Source: Bdellovibrionota bacterium (GTDB taxonomy: Bacteria > Bdellovibrionota_C > UBA2361 > JAAYZI01). Taken from it: 64,000 bases of DNA. The notes below the pieces were generated by a model that did not search any database, had not been told where the DNA came from, and saw only the letters and a program-made list of their open reading frames with translations. Both the position numbers and the translations under genes were made by a program. Shown here one piece after another: positions 1 to 64,000 of the stretch (positions are counted from its first letter, which is position 1; the number at the start of each line of letters is the position of its first letter). The stretch lies in the NCBI GenBank assembly GCA_050950765.1, contig JBMNIF010000003.1:352001-416000 (forward strand), written 5' to 3'.

Positions 1-1887
1 CTCATGTAACGGTGGATCAAGGAACCTGATGGTAGCGGGTCTACCTTCCAACGCTTTAAAGATACCAACGAAATCATCTCTCTGCAGAGGAAGAAGTTCA
101 GCTAAAGCTTTTTTACGCTCTTCAACACTCTCAGCAAGGATCATCTTACGCATAGGAACGATACGATCACCCTCAAAGAACATATGCTCTGTACGGGTAA
201 GTCCGATACCTTCAGCACCGAAACGCACTGCGACTTCAGCATCATGCGGAGTATCAGCATTGGTACGTACACCAAGCTTGCGATACTTATCAGCCAACTC
301 CATGATCGTACCGAAAGGCCCCGTCAGTTGCGGCTCTACTGTATCCAGCGCACCACTATAAATCACACCGGTGCTACCATTTAAGCTAATCCAATCACCT
401 TCTTTCAAAACTTCAGAACCAAAGGTCACTGTTTTTGCGGTGTAATCAATGATGGCCTCACCACACCCTGCAACACAACATTTACCCATACCACGAGCAA
501 CAACAGCCGCATGACTGGTCATGCCGCCACGTCCTGTTAAGATACCTGCTGCAACGTTCATACCGCCGATATCTTCAGGGCTTGTCTCTGTACGGACAAG
601 GATGACTTTTTTACCATCTTCTGCCCATTTCTCAGCATCTTCAGCAGAGAAAACAACCTGTCCTTTAGCAGCACCTGGGCTGGCAGGAAGTCCTTTTCCT
701 AATTCCTTAGCAGTTTTTTCTGCCTTCGGATCAAAGGTTGGGTGTAAAAGTTGGTCGAGTTGTTTCGGATCAACACGCAAGATCGCTTCCTTTTCATCGA
801 TCAAACCTTCTTTCATCAGATCGATAGCAACTTCAACTGCTGCTGCTGCTGTACGCTTTCCGTTTCTAGTTTGAAGGATATAAAGTTTGCCTTGCTCAAT
901 TGTGAACTCAAGATCCTGCATATCTCTATACTGTTTTTCAAGGATGTCACGGATCTTAACCAATTGATCATAGCTGGCCTTATCAACCTTCTCTAATTGA
1001 GAGATCGGCTCCGGCGTACGAATACCTGCTACAACGTCCTCACCCTGAGCATTCATCAGATACTCACCGTAGAATACATTTTCTCCGGTTGACGGATTTC
1101 TAGTAAACGCAACACCAGTTCCACTGTCATCACCCATATTTCCAAAGACCATCAACTGGACATTAACAGCAGTACCTAAGAGACCACGAATATCGTTGAT
1201 CTGACGATATTTAATAGCACGCGGATTATTCCAACTGCTAAAAACGGCATCTCTAGCAGCATCAAGTTGTGCTCGTGCATCTTGAGGGAAGGTTTTTCCA
1301 GCTTTCTCATAAACTTTTTTATAACCGGCAACGACCTCTTTTAATCCATCAATATCTAACTCTGTATCAAGTTTTACACCTCTGCTCTCTTTAACGTCGT
1401 GTAAAACTTTTTCAAAGTCATCGTGCGGAATTGAGAGCACAACATCACCGAACATCTGCATAAAACGGCGATAAGAGTCCCAACCAAAACGCTCGTTATT
1501 AGTGAGTTTAATTAAGGCAGGTAAAGTCTCATCATTTAATCCGAGATTAAGAACCGTATCCATCATACCCGGCATGGAAGCGGCTGCACCTGAACGTACG
1601 GAAACTAACAATGGATTCTGTCCGTGTCCGAAAGTTTTCCCTGTAATCTCTTCAAGCTTCTTAATATTTTCAGTAATCTGAGCATCAAGTTCATCAGGAT
1701 ATTTATGCCCAAGTTTGTAATACAGATCACAAACTTCCGTCGTGATCGTAAAACCTGGAGGAACTGGGAGACCGAGACTTGCCATATCTGCCAAGTTCGC
1801 ACCCTTTCCACCAAGGAGATGTTTCATATCAGCTTTCCCTTCGGATTTATCACCACCGAAGAAATACACGTATTTATTATCAGCCAT
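1..1887 (-). CDS. ppdK: Pyruvate phosphate dikinase (3' part lies outside the window)
   Basis: Minus frame read by hand from ATG at 1887: MADNKYVYFFGG...LLGGKGANLADM...PVPPGFTITT, LVSVRSGAAASMPGMMDTVLNLG, GGMTSHAAVVARG (phospho-His). GGAG RBS upstream. Absent from the ORF track because it runs off the edge. Confidence 0.97.
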   Translation of the reverse strand, partial: MADNKYVYFFGGDKSEGKADMKHLLGGKGANLADMASLGLPVPPGFTITTEVCDLYYKLGHKYPDELDAQITENIKKLEEITGKTFGHGQNPLLVSVRSGAAASMPGMMDTVLNLGLNDETLPALIKLTNNERFGWDSYRRFMQMFGDVVLSIPHDDFEKVLHDVKESRGVKLDTELDIDGLKEVVAGYKKVYEKAGKTFPQDARAQLDAARDAVFSSWNNPRAIKYRQINDIRGLLGTAVNVQLMVFGNMGDDSGTGVAFTRNPSTGENVFYGEYLMNAQGEDVVAGIRTPEPISQLEKVDKASYDQLVKIRDILEKQYRDMQDLEFTIEQGKLYILQTRNGKRTAAAAVEVAIDLMKEGLIDEKEAILRVDPKQLDQLLHPTFDPKAEKTAKELGKGLPASPGAAKGQVVFSAEDAEKWAEDGKKVILVRTETSPEDIGGMNVAAGILTGRGGMTSHAAVVARGMGKCCVAGCGEAIIDYTAKTVTFGSEVLKEGDWISLNGSTGVIYSGALDTVEPQLTGPFGTIMELADKYRKLGVRTNADTPHDAEVAVRFGAEGIGLTRTEHMFFEGDRIVPMRKMILAESVEERKKALAELLPLQRDDFVGIFKALEGRPATIRFLDPPLHE

Positions 1888-2442
1888 GACTGGTCACTCC
1901 TAATCGATTTACAATTTACAATTTGATTTTTTAGCGATGTCTTATCGCTTCGCTGCTCCAACCCTGAGAATTTTCAGAGTCAGAAACGAGAATTTCTGTC
2001 ACGAGAGAGTATGATTAATACCTTTGAAGGCTATCTAACTTGTCGTTCGGAAATGCACGTCTAGTTTATGATTACAAAGGCTTAGGTGTCAATTAAGAGA
2101 AAGGTAGAATCTTCTGCCTAAAATCACTTAAGACGGTGTATCTTTAATTTAAGAACACTTAATTTTAAAATAAAACTCTCGATCTAAGCCCAAATTTATC
2201 GCATTACAAAGATTTTAAACCGTTGCTTTTTTAAAAAGTAGTTTTATAAAAGAGAGGTATCCTCACCAAACACCTCTACACTAGGTGTATTATTTTTTTT
2301 AGAAAATTGAAGGAAAGCATTAGATTAAAAGTTAAACAGGGTTTTAAAAGCCCAGAAAATACTCACTTATTAAATTGCATCTCCGTTTTTTGCACTATAA
2401 ACACTCCGAATAAGTTCACTATAAAAACTACTTTTCACCATC

Positions 2443-2689
2443 CTTTACCTCCGACCTTAAATTTATAGCTCTGCTTACAGTTAGATCTTAGAGAAAAACA
2501 AAAATCTATTTACTAACTTCTTTTACCGCCAACCTTAAATTTATAGCTCTGCTTACAGTTAGATCTTAGAAGAAAACAAAAATCTATTTACTAACGTTCT
2601 TTTACCTCCAACCTTAAATTTATAGCTCTGCTCACAGTTAGATCTTAGAAAAAAATAAAAACTAATTTTTAATTTCTTTTACCGCCAAC
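2443..2689. repeat. About 3 copies of a 78-79 bp tandem repeat derived from the rlmN 3' end
   Basis: ACCTTAAATTTATAGCTCTGC recurs at 2454, 2532 and 2611; the unit includes copies of the last rlmN codons. Confidence 0.9.
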
Positions 2690-3735
2690 TGTCCGCAAGC
2701 AGCATCGATATCTGCACCACGTGACCATCTGATGGTTGTATCAATGCCTGCCTTTACCAGTCTTTCCAACCAAGTAATAACACGTTCTCTAGGTGGAGTA
2801 CGAAAATCGAGTCCATCATTTTCATTATACGGAATAAGATTCACCTTCGCTTTTAAGCCGTGCAACAACTTCGGCAACCTCTTAATATCGCCCTCCGTAT
2901 CATTTATGCCAGCGAGTAGAACATAACTGATAGTCAATGTTTTACGGTGTTTTAACGGTATTTCATGTAAGGCGGCGATTAGATCCGCCAGCGGATACCG
3001 TTTATTGATCGGCATAAGTTTAGATCGCACGGCATCAGTTGTAGCACTAAGAGAGATCGCCAAGTTTACTCCGAGATCTGCCTGTACGAATTTTTTAATC
3101 CCTGGCACAAAACCACAAGTTGAGATCGTAATCTTTCGCACCCCGATACCGATTCCAGCATCATCATTTAAGATCTTTACAGCCGAAGCAACAGCCTCAA
3201 AATTATGTAACGGCTCCCCCATCCCCATAAAAACGATATTATTAAAAGGTGCATTCGTGCCCGAAATATTTTGCCCTTGAAAATCATCCAATACCGTTAC
3301 AACTTGCCTGATGATATCACCTGCTGAAAGATTCTTAACTAACCCCATCGTAGCAGTTCTACAAAAAGTGCACCCCATAGCACAACCGTATTGAGAAGAT
3401 ACACAAAGGGTAATCCGTTCAGGTTGTTTAATAAAAACCGATTCCACAAAAACATTCGGGCTAACTTCAAGTAAGTATTTACAACTACCATCTTTACTGA
3501 AGGTTCTCTCTTTTATTTCAGCATGGCGACACTCTAGAAGATCAGAGAGTTTTGGTCTTAAATCTTTTGTAATATTCGTCATTAAATTAAAATCAGTAAC
3601 TCGTTTGCGATAAACCCACTCAAAAAGTTGCGTCGATCGATAAGCGCTTGCTTCAAAACGCTCCTTTAAGAGGTGTGCTAGATCCTCTTTTGTTAAACTA
3701 TAAAAATCGACCTTCTCAGCCACTTCATCCATCAC
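2662..3735 (-). CDS. rlmN: 23S rRNA/tRNA m2A methyltransferase RlmN (radical SAM)
   Basis: CVSSQYGCAMGCTFC, VFMGMGEP, KVNLIPYN, DIDAACGQL. Confidence 0.96.
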   Translation of the reverse strand: MMDEVAEKVDFYSLTKEDLAHLLKERFEASAYRSTQLFEWVYRKRVTDFNLMTNITKDLRPKLSDLLECRHAEIKERTFSKDGSCKYLLEVSPNVFVESVFIKQPERITLCVSSQYGCAMGCTFCRTATMGLVKNLSAGDIIRQVVTVLDDFQGQNISGTNAPFNNIVFMGMGEPLHNFEAVASAVKILNDDAGIGIGVRKITISTCGFVPGIKKFVQADLGVNLAISLSATTDAVRSKLMPINKRYPLADLIAALHEIPLKHRKTLTISYVLLAGINDTEGDIKRLPKLLHGLKAKVNLIPYNENDGLDFRTPPRERVITWLERLVKAGIDTTIRWSRGADIDAACGQLAVKEIKN

Positions 3736-3825
3736 AGCTACTCACTAAAACTTCGAGGCACGCCTCGCCCTCCCTCACGCCTCACAGATTGATCTTATTT
3801 AATACTGAAAAAAGTCTCTAAAAGA

Positions 3826-4323
3826 CTAACTAATCCCAAACTTTTTCATAACAGCTTTTTCAATCACTCTCGGAACGATCTTTGTAATATCTCCTCCAAG
3901 TGGTGCAATCTGCCGCACAAGTGTAGAATTAATATATGAGTACTCTTCACGTGCCATTAAGAAAACAGTCTCAATTCCATCTCCGAGATGTCTATTCATT
4001 AACGCCATCTGTGCTTCATAATCGAAATCACTAATGGCACGCAGCCCACGGATAATCACTTGCGCTTTACTTTGTCTGACAAAGTTCACAAGCAACCCTG
4101 AAAACGGTTCTACCTGCACCTTACCACCGTAAGTAGAGAAGTGCTCCCTAATCATCTCTAAACGTTCTTCCAATGAAAAAAGCTCATTCGACTTCTGTGT
4201 TTGTGCTACGATAGCAACTATTACTCTATCAAAAATAGATAACGCCCTCTCCACTAAATCAACGTGTCCATTAGTGAGAGGATCAAAGGAACCAGGGAAT
4301 ACTGCTAATTTTTCTTGTGTCAT
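3826..4323 (-). CDS. coaD: Phosphopantetheine adenylyltransferase
   Basis: FPGSFDPLTNGH, IIRGLRAISDFDYE; likely start MTQEK at 4323. Confidence 0.96.
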   Translation of the reverse strand: MTQEKLAVFPGSFDPLTNGHVDLVERALSIFDRVIVAIVAQTQKSNELFSLEERLEMIREHFSTYGGKVQVEPFSGLLVNFVRQSKAQVIIRGLRAISDFDYEAQMALMNRHLGDGIETVFLMAREEYSYINSTLVRQIAPLGGDITKIVPRVIEKAVMKKFGIS

Positions 4324-4343
4324 AGGAAGCGCTTTTATCACAA

Positions 4344-5330
4344 TTAAAAAAGATATACACCCTCAAGATCGCCCCTTAACGGCTGGTACTCTATCTTTTG
4401 GATTATTTCAGCAGCGAAAGCCCCAAGCAGAAGTTGGCGTGCTTCTTCCTGCGGGATCCCCCTGCTTCGCAGATAAAAAAGAGCGTTTTCATCAAGTTGC
4501 CCCACGGTAGCACCGTGCGCACACTTTACATCATCGGCATAGATCTTAAGTTGCGGAGTAGCGTTACTAACAGCATCTGCCGAAAGCAATATACTCTTCG
4601 TTGTTTGCACGGCATCTGTCTTTTGAGCGTCAGGTGCTACATAAATCACACCATCAAAGTTTCCTTTAGATCTATCACTATATATCCCTTTATATAATTC
4701 GTAAGAGCTGCAATCTCCTACTAGATGATTAACCTCAGTTTGATTAGAGATCTCGCGTGCACCATCAGCAACACACAAGCCGTATAACTCAGAACGTGCA
4801 CCTTCACCGTTAAGCTGCATCGTAACTTTATTATTCGCATACGCCGCACCTAACACTAAAGAGATAGAGCTGACGGTCGCACCTCTCTTTAAATTTACAA
4901 AAAGGTCAGACTCATGCGTCGCCGTTTGGCTATCACGTTGTAAGCGCGCATGCCACAAAGTGGCAGCTTCATCTGCCATTATAAAGATTTTAGGACGAAC
5001 GAGATACGTCCCCTCTCCGAGATATTGTTCAAGTAGCGCCACCTGTTCACTCCCTTCTAGATCAAGATACAGGACGGGATCTACCACCTGAGAATCTTCC
5101 GTGTAAAAAAGCACGGTAAGGGGCGTAACAATTTTTTTAGCGGAAGTAATTTTTAACACAGTTCCAAGACGGTCTTGAAAGCCAACAACGAAGGCACCTT
5201 CTTCCAAGCTCACCCCTTCCTGTAACGCTCTGCAGAGGTCTCGTCTTAATTCGCCGTTAATGAAACATAGCGTGGGGAGATCTCCATCTATCATCATCTT
5301 TGCGACATCTGAAGGAGTAAGGTTATTCAT
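4344..5330 (-). CDS. sufD: Fe-S cluster assembly protein SufD (short N-terminus)
   Basis: PQLKIYADDVKCAHGATVGQLDENALFYLRSRGI; follows sufC. Confidence 0.93.
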   Translation of the reverse strand: MNNLTPSDVAKMMIDGDLPTLCFINGELRRDLCRALQEGVSLEEGAFVVGFQDRLGTVLKITSAKKIVTPLTVLFYTEDSQVVDPVLYLDLEGSEQVALLEQYLGEGTYLVRPKIFIMADEAATLWHARLQRDSQTATHESDLFVNLKRGATVSSISLVLGAAYANNKVTMQLNGEGARSELYGLCVADGAREISNQTEVNHLVGDCSSYELYKGIYSDRSKGNFDGVIYVAPDAQKTDAVQTTKSILLSADAVSNATPQLKIYADDVKCAHGATVGQLDENALFYLRSRGIPQEEARQLLLGAFAAEIIQKIEYQPLRGDLEGVYLF

Positions 5331-6102
5331 TGTTATTCCCACCCGTAGCCGACTCTTTTCTCAACCAGTTATAACCACGCTCTTCCAACTCCAAAGAGAG
5401 GTCTTTCCCTCCAGACTTCACGATTCGCCCATCAAGCATAACGTGCACAAAATCAGGAACTATATAATCAAGTAATCTTTGATAGTGCGTAATCAACAAG
5501 AAAGATCTTTGCGGATCCTCTGCCTTTAAACGATTCACTCCATTAGCTACAACTTGTAAAGCATCGATATCCAAACCGGAATCAATCTCATCCAAGATTG
5601 AGAGTTGCGGCGCTAAAACTGCCATCTGAAAAACTTCATTGCGTTTTTTTTCTCCACCCGAAAACCCCTCATTGACCGAACGCTTTAGCATCCTATCATC
5701 CAAATCAAGGTACTCTAATTTCTCTCTTATTAACTCATTAAAATCTCGTACCGAAGCGGGCTCTCTACCTTGCGCTTTTCTAATGGAGTTGTACGCCGTA
5801 CGTAAAAAATATGTCTGCAACACACCTGGGATCTCAACAGGGTATTGAAACGCTAAAAACAACCCCGCCGCCGCCCGAGCTTCCGGTGTCATAGAGAGTA
5901 GATCCACACCATTAAAAAGCACACTTCCCGCCGTTACTTGATAACCATCACGTCCTGCCAAGATATTTGCTAAAGTGCTTTTTCCAGATCCGTTCACTCC
6001 CATAATGGCGTGCACCTCTCCTGAGTTTATCTTAAGGTTAAACCCTTTTAAGATCTCTCTCCCCTCGATTCCGCCATGCAGATCTCTTATCTCCAACATC
6101 AT
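5323..6102 (-). CDS. sufC: Fe-S cluster assembly ATPase SufC
   Basis: [45 protein letters not shown]. Confidence 0.97.
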
Positions 6103-7541
6103 CCTACACTCCCCTCCAAGCTGACCTGTAATAACTGTTTAGCTTCCACAGCAAACTCTAACGGTAATTCCTTAAAAACATCTAAACAGAATCCACTTAC
6201 AATCATCGACACAGCATCTTCCGTTGAAATGCCACGTTGATTACAATAAAAAATCTGATCTTCCCCTATTTTAGAGGTAGTCGCCTCATGCTCAACTAAC
6301 GCTGAAGGGTTGGCGACTTCTTGACACGGAAAGGTATGCGCACCGCACTTATCTCCTATCAACATCGAGTCACATTGCGAATAATTTCTAGCGCCATCAG
6401 ATCCCTTAGCAACCTTAACCAAGCCACGATAAGAGTTCTGACCGTGTCCTGCTGAGATACCTTTTGAGATAATAGTACTACGTGTGTTTTTCCCAAGGTG
6501 AATCATCTTAGTACCGGTATCCGCTTGCTGGTAGTTATTCGTCATAGCAACAGAGTAGAACTCACCGACAGAGTTATCCCCCTTTAATACGCAGCTAGGA
6601 TATTTCCAAGTGATCGAAGAACCTGTTTCAACTTGAGTCCATGAGATCTTTGAATTCCTCCCCTCACACAGACCGCGCTTAGTTACAAAATTATAGATCC
6701 CTCCATCCCCGTTTTTATCTCCTGGATACCAATTTTGAATTGTCGAATATTTAATCTCAGCATCATCCAGTGCAACCAGCTCCACCACTGCGGCGTGTAG
6801 TTGGTTTTCATCACGCATCGGCGCAGTACAACCTTCCAGATATGAAACATAACTACCTTTATCTGCGACTATTAAAGTTCTCTCAAATTGCCCCGTATTT
6901 TGGGCATTTATTCTAAAGTATGTAGAAAGCTCTATCGGACACCGAACCCCTTGCGGAATATAAACAAAGGTACCATCTGTAAAAACTGCTGAATTAAGCG
7001 CTGAAAAAAAGTTGTCCGTAGTTGGCACGACAGACCCTAAATACTTTTTAATCAGATCTGGATGTTCTTGAACCGCCTCACTGATCGGACAAAAGATAAT
7101 CCCGTGTTTTGTCAGTTCATCTTTATAAGTCGTCGCTATGGAAACGCTATCAAAGACAGCATCAACCGCCACACCAGCCAGCTGCTTCTGCTCTGAAAGA
7201 GGAATGCCTAACTTTTCATACGTTTTAAGAAGTTCCGGATCGACCTCATCCAAACTGCTTAACGTTTTCTTTTTTGGAGCGGAATAATAAACGATCGCTT
7301 GATAATCAATCGGGGGATATGTGAAGAATCCCCAGTGCGGTTCCTTCATCTTAAGCCAATATTGATACGCCTTAAGCCGCCACTCCAACATATATTTCGG
7401 CTCTTCTTTTTTACCTGAAATAATTCGGATGACATCTTCATTTATACCAGCAGCTATAGAGTCCGCCTCGATCTCCGTATAGAAACCGTACTTGTATTCC
7501 TGTCTCGCTAATTGTTTAATTTTATCGTTATTTTCCGACAT
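6099..7541 (-). CDS. sufB: Fe-S cluster assembly protein SufB
   Basis: [42 protein letters not shown]; likely start MSENN at 7541. Confidence 0.97.
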
Positions 7542-7793
7542 TGCTAATTTTTCCAAAACGAGATTTATGACGATAATGACGACATAGCTGCTGCTTGGGC
7601 TCACACACACAACTTTCGGGCGTAACTCATTTTTCCCCTCTACGGGTTCTAACTCTACAAAAAAGACGTTTGAATATCCAGATCAGGCACCCCAAGCAGG
7701 GTAAGCAGTTCTAAAAAACACCGTATGATCTTGACATTAAAGGGTTAAAAGATGATCCTCAAAAAGGTTTTTTTTAAAAAAACTACAAGCGAT

Positions 7794-7870
7794 GCCCTCG
7801 TAGCTCAGTTGGATAGAGCACAGGTTTCCTAAACCTGGGGTCGTAGGTTCAAGCCCTGCCGGGGGTGCCA
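7794..7870 (+). tRNA. tRNA-Arg (anticodon CCT)
   Basis: 77-nt cloverleaf: GCCCTCG acceptor stem, D-arm TAGCTCAGTTGGATAGAGC, anticodon arm CAGGT-TTCCTAA-ACCTG, GGTTCAAG T-loop, encoded CCA. Confidence 0.96.
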
Positions 7871-7948
7871 TCGTTTCTCCCCTCTCAAAAGCTCTTAAAT
7901 AGTGTCCTTAACTAACGATAAAAACGGTTAATGTTGTCCGTTTACTCA

Positions 7949-8908
7949 CTATACTGTGTTTTGGGGTTTACCTGCCAAGTATGCTTTGATGTTATCCAAC
8001 GTCCAATCTCTGTTACGCTTTTGTGCCTCTTTAGTCCACCATCCGAAGTCAGGTGTTAAATAGACGTTATCCATATTCCTAAATTTATCTCGCCACTCTT
8101 GATTTTGTAGTTCGTCAAACCAAACAAATAGATCTGACGTTGCGCAGCGCTTGTATAATGCTGCCAAGTCAAAGATCTCCGGACGTGAAGGATTTAAAAG
8201 AATAGTACTCGACTTTAGTTGTTGCACACGTTCAGAAGTTAGCATGGCTCTCGTCTCCTCTGTAAGAGGGCAATGAAAAGAGATGACGTGACTTCTCTCT
8301 AATAGCTCTGAGAACTGTACAAAAGATATCCCTAGACTTTCCTGATCACGTCGTCTAGTGCGGGAGTAATACAGAACCTCCATTCCAAATGCTTGGGCAA
8401 GGTGTGCAACTTTAGATCCTATCGCACCGAGACCAACGATTCCTAATGTCTTACCGAAAAGCTCGGAGCCTAGAAAAGGTTCAAACCCCCAATTCCCTGC
8501 ACGAACATAATTGAGCGCTTCTGGAATACGACGCATAATGCAGATTAAGGCTCCAATGGTTAATTCTGCCACAGATTGAGTCGAATACGCCGGAACGTGA
8601 GTTAGTGTAATATTTTTAGCCTTTAGCTCATTTAAATTTAAGTCAGATACATCCGTGTGAGTTAGACCGATATAACGGAGTAAAGTTTCATTAAAGAAAC
8701 CTTGGGGGTAGTGTTCAAAGACTCTAGAGATAAAAGCGTCGGCACCGATCAGATCCGTTTTTTTAATTCCGTTTTGGAACTCCCCTTCAGCTAAGATAAT
8801 TTCAACTTCAGTAGCAAAAGAGTCCAAACTTTTTATAAAAGTAGCGTCAAGCGGATCTCGCCTAAAGTCATAGAGTACCAATTTTTTAAACTTATTTAAG
8901 ATCATCAA
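7949..8908 (-). CDS. D-isomer-specific 2-hydroxyacid dehydrogenase family protein (catalytic His replaced)
   Basis: VPAYSTQSVAE, GKTLGIVGLGAIG Rossmann motif, FHCPLTEET; LTPD where the family has LTPH. Confidence 0.88.
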   Translation of the reverse strand: MMILNKFKKLVLYDFRRDPLDATFIKSLDSFATEVEIILAEGEFQNGIKKTDLIGADAFISRVFEHYPQGFFNETLLRYIGLTHTDVSDLNLNELKAKNITLTHVPAYSTQSVAELTIGALICIMRRIPEALNYVRAGNWGFEPFLGSELFGKTLGIVGLGAIGSKVAHLAQAFGMEVLYYSRTRRRDQESLGISFVQFSELLERSHVISFHCPLTEETRAMLTSERVQQLKSSTILLNPSRPEIFDLAALYKRCATSDLFVWFDELQNQEWRDKFRNMDNVYLTPDFGWWTKEAQKRNRDWTLDNIKAYLAGKPQNTV

Positions 8909-9235
8909 TTACAACACTAATTCAGGCTTACCCATAAGTTGTTTAAAACAGGAAAAACATCTTACCCCATTTAAACGCGACAACTGAGGTATGATTAGCA
9001 GAAATGCGTGGCAGTGTATACTACACACTTTAATTCCCCACTACTTAAACTCCTCCGTTATTGAGGATCTCTTATAAGTAACAAGCAAGATCATTCAGAT
9101 GGGTAGAGAAGAATCTCAATTTATGGGCAGTGTCAGATATAGAGGTAAAAGCCTCATCTTCAATATTGAGTTTCCAGCACAGACCTTTACACCCCATACT
9201 AAAGAGATATTATCAAATGTAAAAAAACATCCTAT

Positions 9236-10249
9236 TTAAACAGAACAACTTAAGTTTAATTCCGTTTTAGGTTCGAACTCTTTGCCGAAAGCTTTTTTAT
9301 ATGAGGATTTTAACTCAGGGGAAAGGTCTTTTATATTACCAGCAATAAGATCTGCCATCGCTAAGTCTTTTTCCTGCACAGCCATATCAAAGCATCTAAT
9401 TAGTATCACTCGTATCTCATCTTGAGGCTTTTTTGATATTAGAAACTCCATCATCTCTAAATTCTTATTATTAACTGCATTCAAAAAGACCTCTCCATTA
9501 TCAACAGTGACACTTGCCCCTGCTTTCACTAGGCTTTTAGTGACCTCAAGATAATTTTCTTTAGTCGCACACTTTAAAGCTTCACAGTAATTAGAGTTAA
9601 CATAAGCTTTTTTTGATATTAAATAATCAACCACCTTTACCCTATTATTCTTTGAAGCTAAAATTAACGGCGCTGAGGAATCTATGTTAACTTGTGCTCC
9701 AAAATTTTCAACTGCACTCTTTACTATATCTAAATATCCTTCTCTTGATGCGATCTTCAGGGCACGATTTAGCGCACCTTTTGATACACCAAGACCTGCA
9801 ACGTAATTAAATCCATCTACAAACCCATCTTCTGCCCAAGCAAGTAATGCCTTATCATGATTTTCCAGTATCTTCGAATTTTTTCTTTCTGATTCTGGAT
9901 CAAGGAACCTATTTAAAGCTTCATCAACAAACCCTTCTGGTTCTGGTTCAACGTATGTGGCATATTTAGGGGGAATGCCTGCTTTTATCTTGTCTCCAAG
10001 TCCTAAATCACCGTATCCAGTATCCTCTGGGGAAGAACCCTCTTTTATCCTCCCTTCAAGATTTCTTTGTTTTTCTGGAACAGATTTATTATCTAAGTCT
10101 AACGGTGCATTAAGAGGCACTTTAGATCCTAAGTTTCCTTGAAGCGCGGCGGCTTTGTTATCTGGACTAAACGATGTATCAAGAGGATTCTCGTTAATAT
10201 CTTCTCCAAGACCTGTATTTGTGGACTCTTGAACTGCACATGTACTCAT
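9236..10249 (-). CDS. Ankyrin-repeat protein with low-complexity N-terminus
   Basis: ALKIASREGYLDIVK, PLILASKNNRVKVVDYLI, ALKCATKENYLEVTKSLVKAGA, FLNAVNNKNLEMMEFLI. Confidence 0.85.
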   Translation of the reverse strand: MSTCAVQESTNTGLGEDINENPLDTSFSPDNKAAALQGNLGSKVPLNAPLDLDNKSVPEKQRNLEGRIKEGSSPEDTGYGDLGLGDKIKAGIPPKYATYVEPEPEGFVDEALNRFLDPESERKNSKILENHDKALLAWAEDGFVDGFNYVAGLGVSKGALNRALKIASREGYLDIVKSAVENFGAQVNIDSSAPLILASKNNRVKVVDYLISKKAYVNSNYCEALKCATKENYLEVTKSLVKAGASVTVDNGEVFLNAVNNKNLEMMEFLISKKPQDEIRVILIRCFDMAVQEKDLAMADLIAGNIKDLSPELKSSYKKAFGKEFEPKTELNLSCSV

Positions 10250-10858
10250 AATAGATCTCCTTTATGATAAAATATGCAATTAAGACTTGATTCAAAGGTG
10301 GCATTATAGCACTTTTTTAAAAAAACGGTGAAACTTTTTTTAATATTTATCAAAAATAATTAAGAATCTCTTTTATTCAAGTTTATCCTAAGTATTTTTC
10401 ACTTGTAAGAGAGCTCTAAAAGCTACTTTTTAGTAGTATTTTAGCGCTATGCGCAGCGAAAAAATGCTTCCTTTTTAGCTATAAGGTGCTTCCAGAGGTT
10501 ATTTTAGGCATTAGCGCAGTAGCCCCCTCCTAAGGAGACCTCTTTAGGTTGCTAATTTTTAAGTGCAAGCCGTAAAAAAAATCTAAAGATACCCTTATCG
10601 TGAAAGGATGAGGGGAATAGTTAGGAATCAAGATAAGTACAACCGTGTTCATGCGAACTTTTATTAGCAAGCGCTACTCTTATATCCCAATCTTTAAACA
10701 TTATAATAGGTAGATTTTAACTCCTCATTATACATCAACCACCTTATGATGTTCAGTAAATTTAAGTGCTCGTTTAGCGGTTTTAAATTTGACTTAATTA
10801 AGCGCGGATAGCACTATCTCGGAGCTAAGCATTAGGTAATAATAATTACATTTATCAA

Positions 10859-11629
10859 ATGACCATCTCGATAGTTACAACTTGTTATAACTCCGCCTCC
10901 ACTATAAGGGAGACGATTCAAAGCATCCTCTCTCAAGGTGATGAGAATGAGGTTGAATACATTGTTGTCGATGCGGGTTCAACTGACGGTACTATCGACA
11001 TAGTAAAAAGTTTTGGGAGTCGAATTAAGTTGATTGTTGAACCGAAGTGCTCTCAATCGGAAGGCATTAACATTGGACTCAAAGCCAGCACAGGCGAAAT
11101 AGTTGCTTTTTTAAATAGTGACGACACCTATTTGCCAGGAACGCTTAAGAAGGTTAAAGCTGCATTCGCCTCCTCCCCATCTGCCTCATGGTTAGCAGGG
11201 CAGTGTGAAATAGTAAACTCCAAAGGTGTCAAGCAAAACACTTGGATCTCTGCATATAAAAATTTTCTCCTAAAACGACATTCCTATTTCTTGCACCTTA
11301 TTGAGAATTATATCTGTCAACCTGCAGTATTTTTAAGACGTCAAGTTCTTGATAAATACGGCTACTTTTCAGCGCAAGAGTATCTAGCTATGGACTATGA
11401 GTACTGGTTGAGAATCGGCAACCATGAAGAACTGATAATCGTTAATGAACCTCTGGCCACCTTCCGCCGAAGCAAAAACACAAAGAGTAATACAAGTTAC
11501 AGAAAACAGTTTAGAGACGATCTACGATTGGGAGTGAGGTATGCGCTAAAGAGCAGAAAATATTTAGCCATACCGCTAAATTTTCTAGCGTACATTAAAA
11601 CCGTGACCATCTATTCCTTTCTTTATTAA
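10859..11629 (+). CDS. Glycosyltransferase family 2
   Basis: ISIVTTCYN, VVDAGSTDGT, FLNSDD, DYEYWLR. Confidence 0.92.
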   Translation: MTISIVTTCYNSASTIRETIQSILSQGDENEVEYIVVDAGSTDGTIDIVKSFGSRIKLIVEPKCSQSEGINIGLKASTGEIVAFLNSDDTYLPGTLKKVKAAFASSPSASWLAGQCEIVNSKGVKQNTWISAYKNFLLKRHSYFLHLIENYICQPAVFLRRQVLDKYGYFSAQEYLAMDYEYWLRIGNHEELIIVNEPLATFRRSKNTKSNTSYRKQFRDDLRLGVRYALKSRKYLAIPLNFLAYIKTVTIYSFLY

Positions 11630-11930
11630 AGAAAAGTTTCTTCTTCCCTCACGCATTTTTACTTATTAGTTTAGATTATCCGCACTACATAAATTAAAGT
11701 TAAGAGTATGCCTTTGCGGGAAGATGAATCGTACCTTTTAAATAGATCTAGAGTTACACCTGAAAAAATCAACTATTTTGATCAGGGAGTAAAGACAATC
11801 ATCTTTCTACAAATCAAAAATGGCGTTATAGTTGGCAAATTGAGATTAGTTGATTCGGCGTAATATTTGCCGTGCTATTCGATCAATATAAAACGTTCAG
11901 TGATATTTTTAGAGACAGATATAGCCGATC

Positions 11931-12821
11931 ATGACGCTTTTTTTACAATTATTATTAAACGGTTTGGTCAATGGTTGCGCCTTAGCATTGATAGCGCTGG
12001 GCTTCGCTCTGATCTATAACACGACTCGAATCTTTCACTTCGCACACGGCGGAATCTATGCCTTGTCAGGCTTTCTTTTCTATTCTTTCTACACTCAACG
12101 GGGGCTACCGATCTACGTAGCGGTTATTTTAACCATGTTACTAGCGGCAGTGCTGGGGATACTAATTGATCTACTCGTCTATCGACCGCTAGACCGTAAG
12201 GGCGCCTCTACCATGATGCACATGATCAGTTCTCTTGGTCTTTATGTCGTCGTCGTAAATATCATCTGTTTATGTTATGGTAATAGTTCTAAGGTTCTGA
12301 TCTCCGGATCACTTCCAACGGTTAAGATCGGAGGTTTTATCTTCAACGCCATTCAGTTATGGACCGTAGGAACATTTACAATCGTCTTTTTCGCATCTGC
12401 TCTCTTCTTACGCTTTTCAATTCTGGGTCTCAAGATTCGTGCGGCCCGAGACAACCCAACTTTACTGACCCTTTATGGATTCCATTCGAACGGGATCCGT
12501 CTCTTCGTTTTTGGTATAGGTTCCGCCTTATGCGCTTTAGCCGCTATCCTGATCGGACTAGATCTTGGAATCAATCCACATCACGGTATCGCTTCAGTCG
12601 TTAACTGTGCAGTTGCGTTAATCGTTGGCGGAATCGGAGTATTCGAAGGTGCCGCGTTAGGATCCCTACTACTAGGTGCCCTCCAAGGAATCGCTGTCTG
12701 GAAATGGTCTGCTAACTGGCAAGATATGGTAACTTTCACGATCCTTATTGTCTTCCTACTTTTTAGACCTAATGGAATTTTAGGACGTCGCGGACGTCTT
12801 GAAGAAGGAGTTGATGCATAA
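11931..12821 (+). CDS. livH: Liv-type (HAAT) ABC permease, cassette 1
   Basis: NGLVNGCALALIALGFALIY, FHFAHG, FRPNGILG. Confidence 0.88.
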   Translation: MTLFLQLLLNGLVNGCALALIALGFALIYNTTRIFHFAHGGIYALSGFLFYSFYTQRGLPIYVAVILTMLLAAVLGILIDLLVYRPLDRKGASTMMHMISSLGLYVVVVNIICLCYGNSSKVLISGSLPTVKIGGFIFNAIQLWTVGTFTIVFFASALFLRFSILGLKIRAARDNPTLLTLYGFHSNGIRLFVFGIGSALCALAAILIGLDLGINPHHGIASVVNCAVALIVGGIGVFEGAALGSLLLGALQGIAVWKWSANWQDMVTFTILIVFLLFRPNGILGRRGRLEEGVDA

Positions 12822-13702
12822 TGAATACGGAATACCTCCTAACTATTTTTATTTTTATCAACATCTACATCATTCTCTCTTCGTCATTGAATTTAATCGT
12901 CGGCTTAGGCGGAATGATGTCACTCTGTCATGCTGCCTTTTATGGCTTGGGCGCTTACATCGGGGCGTTAGCGCTGCTCAACTTAGGCTGCTCCTTTTTT
13001 CTTGCCACCCTGCTTGCCATCATCGGATGCTCCTTGTTAAGTATCGCCGTCGCTTATCTATCCTTACGGCTAAAAGGGGATTACTTTGTCCTCGCATCTC
13101 TCGGCTTTCAAAGCATCGTCTATATAATTTTACTTAATTGGGTCAAAGTAACTAAAGGTCCTTACGGTCTCAACGATATTCCATCACCACAATTTTTTGG
13201 ATTAGATTTTTCCGGTCACCATCGTGAGATGTGGTTTCTATTTACGACGATCGTCATGGTCGTTAGTGTTCTTTTGATCTCGTTTATTATGGACTCCCCT
13301 TTTGGCAGAACCCTTAAATCAATTCGGGATGATGAGATCGCTGCAGCCTCCTTAGGCAAGAACGTCCCTTCCTTTAAAATTCGCACCTTTGCTCTAGCTG
13401 CTGGATTCGCCGCCGTTGCAGGAATGTTGTATGCAGGATTTTCACGTTACATCAATCCATCTAGTTTTACGATCATGGAATCGGTCTTCATCTTATCGAT
13501 TATCATTATCGGAGGTGCTGGCAACTTACGGGGTCCGATCATCGGCTCGATTGTTCTTGTTATTCTACCTGAACTACTGAGAGAGTTGGGAATGAACGAT
13601 GCCGTCGCCGCTAATGTGCGACAGATTATTTACGGATTAGCGATCATTTTCATGATTCGGTGGCGACCACAAGGTTTGTTAGGGAATTATACATTTTCAT
13701 AG
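12821..13702 (+). CDS. livM: Liv-type ABC permease, cassette 1
   Basis: SLCHAAFYGLGAY, RLKGDYF, SPFGRTLKSIRDDEIAA, RPQGL. Confidence 0.88.
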   Translation: MNTEYLLTIFIFINIYIILSSSLNLIVGLGGMMSLCHAAFYGLGAYIGALALLNLGCSFFLATLLAIIGCSLLSIAVAYLSLRLKGDYFVLASLGFQSIVYIILLNWVKVTKGPYGLNDIPSPQFFGLDFSGHHREMWFLFTTIVMVVSVLLISFIMDSPFGRTLKSIRDDEIAAASLGKNVPSFKIRTFALAAGFAAVAGMLYAGFSRYINPSSFTIMESVFILSIIIIGGAGNLRGPIIGSIVLVILPELLRELGMNDAVAANVRQIIYGLAIIFMIRWRPQGLLGNYTFS

Positions 13703-13713
13703 AAGAGTCCTCG

Positions 13714-14478
13714 ATGCCGATACTAGAACTAAAAAACCTGTCCAAACAGTTTGGGGGCGTGAAAGCGGTCGAAAACCTCTCACTCAACTTTAGCGCTGGA
13801 CAAATTACCGCCCTAATCGGTCCTAACGGCGCTGGCAAGACTACGGTTTTTAACTTAATTGGCGGTCTTATCCGCCCTGATTCTGGTAGCATCTCTTTTG
13901 AAAGGAAAAACCTTGTCGGCTTAACGCCTTGGCAAATTGCAGATCGAGGCATCGGTCGCCTTTTTCAAGACGTCCGCTTATTTCGGAAGATGACGGTTCT
14001 AGAAAATGTGCTGACCGCCTATAAGTTTCAACAGGGCGAATCTATCTGGCGTGCGCTATTTGCCCCATGGACGGAGATTAAGCCGGAAAAAGAGCGTCGT
14101 AAACACGCTATGGATCTACTTGAAAAAGTCGGGCTAGCAGAAAAAGCTGAGTCGCCCTCTGAAAAACTTTCTTATGGACAACAGAAACTCCTCGCTATCG
14201 CCCGACTCCTCGCCGCCGATGCTAAAGTCTTATTACTAGACGAGCCGACTGCCGGTGTTAATCGTGTTATGATCGAAGAGATACTCAAGACGATTCAACT
14301 TCTAGCACAAGAAGGAAAAACTATTGTATTCGTCGAACACAATATGGAGGTCGTGCGGAGCTTGGCGCAAACAGTGGTCTTCATGATCACGGGTCGCGCA
14401 ACCGCTTCCGGCACTCCAGACGAAGTCTTATCCAGCTCAGAAGTTAAGACCGCCTATATTGGGAGGGTAAAATGTTAA
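13714..14478 (+). CDS. livG: Liv-type ABC ATPase, cassette 1
   Basis: GPNGAGKTT, LSYGQQK, LLDEPTAG, VEHNM; start MPILEL at 13714. Confidence 0.88.
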   Translation: MPILELKNLSKQFGGVKAVENLSLNFSAGQITALIGPNGAGKTTVFNLIGGLIRPDSGSISFERKNLVGLTPWQIADRGIGRLFQDVRLFRKMTVLENVLTAYKFQQGESIWRALFAPWTEIKPEKERRKHAMDLLEKVGLAEKAESPSEKLSYGQQKLLAIARLLAADAKVLLLDEPTAGVNRVMIEEILKTIQLLAQEGKTIVFVEHNMEVVRSLAQTVVFMITGRATASGTPDEVLSSSEVKTAYIGRVKC

Positions 14479-15161
14479 AATTAACAGAGGTCTCTGCTGG
14501 CTACGGACAAAAACAGATTTTACATAACATCTCCCTCGAGATTAAGTCGGGAGAGATTGTAGCCTTATTAGGTCCTAATGGCGCCGGTAAGTCTACACTA
14601 TTAAAAGTGATGAGTGGCTTATTGACACCATTTTCAGGCGATGTATGTTTTAATCAGCAGAAAATTACTAACCTCCCCGCGTACCGCCGAGCGAGAATCG
14701 GGATCGGTTTTGTGATGCAGGAAGCGCCCCTCTTTGAAAGCTTGACGATTGCGGAACATCGGAGGTTAGCGGGGGGAGGTACCGGCGGAACTGATGCAGA
14801 GTTTCTTGAGGCTGCAGCCAATAAGTACGGCGGCGTTCTTTCCGGTGGCGAACGACGTTGCTTAGCAATAGAGCTTTGCTTAAGCCGACACCCTAAACTC
14901 TTGCTCTTGGACGAACCATCAGCGGGAGTTTCACCAAACGTTGCCTTAGAGATTTATGCTTGGATAAAAAGCCGTATTGAAGGCACAGCAACTGCCGCTC
15001 TTGTTGTGGAACACAACCTCCGTTTTTTGCCTGACTTTGCTACGCGTCTGACTATTATGCGACAAGGAACGGTTGCTTACGATTCGCTCCCGCTGTCGAC
15101 TTTACATAATTCAGAACAGATGTTTGAGTTATTTTATGGAAATAATAAATCAACTGGATAA
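14472..15161 (+). CDS. livF: Liv-type ABC ATPase, cassette 1 (short helical subdomain)
   Basis: GPNGAGKST, LSGGE, LLLDEPSAG, VEHN. Confidence 0.85.
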   Translation: MLKLTEVSAGYGQKQILHNISLEIKSGEIVALLGPNGAGKSTLLKVMSGLLTPFSGDVCFNQQKITNLPAYRRARIGIGFVMQEAPLFESLTIAEHRRLAGGGTGGTDAEFLEAAANKYGGVLSGGERRCLAIELCLSRHPKLLLLDEPSAGVSPNVALEIYAWIKSRIEGTATAALVVEHNLRFLPDFATRLTIMRQGTVAYDSLPLSTLHNSEQMFELFYGNNKSTG

Positions 15162-15222
15162 CAGGTATAATTTATCAGCGTAGTGTTTTGATCAGATCAA
15201 CTATAAAAAAAGAGGTATTGAA

Positions 15223-16344
15223 ATGAATAAGAATAAACCCGCTCTTTTTGTCGTTTTAGCGCTCGTCCTTATCGGAGCCACTCTCATTCTTTTTAGCAAA
15301 CAGGATAATAACGGCACCACTGCTGACGGTACTATTAAAATTGTTTTAAGTCTCTCTCTGACAGGAGACTTCTCCTATTTCGGAAATGAAGTAAAAAATG
15401 CCTTCAATCTCCTTGAAAAAAAAGCAAAAGCTAACAATATCCAATTCATTTACGAAGATAATCAAAGTGAGATAAACCGCGGGGTAACTATCTTCAACAA
15501 GTATGCCTCTGATAAATCCGTAGCGCTCTTTGTCACTAACAACACCCCGTTCAGCGCACCTATCCGAGAACTTGCTGATCGCGATAAGAAAAACCACATG
15601 GCGTTAATTACAGGAGCTGTAGGTTTCCCCAATAACTATAAATACGTCTTTCGCGATGCCATCACCCAAGACCAAGAAGGTGCAATGCTTGCAAACTACA
15701 CACTGAATAACACTAACTATAAAAAGTTAGCTTTGTGTGCAATGAACGACGATTACGGATATGACGGACTCAGAGAATTTAAGAATATTACAAGTGCAAA
15801 CGGCTTGAGCATCGTTGCCGAAGAGTACTACACGACTGGGAATAACGACTTTAAAAATATCATTGTAAAGCTACTTGCAGGAGAACCCGATATGATCTTT
15901 TTTGTCGGTCGAGAACAATCTTATGTAAGTTTCATTAACCAATTACGTGAACGAGATGCAACTATTCCCTTGTACTGCACCGATTCATTTGAATCCCAAA
16001 CCGTTTATGATGGGATCGGCGCGCATGTAAACGGGGTGGTTTTCGTAAGCTACCACAACGATCTGGAAAGCGAAAAGTCAAAAGACTTTATAACCCGTTT
16101 CGAACAATCTTTCGGCACCAAACCTGGCATCTACGCTATTGATGCCTACGTCTGTGCAGAATACATCATCGATTGCATCGCTAAAGGCGCTCGCGATACA
16201 GAATCGCTGAATAAGGCGCTTTCAGAGTTAGAACATGACTCCTTCCTGAAAGGGCACATTTACGCAAAGAACCGAAGCATCGTTTCGAATCTTGCACTCT
16301 ATAAAATCAATTCAGAAGGTAAGAAAGAGCTTATTCACAAGTAG
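15223..16344 (+). CDS. LivJ/K-type substrate-binding protein, cassette 1
   Basis: N-terminal hydrophobic anchor, LSLTG, YEDNQS, NDDYG, DFKNIIVKL; ends the Liv operon. Confidence 0.85.
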   Translation: MNKNKPALFVVLALVLIGATLILFSKQDNNGTTADGTIKIVLSLSLTGDFSYFGNEVKNAFNLLEKKAKANNIQFIYEDNQSEINRGVTIFNKYASDKSVALFVTNNTPFSAPIRELADRDKKNHMALITGAVGFPNNYKYVFRDAITQDQEGAMLANYTLNNTNYKKLALCAMNDDYGYDGLREFKNITSANGLSIVAEEYYTTGNNDFKNIIVKLLAGEPDMIFFVGREQSYVSFINQLRERDATIPLYCTDSFESQTVYDGIGAHVNGVVFVSYHNDLESEKSKDFITRFEQSFGTKPGIYAIDAYVCAEYIIDCIAKGARDTESLNKALSELEHDSFLKGHIYAKNRSIVSNLALYKINSEGKKELIHK

Positions 16345-16697
16345 ACAACTAACGTAGCTTCCTCTCCTTGTGAAACAACACTACTTCTAGACAACTAAAG
16401 CTAGGGGCGCACTCTTTTTTATTAGCCACTCCAGCTTAGGGATAGTTACTATAATTTTAACTACACAGATAGAAGTCATTAAATGTAATTTTAATTAATT
16501 ACAAACTAACAGTGTGATATTAGCTGGCTTTTATACGCCATTAACTGGAGCTAATTACCTGAAGTAACTAGATCAAAAATAGTTAAGTCACGGGAAGATA
16601 GTGGTTATTAAAAACACCCCCACCTCTTACTAGCTTAAGAATCAATGTATGTTAAAATCTGTAACAACAATTATAAGGAAAATATAAGGAAAAAGAG

Positions 16698-17999
16698 ATG
16701 GACGGTGATGTTAGTCTGCACGATAACAATTTAAGAAAAAATGTTCCACCTAGTGGCTATGTTCCAATTGTACATGGATTAAGTTCAGAAAGCTTCAATA
16801 AGTCGCTACGAAATTCACTACAAGACTTTAAAATAAAAAGCTCGCCAAGAATCACAATTCTTACCGAAATTGCTAATAAAATTGCTGACAAAATTGCTGC
16901 ACGCAATCTTAAAAATTTTGAAAACAGATACGGCGAAAAAATTGGCTCATTCGTGTCACTTGGCTCTTCTACGACGGAACATATTGGATACTCATACAAA
17001 TTAGAACTTGGAAAAGATCAAAACGGAAAAGATGTCGCTATCTTGATACCTACTGATAAATATAATTCTTTTGGAGAACTACAAGAAAGGCGTAAAAGTA
17101 ATCTTTGGGGAAGTCCAGATGAATTTATGGCGCACAAAACCTTAGCCAATGTTGGAACAAGTTATTTCATGTTCGTTAATATGTTTAATATGGATGAATA
17201 TGTTGGAACATACTTGATATGCACCACTAAACATAACAACGGCAAGACCGGTTTATTTGCGATCTCGGGATATGTAAATTGCGCCGATAACGATGGCAAG
17301 CCTGAGGGAAGTATACAAAGAACTGCTATCAAGGAAGTGCGTGAGGAAGCTTTAATTATTGGTGAAAAATGGCATCATTGGAACTTTAGCGATGACGATA
17401 ATAAAGGATTCCAAGTTTTCGGTAAAACTCATACTCCTGATGGCTCAGAGATAAAAGTAACTCCTTTAAGGGATATTCCCGCAGTTTTTGGCAATATAAT
17501 TCCAGTTATAGTTGATGGCAAGGTGGGCGGTGGTTATTTCATAGATGAACGTTCATGTAGTGCACAATATATTGCTTGTGGTATTGCTAATATAGATTTG
17601 GCGGGGAATTATACTTTTGGGCAATCAAGTAAGCACTGCGACGAAACTACTCTTTGGCAATCAGAGAGCAGACATATTGACAACAAGATACATGAAGTTT
17701 TTGCCGAAGATGGTCTTGTTCTATTACAGGTGGATGAATATTTAACAAACTTTACAGGTAAAGCTTTTAAGTGTATCGGTGGAACTCTTAGACCATTATC
17801 AGACCAAGAAAAAGCTAACATGTACTTATCGGAAGCATTTAATGTTGAGATAGTTGAGGTTATAGAAGGTGGCAATAACTATAAACTTGCTTGGACGACG
17901 GGCGATATATCTTACGAAAATTTTTTAAAAAAATACGGCATTCACTGCGACAAGAGTCATAAAACCCCAGTTCAGGAACCTCTCACAACTCCGCTTTAA
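16698..17999 (+). CDS. Hypothetical protein with a Nudix-box-like motif
   Basis: 433-aa ORF with AAGGA RBS; ISGYV...RTAIKEVREEALI resembles the Nudix REUxEE signature. Confidence 0.65.
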   Translation: MDGDVSLHDNNLRKNVPPSGYVPIVHGLSSESFNKSLRNSLQDFKIKSSPRITILTEIANKIADKIAARNLKNFENRYGEKIGSFVSLGSSTTEHIGYSYKLELGKDQNGKDVAILIPTDKYNSFGELQERRKSNLWGSPDEFMAHKTLANVGTSYFMFVNMFNMDEYVGTYLICTTKHNNGKTGLFAISGYVNCADNDGKPEGSIQRTAIKEVREEALIIGEKWHHWNFSDDDNKGFQVFGKTHTPDGSEIKVTPLRDIPAVFGNIIPVIVDGKVGGGYFIDERSCSAQYIACGIANIDLAGNYTFGQSSKHCDETTLWQSESRHIDNKIHEVFAEDGLVLLQVDEYLTNFTGKAFKCIGGTLRPLSDQEKANMYLSEAFNVEIVEVIEGGNNYKLAWTTGDISYENFLKKYGIHCDKSHKTPVQEPLTTPL

Positions 18000-19141
18000 T
18001 CACCCTTACCGCTATAAATAATTGGCTGATCGTTTTTGCTTTTAATTATCTTTACTGCAAAATCTTGCAGGACGTCGTTTTTTTCATCGAATATTAAGCA
18101 CCCCGTCGCACCTTCCTTAACGTCAATCTGTCGTATCGCTTCAGTCAGAGAGATCTTATTCAATCTATGAACTCTTTCCGTTTCTAACGCTACGGTAGCA
18201 GCATCGAAAGCAGTAGCAGCATAATAGTTGGCATTACCTCCATATCTCTCACTAAACTCCTTAAAAAACGGATGCGCAGCACCGCTTATTTCACCGTTAT
18301 TAAGAACCCGTGAACTAAAGATAGCGCCTTCGGATTCAGGGATTTCAAATACTGCACCATCTTCAAACATTGTCGTACCCAGAATAATGCCAGCATACCC
18401 TACCTCTCTCAACTGCTGAATAATTTTAGGTTGTTCTTTTTGTCCAACCAAGAAGATATAGCTAGGGTCGCCTTGTAACACCTTCGTAATTACATCTCGA
18501 TAATTTAACGACGAGGCGTTGTAAGACTCCATCCCCACCACCTCTTCACCGTGAGAAAGGATCGTCTTATTAAAGGCATTTGCTAACCCCAAGCCATACT
18601 CATTGTTGATATGTAAAATACCTACTGAATCTGTTGCCTTTTTTTGATTAAGATAATAATTCGCAACCGTTCCTCCCTCTGCATCGTCTGAAACACACGT
18701 TCTATAAATATAAGGAGAAAAGCCACGAAGATTTGGTGTCGTCGCCGTTGGAAAGATATAGAGCGTATCGTCCTCTTTTTTATTAGCCACCGCCATTGCA
18801 ACTCCGCTCAACATAGGTCCGACAATAACATTGATGCCTTTTGCTCTTAAAGTATTTGAAGCAATGAGACCTTCCTTGACATCACCTTTACTATTTTCAA
18901 AAACGACCGTTGCGACAAGTGCAGAATCCGAATATTTCTTATTAAAAAGATCAACGGCTAACAGTATCCCTTTTTGAGCCGACTCCCCGTATGGCGCAGC
19001 AGCGCCTGTCAGCGGCAATATCGCACCCACCTGTATTGTCTTTTCGTCCCCCTCCTTTTGTGCTCGATCTCTTATGCCCAAAAATAGTAATAAAATTGCA
19101 GCACAAAGTATGACAATAAAAATAAGAGCTTTCTTCTTCAT
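17996..19141 (-). CDS. LivJ/K-type substrate-binding protein, cassette 2
   Basis: IQVGAILPLTGAAAPYG, IVGPMLS, NNEYG, YAATAFDA, GATG. Confidence 0.88.
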   Translation of the reverse strand: MKKKALIFIVILCAAILLLFLGIRDRAQKEGDEKTIQVGAILPLTGAAAPYGESAQKGILLAVDLFNKKYSDSALVATVVFENSKGDVKEGLIASNTLRAKGINVIVGPMLSGVAMAVANKKEDDTLYIFPTATTPNLRGFSPYIYRTCVSDDAEGGTVANYYLNQKKATDSVGILHINNEYGLGLANAFNKTILSHGEEVVGMESYNASSLNYRDVITKVLQGDPSYIFLVGQKEQPKIIQQLREVGYAGIILGTTMFEDGAVFEIPESEGAIFSSRVLNNGEISGAAHPFFKEFSERYGGNANYYAATAFDAATVALETERVHRLNKISLTEAIRQIDVKEGATGCLIFDEKNDVLQDFAVKIIKSKNDQPIIYSGKGD

Positions 19142-19618
19142 CTTTTCACCTTATATTTTACCTTATAATAACGGTGGTACTCTGTATGGATAGCAATAAA
19201 TAAAAATCATTCGTTTAAGATCTTCTATATTATCTGTTTATTGTATGTGCAGAACATCTATCCTCACTTGCTGCTATAAATCTCGCGCTAATTTTAAATT
19301 TACTAATTACTCTTTATAAGTTCTTCTTTACAAGTTTCTCTTTGCAAGGATTGCTTAAAACCTTTTATATCCAATTTATTGTGATTAGGTAAGCGCGACA
19401 AACACAGCAACCTGCTTGTCCCGTTGTAACCTCACTATAAATGAAAAATCAAGTATTTTTCCAAATAAGTTGAGATGAGGCTTTGCTTGTGGACTTAGAA
19501 AGAGTATTTTAAAACTACACGCCATTATGCGCAGCGCTTATATAGGGGTATGCTCTTTTTAAAGAAAGCCACTTTAACCAAAAAAGACAAAAGTTACTTT
19601 AACGGGAGTGCTAGTTAA

Positions 19619-20503
19619 ATGACCTTCTTCTTACAACTATTTTGCAACGGGGTTATCCAAGGAGCGTTGATAGCGTGTCTAGCTGCAGGATTCGGGCTCG
19701 TCTATCGTTCCTTTCGAATTTTTCATATCGCAATGGGTGCACAATTTGTCTTCTCCTGTTACGCCTTTTATTTCTGCTCTATCGAGATGAAGTTGCCCAT
19801 GACGGCAGCAGCGTCAGGTGCCTTGCTTCTTTCTATACTCTTTGCCTGTTTGATCGAATGGATAGTTTATTATCCGTTTTATAAAAAGCAGGCATCGGGA
19901 GGCGCAGTTATGATCGCCTCCTTAGGAGTAATGATTATCGTTGAAAATATTATCGCCTTATCATTCGGCAACGAGGTCAAAACGATATCTAATCTCTTAG
20001 AACCTTCGATTGTTTGGGGAGGTTTACGCTTCACCCGCATCCAACTTATTCACCTCTTTACTGGAATAGCGCTTTTCTGCGGAGTGGGAGTTTTGCTTCG
20101 GTATAACCGATATTTTAAAGCGATTTGGGCGATGGGCGATCAGCCGGAATTGATACCGATTCTCGGATTACCACTGAAACGGTTGAGAATTTTAATAATG
20201 GTTTTAGGGGGGATTATGATCGCACTGCCCGCCATGCTTATCTCCTATGATACCGGTATGAATCCGCATCTAGGAATGTCTTATCTTTTACTCGCTGCCG
20301 TAGCTATGTTTTTTGGTGGTGCAGACCGATATTTTGCTTGGGGAGTGGGAGCACTTATCCTCTCCATCTTACAAAGCATCTCCATCTGGAAGTTCTCTGC
20401 TCGTTGGATCGAATTAGTTACCTTTGGTGTCCTTATCTTTGTGCTACTTTTTAGACCACAGGGATTATTCGGAACACGTAAACGACTGGAGGAGCAATCA
20501 TGA
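19619..20503 (+). CDS. livH: Liv-type ABC permease, cassette 2
   Basis: NGVIQG...GFGLVY, FHIAMG, FRPQGLFG. Confidence 0.87.
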   Translation: MTFFLQLFCNGVIQGALIACLAAGFGLVYRSFRIFHIAMGAQFVFSCYAFYFCSIEMKLPMTAAASGALLLSILFACLIEWIVYYPFYKKQASGGAVMIASLGVMIIVENIIALSFGNEVKTISNLLEPSIVWGGLRFTRIQLIHLFTGIALFCGVGVLLRYNRYFKAIWAMGDQPELIPILGLPLKRLRILIMVLGGIMIALPAMLISYDTGMNPHLGMSYLLLAAVAMFFGGADRYFAWGVGALILSILQSISIWKFSARWIELVTFGVLIFVLLFRPQGLFGTRKRLEEQS

Positions 20504-21369
20504 ATTATCTTCTTGATATTGGAATCATGATCGGCATCTATTGCATGCTTGCTTACTCAGCTAATTTACTGCTGGGGTTTGGCGGATTATTAACCATGAC
20601 TCAAGCGGCATTTTACGGAATGGGAGCTTACGTATATGCATTACTTTCACTTCACTATCACCTACCGTTTGTTGTAACTCTACTTTGTGCAATAGCTTTT
20701 TGTGCAATCATCGGCTGGCTTTTTGGTCTTGCTGTGCTTCGCTTCAGGAATGAGACATTTGTTCTTGCTACCATCGGTTTTCAGATGATTGTCTTCGTTA
20801 TCCTGTATAACTGGATAGACTTAACAAAAGGCCCTTATGGCATTTCTGGTATTCCAAAACCGTCATTCTTTGGAGTAACGATAGAAAGTGTTCCTCAATT
20901 TTTTGTCTTTACTACGGTATTATCTCTAATTGTGGTGGGATTCTGGGCTCTAATCTACCGTAGTTCGTATGCCCTAACTCTCAAAGCCTTAAGAGATAAT
21001 GAGAAAGCGGCGCAAACGTTAGGGATTTCACCTAGACAACAATATATCCGCGCCATGATCATAAGTAGCGCCATCACAGCCATCCCCGGTGTCTGTTTTG
21101 CCGCTTACGTAACATACATTGATCCAACACCGTTTATTTTACAGGAGAGCATTTTTATCGCATCAATTTTATTAGTGGGAGGCTCTGGAAATCTTAAGGG
21201 ACCAATCTGCGGCGTTCTATTCTTACTAATACTTCCTGTAATACTCCGTTTCATTGGAATTCCAGATGTAGTAGCTGACAATATGCGAGAGATTATTTAC
21301 GGCATCTTGTTGATCCTCTTAATGTACTTCAAGCCACAAGGTCTAGCGGGAGATTATGCAATCGAATGA
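20500..21369 (+). CDS. livM: Liv-type ABC permease, cassette 2
   Basis: QAAFYGMGAY, TKGPYGI, LKALRDNEKAA, KPQGL. Confidence 0.87.
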   Translation: MNYLLDIGIMIGIYCMLAYSANLLLGFGGLLTMTQAAFYGMGAYVYALLSLHYHLPFVVTLLCAIAFCAIIGWLFGLAVLRFRNETFVLATIGFQMIVFVILYNWIDLTKGPYGISGIPKPSFFGVTIESVPQFFVFTTVLSLIVVGFWALIYRSSYALTLKALRDNEKAAQTLGISPRQQYIRAMIISSAITAIPGVCFAAYVTYIDPTPFILQESIFIASILLVGGSGNLKGPICGVLFLLILPVILRFIGIPDVVADNMREIIYGILLILLMYFKPQGLAGDYAIE

Positions 21370-22163
21370 AAACGAATAACACTACAAATCATAACGCTCC
21401 AAAACTTGTCACACACGGCGTTTCTAAGTTTTTTGGCGATATAAGAGCGCTTCACAATATCGATATAACGATCTTCCCAAGTAAGATATCGGCGTTTGTC
21501 GGCCCAAACGGAGCAGGAAAAACAACCTTGTTTCATGTTCTTAGTGGAGATCTGAAGCCAGATAGCGGAAACATTATCTTTAATGGAGAAGAGATAGCGG
21601 GGCTTTCACCTTGGAAGATCGCAAGAAGAAAAATAGGAAAATTGTATCAAGATGTTCGTGTTTTTAAAGATATGACTCTTTGTGAAAACGTTCAAGTTGC
21701 CCTACTCTCCGAAACGGAGTACCGACTGACATCTGCCTTTTCTCTATTAAATGATCGTGAAAAGAAACATAAGGAAGAGGCGCTGTACTGGCTAGAATAT
21801 GTTGGATTGGCTGATCTAGCGAACGATCAAGCGGGTAAACTTTCCTACGGTCAACAAAAGCTACTATCGATAGCGCGACTTATTGCCCACAAATCTCGTC
21901 TACTCCTTCTAGATGAACCAACTGCTGCTTTATCACCTGTAATGATACAAAAGATGATAGAGCTGATTCGGAAATTAGTTCTCGAACAAAATTGCTCGGT
22001 AGCGTTAATTGAACACAATATGAATGTCGTTAAGGAATTGGCGCACTATACTTATTTCATGCATGAAGGAAGTATATTTTGTCACGGAACGCAGGAATCT
22101 GTTTTGGAAAATTCTGAAGTTCGAGAGCTCTATATGGGGCTTACGGGGAGCGCTAAGAGATGA
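21366..22163 (+). CDS. livG: Liv-type ABC ATPase, cassette 2
   Basis: GPNGAGKTT, LSYGQQK, LLLDEPTA, IEHNM. Confidence 0.87.
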   Translation: MKTNNTTNHNAPKLVTHGVSKFFGDIRALHNIDITIFPSKISAFVGPNGAGKTTLFHVLSGDLKPDSGNIIFNGEEIAGLSPWKIARRKIGKLYQDVRVFKDMTLCENVQVALLSETEYRLTSAFSLLNDREKKHKEEALYWLEYVGLADLANDQAGKLSYGQQKLLSIARLIAHKSRLLLLDEPTAALSPVMIQKMIELIRKLVLEQNCSVALIEHNMNVVKELAHYTYFMHEGSIFCHGTQESVLENSEVRELYMGLTGSAKR

Positions 22164-22894
22164 CAGAAAAGAAAATTCAAATAGAGAAAAAGATCCTCTC
22201 ACTACAAGATCTTTATTGTGGCTACGGAACGCGTCCCGTATTAAAAGGGATCAATTTTATAGTTCACAAAGGTGAAAGTGTCCTACTAGCTGGACCTAAC
22301 GGTTGCGGAAAATCTACTTTGTTAAAAGCGATCGCTGGTGTAGTTCCTCTCTCTTCCGGAACAATTTCGTTTAACGGTGCTGTGCTTGATCACAATTCCA
22401 TCGAAGAGCGAATTAATTCTGGAATCGGTTATCTGCGACAGACAGGCAATATCTTCCCCAGTCAGACAGTAAGCGAAAATCTACGCCTTTCTGGCTTGAC
22501 TCTAACAACTAAGGAATTTAGCTCCGCACTGGAACGAGTTTTAGCTCTTTTTGATTTTTTGCGGAACCGCTTGGAAGACCGCGCGGGAACATTATCTGGT
22601 GGTCAACGTCAAGCTCTTGCGATTGCGATGGTCTTACTACATAAGCGTAAGTTGTATCTCTTCGACGAGCCGACCGCTGGCTTAGCTCCAAAAGCGGCAA
22701 GGGACATCATTGAAAGGATTCGCCGCTTCTCTAAAGAAGATTCTGAACAATCCGTAGTGATTGTAGAGCACCGTCTTGAGCTCTTGGATTGGGTTGATCG
22801 TGCCGTTATATTGCTTCAAGGCGAGGTCAAAGTTGAAAGCGAGGATGCTAGTCAATTTTTAAATCCTGAATGGCTGGCTAAACACTACTTTTAA
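22160..22894 (+). CDS. livF: Liv-type ABC ATPase, cassette 2
   Basis: GPNGCGKST, AGTLSGGQRQ, FDEPTAGLAP. Confidence 0.87.
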   Translation: MTEKKIQIEKKILSLQDLYCGYGTRPVLKGINFIVHKGESVLLAGPNGCGKSTLLKAIAGVVPLSSGTISFNGAVLDHNSIEERINSGIGYLRQTGNIFPSQTVSENLRLSGLTLTTKEFSSALERVLALFDFLRNRLEDRAGTLSGGQRQALAIAMVLLHKRKLYLFDEPTAGLAPKAARDIIERIRRFSKEDSEQSVVIVEHRLELLDWVDRAVILLQGEVKVESEDASQFLNPEWLAKHYF

Positions 22895-23444
22895 ACACAC
22901 TACCTTTAAAGGAAGCAGCTAAGCATTCTCTAACTACCGTGCTATCTATCGTGTCGGTGCGCTTACCCCCTAACTTTCCTGACTTCCGAGTGTGGACACC
23001 TTTTTTTAGGATAAATTTTCAAATAATCTTAACAAATTTTTTAATTTTGAGTTAAAAAAGAATTTAAAAATTCCTATTTACAACATCACCTCAACACCTC
23101 TACTTGTCCTAGTTGTCTTTCTCTTTTTCGCAATCTCCGTAACAGTGTATTTTAAAAGGTACCTTCCCCCCTAGACGCTTAAAAAAAGTGGGGTGCTACT
23201 GGAGGAGAATCTAGTGAGGCGTTTTATCTAGAAATTTTTAATTTATGTAGAAAAGGTAAAGATATCCATAAAACGCTTAGAAAGATCTCGCCCTTTAAAG
23301 CTATCATACTGAATCTGTTATAATTTTTTTACATAAAAAATGAAGCATTTTATAAGTTAGAGCCGATATGAGTTTTGTAAGATAAGGGCTTGGGTAGAAG
23401 TGTTTTGTGAAGGATTTTAAATGTATTCATTCACACGTCCATTT

Positions 23445-23630
23445 CAGGGATCTCCTGTTTTTTCATAAAGAGACCTTTTTACTGATGAGCCATCTCTGTT
23501 TAGTTTTTTAACTTGATAGAGATGGCTCATCGGTTGGTTATATCTGAAGTTCAGGTGTAGCCGGTGGTCATCTCGGCAAAACCGAGAACAATCAAAACAT
23601 TACTTTTCGGCAATGCCGAGAAAAGGAAGT
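23445..23630 (+). promoter_or_regulatory. Multi-hairpin structured 5' leader
   Basis: Consecutive stems at 23481-23534, 23536-23562 (several G-U pairs), 23571-23587 and about 23603-23626, the last overlapping the RBS. Confidence 0.55.
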
Positions 23631-23634
23631 TATC

Positions 23635-24024
23635 ATGGCGAAAATCAAGAAAAGAACGTTCGCAATTATTGTCCCTAAAAATCGGAGAGAGTTCCGTGAA
23701 GAGCGAGGTCTCAACGAGGTCTGCGAAAGTGAGGTTTTGGAAGCGTTCAGAGGTTTTTTGGCAAAATATAACATCCAAGACGTTTTTTGTAACATCGAAA
23801 TGGGTGACTGGCAAGGAAAGACGGCGGAGGAAAGGGACCACCAACTGAGTGGTTCGCTTGAAAACGTTACAACTAGGAAAGGGTATAAGCTTGTCAACGC
23901 ACTGGCAAGGCACATCTACAACGAACTGGATACCGACTGTGTCGATGTTCATTATAAGGTGAACTCGTATGAGGACGGCGTCTGGTCTATTAACCAACAA
24001 GGTCGAAAAAGAGAAGGGGAGTAG
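23635..24024 (+). CDS. Hypothetical 129-aa protein, possibly SAM-lyase/PII-like fold
   Basis: AAGGAAG RBS; beta-alpha-beta-beta-alpha-beta pattern with GDWQG...EE and LARHIYNELDTDCVDV. Confidence 0.7.
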   Translation: MAKIKKRTFAIIVPKNRREFREERGLNEVCESEVLEAFRGFLAKYNIQDVFCNIEMGDWQGKTAEERDHQLSGSLENVTTRKGYKLVNALARHIYNELDTDCVDVHYKVNSYEDGVWSINQQGRKREGE

Positions 24025-24029
24025 AAATT

Positions 24030-24220
24030 GGAGGAATAGATTGGTAACAACCTAATCCATCCGAACCGCCCCGAGGCCTTAAAGGGTTCTTCTGAATACC
24101 TTAAGACCTCGGTCGCCTGATGGAAATGAGTGAATACAAGACCGAAACGAAGGCCCAAGAGGTTTTTAATCTCAAAGGTTTCCCGCCAAGCTCTTGTCTT
24201 CACCCCTTTTTTATTCTTTT
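24030..24220 (+). terminator. Structured 3' region ending in a terminator-like T tract
   Basis: Long stem CCGAGGCCTTAA...TTAAGACCTCGG (24071-24112) and GTGAATACAAGA...TCTTGTCTTCAC followed by TTTTTTATTCTTTT. Confidence 0.5.
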
Positions 24221-24461
24221 ATTAAATTTAATTTAACAAGCTCTATCTCTATAAATCTTACTTCTTATACAATACCAACACACCTTTTAACGCCTTAATA
24301 CTTTTAAGAGTTTTTTAAGAGTTGCACCAAGAAAAATATCTACCCTCTGCCGATACTACTTCATCTTTACTTCTTAATAACAACATCAAAAAACCTTAAT
24401 AACTTTTAAAGCTAAAATAAAAACACACCAATAAAAAAAGCCTCCTCCTTCCCCTTATCCT

Positions 24462-25334
24462 TTACTTAACATGCTCTCTGGCGTGATATGAACTTCTAAC
24501 AAAGGGGGCGGACTCAACAAAGAGAAAGCCTCGTTTTAATCCTTCCTGTTTATACTCCTCGAAGTGTTGCGGTGTTATGTATTCCTTTACCGGTAGCTGC
24601 TGATCTGATGGACGTAGGTATTGACCGATAGTCATTATATCGACTTCAACGTCTCTTAAATCATCCATCAGAGATAAGACCTCCTCCTTAGTCTCTGAAA
24701 GCCCCACCATAATTCCAGACTTTGTACGGAGATTAGGGTTAATCTCTTTTGCCCACCGTAAAATATTAAGAGATCTCTGATAATCGCCTTGCGGTCTAAC
24801 ACGGGGATAAAGCCGCTTAACCGTTTCAAGATTGTGATTCAATATATTAATTCCCGCCTCTAAGATAGTAGTCAGATCTACTTTACTCCCTAACAGATCT
24901 GAAATAAGTAGCTCAACGGTACAACTCGGTGCCTCTTTATGAATAGCACGCACAGTCTTAGCGTAGTGTTCAGCACCACCATCCGGCAAATCATCACGTG
25001 TGACCGAAGTAATAACGGCGTGTTTTAAACCCAGCTGCTTAACAGCTTCTCCAACCTTTTGCGGCTCAGTAGCATCAGGTAAAGGTAGCGTTTGCCCTAA
25101 GGCGTGTTTTACTGCACAGAAAGAACAGGCACGGGTACAAGTTTCGCCAAGAATTAAAAACGTTGCAGTTCTCGATCCCCAACACTCCCCTATATTCGGA
25201 CAACGCGCCTCCTTACAAACTGTATGCAGCTTTAAGGAATCAACTAATTTCTGCACTTCGATATAATCGTGTGAACCTGGAGCTTGAACTTTTAACCACT
25301 TCGGTTTTCGTAACGGTACTGAAGAACTATCCAT
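24462..25334 (-). CDS. lipA: Lipoyl synthase
   Basis: TVCKEARCPNIGECW, CTRACSFC, TSVTRDDL, HNLETV, VRSSYHA. Confidence 0.97.
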   Translation of the reverse strand: MDSSSVPLRKPKWLKVQAPGSHDYIEVQKLVDSLKLHTVCKEARCPNIGECWGSRTATFLILGETCTRACSFCAVKHALGQTLPLPDATEPQKVGEAVKQLGLKHAVITSVTRDDLPDGGAEHYAKTVRAIHKEAPSCTVELLISDLLGSKVDLTTILEAGINILNHNLETVKRLYPRVRPQGDYQRSLNILRWAKEINPNLRTKSGIMVGLSETKEEVLSLMDDLRDVEVDIMTIGQYLRPSDQQLPVKEYITPQHFEEYKQEGLKRGFLFVESAPFVRSSYHAREHVK

Positions 25335-26290
25335 TATTTTTTTCCTACTTTAAATATACGAGAGATGGCGAAGGTGAGTTTCTCTTTAAACGTATCTTTT
25401 TGCAATTTTTCACTATCAAGCGTGCTATGCGAGGGTGCGGCCTCCGCAGAATCTTCAAATTTCTCCCCTACTTTAAGCATCATCTGAGTAATGCGAGAAA
25501 AGAGCTCTTGACGGGGTGGTTGCAAAGTTTTCGGAACGAACTTCTCCGGCATTTTAAATGGCGTAGGTCTACAACCATCACAATAACCACCACCGTTAGA
25601 TCCGTACTGAGTTTTTTTACCACAGGCACGACACTGCGTTAAAAAGTGCTTCACCTCCGGCTTGGCATTGATGATAAGGATAGCTGCAATTGTAAAATAT
25701 CCGATAAAACTTCTTTGAGAGATGAGCCCCATTAAACACAATACGGCAGATCCGATTGAAAGGATCTTCGGTATCACGATCCGTGCCATACAGATAAGTT
25801 GAATCTGCTCTAAACTTAAATTCGTTGTTGTCGTTATTCCTTTATCAGAAGTGTCACGTTTAATCATCATATCATAGATCTGCCAAGCGATAACGAGATA
25901 ACCGACAAATTGAAATAGCGCGACAGTATATGTTTTTTGTCGGTAATACACCTGATAAAGCGGCATAATAATTGAGACGATAAAGACCACTATTATCAAA
26001 ACATACCCAACTTTTTTGCGGTACTTTGCAAAAAAGAGATTGATCTCTTTTGTCCACAAAATACTCTTTAAAACCAAATCATGATTAGCTGTGAAAAGAG
26101 CTACTAACAGTAGCGGAAGTAAGAAAAGATACCCTCTCCCACCGTTCTCAACCTGCTCTGCTGAAAAAGAGAGGCAGAGTAGATCAAGAGGAAGGGTATA
26201 AAAGAATATTACCCATAGTAACGCAATCGGACGAAGAAGCTTTTCCGTTTTTTGCAGTTGTGGATCTTTTACTATTTCAGGAGTTGGCAT
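25334..26290 (-). CDS. Hypothetical multi-TM membrane protein with a CxxC...CxxC motif
   Basis: About 6 hydrophobic segments, then CRAC...CDGC; stop overlaps the lipA start. Confidence 0.7.
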   Translation of the reverse strand: MPTPEIVKDPQLQKTEKLLRPIALLWVIFFYTLPLDLLCLSFSAEQVENGGRGYLFLLPLLLVALFTANHDLVLKSILWTKEINLFFAKYRKKVGYVLIIVVFIVSIIMPLYQVYYRQKTYTVALFQFVGYLVIAWQIYDMMIKRDTSDKGITTTTNLSLEQIQLICMARIVIPKILSIGSAVLCLMGLISQRSFIGYFTIAAILIINAKPEVKHFLTQCRACGKKTQYGSNGGGYCDGCRPTPFKMPEKFVPKTLQPPRQELFSRITQMMLKVGEKFEDSAEAAPSHSTLDSEKLQKDTFKEKLTFAISRIFKVGKK

Positions 26291-26423
26291 CTGTTCCCTT
26301 TTTTACAATTCTGGCACTATCAATCAACTGATATTTAAAGTTAATATCACACAACTTGAATCGACTGAATGACATAAAATATGTTAATACAAACAATCTC
26401 TTTTCTAAACATTTAGAGTTATT

Positions 26424-27758
26424 ATGGATTTAAATAAAAACGAGAGATATCTGAGTGTTACTCAATTAAGTCAGATCTTAAATCAAGTTCTGGAAGAGGA
26501 TCTGGGGGAGGTTACCTTTCAAGGTGAGATCTCGGAGTTTACCTGTGCACAAAGTGGGCACTGCTATTTTACGATCAAAGACCAACAAAGCCAGTTAAGC
26601 GCCGTTATGTGGCGTTCAGTATCTTCTCGTTTGAAGTTTCATCCTAAATGTGGCGATCTGGTAGTCTGCACAGGTATTTTTAACGTTTATAACAAGACAG
26701 GACGTATACAAGTTATCTTGCAACGCATGGTGCCAGCTGGCGAAGGTGAACTTAAACAGAAGTTTGAAGAATTAAAACTTAAACTGGAACGAGAAGGGCT
26801 TTTTGCGCAGGAAAGAAAACGCCCCATTCCGTTCTTCCCGAAAGGTGTCGGAGTTGTAACTTCAAAAAGTGGTGCCGTCATCCACGATATCATGACAAAA
26901 ATACATGAGCGCCTACCGAATATGCAGGTCTATCTGGTAGATGCACGGGTACAGGGAGAGGGTGCCGCACAAGAGATCGCGCGAGGCGTGGAGCTACTGA
27001 ATAGATCTAACCTCGTTGATGTGATTATTGTAGCGCGTGGCGGCGGGTCTCTCGAAGATCTCTGGGCGTTCAATGAAGAGCCACTTGTTAGAGCTGTTTT
27101 TGCCTCACGTATACCAGTTATCTCAGGGGTGGGACATGAAGTTGATTTTTCGCTCTGTGATATGGCGGCCGATCTACGCGCACCAACTCCAACAGCAGCA
27201 GCTGAGATGGCGGTGCCGAAAAAAGTTGACCTGCTGCAAGACCTTTCTGAAATTCAAAAACAACTACTTAATTACGATCGTTGGCTGCAACCACTAAACC
27301 AGAACCTTGATGAGGTCTCTTCTCGTTTTAATCAGCACCTATCAATAACGATGCGAGAGGCTGAGATGAACTTAACTACCCTTAAAGTACGCATTAACGC
27401 CCTGCATCCACACCATATTATTAAGAACAACGATCTGCGCCTACAAACGTTAGCGCACGAGCTGCAAGCGCTAATAAAGAAAAAGATCTTACACTGTGAA
27501 CGTGAAGTGAATCATTTCAATACTCGTTGGAGTGCAATAGATCCGCAACTTAAGATTAATTTAGAAGTTGCCAAGCTCTCAGGGATGGTGGCACGCTTAA
27601 AAAATCTTGCGCCGCAACGAGTCTTACAACGTGGTTACGCCTTAGTTGAAAGTGAACACGGTATTGTGCGAGATTCAAAATCGTTAGCAGTAGGGGATAA
27701 ATTAAAGATAACTGTTGCACAAGGAAAGATCGCTGCAACTGTTAACGGTGAATATTAA
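26424..27758 (+). CDS. xseA: Exodeoxyribonuclease VII large subunit
   Basis: SGHCYFTIKD, ARGGGSLEDLWAFNEE, SGVGHEVD, APTPTAAAE. Confidence 0.97.
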   Translation: MDLNKNERYLSVTQLSQILNQVLEEDLGEVTFQGEISEFTCAQSGHCYFTIKDQQSQLSAVMWRSVSSRLKFHPKCGDLVVCTGIFNVYNKTGRIQVILQRMVPAGEGELKQKFEELKLKLEREGLFAQERKRPIPFFPKGVGVVTSKSGAVIHDIMTKIHERLPNMQVYLVDARVQGEGAAQEIARGVELLNRSNLVDVIIVARGGGSLEDLWAFNEEPLVRAVFASRIPVISGVGHEVDFSLCDMAADLRAPTPTAAAEMAVPKKVDLLQDLSEIQKQLLNYDRWLQPLNQNLDEVSSRFNQHLSITMREAEMNLTTLKVRINALHPHHIIKNNDLRLQTLAHELQALIKKKILHCEREVNHFNTRWSAIDPQLKINLEVAKLSGMVARLKNLAPQRVLQRGYALVESEHGIVRDSKSLAVGDKLKITVAQGKIAATVNGEY

Positions 27759-27788
27759 AACTGAATATTTAAAATAGATGAGGTAAGG

Positions 27789-28076
27789 ATGGCAGGAAAA
27801 AAACAGAGTGGAAAAATGACACTTCAAAATCTATTAGATGCTAAAGATTTTGAAGCTCAGATTAAACAATTAAATTATGAAGACGGTTTAGCTTTAGTGG
27901 AAGCTCTCTTAAATAGTGTAGAGTCAGGCGAGCTGGCACTAGAGCAATCTATAACTTCATACGAAAAAGGGATGGCGTTAGTTAAGCACTTACGTGGACT
28001 TCTAGCAGGAGCTGAGGAAAGGCTAAAAGTCCTAAAAGACTCTGAAGATGGGATAAAAATAGAAGACTTCGAATAA
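27789..28076 (+). CDS. xseB: Exodeoxyribonuclease VII small subunit
   Basis: YEDGL...ESGELALEQSITSYEKG...AEERL; follows xseA. Confidence 0.9.
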   Translation: MAGKKQSGKMTLQNLLDAKDFEAQIKQLNYEDGLALVEALLNSVESGELALEQSITSYEKGMALVKHLRGLLAGAEERLKVLKDSEDGIKIEDFE

Positions 28077-28117
28077 GCAAAAAAGGTAAGGAGAGTGTGA
28101 GAAAGGTAGCAACTCTC

Positions 28118-30388
28118 TTATCTACGTCTTAACTTAAAAGGTCCTCGACGTGGAGGTGGCGCATCTTTTTCACTGCCCTCTCCACCTTCTTTGTTATCCT
28201 TAACATTTTTTTTCTTTGGATCGCCTTCTTCATCTTTTGGCTTAGCTGTAAGTGGTGCCGTAAACATCTGAACCCGTCCTCGAATTTTTCCCTTGCTCTT
28301 TGCACTTATCTTAAATGGAGCATCCGAAGCTTCGTCTACTTTAGTTGCACCGTTTTCAGTAACGGATGACGCTTCACCTTGCTGCGCAGAGCCATCTTGT
28401 TGAACTTCATTTTTAGCAACACCCGTCGAACGGGGCGCTTTCAAAGAGGTTAATTTTTGAGCTTCTTTTAAGAGATTTTTTCCTTTGGCGGCAGGTGTTG
28501 TCTCTGCCTGCGCTGCCGCCTGTTGCGCCACTTTACGCACGGCATCTCCACTCCTTGCGGCCTCTGCATCTCCCTGCCTTACTATCTGCTCATCAACCCA
28601 ATCACCCAATCCGATCTCATCACGTTCAAACTTCTCAAGCCGCACTAAATGTTCTCTTCCTTCCCACTTTTCAGGTAGCACAGCGTTAAACCAACTACAC
28701 CGTCCCTTTACAATACGTCCGTCACCGAGATCGAACCACGCCAAGCCCTTCTCCGCTGACATCTCATGTTTTAACTCTTCAGGACTGACAAAATAATCCT
28801 CAGCTTCTAACATCCCGATCGATTGTGACTCTCCACCCATAGCGCGAGCATCCAGATCGATAGCACCACGCACTACATTTCCTGTCTTACTCCGTGTCAC
28901 ACCGGTACTAAGTGAAGTCTTCGTAACAGAGACTTTACCGAACCATTCTGCCATATCCTCAGCCGTACGATTATCTCCGATACGCATCATGACCTTTAAA
29001 TTTACATTAGCCATAACACGTTCATAAAACGACTCACTTAATCCGATCGCTCTATCCGTCAAACCTCCCGTAGACTGCGCTCCAAATAAGAGAGCAAAAC
29101 GTCCTTTTCTTGCCAGTTCAAAAAGGTTCGCCCACGTCGGTCCAAAAGTTGAAGAGCCCTCATCAACTATCACCAGATGCGGATCTTCCAAATTAAGAGA
29201 CCTTGAAGAGGTGATCTCTCCGATTGAGACCTCCAGATCTTCACGAAAAAGCTTCACCATTCTCGCCGCCGACTCTGCTTCCTCTAACCTCGGCAACATA
29301 AAATAGATTATCTTTCCCCGTAAAATAGCATCAGTCAGCACTAAATCTGTATACTTCGTGCAAAAGATAGCGCCCATATTACTTCCGGAGATGGCGTGTA
29401 GCTCTGAAGAGATACCCCTTAAATTATCAGTCAACTTCGTCGTATCCATACCTCCGCGCTTATCTCTATAACTGGAAGCTAAATGTCCCAACTCTACTAA
29501 CGCCTGTCTGGCACCTATCTGTTGAAGAAGCCTCCTTAAATGTGGATATGACAAACTGAAATCTGAAAGTGCCACAGCAACATCATGAATAGACCATGCT
29601 AAACCGAAACTCTCCATCGCCCTAACCATACGATAGATAGAATCTGCTGCTAAACGATCATAGTGCTTCGTTGAACTCTGATCTGAAGTTGGCGGCAACC
29701 CCGCACGCAATACCTTACGCGCCTTTACATCAGCTCGTTGATCCGTCAAGACAAAGTTATACGAGTGCACACAATCAAAGGGATCAACCACTACTAGATC
29801 TTCGATCCTCCCCGTTATAAGCGCCATTAAGATAATCTGCGCCAACGTTCCCGAATCTCGTTTTGCATCAATAAATGTACAACCACTAGCACGACCGCGC
29901 GCCATCTGTTGAAAGATAAAAGACTCCAACCATAAAGTTTTACCAACACCTGTTTTAGCAAAAACACAGGCGTGACTACACAAATCCTCCTCATCAATCC
30001 AAAGCGGCTCCCCCGTTTCCAAATTAAAGCCAACAAGATACTTATCAATCATCTTCTTACCACGCGCTTGGGCACTCTCTATACATTTCGCTATGGCATC
30101 ACGTTGCGGTGCCATCCCCAGAACTTTTTTACCACCACGTTTTTTGGATTCCTGCGCTCTTTCATATTCAATCTTAATGTACTTGGTAAGAACCTCTACT
30201 AAACGTGCTAAAAAACAAACCGGCGCAAGCCCTACTATAAAAAGGATCCCCGTCGGCACTCCTGAAAAAAGAGGTGACATCACTAAAATTATGACGATTC
30301 CGAAAGCAAGCAAAAGTGATTTTAAAGCACTCATGCACTCTTCACGCCGCATCGTGCTAAAATCAATATTTTGATATTTTCGCGCCAT
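28118..30388 (-). CDS. Type IV secretion coupling protein (TraD/VirD4/DotL-like ATPase)
   Basis: Two N-terminal TM helices, Walker A AKTGVGKT, FIDAKRD, Walker B IVDE, ARKGRFALLFGAQS, NVNLKVMMRIGDNRTAE, long charged C-terminal tail. Confidence 0.85.
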   Translation of the reverse strand: MARKYQNIDFSTMRREECMSALKSLLLAFGIVIILVMSPLFSGVPTGILFIVGLAPVCFLARLVEVLTKYIKIEYERAQESKKRGGKKVLGMAPQRDAIAKCIESAQARGKKMIDKYLVGFNLETGEPLWIDEEDLCSHACVFAKTGVGKTLWLESFIFQQMARGRASGCTFIDAKRDSGTLAQIILMALITGRIEDLVVVDPFDCVHSYNFVLTDQRADVKARKVLRAGLPPTSDQSSTKHYDRLAADSIYRMVRAMESFGLAWSIHDVAVALSDFSLSYPHLRRLLQQIGARQALVELGHLASSYRDKRGGMDTTKLTDNLRGISSELHAISGSNMGAIFCTKYTDLVLTDAILRGKIIYFMLPRLEEAESAARMVKLFREDLEVSIGEITSSRSLNLEDPHLVIVDEGSSTFGPTWANLFELARKGRFALLFGAQSTGGLTDRAIGLSESFYERVMANVNLKVMMRIGDNRTAEDMAEWFGKVSVTKTSLSTGVTRSKTGNVVRGAIDLDARAMGGESQSIGMLEAEDYFVSPEELKHEMSAEKGLAWFDLGDGRIVKGRCSWFNAVLPEKWEGREHLVRLEKFERDEIGLGDWVDEQIVRQGDAEAARSGDAVRKVAQQAAAQAETTPAAKGKNLLKEAQKLTSLKAPRSTGVAKNEVQQDGSAQQGEASSVTENGATKVDEASDAPFKISAKSKGKIRGRVQMFTAPLTAKPKDEEGDPKKKNVKDNKEGGEGSEKDAPPPRRGPFKLRRR

Positions 30389-30398
30389 CTAATGATCC

Positions 30399-32432
30399 TT
30401 AACTGCTAAGACTATCACTTGCATCATCTATAAAAATCGGGATGCCTTGCATAATCAAATTAAACTGCTCGTGTGTAGTGGCTATCGCCGGAGCACGTCC
30501 CTGTCTGAATTTTTCCTTCCAGCTTTGCCCATAACGCTCAACTAAACGGGTTGTCCGTAACGGCACCATCCCAGCACGTCCGATATAACCACTTTCATTA
30601 CGATCTGGTGTACCCTCATCTACCTGCACCGCTGCAAAAACTACACACGCTTCCGGAACGGTAGAATCTCCTACTCGACGTGCTAGCCAACTATAATGGT
30701 AGAGAATATAACGTAAGTAACCCCATTCAGCGACCTTTGAGGCAGGCAGATCGTGAACATCAACGATCTCTGCTATCTCAGATTGTGTAAAATCTCTCGG
30801 AATTCTCTCATAATCCGGTATCGCAACACCATCGCTCTCCTCCTGCTCTGTCTTCCCTTTGTGTTGCCACTCATCCACCCGTCGAACCAACTCTTTTAAA
30901 ATAACCTTTTTGTCGATATCGATAACCTTACTAAAAATTCCGAGTACTGAGAGCACCGGCAGAAAGAACATACTGGAATCGGTAGCGATCCCCTCTCCAA
31001 AAATACTCTTATTGTTTTCAGATAACTCCTTAAAGAAAGCAGCTTCCCAACTCTCATGCAGCTCATACGTTATCCCAAAGAGTTGCACATCATCTGCTAC
31101 GAAATCTAATTCATGCGGGCACGCCAAAGTCACCTCTACCCACTGCCTCAAAGCTTGTGACTCCTTTGTAATATCAACTGAAAAACGGACTGGTCCAAAA
31201 ACACTTTTACGCAATCCGTAAACCAGTGCTTGCCTAATCATGTTTCTTTCAGCAGATCGATATTCACGTGGATATTCAGGAACAGAGTGTAAAACTGCCC
31301 GCGCTCCGAGTTGCGGGAAGTTAGTAGACCTGATCCAAGCAACACCTGCGGATTCAACTCCTAACGGTTTCGCCGCTTCAATAGCAAGTAACGCCGTTGC
31401 GACACCTTCCGCACGAATTGATATTAAGGATTGCTTCTGTTGTGGCGTTAAAACTCGATCCAACGCCTGTCGAAATTTCGCTATATAATCTTCACCTGAA
31501 AGCATTGCTTGTGACGATGAAATCTGATTTTTAGCAGATGGTGTCTTCTGTTCAGGAAGATACGTTTTAAAAGATGGTGCGCCGTTTTTACTGTATTCAC
31601 TATGCAAAGATAGCGCGCAATCTAATAGTGCTGTCGTATTATCAACTAAAGTAGAACCTTTGTAGGCAGCTGCCAGATCTCCTTCTTCTCCTGTTTTTGC
31701 AACGTACGCTGGATAATCACCGTACTCCACGATCATGGCAGCTAACGCTTTATTCGTTTCATTATCCACACCATATTTATTTAAAACTTTTAATATTTCA
31801 GATTGAGCAAGCACCTGTGGTGAGCACCGTTTTAAACAGGCCAACCCCCTCACCAACACATCCGGAGCTCCCGACTCATCCATATTATCCAGCGACGCTC
31901 GCATACCTGAATAAAAAATCCTGCCATTCCCCGTCTGCCCAAGTAGATCATCTGCTACGTACGGCTTTATCTTATTATATGCGTGTATTGCGGCGATCAT
32001 AACGATTACGATCCAGACACGGATACACCCAAAAAAGATAAAGAATATTCTCAAGATCCCTGTTAGAGTATATCCGTAGAACGATGAGAGTGCCCCCTCC
32101 TCTCCACTTCCTAACACTTGAGCTAATTGAAAAACGTGTATACTTAAAGAATTAAATAATTTCACATCAGCGATAATCTGATGTCTACTCAACCACCTAC
32201 TGGCACTTTCCTGTTGCGCTACTAAATCTTGTGCCCAACTTGCATTCAAACGTAAAGTTTCTAACTTAGCCTTTTTTAAGTTTGTTTCTGTTTTTGTTGA
32301 GCCATATATTGAAATAAGAAGAACAAGTAGAAAGATAATGGGGATAATCCACAACCATTTTAGAGACCTCTTCCTTACACTTCGACGAAGCTCTGCAAAA
32401 TCTTTTTCATGTTTATTGCCGAAGAGACCCAA
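30399..32432 (-). CDS. Hypothetical membrane-anchored protein, possible DotM/TrbA-like partner of the coupling protein
   Basis: 677 aa with N-terminal TM segments; ends 10 bp before the coupling protein start. Confidence 0.6.
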   Translation of the reverse strand: MGLFGNKHEKDFAELRRSVRKRSLKWLWIIPIIFLLVLLISIYGSTKTETNLKKAKLETLRLNASWAQDLVAQQESASRWLSRHQIIADVKLFNSLSIHVFQLAQVLGSGEEGALSSFYGYTLTGILRIFFIFFGCIRVWIVIVMIAAIHAYNKIKPYVADDLLGQTGNGRIFYSGMRASLDNMDESGAPDVLVRGLACLKRCSPQVLAQSEILKVLNKYGVDNETNKALAAMIVEYGDYPAYVAKTGEEGDLAAAYKGSTLVDNTTALLDCALSLHSEYSKNGAPSFKTYLPEQKTPSAKNQISSSQAMLSGEDYIAKFRQALDRVLTPQQKQSLISIRAEGVATALLAIEAAKPLGVESAGVAWIRSTNFPQLGARAVLHSVPEYPREYRSAERNMIRQALVYGLRKSVFGPVRFSVDITKESQALRQWVEVTLACPHELDFVADDVQLFGITYELHESWEAAFFKELSENNKSIFGEGIATDSSMFFLPVLSVLGIFSKVIDIDKKVILKELVRRVDEWQHKGKTEQEESDGVAIPDYERIPRDFTQSEIAEIVDVHDLPASKVAEWGYLRYILYHYSWLARRVGDSTVPEACVVFAAVQVDEGTPDRNESGYIGRAGMVPLRTTRLVERYGQSWKEKFRQGRAPAIATTHEQFNLIMQGIPIFIDDASDSLSS

Positions 32433-32760
32433 GATATTTTACCTTTTAAAACAGAAATTCAACTACCATACGACGCACAACACCCGTCGTTATATAAGAT
32501 GTTAATCTAACTTATAACGTTGCAACATCCCTTTACTTTTTTGTGAACAAAAATTTTCCGTATCATCATTTAGAATACTATAAAAAACCTCCGATTTTTC
32601 AAATTTCCCCTATTTTTATTAGATCCTGCTCCAACTCCTTAAATATTCTACCTTTCTCTGTTGAAACCACTGTATTATCCTTAGCATCTGATAAGAGTCG
32701 AGAATTTGCTTTCAGCAGGAGATATTCTTCTGCAAAAAAACTTTAAAGGAGATTAAACAG

Positions 32761-34221
32761 ATGAGTACCATGCCGGAAATTATTGATGGTTTTCCAAATA
32801 TATCAGGTCATGAAAAAGAGTTATTTGAAGCCACGACAGCCAAAGTCAAAGACCCGATCTATCTCCACGACACTCCGATCGATTTTAATAATATCAAAAG
32901 CTGCGTTGCTGCCGCTTTACATATGCATCAGCCACTGATTCCAGCAGGGGGAGATAACCTTCAAACTGCAGAAATTATCAGCAATTTGCAACATATGTTT
33001 GAACACTCCGCCGAAGGAGATAACTATAACGCAGGTGTTTTTAAAGATTGTTATCAACGTCTCGGCAGAATGATCCCCGAACTGGTTAATGAAGGGAAAG
33101 AACCCCGCATTATGGTTGAATACTCAGGGGCTCTTCTTTACGGACTCCGTAAAATGGGAGCAGATGATGTTTTTGATCTACTTATACCACTTACACAAGA
33201 TCCTCGTTATCGTCGTGCTGTAGAATGGTTAGGATCTCCTTGGGGTCACGCTGTGGCACCATCAACGCCGGTACAAGATTACAGACTTCACGTTAAAGCT
33301 TGGCAACACAACTTTGCTGCTATCTTCGGCTGGGATGCTCTTTCCAGAGTTAGAGGTTTTTCTCCTTCAGAGATGGCGCTGCCTAATCATCCTGATGTTG
33401 CTTACGAATTTGTAAAAACTTTGGTTGAGTGCGGTTATCGCTGGGTATTAGTGCAAGAACACACCGTTGAAACACCAGAAGGGCACGGTGTTCAACAAAA
33501 ACATATTCCGCACCGTTTAGTTTGCCGCAATTCTAAAGGCGAGGTGGCTGAAATTATCGCGTTAATTAAAACTCAAGGGAGCGACACAAAGCTTGTCGCG
33601 CAGATGCAGCCATACTATGAAGCTAAAGGGTTGGATCGCATTACCTTAGCAGGTAAATCGATCCCTCAAATTGTCACGCAGATCGCTGATGGTGAAAACG
33701 GCGGTGTGATGATGAATGAGTTCCCGCCAAAATATATGGAGGTCATGCGAGAAGCTTCCGCTACAAATACGGCACCGATAAACGGCACCGAATACCTTGA
33801 GTTGCTGGAAGCTGCTGGTGTACAACAATCCGACCTGCCTGTTATTCAACCTATCAAGCAAGCTTTAATTTGGGAAAGAATGGAGTCTGCAACAGGCCCT
33901 GAAAAGTTGGCAGCCGTTATTAAAGACCTCTCTGCCGAACGTCACGATTTTAATGTTGAGGGTGGAAGTTGGACGAATAATATCTCATGGGTTCGCGGTT
34001 ATGAAAACGTCTTAGGACCTATGGAAAAAGCGAGCTCTCTCTTTAATGAAAAAGTTTTAAAAGCTGGGGTCTCTCCCGATGATCCGAGATTTAGAAAAGC
34101 TTTATTCTTCCTTATGTCATCTCAAACCAGTTGCTATCGTTACTGGGGACAAGGGATCTGGACAGATTACGGTAAAGAGATCTCAAGACGTGCCATAGCA
34201 GTTTTAGAAAATGATTTTTAA
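32761..34221 (+). CDS. Glycoside hydrolase family 57
   Basis: LHMHQP, GFSPSEM, DGENGG, TSCYRYWG; AGGAG RBS. Confidence 0.88.
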   Translation: MSTMPEIIDGFPNISGHEKELFEATTAKVKDPIYLHDTPIDFNNIKSCVAAALHMHQPLIPAGGDNLQTAEIISNLQHMFEHSAEGDNYNAGVFKDCYQRLGRMIPELVNEGKEPRIMVEYSGALLYGLRKMGADDVFDLLIPLTQDPRYRRAVEWLGSPWGHAVAPSTPVQDYRLHVKAWQHNFAAIFGWDALSRVRGFSPSEMALPNHPDVAYEFVKTLVECGYRWVLVQEHTVETPEGHGVQQKHIPHRLVCRNSKGEVAEIIALIKTQGSDTKLVAQMQPYYEAKGLDRITLAGKSIPQIVTQIADGENGGVMMNEFPPKYMEVMREASATNTAPINGTEYLELLEAAGVQQSDLPVIQPIKQALIWERMESATGPEKLAAVIKDLSAERHDFNVEGGSWTNNISWVRGYENVLGPMEKASSLFNEKVLKAGVSPDDPRFRKALFFLMSSQTSCYRYWGQGIWTDYGKEISRRAIAVLENDF

Positions 34222-34231
34222 GATAATTTAT

Positions 34232-34273
34232 TTTTAGATCTGGCAGCGCCTTCATGCTCTGTCAGATCTAAAA
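34232..34273. terminator. Intergenic hairpin
   Basis: TTTTAGATCTGGCAG...CTGTCAGATCTAAAA. Confidence 0.5.
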
Positions 34274-34282
34274 CACGCGCGC

Positions 34283-35851
34283 TTGCAGCGCGTCGTCACC
34301 TACAAAAAAATGACTCCTGATGCCACTTACATAAGTTTACCGTCTCCTGAAAGAAGTCCTGATAGACTTTTTGTTATCGCCTCTTTATTGGGTTTAAAGC
34401 CAACACCACTATCAGATGCTAAAGTTTTAGATATCGGGTCTGGACAAGGGTGGGATCTTATCGCTTTGGCTTGCGCCTATCCGAAAACAAGTTTTTTAGG
34501 GATAGACCGCTCTGCTACTGCTATTGCAGCCGGAAAAGAAGCTATCGCTAAACTAGATCTAAACAATATCGATCTGACCTGTCTTGATTTGCAACAATTT
34601 AACACCGCACAAAAATTTGACTATATTATCTGTCACGGTGTTTATTCATGGGTGCCTGAAGATACCGCTCTGCAGATCTTCAAGATCTGTCAAGATAAAT
34701 TATCAGATAACGGTTTGGCTTACATTAGCTACAACGCTCTCCCTGCTTGGACAACACGTGGTATTTTAAGAGAAGCGTTACGACGTTTCGTAAAAAGTGG
34801 ATCGCAGGAAGCTAAAATTGCGAAAGCCCGTTCAATTATCGAAACATTTAGCGCCACATTACAGGACTATCAATCGCCTTATGCTATGAGTCTTAAACTG
34901 GAGCTGGAGCAAGCAAAAAAAGCTTCGGATGGTTTTATTATTCAAGAGCTACTCTCTGATTATGCTTACGCTGAATATCTGGACACCTTTATAGCAAAAG
35001 CACAGCAACACCACCTCCACTACTTAGCAGAGGCGAAGTTTGAACGTATGATTTCAGAAAGGCTGGATGAATTAGCAGAAACGCCTGAATTGTGTAGAGT
35101 AGTTAGATCTCTCGATTCTTTCGTTGCCAAAGAGCAGGTTCTTGAGTTTGTCTTTCCAACTTGGTTACGGCAATCGATACTATGCAAAGAATCTGTTCCT
35201 GATAGACCAAACACACTCTCACTTTCAACGGAAGCACTTGCAGATCTTTATATCGCCTCTCCATTAGTTCCAACCCTTCCTTCAGATCCAGAAGGGGGCG
35301 ATGATATTTTTATGAACCCGAGCGGCTCTTATATTAAAATTTCCAATGAACACTTATGCCAAACGCTTAATAAGTTACACAACACTTGGCCAGATTGGAT
35401 CCCTGTAAAAAGTTTATATGAGATGCTTTCATTTCACTCCTCTTATACATTAAATAATTTTGCTGGAGATCTCGGGCTACTTTTTCGCAAAGGGCTGATT
35501 GAACTGCACGGTGTAGCAGCACCTTTTACTAATGATGCCACAGAGAAACCTTTAATCTCACCTCTAGCACGTTTACAGGTACAGCAGCAGCATTGGCTTA
35601 CAAACTTAAAACAGGAATACACACTCTTTACAGATTTTGAAAAACACCTAATTCCATTACTCGATGGAACTCGCACAAAAGAAGAGTTAAAAACAGAGCT
35701 CAAAGATCTATTAAGCTCTGAAGAATTAACTTTAAAAGAGGAGTTCAGATCAGAAGCTGCCAACTTAGATCTTGATACCCTACTTTCTCAAGCTATCGAT
35801 GAAGCTTTGAAACACTTTGCAGAAAGTGCGCTATTCCCCAAAATTGCTTAG
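34283..35851 (+). CDS. Class I SAM methyltransferase with methyltransferase regulatory domain
   Basis: VLDIGSGQG, FDYIICHGVYSWVP, YISYNALPAW, C-terminal LLDGTRT; alternative ATG at 34310. Confidence 0.88.
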   Translation: MQRVVTYKKMTPDATYISLPSPERSPDRLFVIASLLGLKPTPLSDAKVLDIGSGQGWDLIALACAYPKTSFLGIDRSATAIAAGKEAIAKLDLNNIDLTCLDLQQFNTAQKFDYIICHGVYSWVPEDTALQIFKICQDKLSDNGLAYISYNALPAWTTRGILREALRRFVKSGSQEAKIAKARSIIETFSATLQDYQSPYAMSLKLELEQAKKASDGFIIQELLSDYAYAEYLDTFIAKAQQHHLHYLAEAKFERMISERLDELAETPELCRVVRSLDSFVAKEQVLEFVFPTWLRQSILCKESVPDRPNTLSLSTEALADLYIASPLVPTLPSDPEGGDDIFMNPSGSYIKISNEHLCQTLNKLHNTWPDWIPVKSLYEMLSFHSSYTLNNFAGDLGLLFRKGLIELHGVAAPFTNDATEKPLISPLARLQVQQQHWLTNLKQEYTLFTDFEKHLIPLLDGTRTKEELKTELKDLLSSEELTLKEEFRSEAANLDLDTLLSQAIDEALKHFAESALFPKIA

Positions 35852-35860
35852 TGCTTAAGG

Positions 35861-36601
35861 TTAACGCATCTTGTAGATAAATAAGGCATCCTGCCGTCCT
35901 TTCCCTAGCTCTCTTACAGCACTTGCTTTAGCAGGTGCTTCAAATGAATTTGATAATAGGAGGGTGCCCTTTGCCATCTCATCTTTAGCTTTTTTCCAGA
36001 TAGCAGGCATAAACGGCGGAGCAAGAAAGGTATACACAACATCGTAACTTCCTAAATCAATCTTCCACAAACTACGAAAGTGCACCGTAACATTTCGATA
36101 AGAAAGAGAGGTTAATTTAGCGAAGATAAAAACTATCGGATTTATCTCCACCCCGACAAAAGAGCTCTCAGGTCTGTGCCTAGCTAAAAATCGCAACAAC
36201 GCTGCGCTGCCACAACCTGCATCCAAAAAAGAGATGGTCGTATTTCTCGGAAGCGCTTCCAAAACTGCATCATAGACAGGACGAGCGCTCGGATAAAAAG
36301 GAACTTTTGTAAAAAAGGTCGGAGTATAAATTAAAAGTAAGAGACAAACACCTACCCAAACTAGAGACGGCAGATCTAACTGCAGTGAAAGGATTACGCC
36401 AAAAGGTAGCGCCGCATTTACAAGTTGCCAAGCTAACGAAACTCCTAAGCAACGTGCCAGTAAAGCAGCTACAACACCGTGCAATACTATATGCGCGACA
36501 GAAGCACCGTATAATTCCTGAACGATAAAGCCGCACATAAAACCGATCAGTTGTGCTATTATAGAGATGAGTAGTGAGATATGTGGAGATTTACGGATCA
36601 T
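35861..36601 (-). CDS. Membrane-anchored class I SAM methyltransferase
   Basis: TM helices then VPFYPS, FLDAGCG, GVEINP, YDVVYTFLAP, LSNSF. Confidence 0.85.
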   Translation of the reverse strand: MIRKSPHISLLISIIAQLIGFMCGFIVQELYGASVAHIVLHGVVAALLARCLGVSLAWQLVNAALPFGVILSLQLDLPSLVWVGVCLLLLIYTPTFFTKVPFYPSARPVYDAVLEALPRNTTISFLDAGCGSAALLRFLARHRPESSFVGVEINPIVFIFAKLTSLSYRNVTVHFRSLWKIDLGSYDVVYTFLAPPFMPAIWKKAKDEMAKGTLLLSNSFEAPAKASAVRELGKGRQDALFIYKMR

Positions 36602-37656
36602 TATTTTTGTAAGGCCTCAGATATTGATGAATTGAATTCACTCCTCACCCCTTTTTCATAGTAACGATCTAGTTCCGTACTTTTTTCTTTAATGCCGACC
36701 GCTAAAGCAGATTCTGGAACGACAATCATAACTTGCACAAAGAGATCTTCCCGCTCTGATCCTTTCTTAATCCCCTTATTTTTTAACCTAATCCGTGTAC
36801 CACTATTAGTATTGGGAGGGATCTTTAATTCTGCTTCACCGTTAAGAGTTGGTACCTTTAAAGTAACTCCGGCGATCGCTTCTGATATAGTTAGTGGTAC
36901 ATTCATAACTAAACCATCTTCTTCAAGACTTAAGTAAGGATGGCGTTCGATACTTTTTATAATACACAACGCTTCATTATTTTTATGAGGACCGTATTTT
37001 ATGCGCAGCACGGAAGCTGCTCTAGTTCCAGCAGGGATTACGATATTCCCGACACACTTTGAAACTTCATCAGGGATTGTGATAGCGCGTTTAGCGCCAT
37101 AAATCGCCTCGCGTAAAGAGATCTTTAACTCAAGAACAGAAAGCTCCTTTATAACTCTTTTTTGTTGCGTTTTATCTCTTATATTTTTCTCTCTGTTACT
37201 ATCTTTAGTGGTGAAAGCTCGCTTAAACCAAGCGCTGATCTTAGTAAAAGGGAACTCTTGCAGCACTAGCTCGGCAGGCTCCTTTTCAATTTTTCTCTCT
37301 TGCTGATAGGCGTGAGTTTTTTTAGGAGGCACCTCTTTTTGATCTGATCTCCGATCCGAAGGAGCTCTCCAACTCTGCTTTGTATCCATATTTTTTTTAA
37401 AAGAGGTGTACGCTTTAAACCTTGCATCCACCTGTTGATACTGAGCAAAAGAGAACTCGACATCGTATTTTGCCCGTTTTTGTGGGTTTCTTAATGTATT
37501 ATACGCCTCTGTGATATCTTTAAAGATTATAGCTGCTTTTTCATCGGAATTAATATCAGGATGATACCGTCGTGCCAAACTCCTATAAGCGCGCCGAATC
37601 TTATCAAGATCGGCTGATGGAGTAAGTCCTAATATTTTATAATAATTTTTTTTCAT
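36601..37656 (-). CDS. DnaJ-class chaperone (CbpA-like, no zinc finger)
   Basis: NYYKILG, RRYHPD J-domain; C-terminal DnaJ_C motif EAIAG...VPTLNG. Confidence 0.9.
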   Translation of the reverse strand: MKKNYYKILGLTPSADLDKIRRAYRSLARRYHPDINSDEKAAIIFKDITEAYNTLRNPQKRAKYDVEFSFAQYQQVDARFKAYTSFKKNMDTKQSWRAPSDRRSDQKEVPPKKTHAYQQERKIEKEPAELVLQEFPFTKISAWFKRAFTTKDSNREKNIRDKTQQKRVIKELSVLELKISLREAIYGAKRAITIPDEVSKCVGNIVIPAGTRAASVLRIKYGPHKNNEALCIIKSIERHPYLSLEEDGLVMNVPLTISEAIAGVTLKVPTLNGEAELKIPPNTNSGTRIRLKNKGIKKGSEREDLFVQVMIVVPESALAVGIKEKSTELDRYYEKGVRSEFNSSISEALQK

Positions 37657-37921
37657 CGGTATTAGAGGCCACTTCAAAATTCAATCTAAACAACACGTTT
37701 CATTAGATGCAAAAAGGAGCAGCTAAGAAACACCCTTTTAAATATAATAATATCAATAAGATAATTGTCGAGATGAGCCTCAAATTCTTGTTTTTTCAAT
37801 AAATTAGCGGTATAAAGGGAGAATATTGAAATTTTCTATTTTACCTGTGTTATATTTATAGCCTTAGAGATCCGTCTTTCGGATGTGGATGTGGTGTAAG
37901 GATATTTTTTAGAGGTCTTGC

Positions 37922-38578
37922 GTGACGTACCCTGCCGACAATAATCAATCTGCAACGATTCAACACCGTTTTGCAGTGCAACTTATAGAAGGTGTCGGTA
38001 TTTTAGATGAAGAGACAGCGGAAACTCTTGTTAAGGCTTTTGCAAAGGTTCCGAGAAGCAGCTTCATACCGAAAGCTTTCAACGCTTACGCTACGGAAGA
38101 CGTTACACTCCCTATCGGATATGGACAAACGATCACAAAACCTTCCTTAGTTGCAAGGATGCTTGGAGTGATCGGTTTGCGCAAAGGGATGCGTGTTTTA
38201 GAGATCGGTTGCGGATCTGGATATTGCAGCGCTGTAATGGCAGCAGCTGGTGCACAAGTTTTCGCTGTTGAGAACATCGGCTTATTAGCGCAACGCACTC
38301 GCAGGCTACTTGATAAATTAAACTTTCAAAACATTTTAATCCGCCGTTGTGACGGGCGTTACGGCTGGCAGGAACATGCGCCTTATGATGCAATTGTCGT
38401 TTCCACTGTTTTTGAAACGATAGAGCCTGAGTTAATTTCACAACTCAATAATCAGGGTGGAAAAATGATTGCACCAATAGGTAATAAAGACGGTCAGATC
38501 CTCACCTTATGGGAGGTGAAAGGAGAAGAAGTAAAACATTATCACCTTGAACCGTGTGACTTTAGCGATGGACAATAA
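37922..38578 (+). CDS. pcm: Protein-L-isoaspartate O-methyltransferase
   Basis: LPIGYGQTITKP, VLEIGCGSGY, DGRYGWQEHAPYDAI. Confidence 0.92.
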   Translation: MTYPADNNQSATIQHRFAVQLIEGVGILDEETAETLVKAFAKVPRSSFIPKAFNAYATEDVTLPIGYGQTITKPSLVARMLGVIGLRKGMRVLEIGCGSGYCSAVMAAAGAQVFAVENIGLLAQRTRRLLDKLNFQNILIRRCDGRYGWQEHAPYDAIVVSTVFETIEPELISQLNNQGGKMIAPIGNKDGQILTLWEVKGEEVKHYHLEPCDFSDGQ

Positions 38579-39323
38579 CCGTTTTGATGATATGCGCAAA
38601 ATCTTAAGCTTCAATAAGATCATTGTAGTGGCAGTTGTACTTTTGGTGAGCTTGTCCCTGATTCGTTGCAGTTCAAAACGTGAAATCTTCTACACAGTTC
38701 AACGTGGAGATACGTTATCTGCTATCGCTGGTTGGTATGGTGTTGAGGTTAAAGATCTGCAATTACAAAACGGCATAAGGGATCCACGCAACTTGCAAGT
38801 CGGAACTACTTTGAAAATAGTTGTAAATCAGGGGAAAAGAACACCTACACCAAATGCTATCTATCTAAGCAGCAGTGACAGAAGGGGAAATCGCATCATT
38901 CGAAACGTAAAGTTGGGAAGTGCTAAACGTTACATCGGGAACTTAATACCACCACTTGCTAACAAAGGGAGGATAACTTCCAGATTCGGTTATCGCGCTT
39001 CAGGTATTCATAAAGGCATAGATTTTTCAGCAAAGGTAGGCACTCCTATTTACGCAGCGCACGCCGGTAAGGTTGTAATCAGTGGCGTTCCTTTTAGCGG
39101 TTACGGCAAGATGGTCGCCATTGCAGGAGACGGTCTATTAACTTTATATGCACACAACAACCGTAATTTTGTACGAGCAGGGCAATACGTTCAGCAAGGT
39201 TACAAAATTGCAGAGGTCGGATCGACGGGTAAAGCCACAGGTCCGCACCTTCATTTTGAAGTGCGCATACCAACCGAGACAGGTTATAACATTGTAGTGG
39301 ATCCTGAAATTTTTTATCGTTGA
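38568..39323 (+). CDS. LysM plus M23 peptidase protein (NlpD-like)
   Basis: YTVQRGDTLSAIA LysM; HKGID, YAH, TGPHLHFEVR; pcm-nlpD synteny. Confidence 0.9.
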   Translation: MDNNRFDDMRKILSFNKIIVVAVVLLVSLSLIRCSSKREIFYTVQRGDTLSAIAGWYGVEVKDLQLQNGIRDPRNLQVGTTLKIVVNQGKRTPTPNAIYLSSSDRRGNRIIRNVKLGSAKRYIGNLIPPLANKGRITSRFGYRASGIHKGIDFSAKVGTPIYAAHAGKVVISGVPFSGYGKMVAIAGDGLLTLYAHNNRNFVRAGQYVQQGYKIAEVGSTGKATGPHLHFEVRIPTETGYNIVVDPEIFYR

Positions 39324-39376
39324 TCTTAGTTTGAGATATAGCGATCAAGTCTGCGACTTTAAGTGGTGGTTATTTT

Positions 39377-40372
39377 TTAACGTCCGATTAACCAATTCCA
39401 ATTGTGCCCACTACGAATAATATTTTTTGCAGACTCAATCATAGCTTCGCACTCTCTTTTTTCAAAAAAGCCGAGCGTTTCCCAAACTGCGCTACTGGCT
39501 TCATCCACCCGTTGTTTTCTAATAGCTTCGCAGATTGTAAAGGCAGCTTGCCACCTACGCTCTTCAATATTTTTATTACTATCTTCATTTAAGAATTTAT
39601 TTCCAGAGACACAGAATTCAGCCATACCGAAGGCAGCATCTTTACCGCAGCCACAAGCGGAGAGCAGCATGGCGCTAACTTGTAGCGGTTCACAACCATA
39701 GATCTTTAATCCAACACTACTAATCTCTCCGCCGTAAGTGAGTTGATCGACAGCTTCTTTAGCCTGTTCTAACGTTCCCGTTGCAATTAAAACCACTAAC
39801 CCACTTCTTCCGGAAAATCCCGCCAACATCCCCTTTCCTGAACCGAATTCAGGCTCAACTGATCCGACCATATGCCCGATTCGCGCTCGTAGCAGAGCGT
39901 CATCCAGCATCGGTCTCCAGATCCTTTCGGAGTCTTTCATCGATAACTTCCGACAGATCGAATGGATAACAGCACAAGTTGCTACAACATCTGCTGAAAG
40001 GCTTTGTAAAGCCGTTTGCGTGTTTGATACCTTTTTACCACATCCTAAAATGGGATCCTGTGCCGCTGCGAAGAGTAGATTATTTAATCCCAATACGAAT
40101 CCGGCATTTATTTTTTTTTGTCCACTTCCTCCGAAAACAAAATTAGAAAGTCTCCAGATGAACCATGGAACTGGAGCGAAATTTTTGACTATATTCTTAG
40201 CGACTGACCACGTTTGAACTCTTTCTGCAGAACGGTCGAGATCGATACGTGTAGAAAACTCTTCCGAGACCTCATCTAAGCCGCGCTCAATATTAAGAGA
40301 TAATTCGTCTCTATTAGATAATGTCGAGGTGTTTTCTTCCTCTATGTTCTTATTTGATTCTCCGTTCCCCAT
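39377..40372 (-). CDS. Hypothetical protein, degenerate HDOD-like domain
   Basis: GMLAGFSGRSGLVVL and IYGCEPLQVSAMLL echo the HDOD motifs AGLLHDIGxxxL and FGxxHxxVGAxL. Confidence 0.55.
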   Translation of the reverse strand: MGNGESNKNIEEENTSTLSNRDELSLNIERGLDEVSEEFSTRIDLDRSAERVQTWSVAKNIVKNFAPVPWFIWRLSNFVFGGSGQKKINAGFVLGLNNLLFAAAQDPILGCGKKVSNTQTALQSLSADVVATCAVIHSICRKLSMKDSERIWRPMLDDALLRARIGHMVGSVEPEFGSGKGMLAGFSGRSGLVVLIATGTLEQAKEAVDQLTYGGEISSVGLKIYGCEPLQVSAMLLSACGCGKDAAFGMAEFCVSGNKFLNEDSNKNIEERRWQAAFTICEAIRKQRVDEASSAVWETLGFFEKRECEAMIESAKNIIRSGHNWNWLIGR

Positions 40373-40823
40373 TAGCCATTATCAAACATAAATTGGTTTT
40401 TTTTCTCTGCAAGTAACTCTTACTGTCGACAGATCTTACTATTATTATTAGCTTTAAATATTTTCACCGTTACCTTCACCACTATTTTTTTAATATCTTC
40501 GCCGTTATCCTTTGTAAAAAATAATTTGTAAAAAAACCTCATTGATTTGAATCCCCTACCTCTTAAGATCTATCTAATCAAATGATTTTTATTGACGACT
40601 TAATAAGCGTTAGGATAACAACTTGGATTTATTGCACATTTTTCGCTTTAATCCGAACCTCTTTAATTATTTAAAGGGTAAGTTATCTTATTAAAAAAAG
40701 CTCACTTAAACACTAAGTGCTTGCCAGTACTGGAAAAATAATATAAGTATAGGCGAAGGCTGGAGTTTTTGTGTTGTACAAGTCTTATTGATTCGGCTGA
40801 AATTAATTCAATTGGGGATTAAT

Positions 40824-41150
40824 ATGGGTAACTCAAAATACTGTTTAACTAAAGCTGATCTTGCAGATGCTATTTATGCGACGCTTCCGGTTGATAAGCA
40901 GAAAGCTGCGCAAATCGTTGAGACGTATATTCAGATTATAAAAGATGCTCTTGTAAAAGAGAATAAGGTTATGCTCTCTGGATTCGGTTCTTATGAAGTT
41001 AAATTCAAACCACCGCGACGTGGCAGAAACCCTCAGACGGGAGAATCCATAATTTTACGTGCTCGTAAAGTTGTCAAATTTAAACCGAGCCAACTTCTTC
41101 GTAAAGCTATAAACGGTCAAGACGTTTCAAACGAAGAAGAGAAAGATTAG
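40824..41150 (+). CDS. ihfA: Integration host factor alpha / HU family DNA-binding protein
   Basis: LTKADLA, VMLSGFGSY, RRGRNPQTGE, ARKVVKFKPSQLL. Confidence 0.85.
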   Translation: MGNSKYCLTKADLADAIYATLPVDKQKAAQIVETYIQIIKDALVKENKVMLSGFGSYEVKFKPPRRGRNPQTGESIILRARKVVKFKPSQLLRKAINGQDVSNEEEKD

Positions 41151-41253
41151 CTTCCCTTCCCATATTTGATTGAATTATCAAATAATACAAACTGCTTACG
41201 TTTGAAACGTGGCGTGCTTTGTTAGTTATTTTTGATATTTTTAATAAAATAGA

Positions 41254-41290
41254 GCGGGCATTCTTTTTTTGAGGATGCCCGTTAATATTT
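41254..41290 (+). terminator. Probable terminator after ihfA
   Basis: GCGGGCATTCTT...GAGGATGCCCGT stem followed by AT-rich sequence. Confidence 0.55.
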
Positions 41291-41324
41291 CTAGGTTCCC
41301 TTTCCTACTATATAACCCATTGAA

Positions 41325-42889
41325 CCCAAACTTTTCTGTGATTTACGTAACAATAAAGTAACATATTGTTATAACCTATAGAAATTTTTTAAAAATTAAC
41401 AAAAAAGGGGGTTGACTTTTTTGTTGTTTTGACATACGTATTTAGGTATGGGAAAGAAAGCAAAAATACACCCTGATTGGGCAACAAAATATCGAGAGAA
41501 AGGAAAAGAGGTACGTCTTATCAATGGGAGATATTACCTATATAGCTACAGCTATAAGTATGACCCTGAGAGGAAAAGGAGCGTGAAAGTTACTGGTAAA
41601 TTACTTGGACGAATTACAGAAGAGGACGGTTTTATACCAAGTGAGAAGAGAAGCCTTGTACCTGCTGTGAATATTAAGTGCAGAGAGTATGGTTTATCTC
41701 AATTTATCCTCAATCAAAAAACAATTATTGAAAGACTTCGGTGTTATTTTCCAGATAAGTGGAAGGCTATTTTGCTGATGTCATACAGCAGGATCAAACA
41801 TTGCTCTCCTATTAAACGCATGAATGATGATTTTGAAAACAGTATGTTGAGTGAAAAACTTAATTTTCTTCTTAATAAGAAAGCTATTCCGAATATTTTG
41901 CAATCGATTGGGAAAGATGAATTTGCTCGTTCTGAATATATGAAGAGTTTTATTCATGGAAAAGATTTTTTGTTAATTGATTCTACATTTCTTAGAACAT
42001 CTATGAGAAAGTCGAGTCTTGCTAAAGGAGGATATAATAAAGACCATTTTTGGGAAACGCAGGCGAGTTTGCTTTATATTTACTCTAAAAAATTGCAACA
42101 ACCAGTCTATTATAGGTTATTGGCTGGGAATATAAGAGATGTAAAAGCTCTATCTTTAACTATCCAAGAATCAGAAATTGGTGATGCTACTATTATTGCA
42201 GATAAGGGTTTCTATTCAGAGTCTAACGTTAAAGATCTTATAGAGAATAAACTTAGCTTTGTTATTCCATTGCGTAGAAATAGCTCTCTTATAGACTATG
42301 ATGGAATAGAAACAAGCAGGAACGTTATTGAATATAATAAAACGTACTTAAGATATAAAAAATATAAGATTGGGAATGGATTTATATATCTGTTTAGAGA
42401 CCCGTTTTTAGCAGGTGAAGAGGAAAATAACTTAGTTTCATTAACAATATCTCATCCAGAAAAATACAATTTAACAGATGTTGATTTAAAAAAAGTGAGG
42501 CTAGGAACTGTTGCATTCTTTTCAAATTTGGACTCATCCGCAGAAGAAATATACACGTTATACAAAATGCGACTATCTATTGAACAATCTTTTGATACGT
42601 TAAAAACTGTTTTAAAAGCAGATGCTTCATATATGAGTGATGATGATAAATTTCAGGGATGGATGTTCGTGAATCACATAGCAATACAGTGGAGCTATGA
42701 AATATTAAAAACAATAAAAAAACATAAACTTTCGACTTCAATATCATTAGAAGATGCTATCAGAAGGTTATCTGAAATTAAAAAAGTTAGGCTTGGGGAC
42801 TCTTGGTATTTAGCCGAGCAAACTAAAGCAGAGCTAAAAATAGCCGAACTGTTACTTACTTAACATACGTAAAAAGGGGAAAGTTTGGG
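41325..42889 (+). mobile_element. Intact IS1634-like (IS4 superfamily DDE) insertion sequence
   Basis: Terminal IRs CCCAAACTTT...TTTACGTA / TACGTAAA...AAAGTTTGGG; 6-bp target duplication ATTGAA at 41319-41324 and 42890-42895. Confidence 0.9.
41448..42863 (+). CDS. IS1634-family DDE transposase
   Basis: LIDST, GYNKD, GNIRDV, IADKGFYS, YKMRLSIEQSFDTLK. Confidence 0.9.
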   Translation: MGKKAKIHPDWATKYREKGKEVRLINGRYYLYSYSYKYDPERKRSVKVTGKLLGRITEEDGFIPSEKRSLVPAVNIKCREYGLSQFILNQKTIIERLRCYFPDKWKAILLMSYSRIKHCSPIKRMNDDFENSMLSEKLNFLLNKKAIPNILQSIGKDEFARSEYMKSFIHGKDFLLIDSTFLRTSMRKSSLAKGGYNKDHFWETQASLLYIYSKKLQQPVYYRLLAGNIRDVKALSLTIQESEIGDATIIADKGFYSESNVKDLIENKLSFVIPLRRNSSLIDYDGIETSRNVIEYNKTYLRYKKYKIGNGFIYLFRDPFLAGEEENNLVSLTISHPEKYNLTDVDLKKVRLGTVAFFSNLDSSAEEIYTLYKMRLSIEQSFDTLKTVLKADASYMSDDDKFQGWMFVNHIAIQWSYEILKTIKKHKLSTSISLEDAIRRLSEIKKVRLGDSWYLAEQTKAELKIAELLLT

Positions 42890-43093
42890 ATTGAAAATAG
42901 GCGTATTTGTCTACGTTACTTTATGAAAACGCCTTGCCAAACAGGCAAGTTATTTTCATATTTATTAATATTTTTAGATATGCAAAATATTAATTTGGAA
43001 TCAATTTCATTTTACGTGTAGAATAGACTCATAGTCGAAGCGCGTTCTGCGTCTCTTAAGAAAAGAGTCTTCACGTAGTATGGGAGCATAATT

Positions 43094-44998
43094 ATGATAA
43101 ACGATTTAAGAATAAATTTTAAAACAGTTTTTGTGGCATTAATTGCCTCATTAGCTTTAGCGGTTTCACCTGCCATAGCTGGGCCTCAAGCAGGTCTTTC
43201 AGAAGGAGCTAGAAATTACAACAATTGCCCAGCATGTCCAGCTCCAACCTGCGACGATGTTGATCTACAACAGTGTTGCGGGCAGAATCCTCCTGTTCTT
43301 GAAATAGAGGAGAAGGGGATCGCTGAATTTGAACTTGGTTTAGTTCGTTGGTGCACAGTTGGAAAAAAATGGCAGATCTACGGTGTTTGTCAAGGCTTCC
43401 CAACTTGCAATGATGTTGATTTAAAAAAGTGTTGCCCAGCATGTCCAACACCGCCTCCAACTCCGAAGCCAACACCAAAACCTACACCGAAGCCTACTCC
43501 GACTCCTGAGTGCAAATATTATAAAGGCACACTGGATTCTTCAAATACCAAGAAAACAGGTCGTGACAATCTTCAGGTTTCAAATAAAACCAAAGTAAGT
43601 TGTATTGATCAGAAACTAGATACCCTAAAAAATGATTGCAAACATCGCGGTTATTATAGGGATGATTGTATAGCAGTCGGTCTTACAAAGATGTTCTTTG
43701 GTAATCTAAGTAAAACCTCAAGCTACAAACATGATAAATGGGGAGTAGATACTGGACAGTACAAAGACGATCTTAAAGATAATGCCAGAGCTAGTTACGG
43801 CACCTGCACAACAGCCGATTTTGCTAGTCATGCAGTATACAAAGGAAATAACGATATCTGCTTAAGTGGATACTTCTACTTTGATGAAAACTGCAATCCT
43901 ATCTCAGAAAAAGATGCTACCGATCTTTGCGGAAAGATGAATGTCTCGTTTCAATCAACCTTTGAATGGTCAACTCCGCTCTCCCTTATCTGGAAAGAGG
44001 GGCATGATATAAATGCAGAGGTTGTTTTCGCTAAGTTCAATCTTGATTTAAGCAGTTCTGAAAATGTTTGGTACGCTTGGAAAGCATCTGAAGAGGCTCC
44101 GCTTCTTGTGTATGATCCGAAGCACACCGGACTTATCACTGATGCTTCTCAACTCTTTGGTAACTGGACCTTTGGTGGAAAACAGTTAGCTTCTCTGATC
44201 TCTTCAGATTCCTACAACAGTGCAGGAAAATGGGAGAACGGCTTTGAAGCGTTAGCCAGCTTAGATAGAGATTTTGATGGCAAATTAAGTGGTGATGAGT
44301 TAAGTGACTTAGCACTCTGGTTTGACTCAAATAGAGACGGCATCTCTCAGAAGGGTGAAGTTAAGACTCTTAAAGAGGTAGATGTCACGGCTCTCTATTT
44401 CAATGGCTATAAGAAAGATGCAAAGAGTGGAGATTTAACTTTAGCTGTTGGCTATGAGAGAACTCTCAATGGTAAAACAGTACAAGGTGCCTCCATTGAC
44501 TGGAATGAAGTCGGAGCTCCTTCTAAGTTAGCATTGGCAGATTACTATGACCTTCTTCAAGGGCATACCGCACAAAACAGTGCAGCTGCAACAGATAGTA
44601 ATGAATTAAAGCCTGCTACTAATAAGAAGAGCTTTGCTGGTACTTGGAATTGGTACATTGATGAAGAGAGCGTCACTGATGATTCTCCATCAAACGGAAC
44701 CTTTATTATCAGTTCCAATGAGAACGGATCTTTCAAAGGCTTCTCCTTTGTAGAGAGACGCTTTGAGACTTCTCCAGACAGCAAGTTAAGCAGCTTTGTT
44801 AGTATGAATAGAATTGAGGGCAAAGAGGGATTAGTAAAAGGGATCCCAGCCGTTCAGTTTACCTCTCGTGTAGGTAACTCCTTCACGAACAACAAAGCGA
44901 CTTTCTCAGCTGATGGCAATACGCTTAGCGGCAAAACAGAAGTCGTTATCGCGGGAGGTAAGGGTATCTCATACTCTTGGAAAGCAGTAAGAAAGTAA
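43094..44998 (+). CDS. Secreted Cys-rich protein with PT/PK linker and FrpC-like Ca-binding self-processing-module homolog
   Basis: Signal peptide (AIA|G), duplicated CPACP/PTCxDVDLxxCC motifs, (PTPK)n, TPLSL...LFGN...NGFEALASLDRDFDG...LWFDSNRDGISQKGEVKTL. Confidence 0.8.
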   Translation: MINDLRINFKTVFVALIASLALAVSPAIAGPQAGLSEGARNYNNCPACPAPTCDDVDLQQCCGQNPPVLEIEEKGIAEFELGLVRWCTVGKKWQIYGVCQGFPTCNDVDLKKCCPACPTPPPTPKPTPKPTPKPTPTPECKYYKGTLDSSNTKKTGRDNLQVSNKTKVSCIDQKLDTLKNDCKHRGYYRDDCIAVGLTKMFFGNLSKTSSYKHDKWGVDTGQYKDDLKDNARASYGTCTTADFASHAVYKGNNDICLSGYFYFDENCNPISEKDATDLCGKMNVSFQSTFEWSTPLSLIWKEGHDINAEVVFAKFNLDLSSSENVWYAWKASEEAPLLVYDPKHTGLITDASQLFGNWTFGGKQLASLISSDSYNSAGKWENGFEALASLDRDFDGKLSGDELSDLALWFDSNRDGISQKGEVKTLKEVDVTALYFNGYKKDAKSGDLTLAVGYERTLNGKTVQGASIDWNEVGAPSKLALADYYDLLQGHTAQNSAAATDSNELKPATNKKSFAGTWNWYIDEESVTDDSPSNGTFIISSNENGSFKGFSFVERRFETSPDSKLSSFVSMNRIEGKEGLVKGIPAVQFTSRVGNSFTNNKATFSADGNTLSGKTEVVIAGGKGISYSWKAVRK

Positions 44999-45020
44999 TA
45001 TTGCGATAATCTCCTTATTT

Positions 45021-45058
45021 ACGCCTGAGTCTTTTAAAAAAGGCTCAGGCGTTTTTTT
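45021..45058 (+). terminator. Rho-independent terminator
   Basis: ACGCCTGAGTCTT...AAGGCTCAGGCGT followed by a T tract. Confidence 0.88.
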
Positions 45059-45074
45059 ATCCTTATTTCCCCTC

Positions 45075-46865
45075 CACCAATTAGGACACCCAAACTTCAA
45101 AATCACAATAATCTAATAATATCAAGATGTTAACAAAAGCTTAGAAATTGGCAGATCTGGTGCCACCCTTCAGTAGGACAGCTTGTCACTGGTGCCACCC
45201 ACCAGTGCTAAAAGCCTTTAAAATTACGATAGCTAATAATATCAATCCATCTAGTGACAACTGAACGGGCTGCAACTGCAAAACGAATCAGCTAGGTCTC
45301 GACGGAGGTTAAAAATCTGGTGCCACCCTTCAGCAAAAGGTGGGTGTCCTAATTGAAAAAGCCGCTAGAGCGGATCAGCTAGATCTCGACGGCGGCTTTG
45401 GTTTTAGTGCCACCCTTCAATAAGACGAGTTCTGTTGGATTTGGGCGGCTTTGAATCTGGTGCCACCCTTCAGCAAAAGGTGGGTGTCCTAATTAAAAAG
45501 TCAGTGACGCTTGAACGGGCTGCAACTAAAAATCAAATCAGCTAGGTCTGGACGGAGGTTAAAAATTTGGTGCCACCCTTCAGTAGGGCAGGCTGTCGCT
45601 GGTGCCACCCACCAGCGTCGCAGACGCTTTGCAAATAGGACACCCAAACTTCAAAATTATAACATCTAATAATATCAAGATGTTAGCAAAAGTTTAGGAT
45701 TCGGCAGATCTGGTGCCACCCTTCTTTGTTGCAGTTTGTCACTGGTGCCACCCACCAGTAAGAGCGGATTCCCTTCAAAGACAACTGGACGGGCTGTAAC
45801 TTGCAGAACAGATCAGCTAGATCTCGACGGGGGTTAAAAGTGGGTGTCCTAATTGAGGGGTGCTAGGCACTGGTGCCACCCACCAAGATGCTCCCCACTT
45901 CTTAGGGGCGCTTGAACGGGCTGCAACTGAAGACAGAACTAGCTAGATCTTCACGGAGGTAAAAGGTTGCCCATAAAAACAAATTGCTCTAATATTAACA
46001 GGTGGTTACAAGTTCGGCTTTAATCTGGCTTAATCGCTTGTTATAGCGGTATAAGCTCTCACTTTCCGAACAACTTTCACTAAGTACATAAAGAAATAAT
46101 CAAAGAAGGTGTTAGTTAATAAGATATGCGTCAAATAATTATCTTAACTCTATTATTTAATTACATATCTTCCCCAATAGCTTGGGGAGCTACACCTGAA
46201 GCATCTAAAAAATCACCTACCGAGCACTCCTCTAAAACAGATGCAAAGGTTGACCCTTCAATACTGCAAGAGCTAGAAGAACTTATTAAAAAATCCCCGC
46301 AATCTTCAGAAGCTCATTTTAATGTCGGTGTTGCTCAATATCGTTTATCGAAATATCAGGAGGCACTGGTGCCACCCACCAAGATGCTCCCCACTTCTTA
46401 GGGGCGGTTGGACGGGCTCAAACAGAAGAGCGGCTTTGGTTTTGGTACCACCCTTCAATAAGACGGGATCTACTAAATTTTGGCGGCTTTGAATTTGGTG
46501 CCACCCACCAGCGTCGCAGACGCTTTACAAATAGGACACCCAAACTTCAAAATTATAACATCTAATAATATCAAGATGTTAGCAAAAGTTTAGGATTCGG
46601 CAGATCTGGTGCCACCCTTCTTTGTTGCAGTTTGTCACTGGTGCCACCCACCAGTAAGAAGAGCGGATTCCCTTCAAAGACAACTGGACGGGCTGTAACT
46701 TGCAGAACAGATCAGCTAGATCTCGACGGGGGTTAAAAGTGGGTGTCCTAATTGAGGGGTGCTAGGCACTGGTGCCACCCACCAAGATGCTCCCCACTTC
46801 TTAGGGGCGGTTGGACGGGCTGCAACTAAAAATCAGATCAGCTAGGTCTGGACGGAGGTAAAAGG
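45075..46865 (+). repeat. Modular mosaic repeat array, locus 1
   Basis: 14 exact GGTGCCACCC anchors plus variants, GGACACCC/GGGTGTCCTAATT anchors, IHF-box modules and GATCAGCTAGATCTCGACGG modules. Confidence 0.92.
46126..46401 (+). pseudogene. Truncated duplicate of the 5' end of the TPR (batC-like) gene
   Basis: Near-identical to 47025-47260 (3 substitutions) up to 46361, then fused to a repeat module. Confidence 0.9.
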
Positions 46866-47024
46866 TTGCCCATAAAAACAAATTGCTCTAATATTAACAG
46901 GTGGTTACAAGTTCGGCTTTAATCTGGCTTAATCGCTTGTTATAGCGGTATAAGCTCTCACTTTCCGAACAACTTTCACTAAGTACATAAAGAAATAATC
47001 AAAGAAGGTGTTAGTTAATAAGAT

Positions 47025-48089
47025 ATGCGTCAAATAATTATCTTAACTCTATTATTTAATTACATATCTTCCCCAATAGCTTGGGGAGCTACACCTGAAG
47101 CATCTAAAAAATCACCTACCGAGCACTCCTCTAAAACAGATGCAAAGGTTGACCCTTCAATACTGCAAGAGTTGGAAGAACTTACTAAAAAATCCCCGCA
47201 ATCTTCAGAAGCTCATTTTAATGTCGGTGTTGCTCAATATCGTTTATCGAAATATCAGGAAGCTGTTAAATCTTTTGAAAAGGCAGCCCTCTTAAGTAAA
47301 GATGAGCACCTTACAGCTGAATGCCTCTATAATCTTGGGAACTCCTTTTACAAATCGGCTGAAGAAAGTTTGCAAACAGATCCGCAAGAAGCTTTAAAAC
47401 TTCTATCCCAAAGTGCAACATCATTCTCCGAATCCTTAAGGAGAGATCCAAGTAATCCCCTCTCCGGAAAGAATCTTGAGTTTACAAGAAAAACCATCCA
47501 GCGCCTTAAAACTGCTATGGAAAAGAAAAAACAGGAACAGCAAAAACAAGATCAAGCAAAAAAAGATCTGGAACAATTAAAGCGAGATCAGGAGAGCTTA
47601 AATAAGCAAACTAAAGAAACTGCCGCACAAGAAAAAGAGGATCCTTCAAATCAATCCAATCAGAACAATGAAGAAACTACCAAGCAAGCTAAAAAGCAAC
47701 AGGAGTTAAAACAGAAAGGATCAGAATTAAGAGATAAACTTTCAAATGAAAAGGCTGCCTCCGATCTGGAAGATGCCGTTAAAAATATGTCAGAAGCACA
47801 AAAAAATTTAACTCAAGGCAACCCACACCAAGCTGCTAAAAACCAAGAACAAGCTCTTAAAAATATCAACGAAGCGTTGAAAAAATTCTCGGAAGAAAAA
47901 CAGCAACAGAAAAAAGATCACGATAAAAACACTTCAAAAGATCCTGCTTCTCAGCAAAAGCAAGAGACCACACCACACCAAACGAACGACGAAGCTCAAA
48001 AGATTTTACAACAAGAACAGGAAAATCGTAACAGATATAACAGCGCCACTACTTCCGGTGGAATCGCATCTGTTGATAAGGATTGGTAA
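47025..48089 (+). CDS. Secreted TPR protein with Q/K/E-rich tail (BatC-like)
   Basis: Signal peptide, AHFNVGVAQY and LYNLGNSFY TPRs, C-terminal VDKDW. Confidence 0.82.
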   Translation: MRQIIILTLLFNYISSPIAWGATPEASKKSPTEHSSKTDAKVDPSILQELEELTKKSPQSSEAHFNVGVAQYRLSKYQEAVKSFEKAALLSKDEHLTAECLYNLGNSFYKSAEESLQTDPQEALKLLSQSATSFSESLRRDPSNPLSGKNLEFTRKTIQRLKTAMEKKKQEQQKQDQAKKDLEQLKRDQESLNKQTKETAAQEKEDPSNQSNQNNEETTKQAKKQQELKQKGSELRDKLSNEKAASDLEDAVKNMSEAQKNLTQGNPHQAAKNQEQALKNINEALKKFSEEKQQQKKDHDKNTSKDPASQQKQETTPHQTNDEAQKILQQEQENRNRYNSATTSGGIASVDKDW

Positions 48090-49927
48090 TGAATAATCAT
48101 CGTTATATATATTTTTTTCTCAGCTGTTTTTTACTATTCATGACTTTAATCGGCGATGCCGTAGCGGAGAATATTACAGCTTATGTACAGGTAGAGAATC
48201 AAGAAGTCTATTTGGGGGATTCTTTCGGATTACAGATCGTTGTTATCGGCGAAACGAAACCGGATGCTCCAGATCTTGAAGAGCTTGATAACTTTAAAGT
48301 TGAAACTCTCGGCGTAAGCAACTCAAGTAGCAGTAGCATCAGCATCATAAATGGCAGAAGACAAGAAAGCACTCAATACCAATATGTTTTCAATTACAGA
48401 TTGACACCAAAGACAACAGGAACTTTTACAATCCCATCCTTTACACTATCAGCTGCAGGGGAAAGTACCACAACAAAACCTCTAAAAATCAATGTAGTCA
48501 CTCCGAAAGGAGACCCTGATTATAAGTTGCGTCTTACACTTTCAAAAGACACCGCCTATGTCGGAGAAGCGCTCACTCTAAACATCACTTGGTATCTAGC
48601 AAGTGATGCCAGCAATTTTAATTTTTCATTACCTATTTTAGATGATCCCCGTTTTGCAGTACACCATCCAGAAGTTACTCCGCACAGTGGCAATGAATAT
48701 ATCCGTTTCCCGTTAGCAGGGCGTGATATCTTTGCGAAAAAAAGTTCCGCCGAGCTTGAAGGAAAATTCTATACTACCATCTCCTTTCAACAAATTATTA
48801 TTCCTAAACAGAGTGGCGAGATAGAATTGCCTAAAGGTGTCGTAACTGGGAAAAAGATTACAGGTTATAGCCGCCAAAATAGACGAACAGGTCTAATTAT
48901 CGGCGACCCTTTCTTTGATGATTTTTTTAATGCAAGGGAACCTATCTATCAACGTTTTGCCATACCCTCTAATCAACCTAAATTAACAGTTAAAGAGGTG
49001 CCGAGCACAGGGAAGCCTTACGACTTTACAGGTCTGATCGGCGATTATTCAATCATAGCTAACGCCACCCCCACCGATGTTAATGTAGGAGATCCTATAA
49101 CACTTACAATCGAAATTGCTGGTCCTAACTATATGGGGAACGTCTCAATTTACCCCTTAGAGAAACGTCAGGAATTAACAGGTGATTTTAAAGTCCCCGT
49201 AGAGATGGCAGCCCCTAAGATAAAACAGGGTATCGCAACATTTACGCAAACGATTAGACCCCTACGTCCTGATGTTAAACAGATTCCACCACTTAGATTA
49301 TCGTATTTTGATAGTAGTAAAGGAAAATACCTCACAACTTCTAGTGACCCGATCCCGTTAAAAGTAACATCAGCTAGAATTGTAACTGCACAAGACGCAG
49401 AGGGCACCACTTCTCCCATCCTTCAAACAACTACCTTAAAAACTTCAGCAGATGGAATTGTATATAATTACACTGACACCGCAAAGTTATTAGCAAAAGA
49501 AGTTGGCGCTACGCCCATTCAAAATAGCCCCTTCTGGATGTTTTTACTTATCGTTCCTTGCGGTCTGTATCTGATAATACTTGGAGTTCTCTCCTACAAA
49601 AGATTGAGTATGGCGGGGAGTAATAACGATGTTCGTAGTAACATTGCAGAGATCAAGAAACTTTGTCATGACAAAGCAGCACCGCAACAGATCCTTTCCG
49701 CATTCCGTAATTATCTCTCAAAAAAACTACTCCTCTCTGCAGGTTCCACAACATTTAAAGATATCGAACCTATCTTACAACAAAAAGGTATCTCATCGAC
49801 TCTCTTGGAAGAGATAAATACTTTCTTACAAGCACTTGAGGCGGCAAGTTATGCCGGAGCAGATGATGATACCGTACGTCCTCAAATGTTAAAAATCCTC
49901 AACAAGATGGAGAAAGAAATAAAATGA
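48083..49927 (+). CDS. batD: BatD family protein
   Basis: SSSISIINGRR, GTFTIPS, AYVGE, VNVGDPITLTI, LSYFD, C-terminal TM helix. Confidence 0.85.
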   Translation: MVMNNHRYIYFFLSCFLLFMTLIGDAVAENITAYVQVENQEVYLGDSFGLQIVVIGETKPDAPDLEELDNFKVETLGVSNSSSSSISIINGRRQESTQYQYVFNYRLTPKTTGTFTIPSFTLSAAGESTTTKPLKINVVTPKGDPDYKLRLTLSKDTAYVGEALTLNITWYLASDASNFNFSLPILDDPRFAVHHPEVTPHSGNEYIRFPLAGRDIFAKKSSAELEGKFYTTISFQQIIIPKQSGEIELPKGVVTGKKITGYSRQNRRTGLIIGDPFFDDFFNAREPIYQRFAIPSNQPKLTVKEVPSTGKPYDFTGLIGDYSIIANATPTDVNVGDPITLTIEIAGPNYMGNVSIYPLEKRQELTGDFKVPVEMAAPKIKQGIATFTQTIRPLRPDVKQIPPLRLSYFDSSKGKYLTTSSDPIPLKVTSARIVTAQDAEGTTSPILQTTTLKTSADGIVYNYTDTAKLLAKEVGATPIQNSPFWMFLLIVPCGLYLIILGVLSYKRLSMAGSNNDVRSNIAEIKKLCHDKAAPQQILSAFRNYLSKKLLLSAGSTTFKDIEPILQQKGISSTLLEEINTFLQALEAASYAGADDDTVRPQMLKILNKMEKEIK

Positions 49928-50736
49928 AGCATCTGTTTTTAACCGTAAGTATTTACATTACTGTCCTACTCTCGGCTTTCGTTACTCCGCTTTATGGTGA
50001 AGGCTTATCAACTTTACAAACCAAAGATATTTTAAAAGAAGCCAACGCTTTTTTTAAAGAAGGAAGCGACTTACCCCCTTCCGACAGAGCAAAGAGAGAT
50101 GAACTCTACCGTAAAGCTCTGTTACGTTATGAACAACTAATAAACGAAGCCGGAATAAAAAATGGAGCTATCTATTACAATACTGCAAATATCTATTTCC
50201 TGTTAGGCGACTTAGGACGTGCCATCTTAAACTATCGTCGCGCTGAACTCTTCGCACCAACAGACGATAATATCTTAAAAAATCTGGAGTATGTACGTAA
50301 TCGCAAAATTGATAAGATAAACACGACTAATTCAAAGTCACCTCTAAAAACGATCTTTTTTTGGCACTATTTATTAAGTAAAACCACAAAAGTTAAAATA
50401 GCTATCGTATTTTTCGCTCTGTTTTGGATCTTTTTAACAGTTAGACTTTTGAAGTTGCGATCTTGTTCCCGTATATTTCCAACTTTGTGCGCTCTGATTA
50501 CTATACTTTTTTTAACATCAGCCTTTATTTATGAAGAATCAAAAGCTGCTGTAATTATAGCTCCCGAAACAATAGCTCGTAAAGGTGACGGATTAAATTA
50601 TGAACCTGCTTTTAAAGATCCTCTACACGCCGGAACTGAAGTAGTAATAAAAGAAGATCGTGATAACTGGTTACGCGTAGAATTACCCGACGGCAGCTCT
50701 TGTTGGTTACTTGCTAACGATCTAGAAGTGATCTGA
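49924..50736 (+). CDS. BatE-like TPR plus SH3 protein
   Basis: YYNTANIY...LGRAILNYRRA, two TM helices, LHAGTEV...WLRVELPDG SH3b. Confidence 0.82.
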   Translation: MKHLFLTVSIYITVLLSAFVTPLYGEGLSTLQTKDILKEANAFFKEGSDLPPSDRAKRDELYRKALLRYEQLINEAGIKNGAIYYNTANIYFLLGDLGRAILNYRRAELFAPTDDNILKNLEYVRNRKIDKINTTNSKSPLKTIFFWHYLLSKTTKVKIAIVFFALFWIFLTVRLLKLRSCSRIFPTLCALITILFLTSAFIYEESKAAVIIAPETIARKGDGLNYEPAFKDPLHAGTEVVIKEDRDNWLRVELPDGSSCWLLANDLEVI

Positions 50737-50882
50737 CACGACCCTTTTATAAAAATATCAATACACCCTAACGAAATAAACGATCAACGCTCCACGACCT
50801 TAACGTGATTATGCCTTAATCAAAACTTTTCCCCTTTACGTATATTAGGTAAACGCTTTTACGTGGATAGCACTTTCAACAC

Positions 50883-51241
50883 CCGCCAAAATCTAGCCGC
50901 TCACTCTACAATCTCAGCCCATTCAATTTTTTAACCCCCGTTAACATCTAGCTAATCCGTTCTGCATGGTTTCAGCCCATTCAATTTTTTAACCCCGTTA
51001 ACATCTAGCTAATCCATTCTGCATGGTTCCAGCCCGTTCAATTTTTTAACCCCCGTTAACATCTAGCTAATCCATTCTGCATGGTTCCAGCCCGTTCAAT
51101 TTTTTAATCCCCGTTAACACCTAGCTAATCCGTTCTGCAGGCTCCAGCCCGTTCAATCGTCATTGGAGGGTAAGAAAACGTCATTGGAGGATGAGAAAAC
51201 GTTATTGAAGAGTGAGGGAACGTCATTGAAGGGTAGCACCA
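50883..51241 (-). repeat. Mosaic repeat locus 2 (reverse orientation): 4 x 57-58 bp tandem plus 4 x 21 bp tandem
   Basis: CAGCCC recurs at 50915, 50973, 51030, 51088 and 51145; CGTYATTG at 51158, 51179, 51200 and 51221; ends in TGAAGGGTAGCACCA, a reverse anchor variant. Confidence 0.9.
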
Positions 51242-53001
51242 GTACAAGAGAACCTTTAAGTAGTTTGGTGCTATGAGTTAAAAAATTCTTAAACCGTTAA
51301 TGGATTATTTTTCCTAAATTCCCGTTTTTTTTATAGTCTACACCTTAGTATTTAATATTTTATCGATAAAAATCTTCTGGTCAATTTCTAATGCTTCTAA
51401 AATATCTTTTTGTTTTTTTGTTAATGGCTGTAGTAGCATGCTCAGATTTTCATTATCTATGCGTCTTATCATTTTAAGCGTTTCTAAAACTCTCTGAATG
51501 GTTTTTTTCTACTTTTTTGTTATTATTATTTATAGTTCTTTGTAGGTCTGACCACATAATTAAGCTAAGAAAGGAGACGAAGCTTTTGCCGTCAGTAGTT
51601 TTTTCATTATGTGTTAGCATACGGTCATTATCCAATTCATTTTTTAAATTATCGAAAGCTTTCTCAATAAAGTCTCGTCGTGAATAGATATGAAGTGCTT
51701 CTTGTGGTGTCATTGTTGAGTGGTTACTCAAAAAAGCAAAAACTCCTAGCATAGATAAGATATCGGTAATTTTTTCATGATCTCTTTCAAAACTTTCTAA
51801 CTGCACTTCTTTCTTAGTTTTTATTTTGTAGTATTTAGAGTAGCGACTCATACTCATAGGCTTTTTCATTTCTTTTAGTTCATCTTCTAATCTGTCAATA
51901 TGAGAGTAAAGAGTGCTCTCTTCCTCAGATGCACTTTTTGTATTTAAGTAAACGTAGAGAGAAAATTTTTCTCCATTTATCTCAATATCTTTTCTTACCC
52001 CATAACAATTTGTCCCAGATATGTGATTCCTAGAAGAGCGAAGAGTAACAGATGCTTCCCTCATAGTATCGTTATAATTTTTCTGAGATTTAGGAACAGC
52101 TACGAGAAATTCTATTTGCTCTTTTTTTATATATTCTAAATTTTCTTTTGTAATAAAACCTCTATCCAGAACATAAAATATATCATCAATACCTAAGCTT
52201 TTAGAGTATTCCATCATTGTTGTAAGAAAAACTTTATCAACAACACTTCCACTGTAAAGAAAAAAACTTATTGGTAAATTGCTGTCGGTAGCGTATAAAA
52301 GTCCGACATTTAGTTGTGGTAAATATTCTTTGTCTCTATTGTATCCATTCTCGGCAAGTGGCAAGTCTGCATAAGTAGAAAGGCTCGTAACATCATAAGC
52401 TACAGTCTCATTGTTTTTCATAGCATGGTTTTTCCACACAGAAAAAAACTTCATTTGATCTTGTTTGGTAATCGATGAAAAAAGCTCACTTGTCTTTTGC
52501 GAAGATAGAGATATGTTTTTAGGGGTAAGAGTATTTTGCAAAAAATTATCTATATTCATCATTACATTGCCTTCGCAAGCCATGTATAACGCAGTATAAA
52601 AGATATCTTCGTATTTATCGGGAAAGATTGTTTTTAAGCATTTTAATAACCCTATAGCCTCAGCTCTCATTTTTAATGCGACTACGTGACCTGCGTCCCA
52701 AACAAAGCGAGAAGAAGCTAGATCAATAACGTCAGATGGCATTGGATAATATTTTCTAAAGTTCTCATTAGGAATCATTCTTCCTTGTCTATCAGGGTCT
52801 ATCTTTCCCACAATCACTTCATCACAAGTAGGTGTGCCGTTCTTATTACGACGATGACCAAGTACGTGATACACATACTTTACGTTTCCTTTGCTATCTT
52901 TTTTATACGAAATCTGTGCTGGTTCAGCGTGAAATGGACATTTGAGGTGCTGAAAAAAGCTACTATAATAGCCTGAGTGATATTAACTAATGGGGTGAAT
53001 A

Positions 53002-53307
53002 ATGGGAAAACATTTTAGTGCAGAAGATAAGGTTAAGATACTGAAGGAGCATTTATTAGGAAATAAGCCGTTATCGAGTTTATGCGATAAATACGGCGTA
53101 CACATTAGTACATTTTATGAATGGCAGAAGCTATTATTTGAGGGAGCTATCCAAATTTTTGAGCGGAATAAAAATGGTAGGAAAGAAGAAAAGAAGCAAG
53201 CTGAACGGATAGATATTTTGGAGAAGAAGCTAACGAAGAAGGATTCTGCGCTAGCGGAGCTTTTGGGGCTTCATATAGATTTAAAAAAAAAGCTTGGGGA
53301 GCTTTAA
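53002..53307 (+). CDS. IS3-family OrfA (HTH)
   Basis: FSAEDKVKIL...LCDKYGVHISTFYEWQK; A9G -1 frameshift site at 53283-53292 with an adjacent AAGCT-TGGGG-AGCTT hairpin. Confidence 0.9.
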   Translation: MGKHFSAEDKVKILKEHLLGNKPLSSLCDKYGVHISTFYEWQKLLFEGAIQIFERNKNGRKEEKKQAERIDILEKKLTKKDSALAELLGLHIDLKKKLGEL

Positions 53308-53342
53308 CGAAGCGTTGGGTTGAGCCACAAATACGAGATGAG

Positions 53343-54305
53343 GTGATAGATTTTGTACATGAATGGCAAGAGAAATCAGAAATGAAGCGGGAGATGTTTA
53401 TAAAGAGGTTAGGGATAACACGGAGCAAGTACTATGCTTGGGAAAAACATTACGGTAAAGAGAACTTTCATAACGGGCTAATTCCGAGAGATTACTGGCT
53501 ATTACCCAGTGAAAGGGAGGCTATTATTAAGTATTATTTAGAGCACTCAAGAGTAGGTTATCGAGCATTAACATACATGATGCTTGACGCAGATGTTGTG
53601 GCAGTATCCCCTGCGACGACCTATAGAGTATTGAAAAGTGCTGGCTTAATGCGTTGCTGGAATGGTTTAAAAAGCAAGAAAGGGACAGGATTTGAACAAC
53701 CACTTAACCCGCATGAACATTGGCATACGGATGTTTCATATATCAATATTTGTGGCACATTTTACTATTTTATTGGAGTTTTGGATGGATGTAGTCGGTA
53801 TTTAGTTGCATGGGACATTAGAGAATCGATGAAAGAAATAGATATTGAAGTAGTATTACAAAAGGCTAGAGAAAGTTTTCCAGACGCAAGACCGCGAATT
53901 ATTTCAGATAACGGTTCAGCCTATATTTCAAAAGAGTTTAAGAATTTTATAAAGATATCTGGTATGACTCACGTCAAGACATCACCGTTCTATCCACAAT
54001 CGAACGGTAAGATGGAGAGATTTAATGGGACATTAAAAGTAGAAGCGATACGACCTAACACTCCAGTATCACTTGATGATGCGAAAACTATAGTGAGTAA
54101 GTTTGTCGAAGAATATAACAATCAGCGGTTACATTGTGCGCTAGGTTATATAACACCAAATGATAGATTGAATAACAAGCAAGAGGAGATATTTAGAGCT
54201 CGAGACAGCAAATTGGAAGCTGCTAGAGCACATCGCAAGTTAGTAAGAGAGGGGTACCCCTCTCTTACTAACTACAACATTGAACAACAAGCTCAGGTGT
54301 GTTAA
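53343..54305 (+). CDS. IS3-family OrfB (DDE core), normally fused to OrfA by -1 frameshift
   Basis: WHTDVSY, IISDNGS, PQSNGKMERFNGTLK, YNNQRLHCALGYITP. Confidence 0.92.
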   Translation: MIDFVHEWQEKSEMKREMFIKRLGITRSKYYAWEKHYGKENFHNGLIPRDYWLLPSEREAIIKYYLEHSRVGYRALTYMMLDADVVAVSPATTYRVLKSAGLMRCWNGLKSKKGTGFEQPLNPHEHWHTDVSYINICGTFYYFIGVLDGCSRYLVAWDIRESMKEIDIEVVLQKARESFPDARPRIISDNGSAYISKEFKNFIKISGMTHVKTSPFYPQSNGKMERFNGTLKVEAIRPNTPVSLDDAKTIVSKFVEEYNNQRLHCALGYITPNDRLNNKQEEIFRARDSKLEAARAHRKLVREGYPSLTNYNIEQQAQVC

Positions 54306-54837
54306 CTAGGGTTTTGTGGCATGACAAAAGTCCATTTCCATCAGAGGCAGAACAAATCTTTTTTTTCTGGAATTGGAATTGAAATATTTATTAAAGCCAT
54401 TTTGTGTCCTATTTTTTACTGTCCCGTAGACTACGGAAACATGTCTACAGAACAAAAAATGTCAATGGTTTTTTAAAAACTTTCATAAAAACTTAATTAA
54501 ATAAATATGTTGGAGGAAATATAATATTAGAAAATCTAAATATGAAATTAAATTATTGATATGGACTACATAAAAAACGGGAATTTAGGTATTTTTTAAC
54601 TTTTAGACTATCTCAGAACGCCTTCTTCTTTAAAAGCATTGCAGACTTTCTGTCGACGCTGCAATTGATGAGCTAAAAATTTTTTACTCCGACTCCTAAA
54701 AAGGGGTGGAAAAATTCTGTCCTCACTTCTTAACTCAAAATCAAGGAAATTTGTTAAAATTATTTAAAAATTCATTCTAAAAAAGTATCTGCACTCGAAG
54801 GACATGATATATCAATACACTTTAACGAACTCGGTTA

Positions 54838-56622
54838 TTATGCACCCCCTGTTAAGCGTGCCCTGATTGCAAACTGTTTAGCCAGTTCAGATTCTCCTTT
54901 TGCTTCATAGACTGCACTTAATATCTGCAATCCATTTACATACTCCGGAGTATTCTCCTTGCCGTCAGTCGATGCCAAGATATAACCGAGAGCATAAAGA
55001 GTTAATTTTTCAGCGCGATCCTCAAAGCCATTCTCAAGAAAAGCCTGCACGCGCGCTTGCCAATTATCTATTCGCAAAAATCCTTTCCTATCTGCAAAAT
55101 CTTCTTCCGTTAAGACTGAAACTTCTTCAGCATCTTCTTCAACCGTCTCTTCCGCAGTAGAAGTTGAGGTAGAGAATGAATCTTCGTCTTCAACTTCTTC
55201 ATGTATTTCATTAGGATCTAATCCCACAGGAGCACCATCAATAGCGGCGACAGAGGTCATAAGAATTTCTTCTGCCGTTAACTCTTTTTCTTCAGGTTCT
55301 TTTTTATCCGTTGATACTGCTTCTTCCTCTACGGGGATCTCCACTTTCGGCACCTCAAAGGGGGCCTTATCATTTAAGAATTGAAGAGCATAAGATCTGC
55401 ACGCCGTAAAAACTGGAGAGATATAAACTGATCCATCAAAGGCTCGTACAATATCTACAATAAAAGGCAGTAGCGTTCCTCCAAACTTAGTATCGAGATT
55501 ATCCATATCTTCTAAAAACATCTCCTGTCTTTTTTTAGCATCGCCGCGGTCACCGCTCTGCACCATCGCCAGATCTCGATCGTAATCTCCTACGTATTTA
55601 TCTGTATAAAGCCTAGAAAATGTTTCCTTACAATTTTGAACCTCTTTTTCAGCAACTTCTCCCTGCTTTTCCAACAAAGAAATTGATCTTTTATAAATCC
55701 ACATCGCTATTTCTGGTTCCAACAATTTATTAACCCAGCTAGCTGCCGTTCTAAAAGAATCAATTGCTCTACTTATATCTTTTTGGTCTTCACAATATTG
55801 AGCAAAGAAGCAGAGGCTATCGATAGTTTCGTCGGCATCCATACCATACAACCCTTGCACTAACTCCACGCCCCATTCCATATTGATTAAAGATTGTCTG
55901 GCGTCATTCTTATCTCGATAAATCGCCGTTAACACATTGATGCAAGCGATAAATAACGGAGAGATCTCCATATTAAAATGTTCGCGCATCGCCAAGACTG
56001 ATTGTAAAACTTTTTCGGCATCTTCTGCTTTATTACTCAAAAAATAAGCGAACCCGACCTTTGCTTGCACATAAGCAAGTTGTGTATAGTCTCCCATCGT
56101 CATATTGTCGGTGTTAATCTCTTGTGCAGCTTCAATATAATAATCGATAGCTTCGTCATATTTTTCTTGCGAAAAAGAAATTTCAGCGAAGCACAACGAC
56201 AATCCAATTTTAAATATCTTTACGATATCAGAGCTTCCGGAGATATTTTTTCTGACTTTACTATAATGCAAACAAGCCTCATCTATCCGTCCCCCCTGCA
56301 ACGCCACAAGAGCCATTGCGCACGTTGTCCCGTAAGAAAGGATCTGTAAAAGATCCTCGTCCAGCACCATATCGGTGTACTGTTTTGCTGTTTTAACATG
56401 TGCCGTCGCTTCTTGAGTGTTCCCCCCCAGCAACTCTGCCAACCCAAGAAGTGATGTGACAGGTGCCATATATTCAGGCATTTTAGCAAACTTACCGCTG
56501 CACAATTCTTTTAATTCATTCAGCTGTACCAGTGCAGTAGAGACATCCCGTCTAGAGACTGCTTCTAAAGCGTTACTATATTGATCGAGCCACGTCAGAT
56601 CGTTTCCGGTAAGATTGCTCAT
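54838..56622 (-). CDS. TPR-like helical repeat protein with an acidic segment
   Basis: FAEISFSQEKYDEAIDYY, VGFAYFLSNKAEDAE, LSAVYEAKGESELA; E-rich linker. Confidence 0.72.
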   Translation of the reverse strand: MSNLTGNDLTWLDQYSNALEAVSRRDVSTALVQLNELKELCSGKFAKMPEYMAPVTSLLGLAELLGGNTQEATAHVKTAKQYTDMVLDEDLLQILSYGTTCAMALVALQGGRIDEACLHYSKVRKNISGSSDIVKIFKIGLSLCFAEISFSQEKYDEAIDYYIEAAQEINTDNMTMGDYTQLAYVQAKVGFAYFLSNKAEDAEKVLQSVLAMREHFNMEISPLFIACINVLTAIYRDKNDARQSLINMEWGVELVQGLYGMDADETIDSLCFFAQYCEDQKDISRAIDSFRTAASWVNKLLEPEIAMWIYKRSISLLEKQGEVAEKEVQNCKETFSRLYTDKYVGDYDRDLAMVQSGDRGDAKKRQEMFLEDMDNLDTKFGGTLLPFIVDIVRAFDGSVYISPVFTACRSYALQFLNDKAPFEVPKVEIPVEEEAVSTDKKEPEEKELTAEEILMTSVAAIDGAPVGLDPNEIHEEVEDEDSFSTSTSTAEETVEEDAEEVSVLTEEDFADRKGFLRIDNWQARVQAFLENGFEDRAEKLTLYALGYILASTDGKENTPEYVNGLQILSAVYEAKGESELAKQFAIRARLTGGA

Positions 56623-56727
56623 AACTATGCTCCAAGAGATTTTTCGTTATAAGAGAGATAACAACACTACACTAGGTAGATGCTTGAAATATTTACATCG
56701 ATGCAGCTTTTGCACGCAGGCACAATG

Positions 56728-58136
56728 TGGTGCCACCCTTCAGGGACAGCTGGGCAGGCTGATACGGCAAAACAGATCGGTTAGGTTTCTACGGAGGTTA
56801 AAAGTGGGTGTCCTAATTGGGGGCTAGATCTCGACGGAGGTTAAAAATTTGGCAGCAAGACGGGTGACGAATTTGGTGCCACCCTTCTTTGTTGCAGGCT
56901 GTCGCTGGTGCCACCCTTCAGCGCCGCAGACGCTTTGCAAATAGGACACCCAAACTTCAAAATCACAACATCTAATAATATCAAGATGTTAGCAAAAGTT
57001 TAAAATTCGACAGATCTGGTGCCACCCTTCAGTGACGCTTGAACGGAGGTTAAAAGTGGGTGTCCTAATTGGGCAGATCTGGTGCCACCCAACAAGATGC
57101 TCCCTCCACTTCTCAGGGGCGCTTGAACGGGCTGAAACTGTAGAACAGATCAGCTGGATCTTCACAGGGGTGAAAAGTGGGTGTCCTAATTGGCAGTGTC
57201 GACGGAGGTTAAAAATTTGGCAGCAAGACGGGTGACGAATTTGGTGCCACCCTTCTTTGTTGCAGGCTGTCGCTGGTGCCACCCACCAGCGCCGCAGACG
57301 CTTTGCAAATAGGACACCCAAACTTCAAAATCACAACATCTAATAATATCAAGATGTTAGCAAAAGTTTAAAATTCGACAGATCTGGTGCCACCCACCAA
57401 TAAGACGCGATCTGCTAGATTTGGACGGCTTTGGTTTCCACCCACCAATAAGACGGGATCTGCTAGATTTGGACGGCTTTGGTTTTGGCGCCACCCTTCA
57501 AGGACAACTGACCACCCACCAGTGCAGTTAAAAATTTGGTGCCACCCACCAGTGCAGAATCTTGGTTTAAAAGGATGAAGTCTTTAAAATCAATATGTTA
57601 GCACCTAACTAAAGATGGTTAGTTTTGGTGCCACCCAACAGCAAGACGGGATCTGTTGGATTTGGGTGGCTTTGGATCTGGTGCCACCCTTCAAGGACAA
57701 CTGAACGGGCTGCAACTAAAAATCAGATCAGCTAGATCTTCACGGAGGTTAAAAAGTGGGTGTCCTAATTAGCAGTGACGGCTGAATGGGCTGATGCTAA
57801 AAATCGAAGTAGCTAGATCTGGACGGAGGTTAAAAATTTGGAAAATTTGGTGCCACCCACCAGTGCAGAATCTTGGTTTAAAAGGATGAAGTCTTTAAAA
57901 TCAATATGTTAGCACCTAACTAAAGATGGTTAGCTTTGGTGCCACCCACCAGTAAGACGGGATCTGTTGGATTTGGGCGGCTTTGGATCTGGTGCCACCC
58001 AACAGCAAGACGGGATCTGTTGGATTTGGACGGCTTTGGTTTTGGTGCCACCCTTCAAGGACAACTGAATGGGCTGATACTAAAAATCGAAGCAGCTAGT
58101 TCTCGACGGAGGTAAAAAGTGCCACCCAGCAGTGCA
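56728..58136 (+). repeat. Modular mosaic repeat array, locus 3
   Basis: About 15 exact GGTGCCACCC anchors, the same modules as locus 1, and internal duplications at offsets 368 and 311. Confidence 0.92.
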
Positions 58137-58216
58137 GAGCGGGAATCAGTAGTTAATCAATTTCTCAGATAATTTAGATAATTTACTGTTACAAAATAGC
58201 TAGCTATTTCAAAATG

Positions 58217-59254
58217 TTATGCAGCGGCGTTCTCACTTAAAGCTTTTCGTAGCGTTTGTCCGAGAGAAAAAAGCTGGCTAGGGTTTTTAGGTTTACCATC
58301 CACCCGTACTTCGTAGTGCAGGTGTGGACCTGTTGAACGTCCTGAAGATCCAGAAAGCGCGATAATATCACGAGCTGTTACTTTATCGCCTCTTTTAACA
58401 AGCATCTTTGAAAGGTGAGCGTAACGGGTCATAACTCTATCAGTATGCTTAATATCAATGTAATAACCGTACGTGTTGCTGTATTTTACATTAGAGACAA
58501 CACCATCAGCAGTAGCATAAACAGCAGAGCCAACCTTTAATGAAAAATCAACTCCTTGATGTACACGCCACCTCTTACTAAACGGTGAGAACCTAGCACC
58601 AAAAAGAGATGTCACCTTACCATTTGAAGGATAATTGAATGGGATTGCCCGAATAGCAGCGATATATTGATCCAAAAACTCTGCGGTTTTTACACTCTTT
58701 GAAGTTACAGGTAATTTTAGAAGAGCATCTTTACTGTCAGCATCCCAATTTTCCGAAGCAACTATTTTAACACAACTCTTTTTGCCACTCTTTTTACTGG
58801 CGCTAACACAATCTATCTCTAAGCCACCAACTCCCCCTTTGGTAACCTTATCAGAGAGACCAAGAGCATTTAAATCTTTATCCTGAATAACACCTAGATT
58901 TTTAGCCGAATACAGCACTTCATTTAACTTTTTCAAGCGCTGCTCTACCTCTTTCTTATACTCTTCAGCTTGTACGTTTTTATTTTTTAATCCACGAACC
59001 TTCTGTTGCAAGTTCTTATTGGTACGGTGCAAGGTATCCCGTTCAGATTTTAACTTGAGCATTGAAAAGTAATTACCGCCTTGACGGAAACGCAATCTAG
59101 CGTAGTCGCTCACCACGTAGAGACCAGCCAAAGCCACAACAACCACTAATAGCGCTAATCCAAGCACTTTTAAGAAACAAACTCTAAGTTTTCTAACCTT
59201 TCCACATTTAGTTGAAACCAACCAAATGCAGAAATCATTATCAAGACGTCCCAT
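58217..59254 (-). CDS. M23 family metallopeptidase with TM helix and coiled coil
   Basis: HQGVDF, TRYAHLS, SGRSTGPHLHYEV. Confidence 0.9.
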   Translation of the reverse strand: MGRLDNDFCIWLVSTKCGKVRKLRVCFLKVLGLALLVVVVALAGLYVVSDYARLRFRQGGNYFSMLKLKSERDTLHRTNKNLQQKVRGLKNKNVQAEEYKKEVEQRLKKLNEVLYSAKNLGVIQDKDLNALGLSDKVTKGGVGGLEIDCVSASKKSGKKSCVKIVASENWDADSKDALLKLPVTSKSVKTAEFLDQYIAAIRAIPFNYPSNGKVTSLFGARFSPFSKRWRVHQGVDFSLKVGSAVYATADGVVSNVKYSNTYGYYIDIKHTDRVMTRYAHLSKMLVKRGDKVTARDIIALSGSSGRSTGPHLHYEVRVDGKPKNPSQLFSLGQTLRKALSENAAA

Positions 59255-59474
59255 AATCAGAACCGAACATACGCCCTTAAGATGAGTAGCGCTTCAAAAA
59301 AAAGAAGAAGCTTTATATAACTCAATCAAGGCAACAACAGGAGCGTAGCATACGAAAAAACTCCATTTTGGTCAAACTAACAAAATCCAACAATATCTCT
59401 ACGACCATAAAAAATAGAACACTATATTGACAAATAAAACACAACACATTAATCAAAACATTAAAAATATCTTA

Positions 59475-61118
59475 TTACAATCCCAAAAGTTCTTTGGCAG
59501 ACTCTCTCGTAGCAGCAGTTATCTTATAACCTGCTAACATTCTTGCAATTTCATTAACCCTCTCATCCCCCGAAATCTCTCGAATCTTAGTTTTCGTACG
59601 CTCCCCCACCACCTTTTCTACTAGTAAGTGATGATCCCCCAAAGATGCTACTTGTGCAAGATGCGTAATACACAACACCTGTGAATGCTCACTCAAGCTC
59701 TTCAACTTATCTCCTACTGCTCTGGCCACACTGCCAGAAATACCAGAATCAACCTCATCAAAGATCAACACATTAACGCCACTACGATCTCGTAAAATCT
59801 TTTTAAGCACCAACATAATCCTCGAAAGCTCTCCACCTGAAGCTACCGACCGCAGCGGCTTGCACGGCTCCCCTTTATTTGTGCTGATCATCATCTCCAA
59901 TCTATCTTTCCCCGAAGGTGTAAGCTCCCCCTCAGAGATCACAACCTCTAACTTAGCTTCTGGCATATTTAGCTCTTTCAATTCACTAACAACCTGCTTA
60001 GCCAACGAGGCAGCCGCCTTCTTGCGCTTCCCCGAAAGCTCATCAGCCAACTTCGAAACAACTTTCTTCTTCTCGTCAACACCACTCCTTAAACGCTCAA
60101 AAGATTCCGGATCACTAATCTCATTAAGCTCCTTTTCCACACTCCCTTTTAACGCCGCCAGATCCGCATCGTTACACCGATACTTCCTCTCTAACCTCGC
60201 CACTTCCGCCAAATGATCCCTCTTACTATCTAATTCCTTTTGATCAACATCAATCGAAGAAACATAGTCACTAAGCGCTGCTTCAAAAATATGTAGAGCC
60301 TCTAAAGCAGCATCAGCCAACCCCTCTACCTCTGAAGCCCCCTCATCCAATTTACTCAGACTTGTTGCCATCTTTATAAGTTTTGAAAACTGCTCATAGA
60401 TCCCACCTTCATCATTTAACAACTGCCCAATCTGCGCAGATTCGGCAAGGATGCCTTCCGCATTCGCCATACGCCTAACAATATTTTCCAACTCCGCTCT
60501 AATACCAGCTCTTACCTCAACTTTTTTCAACTCCTCAAAGATATTCTCCAACTCCGCTCTACGAATGGCAGCGTGTTTCTGTTTTTGTGCAGCCTCCTCC
60601 AACTCCTTACAAGCTGCTTGCCAATCAACATAAGCTCCCCGATAACACTCAAGCAGTTCATCATTAGCCGCAAAACCATCTAACAACTCAAGGTGATAAC
60701 TCGGCTCTAATAAACGCACCTGCTGCCCCTGCCCACAGATATTAACTAAGCTAAGCGCAATCTCTTCAAGAAGAGAAACAGTCCCCAACCTTCCATTAAT
60801 ATAGATCTTGCCACGTCCTGCGCTATTCATACCACGCATCAAAAGCAACTCTTTCTCTTCGCCAACAATAGCAGGTAATGACGCTCTTAAACGTTCATCT
60901 AAAAAAGAGAGATCAAAAAGCGCCTCCACCTCCCAGCCGTCCGTGCCACTTCTTACATATTGCCCCTTAGGTCGCGCTCCAAGAATCAACTCCAACGCTT
61001 GTAACAACATCGATTTTCCAGAGCCAGTTTCCCCACTAATAACGTTCAACCCTGGTGTAAACGAGATATGCTCATCTTCAATGATCACAAAATTCTTAAT
61101 ATGCAGCTCCTGCAACAT
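59475..61118 (-). CDS. recN: DNA repair protein RecN
   Basis: SGETGSGKS, VASGGELSRIML, IFDEVDSGISG, QVLCITHLAQVA. Confidence 0.97.
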   Translation of the reverse strand: MLQELHIKNFVIIEDEHISFTPGLNVISGETGSGKSMLLQALELILGARPKGQYVRSGTDGWEVEALFDLSFLDERLRASLPAIVGEEKELLLMRGMNSAGRGKIYINGRLGTVSLLEEIALSLVNICGQGQQVRLLEPSYHLELLDGFAANDELLECYRGAYVDWQAACKELEEAAQKQKHAAIRRAELENIFEELKKVEVRAGIRAELENIVRRMANAEGILAESAQIGQLLNDEGGIYEQFSKLIKMATSLSKLDEGASEVEGLADAALEALHIFEAALSDYVSSIDVDQKELDSKRDHLAEVARLERKYRCNDADLAALKGSVEKELNEISDPESFERLRSGVDEKKKVVSKLADELSGKRKKAAASLAKQVVSELKELNMPEAKLEVVISEGELTPSGKDRLEMMISTNKGEPCKPLRSVASGGELSRIMLVLKKILRDRSGVNVLIFDEVDSGISGSVARAVGDKLKSLSEHSQVLCITHLAQVASLGDHHLLVEKVVGERTKTKIREISGDERVNEIARMLAGYKITAATRESAKELLGL

Positions 61119-61237
61119 TTTTTTCCTTTTCCTAACCGATTTTAATTACCTTACCCGAAACACTTGCAACCCTTGCAACATTTTTTTCCTTTTCTAACCG
61201 ATCTCAAACTATCTTACCCGAAACACTTGAAGCTCCT
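61102..61237. repeat. About 2 copies of a 63-bp tandem duplication spanning the recN RBS and start codon
   Basis: TGCAACATTTTTTTCCTTTT at 61111 and 61174; TTACCCGAAACACTTG occurs twice. Confidence 0.85.
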
Positions 61238-61312
61238 ATTTCCCTCTCTCTCCTTTCCCAACCGGTCTCAATTCCCCTTCTCTAAATCTTACACACTTTC
61301 CGCAACTTTATT

Positions 61313-62182
61313 TTATCCTGCACAATTAGGTGCGCCCCAATTTAATTTATTACGCAATATCTTAAAATATCCCTCCTTTGAAGATTTAACTAACTTCACT
61401 GTAAGATCAGATCCTGAAATTTTAATACAATCTCCACCCTGTACAGGGACCGTTTTTTGACCGTCTGCAATAAGTATTAAACTTTTCTCCAAAGGTAGCT
61501 CCACACTTAATTTACAGTGCGCCGGAAGAATTACAGGACGACTGGTTAAAGAATGCGGACAGATCGGTGTAATAAGAATTGCATTTAAAGCTGGATGTAC
61601 TATGGAACCACCCGCAGAAAGAGAATAAGCAGTAGAGCCTGTCGGAGTAGCAAAAACAACACCGTCTCCACGCGTACTTAAAAAAGGTTGGTCATCAAGT
61701 GAAACAACAAGATCTACTATCTGTTCTCCAGCATCCTTTTGAATAAAAACATCATTTAAAAACGGAACTGTAAATATTAAATCTCCATCCCTACAAACTT
61801 GCAGAGTTAGCATATTCCTTTCATCGTGTTGTGCTTTAGCATTATAAAGATCATCCAAACACGAGATCAGATCTTCCGGCGCAATCTCCGTAAGAAATCC
61901 AAGCCTGCCAAAATTTACAGCAACAAACTTAGGTCCATCACGTCGCGTATATTTAGCAACACTTAAAAGGGTACCATCCCCACCCAAAGTAATAACAACA
62001 TCACTTTGCTGTACCAACTCAACTGTATCTTTAATCTCTATTGAATTATAAGAGTCTAAACTTTCAGCAGCTTTAGGTTCAAAGAGAAACCTTACCTCAC
62101 GCTCCTTACCCCACTCTATGATAGCAGCCAGCAGAGTTTGCGACTCCTCAGATACTGACTTTAAAACTAATCCTATAATCAT
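61313..62182 (-). CDS. nadK: NAD kinase
   Basis: LGGDGTLL, GRLGFLT, DGVVFATPTGSTAYSLSAGG, PICPHSL. Confidence 0.96.
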   Translation of the reverse strand: MIIGLVLKSVSEESQTLLAAIIEWGKEREVRFLFEPKAAESLDSYNSIEIKDTVELVQQSDVVITLGGDGTLLSVAKYTRRDGPKFVAVNFGRLGFLTEIAPEDLISCLDDLYNAKAQHDERNMLTLQVCRDGDLIFTVPFLNDVFIQKDAGEQIVDLVVSLDDQPFLSTRGDGVVFATPTGSTAYSLSAGGSIVHPALNAILITPICPHSLTSRPVILPAHCKLSVELPLEKSLILIADGQKTVPVQGGDCIKISGSDLTVKLVKSSKEGYFKILRNKLNWGAPNCAG

Positions 62183-62194
62183 TATTATTGCAGC

Positions 62195-62725
62195 TTATTC
62201 TATCTGCCATTGCTCGTTCGAAGGAATATCAAGCGATGCCTCAGCAGTATTTGTGCGCATTATATAACGTTTTATCTTCTCTCCAGCCATATCTCTGGTG
62301 ATAAATTCTTTACCAGCGACAGCAGAAGTAAATCGCCCCGGTCCCGCCGTGAAAGAATCATAAACAGAATCCCATTTCTCCTTATTTTCTTCAGAGAGGA
62401 CACTTCCGACCCCGATACTTTCATAGCCTGAGACATTTAAAACCACATTCCCGAGTGCCAAGATGGCATAAGGAGGAAAAACAACAATTGTGCCTACTTG
62501 CAGCATACTATTTCCTAAGCCATGCCCATAGAACCAGTTACCTGCAACATCCTTCATCATTTTCTGATTTTCTTCAGGAGGCAGAGGTTTTTGCGTTAAC
62601 ATTCCAGCAAGTTGCGGTTCTGCGCTATCTGTATTTTTTTTCTTAATCACAGAACAAGAAGATAGCAAACCAACTAGGATAAGTAGGAAACAGCCGACTG
62701 TAAAAACATTTTTAGTATCAGCCAT
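62195..62725 (-). CDS. Hypothetical lipoprotein
   Basis: Start MADTKNV; hydrophobic core then LSSC lipobox. Confidence 0.65.
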   Translation of the reverse strand: MADTKNVFTVGCFLLILVGLLSSCSVIKKKNTDSAEPQLAGMLTQKPLPPEENQKMMKDVAGNWFYGHGLGNSMLQVGTIVVFPPYAILALGNVVLNVSGYESIGVGSVLSEENKEKWDSVYDSFTAGPGRFTSAVAGKEFITRDMAGEKIKRYIMRTNTAEASLDIPSNEQWQIE

Positions 62726-63055
62726 TAATTCGTACCTCTGAAAAACCGCGGGGAGTATGTTTTTACCGCACACCCCCCTCTTTCACAAAGCCTTCTCTGC
62801 TTTAATCTAAATAAGATTTAGGTGCATTAATAAACAGCAACACAATCGATGCGTTATTAAGATCACCCATCCCAAAGAAGACTCGTTAGTCAAACAGGGA
62901 AAAACTCAAAAAAAAATCTACACTAATTATCACCGAAATTACCAATTTCGGAAAGATACAAAATAATGAAGAAATTCAACTTCTTTTCTTTATTGATCAT
63001 TCAGTAAAAAGGAAGTTCTAAAAAAGAATTTTGTCCTCTATCCATCCACGAAACA

Positions 63056-64000
63056 CTACCCGACAGCTTCTATGGTTACTGAAGAATCCATATTGAGGCA
63101 CTCTGTTTTTAGTAGTGATGTTGCCTGCATCGCCCCCTGTCTCAAGGTACTAATAACTTGCTGTTGTCGCAACAGCAGCGCGCGACGATCTGCCCAAGCG
63201 GAGACGATCTGCTCCGACAAGTTCTTCTCACTTAATGTTGCAAGCTCAAGTCCTAAATGCTCACAATTTAATAACTTCATATATCCGCGCACTTTTGGCG
63301 CATAAATAAGTCCGATTATAGGGACATCCACCGCTGATGCTAAAATTAATGAATGAAAACGCATCCCCACAAACAAACGGCACTCCCGCATCGCCGCCTG
63401 AATATCGTGACTAAGAGAATTGGTATTATCTACAAGAGGTGCATCCGTTAACTCAGAAAGTCTTTTTGAAACACCTTCATCCATCGGCTGAGTGCAAAAG
63501 ATAATCGGCTGCACAACCTCTCCAGATTCTTTCTCAATAGTCTTCTTAGCAGTATTTACGCCATCAGCAATTATCTTAATCAGATCACTACCACTCGCCA
63601 TGCGCTCTTTTTTTGTCAACCACGTATCCAGATACGCCGTAACATTTACCCCAAGCAAAGCTGCACTGTCATAATTAGCGCCCACTTTCCGTAACAACTC
63701 ACACCCTCGTTCTCTAGAAGAAACAGGATTGATAAAAGCAGAATCTCCCGTCAGGCTGATCGGACGCGTCACACCGATCTCTTCAGCAAGGTGTTTACTA
63801 TCCTTTTCTCGCATCGTTACTAAATCACAGCTGTTTATAACATAGCGCGCCATCCACCTACTTAAACGCGAAGGGAATGGTCCAATTCCACAATTAAAAC
63901 AGGCAACTTTACACTTTAAAAGCTTCGCCAATGGCACTAAAAAGAATAGCGTGATTAGATAATTAAAAGCAGGATTGAGTAGTTTTTTCCCAAAAATAAT
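63056..64000 (-). CDS. Polysaccharide pyruvyl transferase family protein (5' part lies outside the window)
   Basis: GIGPF, TMREKDS, GDSAF, GMRFHSLILA, YAPKV; frame open to the window edge. Confidence 0.88.
   Translation of the reverse strand: MIFGKKLLNPAFNYLITLFFLVPLAKLLKCKVACFNCGIGPFPSRLSRWMARYVINSCDLVTMREKDSKHLAEEIGVTRPISLTGDSAFINPVSSRERGCELLRKVGANYDSAALLGVNVTAYLDTWLTKKERMASGSDLIKIIADGVNTAKKTIEKESGEVVQPIIFCTQPMDEGVSKRLSELTDAPLVDNTNSLSHDIQAAMRECRLFVGMRFHSLILASAVDVPIIGLIYAPKVRGYMKLLNCEHLGLELATLSEKNLSEQIVSAWADRRALLLRQQQVISTLRQGAMQATSLLKTECLNMDSSVTIEAVG

Follow-up and report, generated by a model that had tools for sequence, protein, structure and literature searches.

TIRYT elements, or TIRtrons, carry a RAYT-like Y1 gene between inverted repeats (TIRs) that are unrelated to GTAG REPs and also occur dispersed; in its accessible part, PMC3733652 describes TIR families as moderately abundant, present as singles, dimers or clusters, and leaves cleavage or mobilisation of the TIRs by the enzyme as future work. 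The TIRYT-type Y1 enzymes fall within the second largest TnpA-Y1 subclass (PMC6006769). When a HUH enzyme cuts a single strand, the 5' end becomes attached to a tyrosine of the enzyme and a 3'-OH is set free, and TnpA-REP of E. coli cleaves >400 nt from its site; a model of nicking, priming and re-joining was proposed for the growth of BIMEs and the capture of flanking genes (PMC3333891; PMC8266576). Among the RAYTs, group 1 is the most IS-like, with a near-identical copy in 6.3% (10.1101/119735). Statements on these papers refer throughout to the portions of their text that were available. In the literature searched, no TIRYT-type enzyme was shown to cut, move or amplify anything.

An array of repeats at 45075-46865 of the window (the whole stretch of 64,000 nt that was analysed) had been described in an earlier note as an unnamed mosaic family with anchor sequences private to its lineage. 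The array is organised around two words, TGGTGCCACCC (anchor A) and TAGGACACCC (anchor B). It is neither unnamed in kind nor private, as the anchors correspond to the terminal repeats of elements of the TIRYT/TIRtron type (PMC3733652) and recur beside homologous genes of other genomes. Each anchor goes with its own Y1 gene, termed enzyme A and enzyme B in the following. It is likely that these enzymes build the arrays, and likely too that they duplicate nearby host DNA. Newly described here is a polarity: low-overlap junctions lie mostly just 5' of anchors, and those long host duplications that are close to arrays lie on the 5' side.

Judged by sequence, both elements are TIRtrons under the definition of Di Nocera, because a Y1 gene is flanked by TIRs unrelated to GTAG REPs, and the TIRYT/TIRtron type is the closest known kind. 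Inverted non-GTAG repeats flank all six copies of enzyme A, enzyme B and homologues, and enzyme A has the HUH motif and catalytic tyrosine of the RAYT/IS200 type together with a predicted fold like that of TnpA-REP (4ER8). Of the motif GGGGWSAS, which PMC3733652 states for some TIRs only, anchor A matches 6/8 positions (GGTGCCAC) and anchor B the last six, and one homologue (L009) matches it exactly (GGGGTCAC/GGGGTCAG). The present case differs from the TIRYTs in its 943 copies, with ~2.5% of the genome lying between chained anchors, in one-way kilobase mosaics that mix the words of two enzymes, in six near-identical gene copies and in the polar duplication of host DNA, which was not found in the accessible part of PMC3733652. 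Likewise, neither these anchors nor a polar duplication were described in the literature searched, where figures and supplements of PMC3733652 may list related TIRs; the 10 hits listed, of 45 for the bare word, were unrelated.

The arrays are not classical REP/BIMEs because there is no GTAG foot, mostly no hairpin, and 847/872 adjacent A anchors are co-oriented (25 are opposite). The likeness to E. coli REP/BIMEs (PMC3333891; PMC8266576) lies in intergenic mosaics, an IHF box in the linker and a cognate Y1 enzyme of the same predicted fold, and amplification by nicking, priming and re-joining with capture of flanking gene pieces would fit. Unlike REPs, however, the anchor shows no GT[AG]G foot in its base profile and a stem of at least 5 bp at only 215/943 sites; the BIME-like build suggested earlier does not apply, as the arrays run one way and consist of direct repeats instead of inverted dimers, only A-B neighbours being often inverted (121 versus 34 in the same orientation). 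Moreover, no C|T like that of the E. coli system was seen at junctions, where later processing could have blurred it, and the enzyme is multi-copy here, whereas it is single and fixed in E. coli (available text of the same two papers). The arrays work like BIMEs but fail two REP features, foot plus hairpin and inverted pairing. The 16-mers flanking RAYT group 1 average 12 occurrences (10.1101/119735), whereas the anchor runs to hundreds. MITEs of DDE transposases have fixed ends and a target-site duplication; here ends are ragged and no duplication was seen by eye. A CRISPR-like reading was discarded, as the word has 11 nt and the 'spacers' recur and vary greatly in length.

Anchor words and modules of the arrays

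The features in and around the array are as follows (positions of the window).

45075..45964, +: first half of the array, with 10 A anchors (9 exact) and B anchors in both orientations
within 45075..45964, +: module D, E-like module and IHF-box module
45082..45091, +: B anchor TAGGACACCC, terminal word of the enzyme-B family
45636 and 46532, +; 45342, 45482, 45842 and 46741, -: other B anchors
45120..45132, +: putative IHF site, a match (TATCAAGATGTTA) to the IHF consensus, WATCAANNNNTTR; also at 45673 and 46569
45158..45168, +: first A anchor TGGTGCCACCC, the word at the ends of the six enzyme-A elements
45190, 45318, 45405 (1 mismatch), 45458, 45568, 45600, 45711, 45743 and 45871, +: other A anchors
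46367, 46443 (1 mismatch), 46496, 46607, 46639 and 46770, +: other A anchors, continued
45600..46361, +: copy 1 of a near-tandem duplication, 766 nt, 97.8% identical to 46496-47260, offsets 896-899
45965..46361, +: captured host DNA, comprising ~79 codons from the start of a TPR gene and the region upstream of it
46126..46401, +: truncated ORF of 91 aa, its last 12 residues read from the anchor region
46361..46377, +: novel junction (exact overlap 1 nt) at which gene sequence continues 5-6 nt 5' of an A anchor
46361..46863, +: second half of the array, with 6 A anchors (5 exact) and 2 B anchors
47025..48089, +: intact TPR gene, with a weak BatC-like match
48083-49927: BatD gene following the TPR gene; host operon with the duplicated start
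50915..51241, -: degenerate array with one 1-mismatch anchor (51231-51241) and tandems of 21 nt (x3.7) and of 58-nt module D (x4.2)
56728..58133, +: third array, with 15 exact A anchors, 6 B anchors and 4 IHF-consensus matches

Between 45075 and 46870, TGGTGCCACCC occurs exactly 14 times and always on the + strand, just as counted earlier, and 16 times when one mismatch is allowed. TAGGACACCC was found three times on + and four times on -, in agreement with the earlier observation that module C is the reverse complement of the start of module B: the two are one motif in two orientations. Four exact copies of ACGGGCTGCAACT are present. The start of module E, AAGACGGGATCT, is exact just once in the main array. 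The family had also been said to recur at two places. At 56.7-58.1 kb this was borne out by 15 exact anchors, all on +, and there the module order differs from that of the main array; at 50.9-51.2 kb the 58-nt module-D tandem and one 1-mismatch anchor on - were recovered, but no exact anchor. An Rfam search of the window from 43 to 60 kb gave no match. Immediately left of the array, a strong hairpin with a T run (45021-45058) is probably the terminator of ORF 43094-44998, whose 634-aa product is without a Pfam match.

In the near-tandem duplication, the sequence of the first copy changes after the start of the TPR gene to that found 5-6 nt ahead of an anchor, with the same leader as at 45865 and 46764. 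Contigs of the sequencing runs X2 and X4 break at 47260, matching the place of this junction, as a duplication would cause; these runs may represent the assembled strain itself. At 47260 the contigs of X9 (depth 2) and of X6 (depth 10), the latter a diverged strain, are continuous, and therefore the duplication may be strain-specific. The array flanks and pieces of the array are represented in contigs of four public runs, and since none of the pieces listed spans the array, the module order is that of the assembly alone. Joins of arrays to their flanks, as well as pieces, were recovered from runs of four studies, and the depth summed over the arrays is very high.

In the whole genome (G000; 2.64 Mb, 5 contigs), 943 exact A anchors were counted against 0 for the reversed word, which is far above chance; none of 60 relatives, most of them fragmented assemblies, had more than 37. 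The intergenic placement reported earlier was confirmed, as 934 anchors lie outside long ORFs and just 9/943 within ORFs of at least 200 aa. In contrast, the small set of reusable modules was an oversimplification: the 892 inter-anchor segments, chained over 65.6 kb (2.5% of the genome), comprise 783 distinct sequences and 335 clusters at the clustering threshold chosen, the top 16 accounting for 38%. All 79 arrays with at least four segments differ in order (79/79), and the commonest anchor spacings are 79, 53 and 88 nt. IHF-consensus matches lay within 80 nt of anchors in 136/390 cases, with anchors covering 3.8% of the genome. No genome-wide bias of array orientation relative to GC skew or replication strand was found, and orientation to mechanically called ORFs showed a weak pattern (46 convergent, 13 divergent, 37 with and 19 against tandem genes). 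On contig C2, from ~460 to 810 kb around a GC-skew switch at ~590 kb, exact-anchor arrays are nearly absent and only eroded arrays with broken anchors occur. By eye, TTAGAATTTGGCA is common to L001:1320-1335, upstream of an enzyme-A gene, and the end of the IHF-box module, hinting that modules may derive from subterminal DNA of enzyme-A-type elements.

Two Y1 enzymes and their homologues

The earlier note had linked the anchors to HUH Y1 enzymes encoded elsewhere and proposed a search for anchor-flanked PF01797 genes. This proved correct, with two kinds of enzyme, one per anchor. The PF01797 search of the genome returned six enzyme-A genes above the cut-off, at six places, and at each of them the A anchors on either side point inward. 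Another Y1 gene, the seventh and of a different kind (enzyme B, C1:418 kb), lies between inward words of the second anchor, GGACACCC, and the arrays around it are rich in B anchors. The left end of the enzyme-A elements consists of an array of TTC-type anchors, module D and a short pair of A and inverted A, and the right end carries an ACCA-type anchor, so that the suffix classes TTC and ACCA noted earlier match the left and right element ends. At right ends, pieces run from the anchor into the element and then jump back to just before an anchor; one such jump lands 12 nt out, in host DNA. A target duplication was not seen by eye at the ends of enzyme-A elements or arrays, which are ragged. 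The six ORFs differ at 0-14/969 nt (98.5-100% identity, two identical), and 15/18 variable sites are synonymous. Arrays cluster near these genes: 26/94 lie 2.5-25 kb from an enzyme-A copy, compared with 8.5 expected and a maximum of 21 in 2000 simulations.

Enzyme A has 322 aa with the motifs NHFH and YIYINP, and H61, H63, Y121, N125 and P126 are invariant in 15 homologues. Its model (pLDDT 88.5) matches the fold of E. coli TnpA-REP 4ER8 (E 5e-7; Z 14.3, rmsd 2.8, 154 aligned), and no clear match to the C-terminal half was obtained in the fold search of 48,161 chains with the whole model as query. The motifs NHFH and YIYINP (YxxxNP) and the proximal GCSS, with its SS, resemble subclass 2.1 of the class 2 TnpA-Y1 enzymes (PMC6006769). 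In this subclass, however, a C-terminal HTH/DnaA-C-like domain is described, whereas no HTH Pfam family was detected at E<=0.1 in 15 enzyme-A-family proteins; in addition, the median length given in that paper is 238 aa, and class 2 enzymes are low-copy with low identity between copies (49% mean), in contrast to 322 aa and six copies of 98.5-100% identity here. As no HTH was detected and the copies are near-identical, unlike class 2, enzyme A was not filed under 2.1. An assignment to IS200/IS605 was rejected, for which ~150 aa and YxxxQ are expected and NF033573 gave 18 bits against a cut-off of 55. The translation of enzyme B contains WE, YVDLNP, TS and a long insertion and appears 2.3-like when read against Table 1 of PMC6006769, where ~325 aa are expected. 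According to that paper, no flanking repeats were found for subclasses 2.1 and 2.3, whereas GGACACCC points inward at 15/19 enzyme-B homologue loci fetched out of 33 matches listed.

Homologues of enzyme A occur in 55/60 genomes of the same order, and the record titles of further ones name Bdellovibrionota and unclassified proteobacterial MAGs. The A anchor itself points inward around homologues in G025 (two loci) and G040, the right-end anchor of the latter with one mismatch. By a 14-mer test (at least 12 matches), an own inverted word was detected in 13/33 true upstream/downstream pairs compared with 10/163 mixed pairs, leaving 20/33 enzyme-A-family loci without a clear one. These own words are often stuttered in one direction, and five of them had 25, 4, 13, 5 and 15 copies in their own genome and 0-1 in the other four. 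In many genomes of the order (L013-L036), the enzyme-A family is represented by several divergent genes (as many as 19 matches), and each of these seems to have a word of its own. One genome, G019 (92% complete), has 37 A anchors and no match to enzyme A or B; at its loci L042-L044 the anchor occurs in small stutters and in inverted pairs with 70-150 nt between them, several at ~120 nt. In the short flanks available, TRF (period of at least 60) gave 7 rows at 37 enzyme-A-family loci and 1 at 19 enzyme-B loci.

Polarity of junctions and host duplications

After removal of indel-like slips, 82 local junctions with low overlap (0-4 nt) were sorted by position, taking 16 nt as the maximal distance from an anchor. 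They fell 35 times on the 5' side and 16 times on the 3' side (P 0.005), 11 times inside anchors and 20 times elsewhere, where events are not independent and the recombinant member of a junction triad is ambiguous. The preference persisted with stricter required matches (11 versus 3, n=25; 8 versus 1, n=15). Half of the junctions (41/82) have zero overlap, and distances from the anchor are spread over 1-14 nt. Rearrangement at the anchors, as inferred earlier, is therefore not what was found: new junctions lie mostly a few bases 5' of anchors, at variable positions. No fixed cut dinucleotide was present on either side of zero-overlap junctions, which later processing could have blurred. An enrichment of 47/108 junctions was dropped in favour of the symmetric comparison of both sides, being inflated because the anchor itself supplies the match, and two earlier capture screens, swamped by degenerate modules, were not counted.

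Perfect tandem duplications (21 rows) comprise 11 with an overlap of <=5 nt and 7 with a whole anchor in the overlap. In a self-comparison, 22/25 local repeats overlapping genes were without any anchor; leaving out paralogue pairs and a single long-distance repeat, 11 tandem blocks remained, of which 10 have an anchor within 3 kb (null 32%), each block being on the 5' side by its coordinates. With TRF, 29 anchor-free, non-intragenic duplications with units of at least 100 nt were then listed, apart from 87 rows of the array class, 53 short ones and 18 within genes; the first 11 cases were already known when the cut-offs of 100 nt and 3 kb were chosen. Thirteen of the 29 lie within 3 kb 5' of any anchor and two on the 3' side, one of these two on both sides. 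When only arrays with at least four anchors were considered, 12/29 lay 5' of an array at up to 3 kb (null 9.7%) and 0 lay 3' of one (null 8.3%; P 7e-6), and 10 arrays account for the 12. Of the 20 duplications that TRF added to the first set, only 4 were located 5' of an array (~2 expected) and 0 on the 3' side.

Several arrays with 5' duplications have no B anchors, by our reading of GC skew such duplications occur in both fork orientations, and transcription runs toward the array in 83 5' flanks and 65 3' flanks; therefore neither B nor fork direction nor transcription alone can give 12:0. The genome is duplication-prone in any case, as 17/29 long anchor-free duplications have no array close by on the side in question and many tandems of 45- and 81-nt units are unrelated to anchors; the 53 short anchor-free duplications, mostly of ~45/81-nt units, show no side preference (9/17). 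Anchor-free tandem repeats of 78 nt and 63 nt are also found in the window at 2444-2689 and 61111-61229.

Proposed mechanism and its alternatives

The reading that we prefer, with a probability of roughly two in three, is that the arrays are chains of segments headed by the 11-base word and that enzyme A grows and shuffles them through nicking on the 5' side, copying by the host and re-joining. The enzyme would bind the anchor on single-stranded DNA, nick 5' of it, usually 3-14 nt away and sometimes up to ~2.5 kb, and remain on the 5' end via its tyrosine, while the free 3'-OH would prime displacement synthesis; a 3'-OH further along would attack the phosphotyrosine and produce a tandem copy. 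A copy reaching past the anchor would give a new module or captured 3' host DNA, such as the gene start in the window, and one stopping short an anchor-free host duplication. Host recombination between anchors and modules would then mix the order, and an inward anchor pair would let the whole gene unit, or gene-less A...B units, move. A single one-sided reaction would in this way account for one-way arrays, new modules, the captured gene start and anchor-free duplications. Several observations speak against it: the lack of a fixed cut dinucleotide, unlike the C|T of characterised TnpA-REP, the whole anchor in the overlap of 7/21 tandem duplications, as plain homologous crossing-over gives, the 17/29 long anchor-free duplications located elsewhere in a duplication-prone genome, the 20/33 enzyme-A-family loci with no clear inverted word, the lack of a visible target duplication at enzyme-A elements and the 37 anchors of G019 with no enzyme-A match. 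More tentatively, and with clearly less confidence, an order-wide, TIR-bounded and still mobile HUH family might act as a polar, word-directed duplicator that recognises a non-palindromic 11-mer, nicks on its 5' side at no fixed dinucleotide and at distances between a few bases and ~2.5 kb, and gives rise both to one-way arrays and to tandem duplications of host promoters and gene ends.

The anchors inside overlaps, together with the missing cut site, the 53 short and 17 long duplications that bear no relation to the 5' flanks of arrays and the anchor-free module-D tandem at 50.9-51.2 kb, would be expected if the enzymes seeded isolated end words only and slippage and unequal recombination of the host grew the arrays in a duplication-prone genome. 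We consider this unlikely, because half of the new junctions have no overlap and favour the 5' side, host duplications are polar (12 versus 0) in leading and lagging orientations alike by the GC-skew reading, and arrays cluster near enzyme genes. That the polarity reaches 0.6-2.5 kb, beyond the >400 nt cleavage range of E. coli TnpA-REP, would be expected if arrays bound by protein (enzyme, IHF or other) form a one-way obstacle or Chi-like signal at which the host switches template, the transposase making no joins; the 136/390 IHF-consensus matches near anchors (3.8% of the genome) and the mixed overlaps at junctions of long duplications point the same way. A Chi-like word should show an orientation link to GC skew. 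Array orientation shows none, junctions pile up 3-14 nt 5' of anchors, and throughout the order it is Y1 elements that have the anchors as their ends, which makes such a barrier quite improbable. Least credible of all is that arrays or their module order are largely assembly artefacts: although none of the contigs listed spans the array and relatives, in fragmented assemblies, show <=37 copies, the copies here are diverged (783/892 segments distinct, 79/79 arrays different), and array-flank joins and pieces recur in runs of four studies at very high summed depth.

If polar duplication by the enzyme is true, such elements would be a local source of bacterial promoter and gene-end duplication, beyond repeats. 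Two pairs of enzyme and word, ~1000 natural products and a directional footprint, from which the cut strand and the side of the cut can be predicted, make recognition of a hairpin-free target by TIRYT-type enzymes directly testable in this genome.

Insertion elements of another kind neighbour the arrays. An IS1634-family element with a nested IS3 element occupies 51306-54589 (ORF 51474-52874, ends CCTAAATTCCCG), with a flanking repeat of 6-7 nt, TATTTT; a contig of X6 joins 51305 to 54590 and represents its empty site. A second IS1634-family transposase gene lies at 41448-42863, and a related end sequence, CCCTAACTC, interrupts arrays elsewhere, for example at G000:C2:811840-813423.
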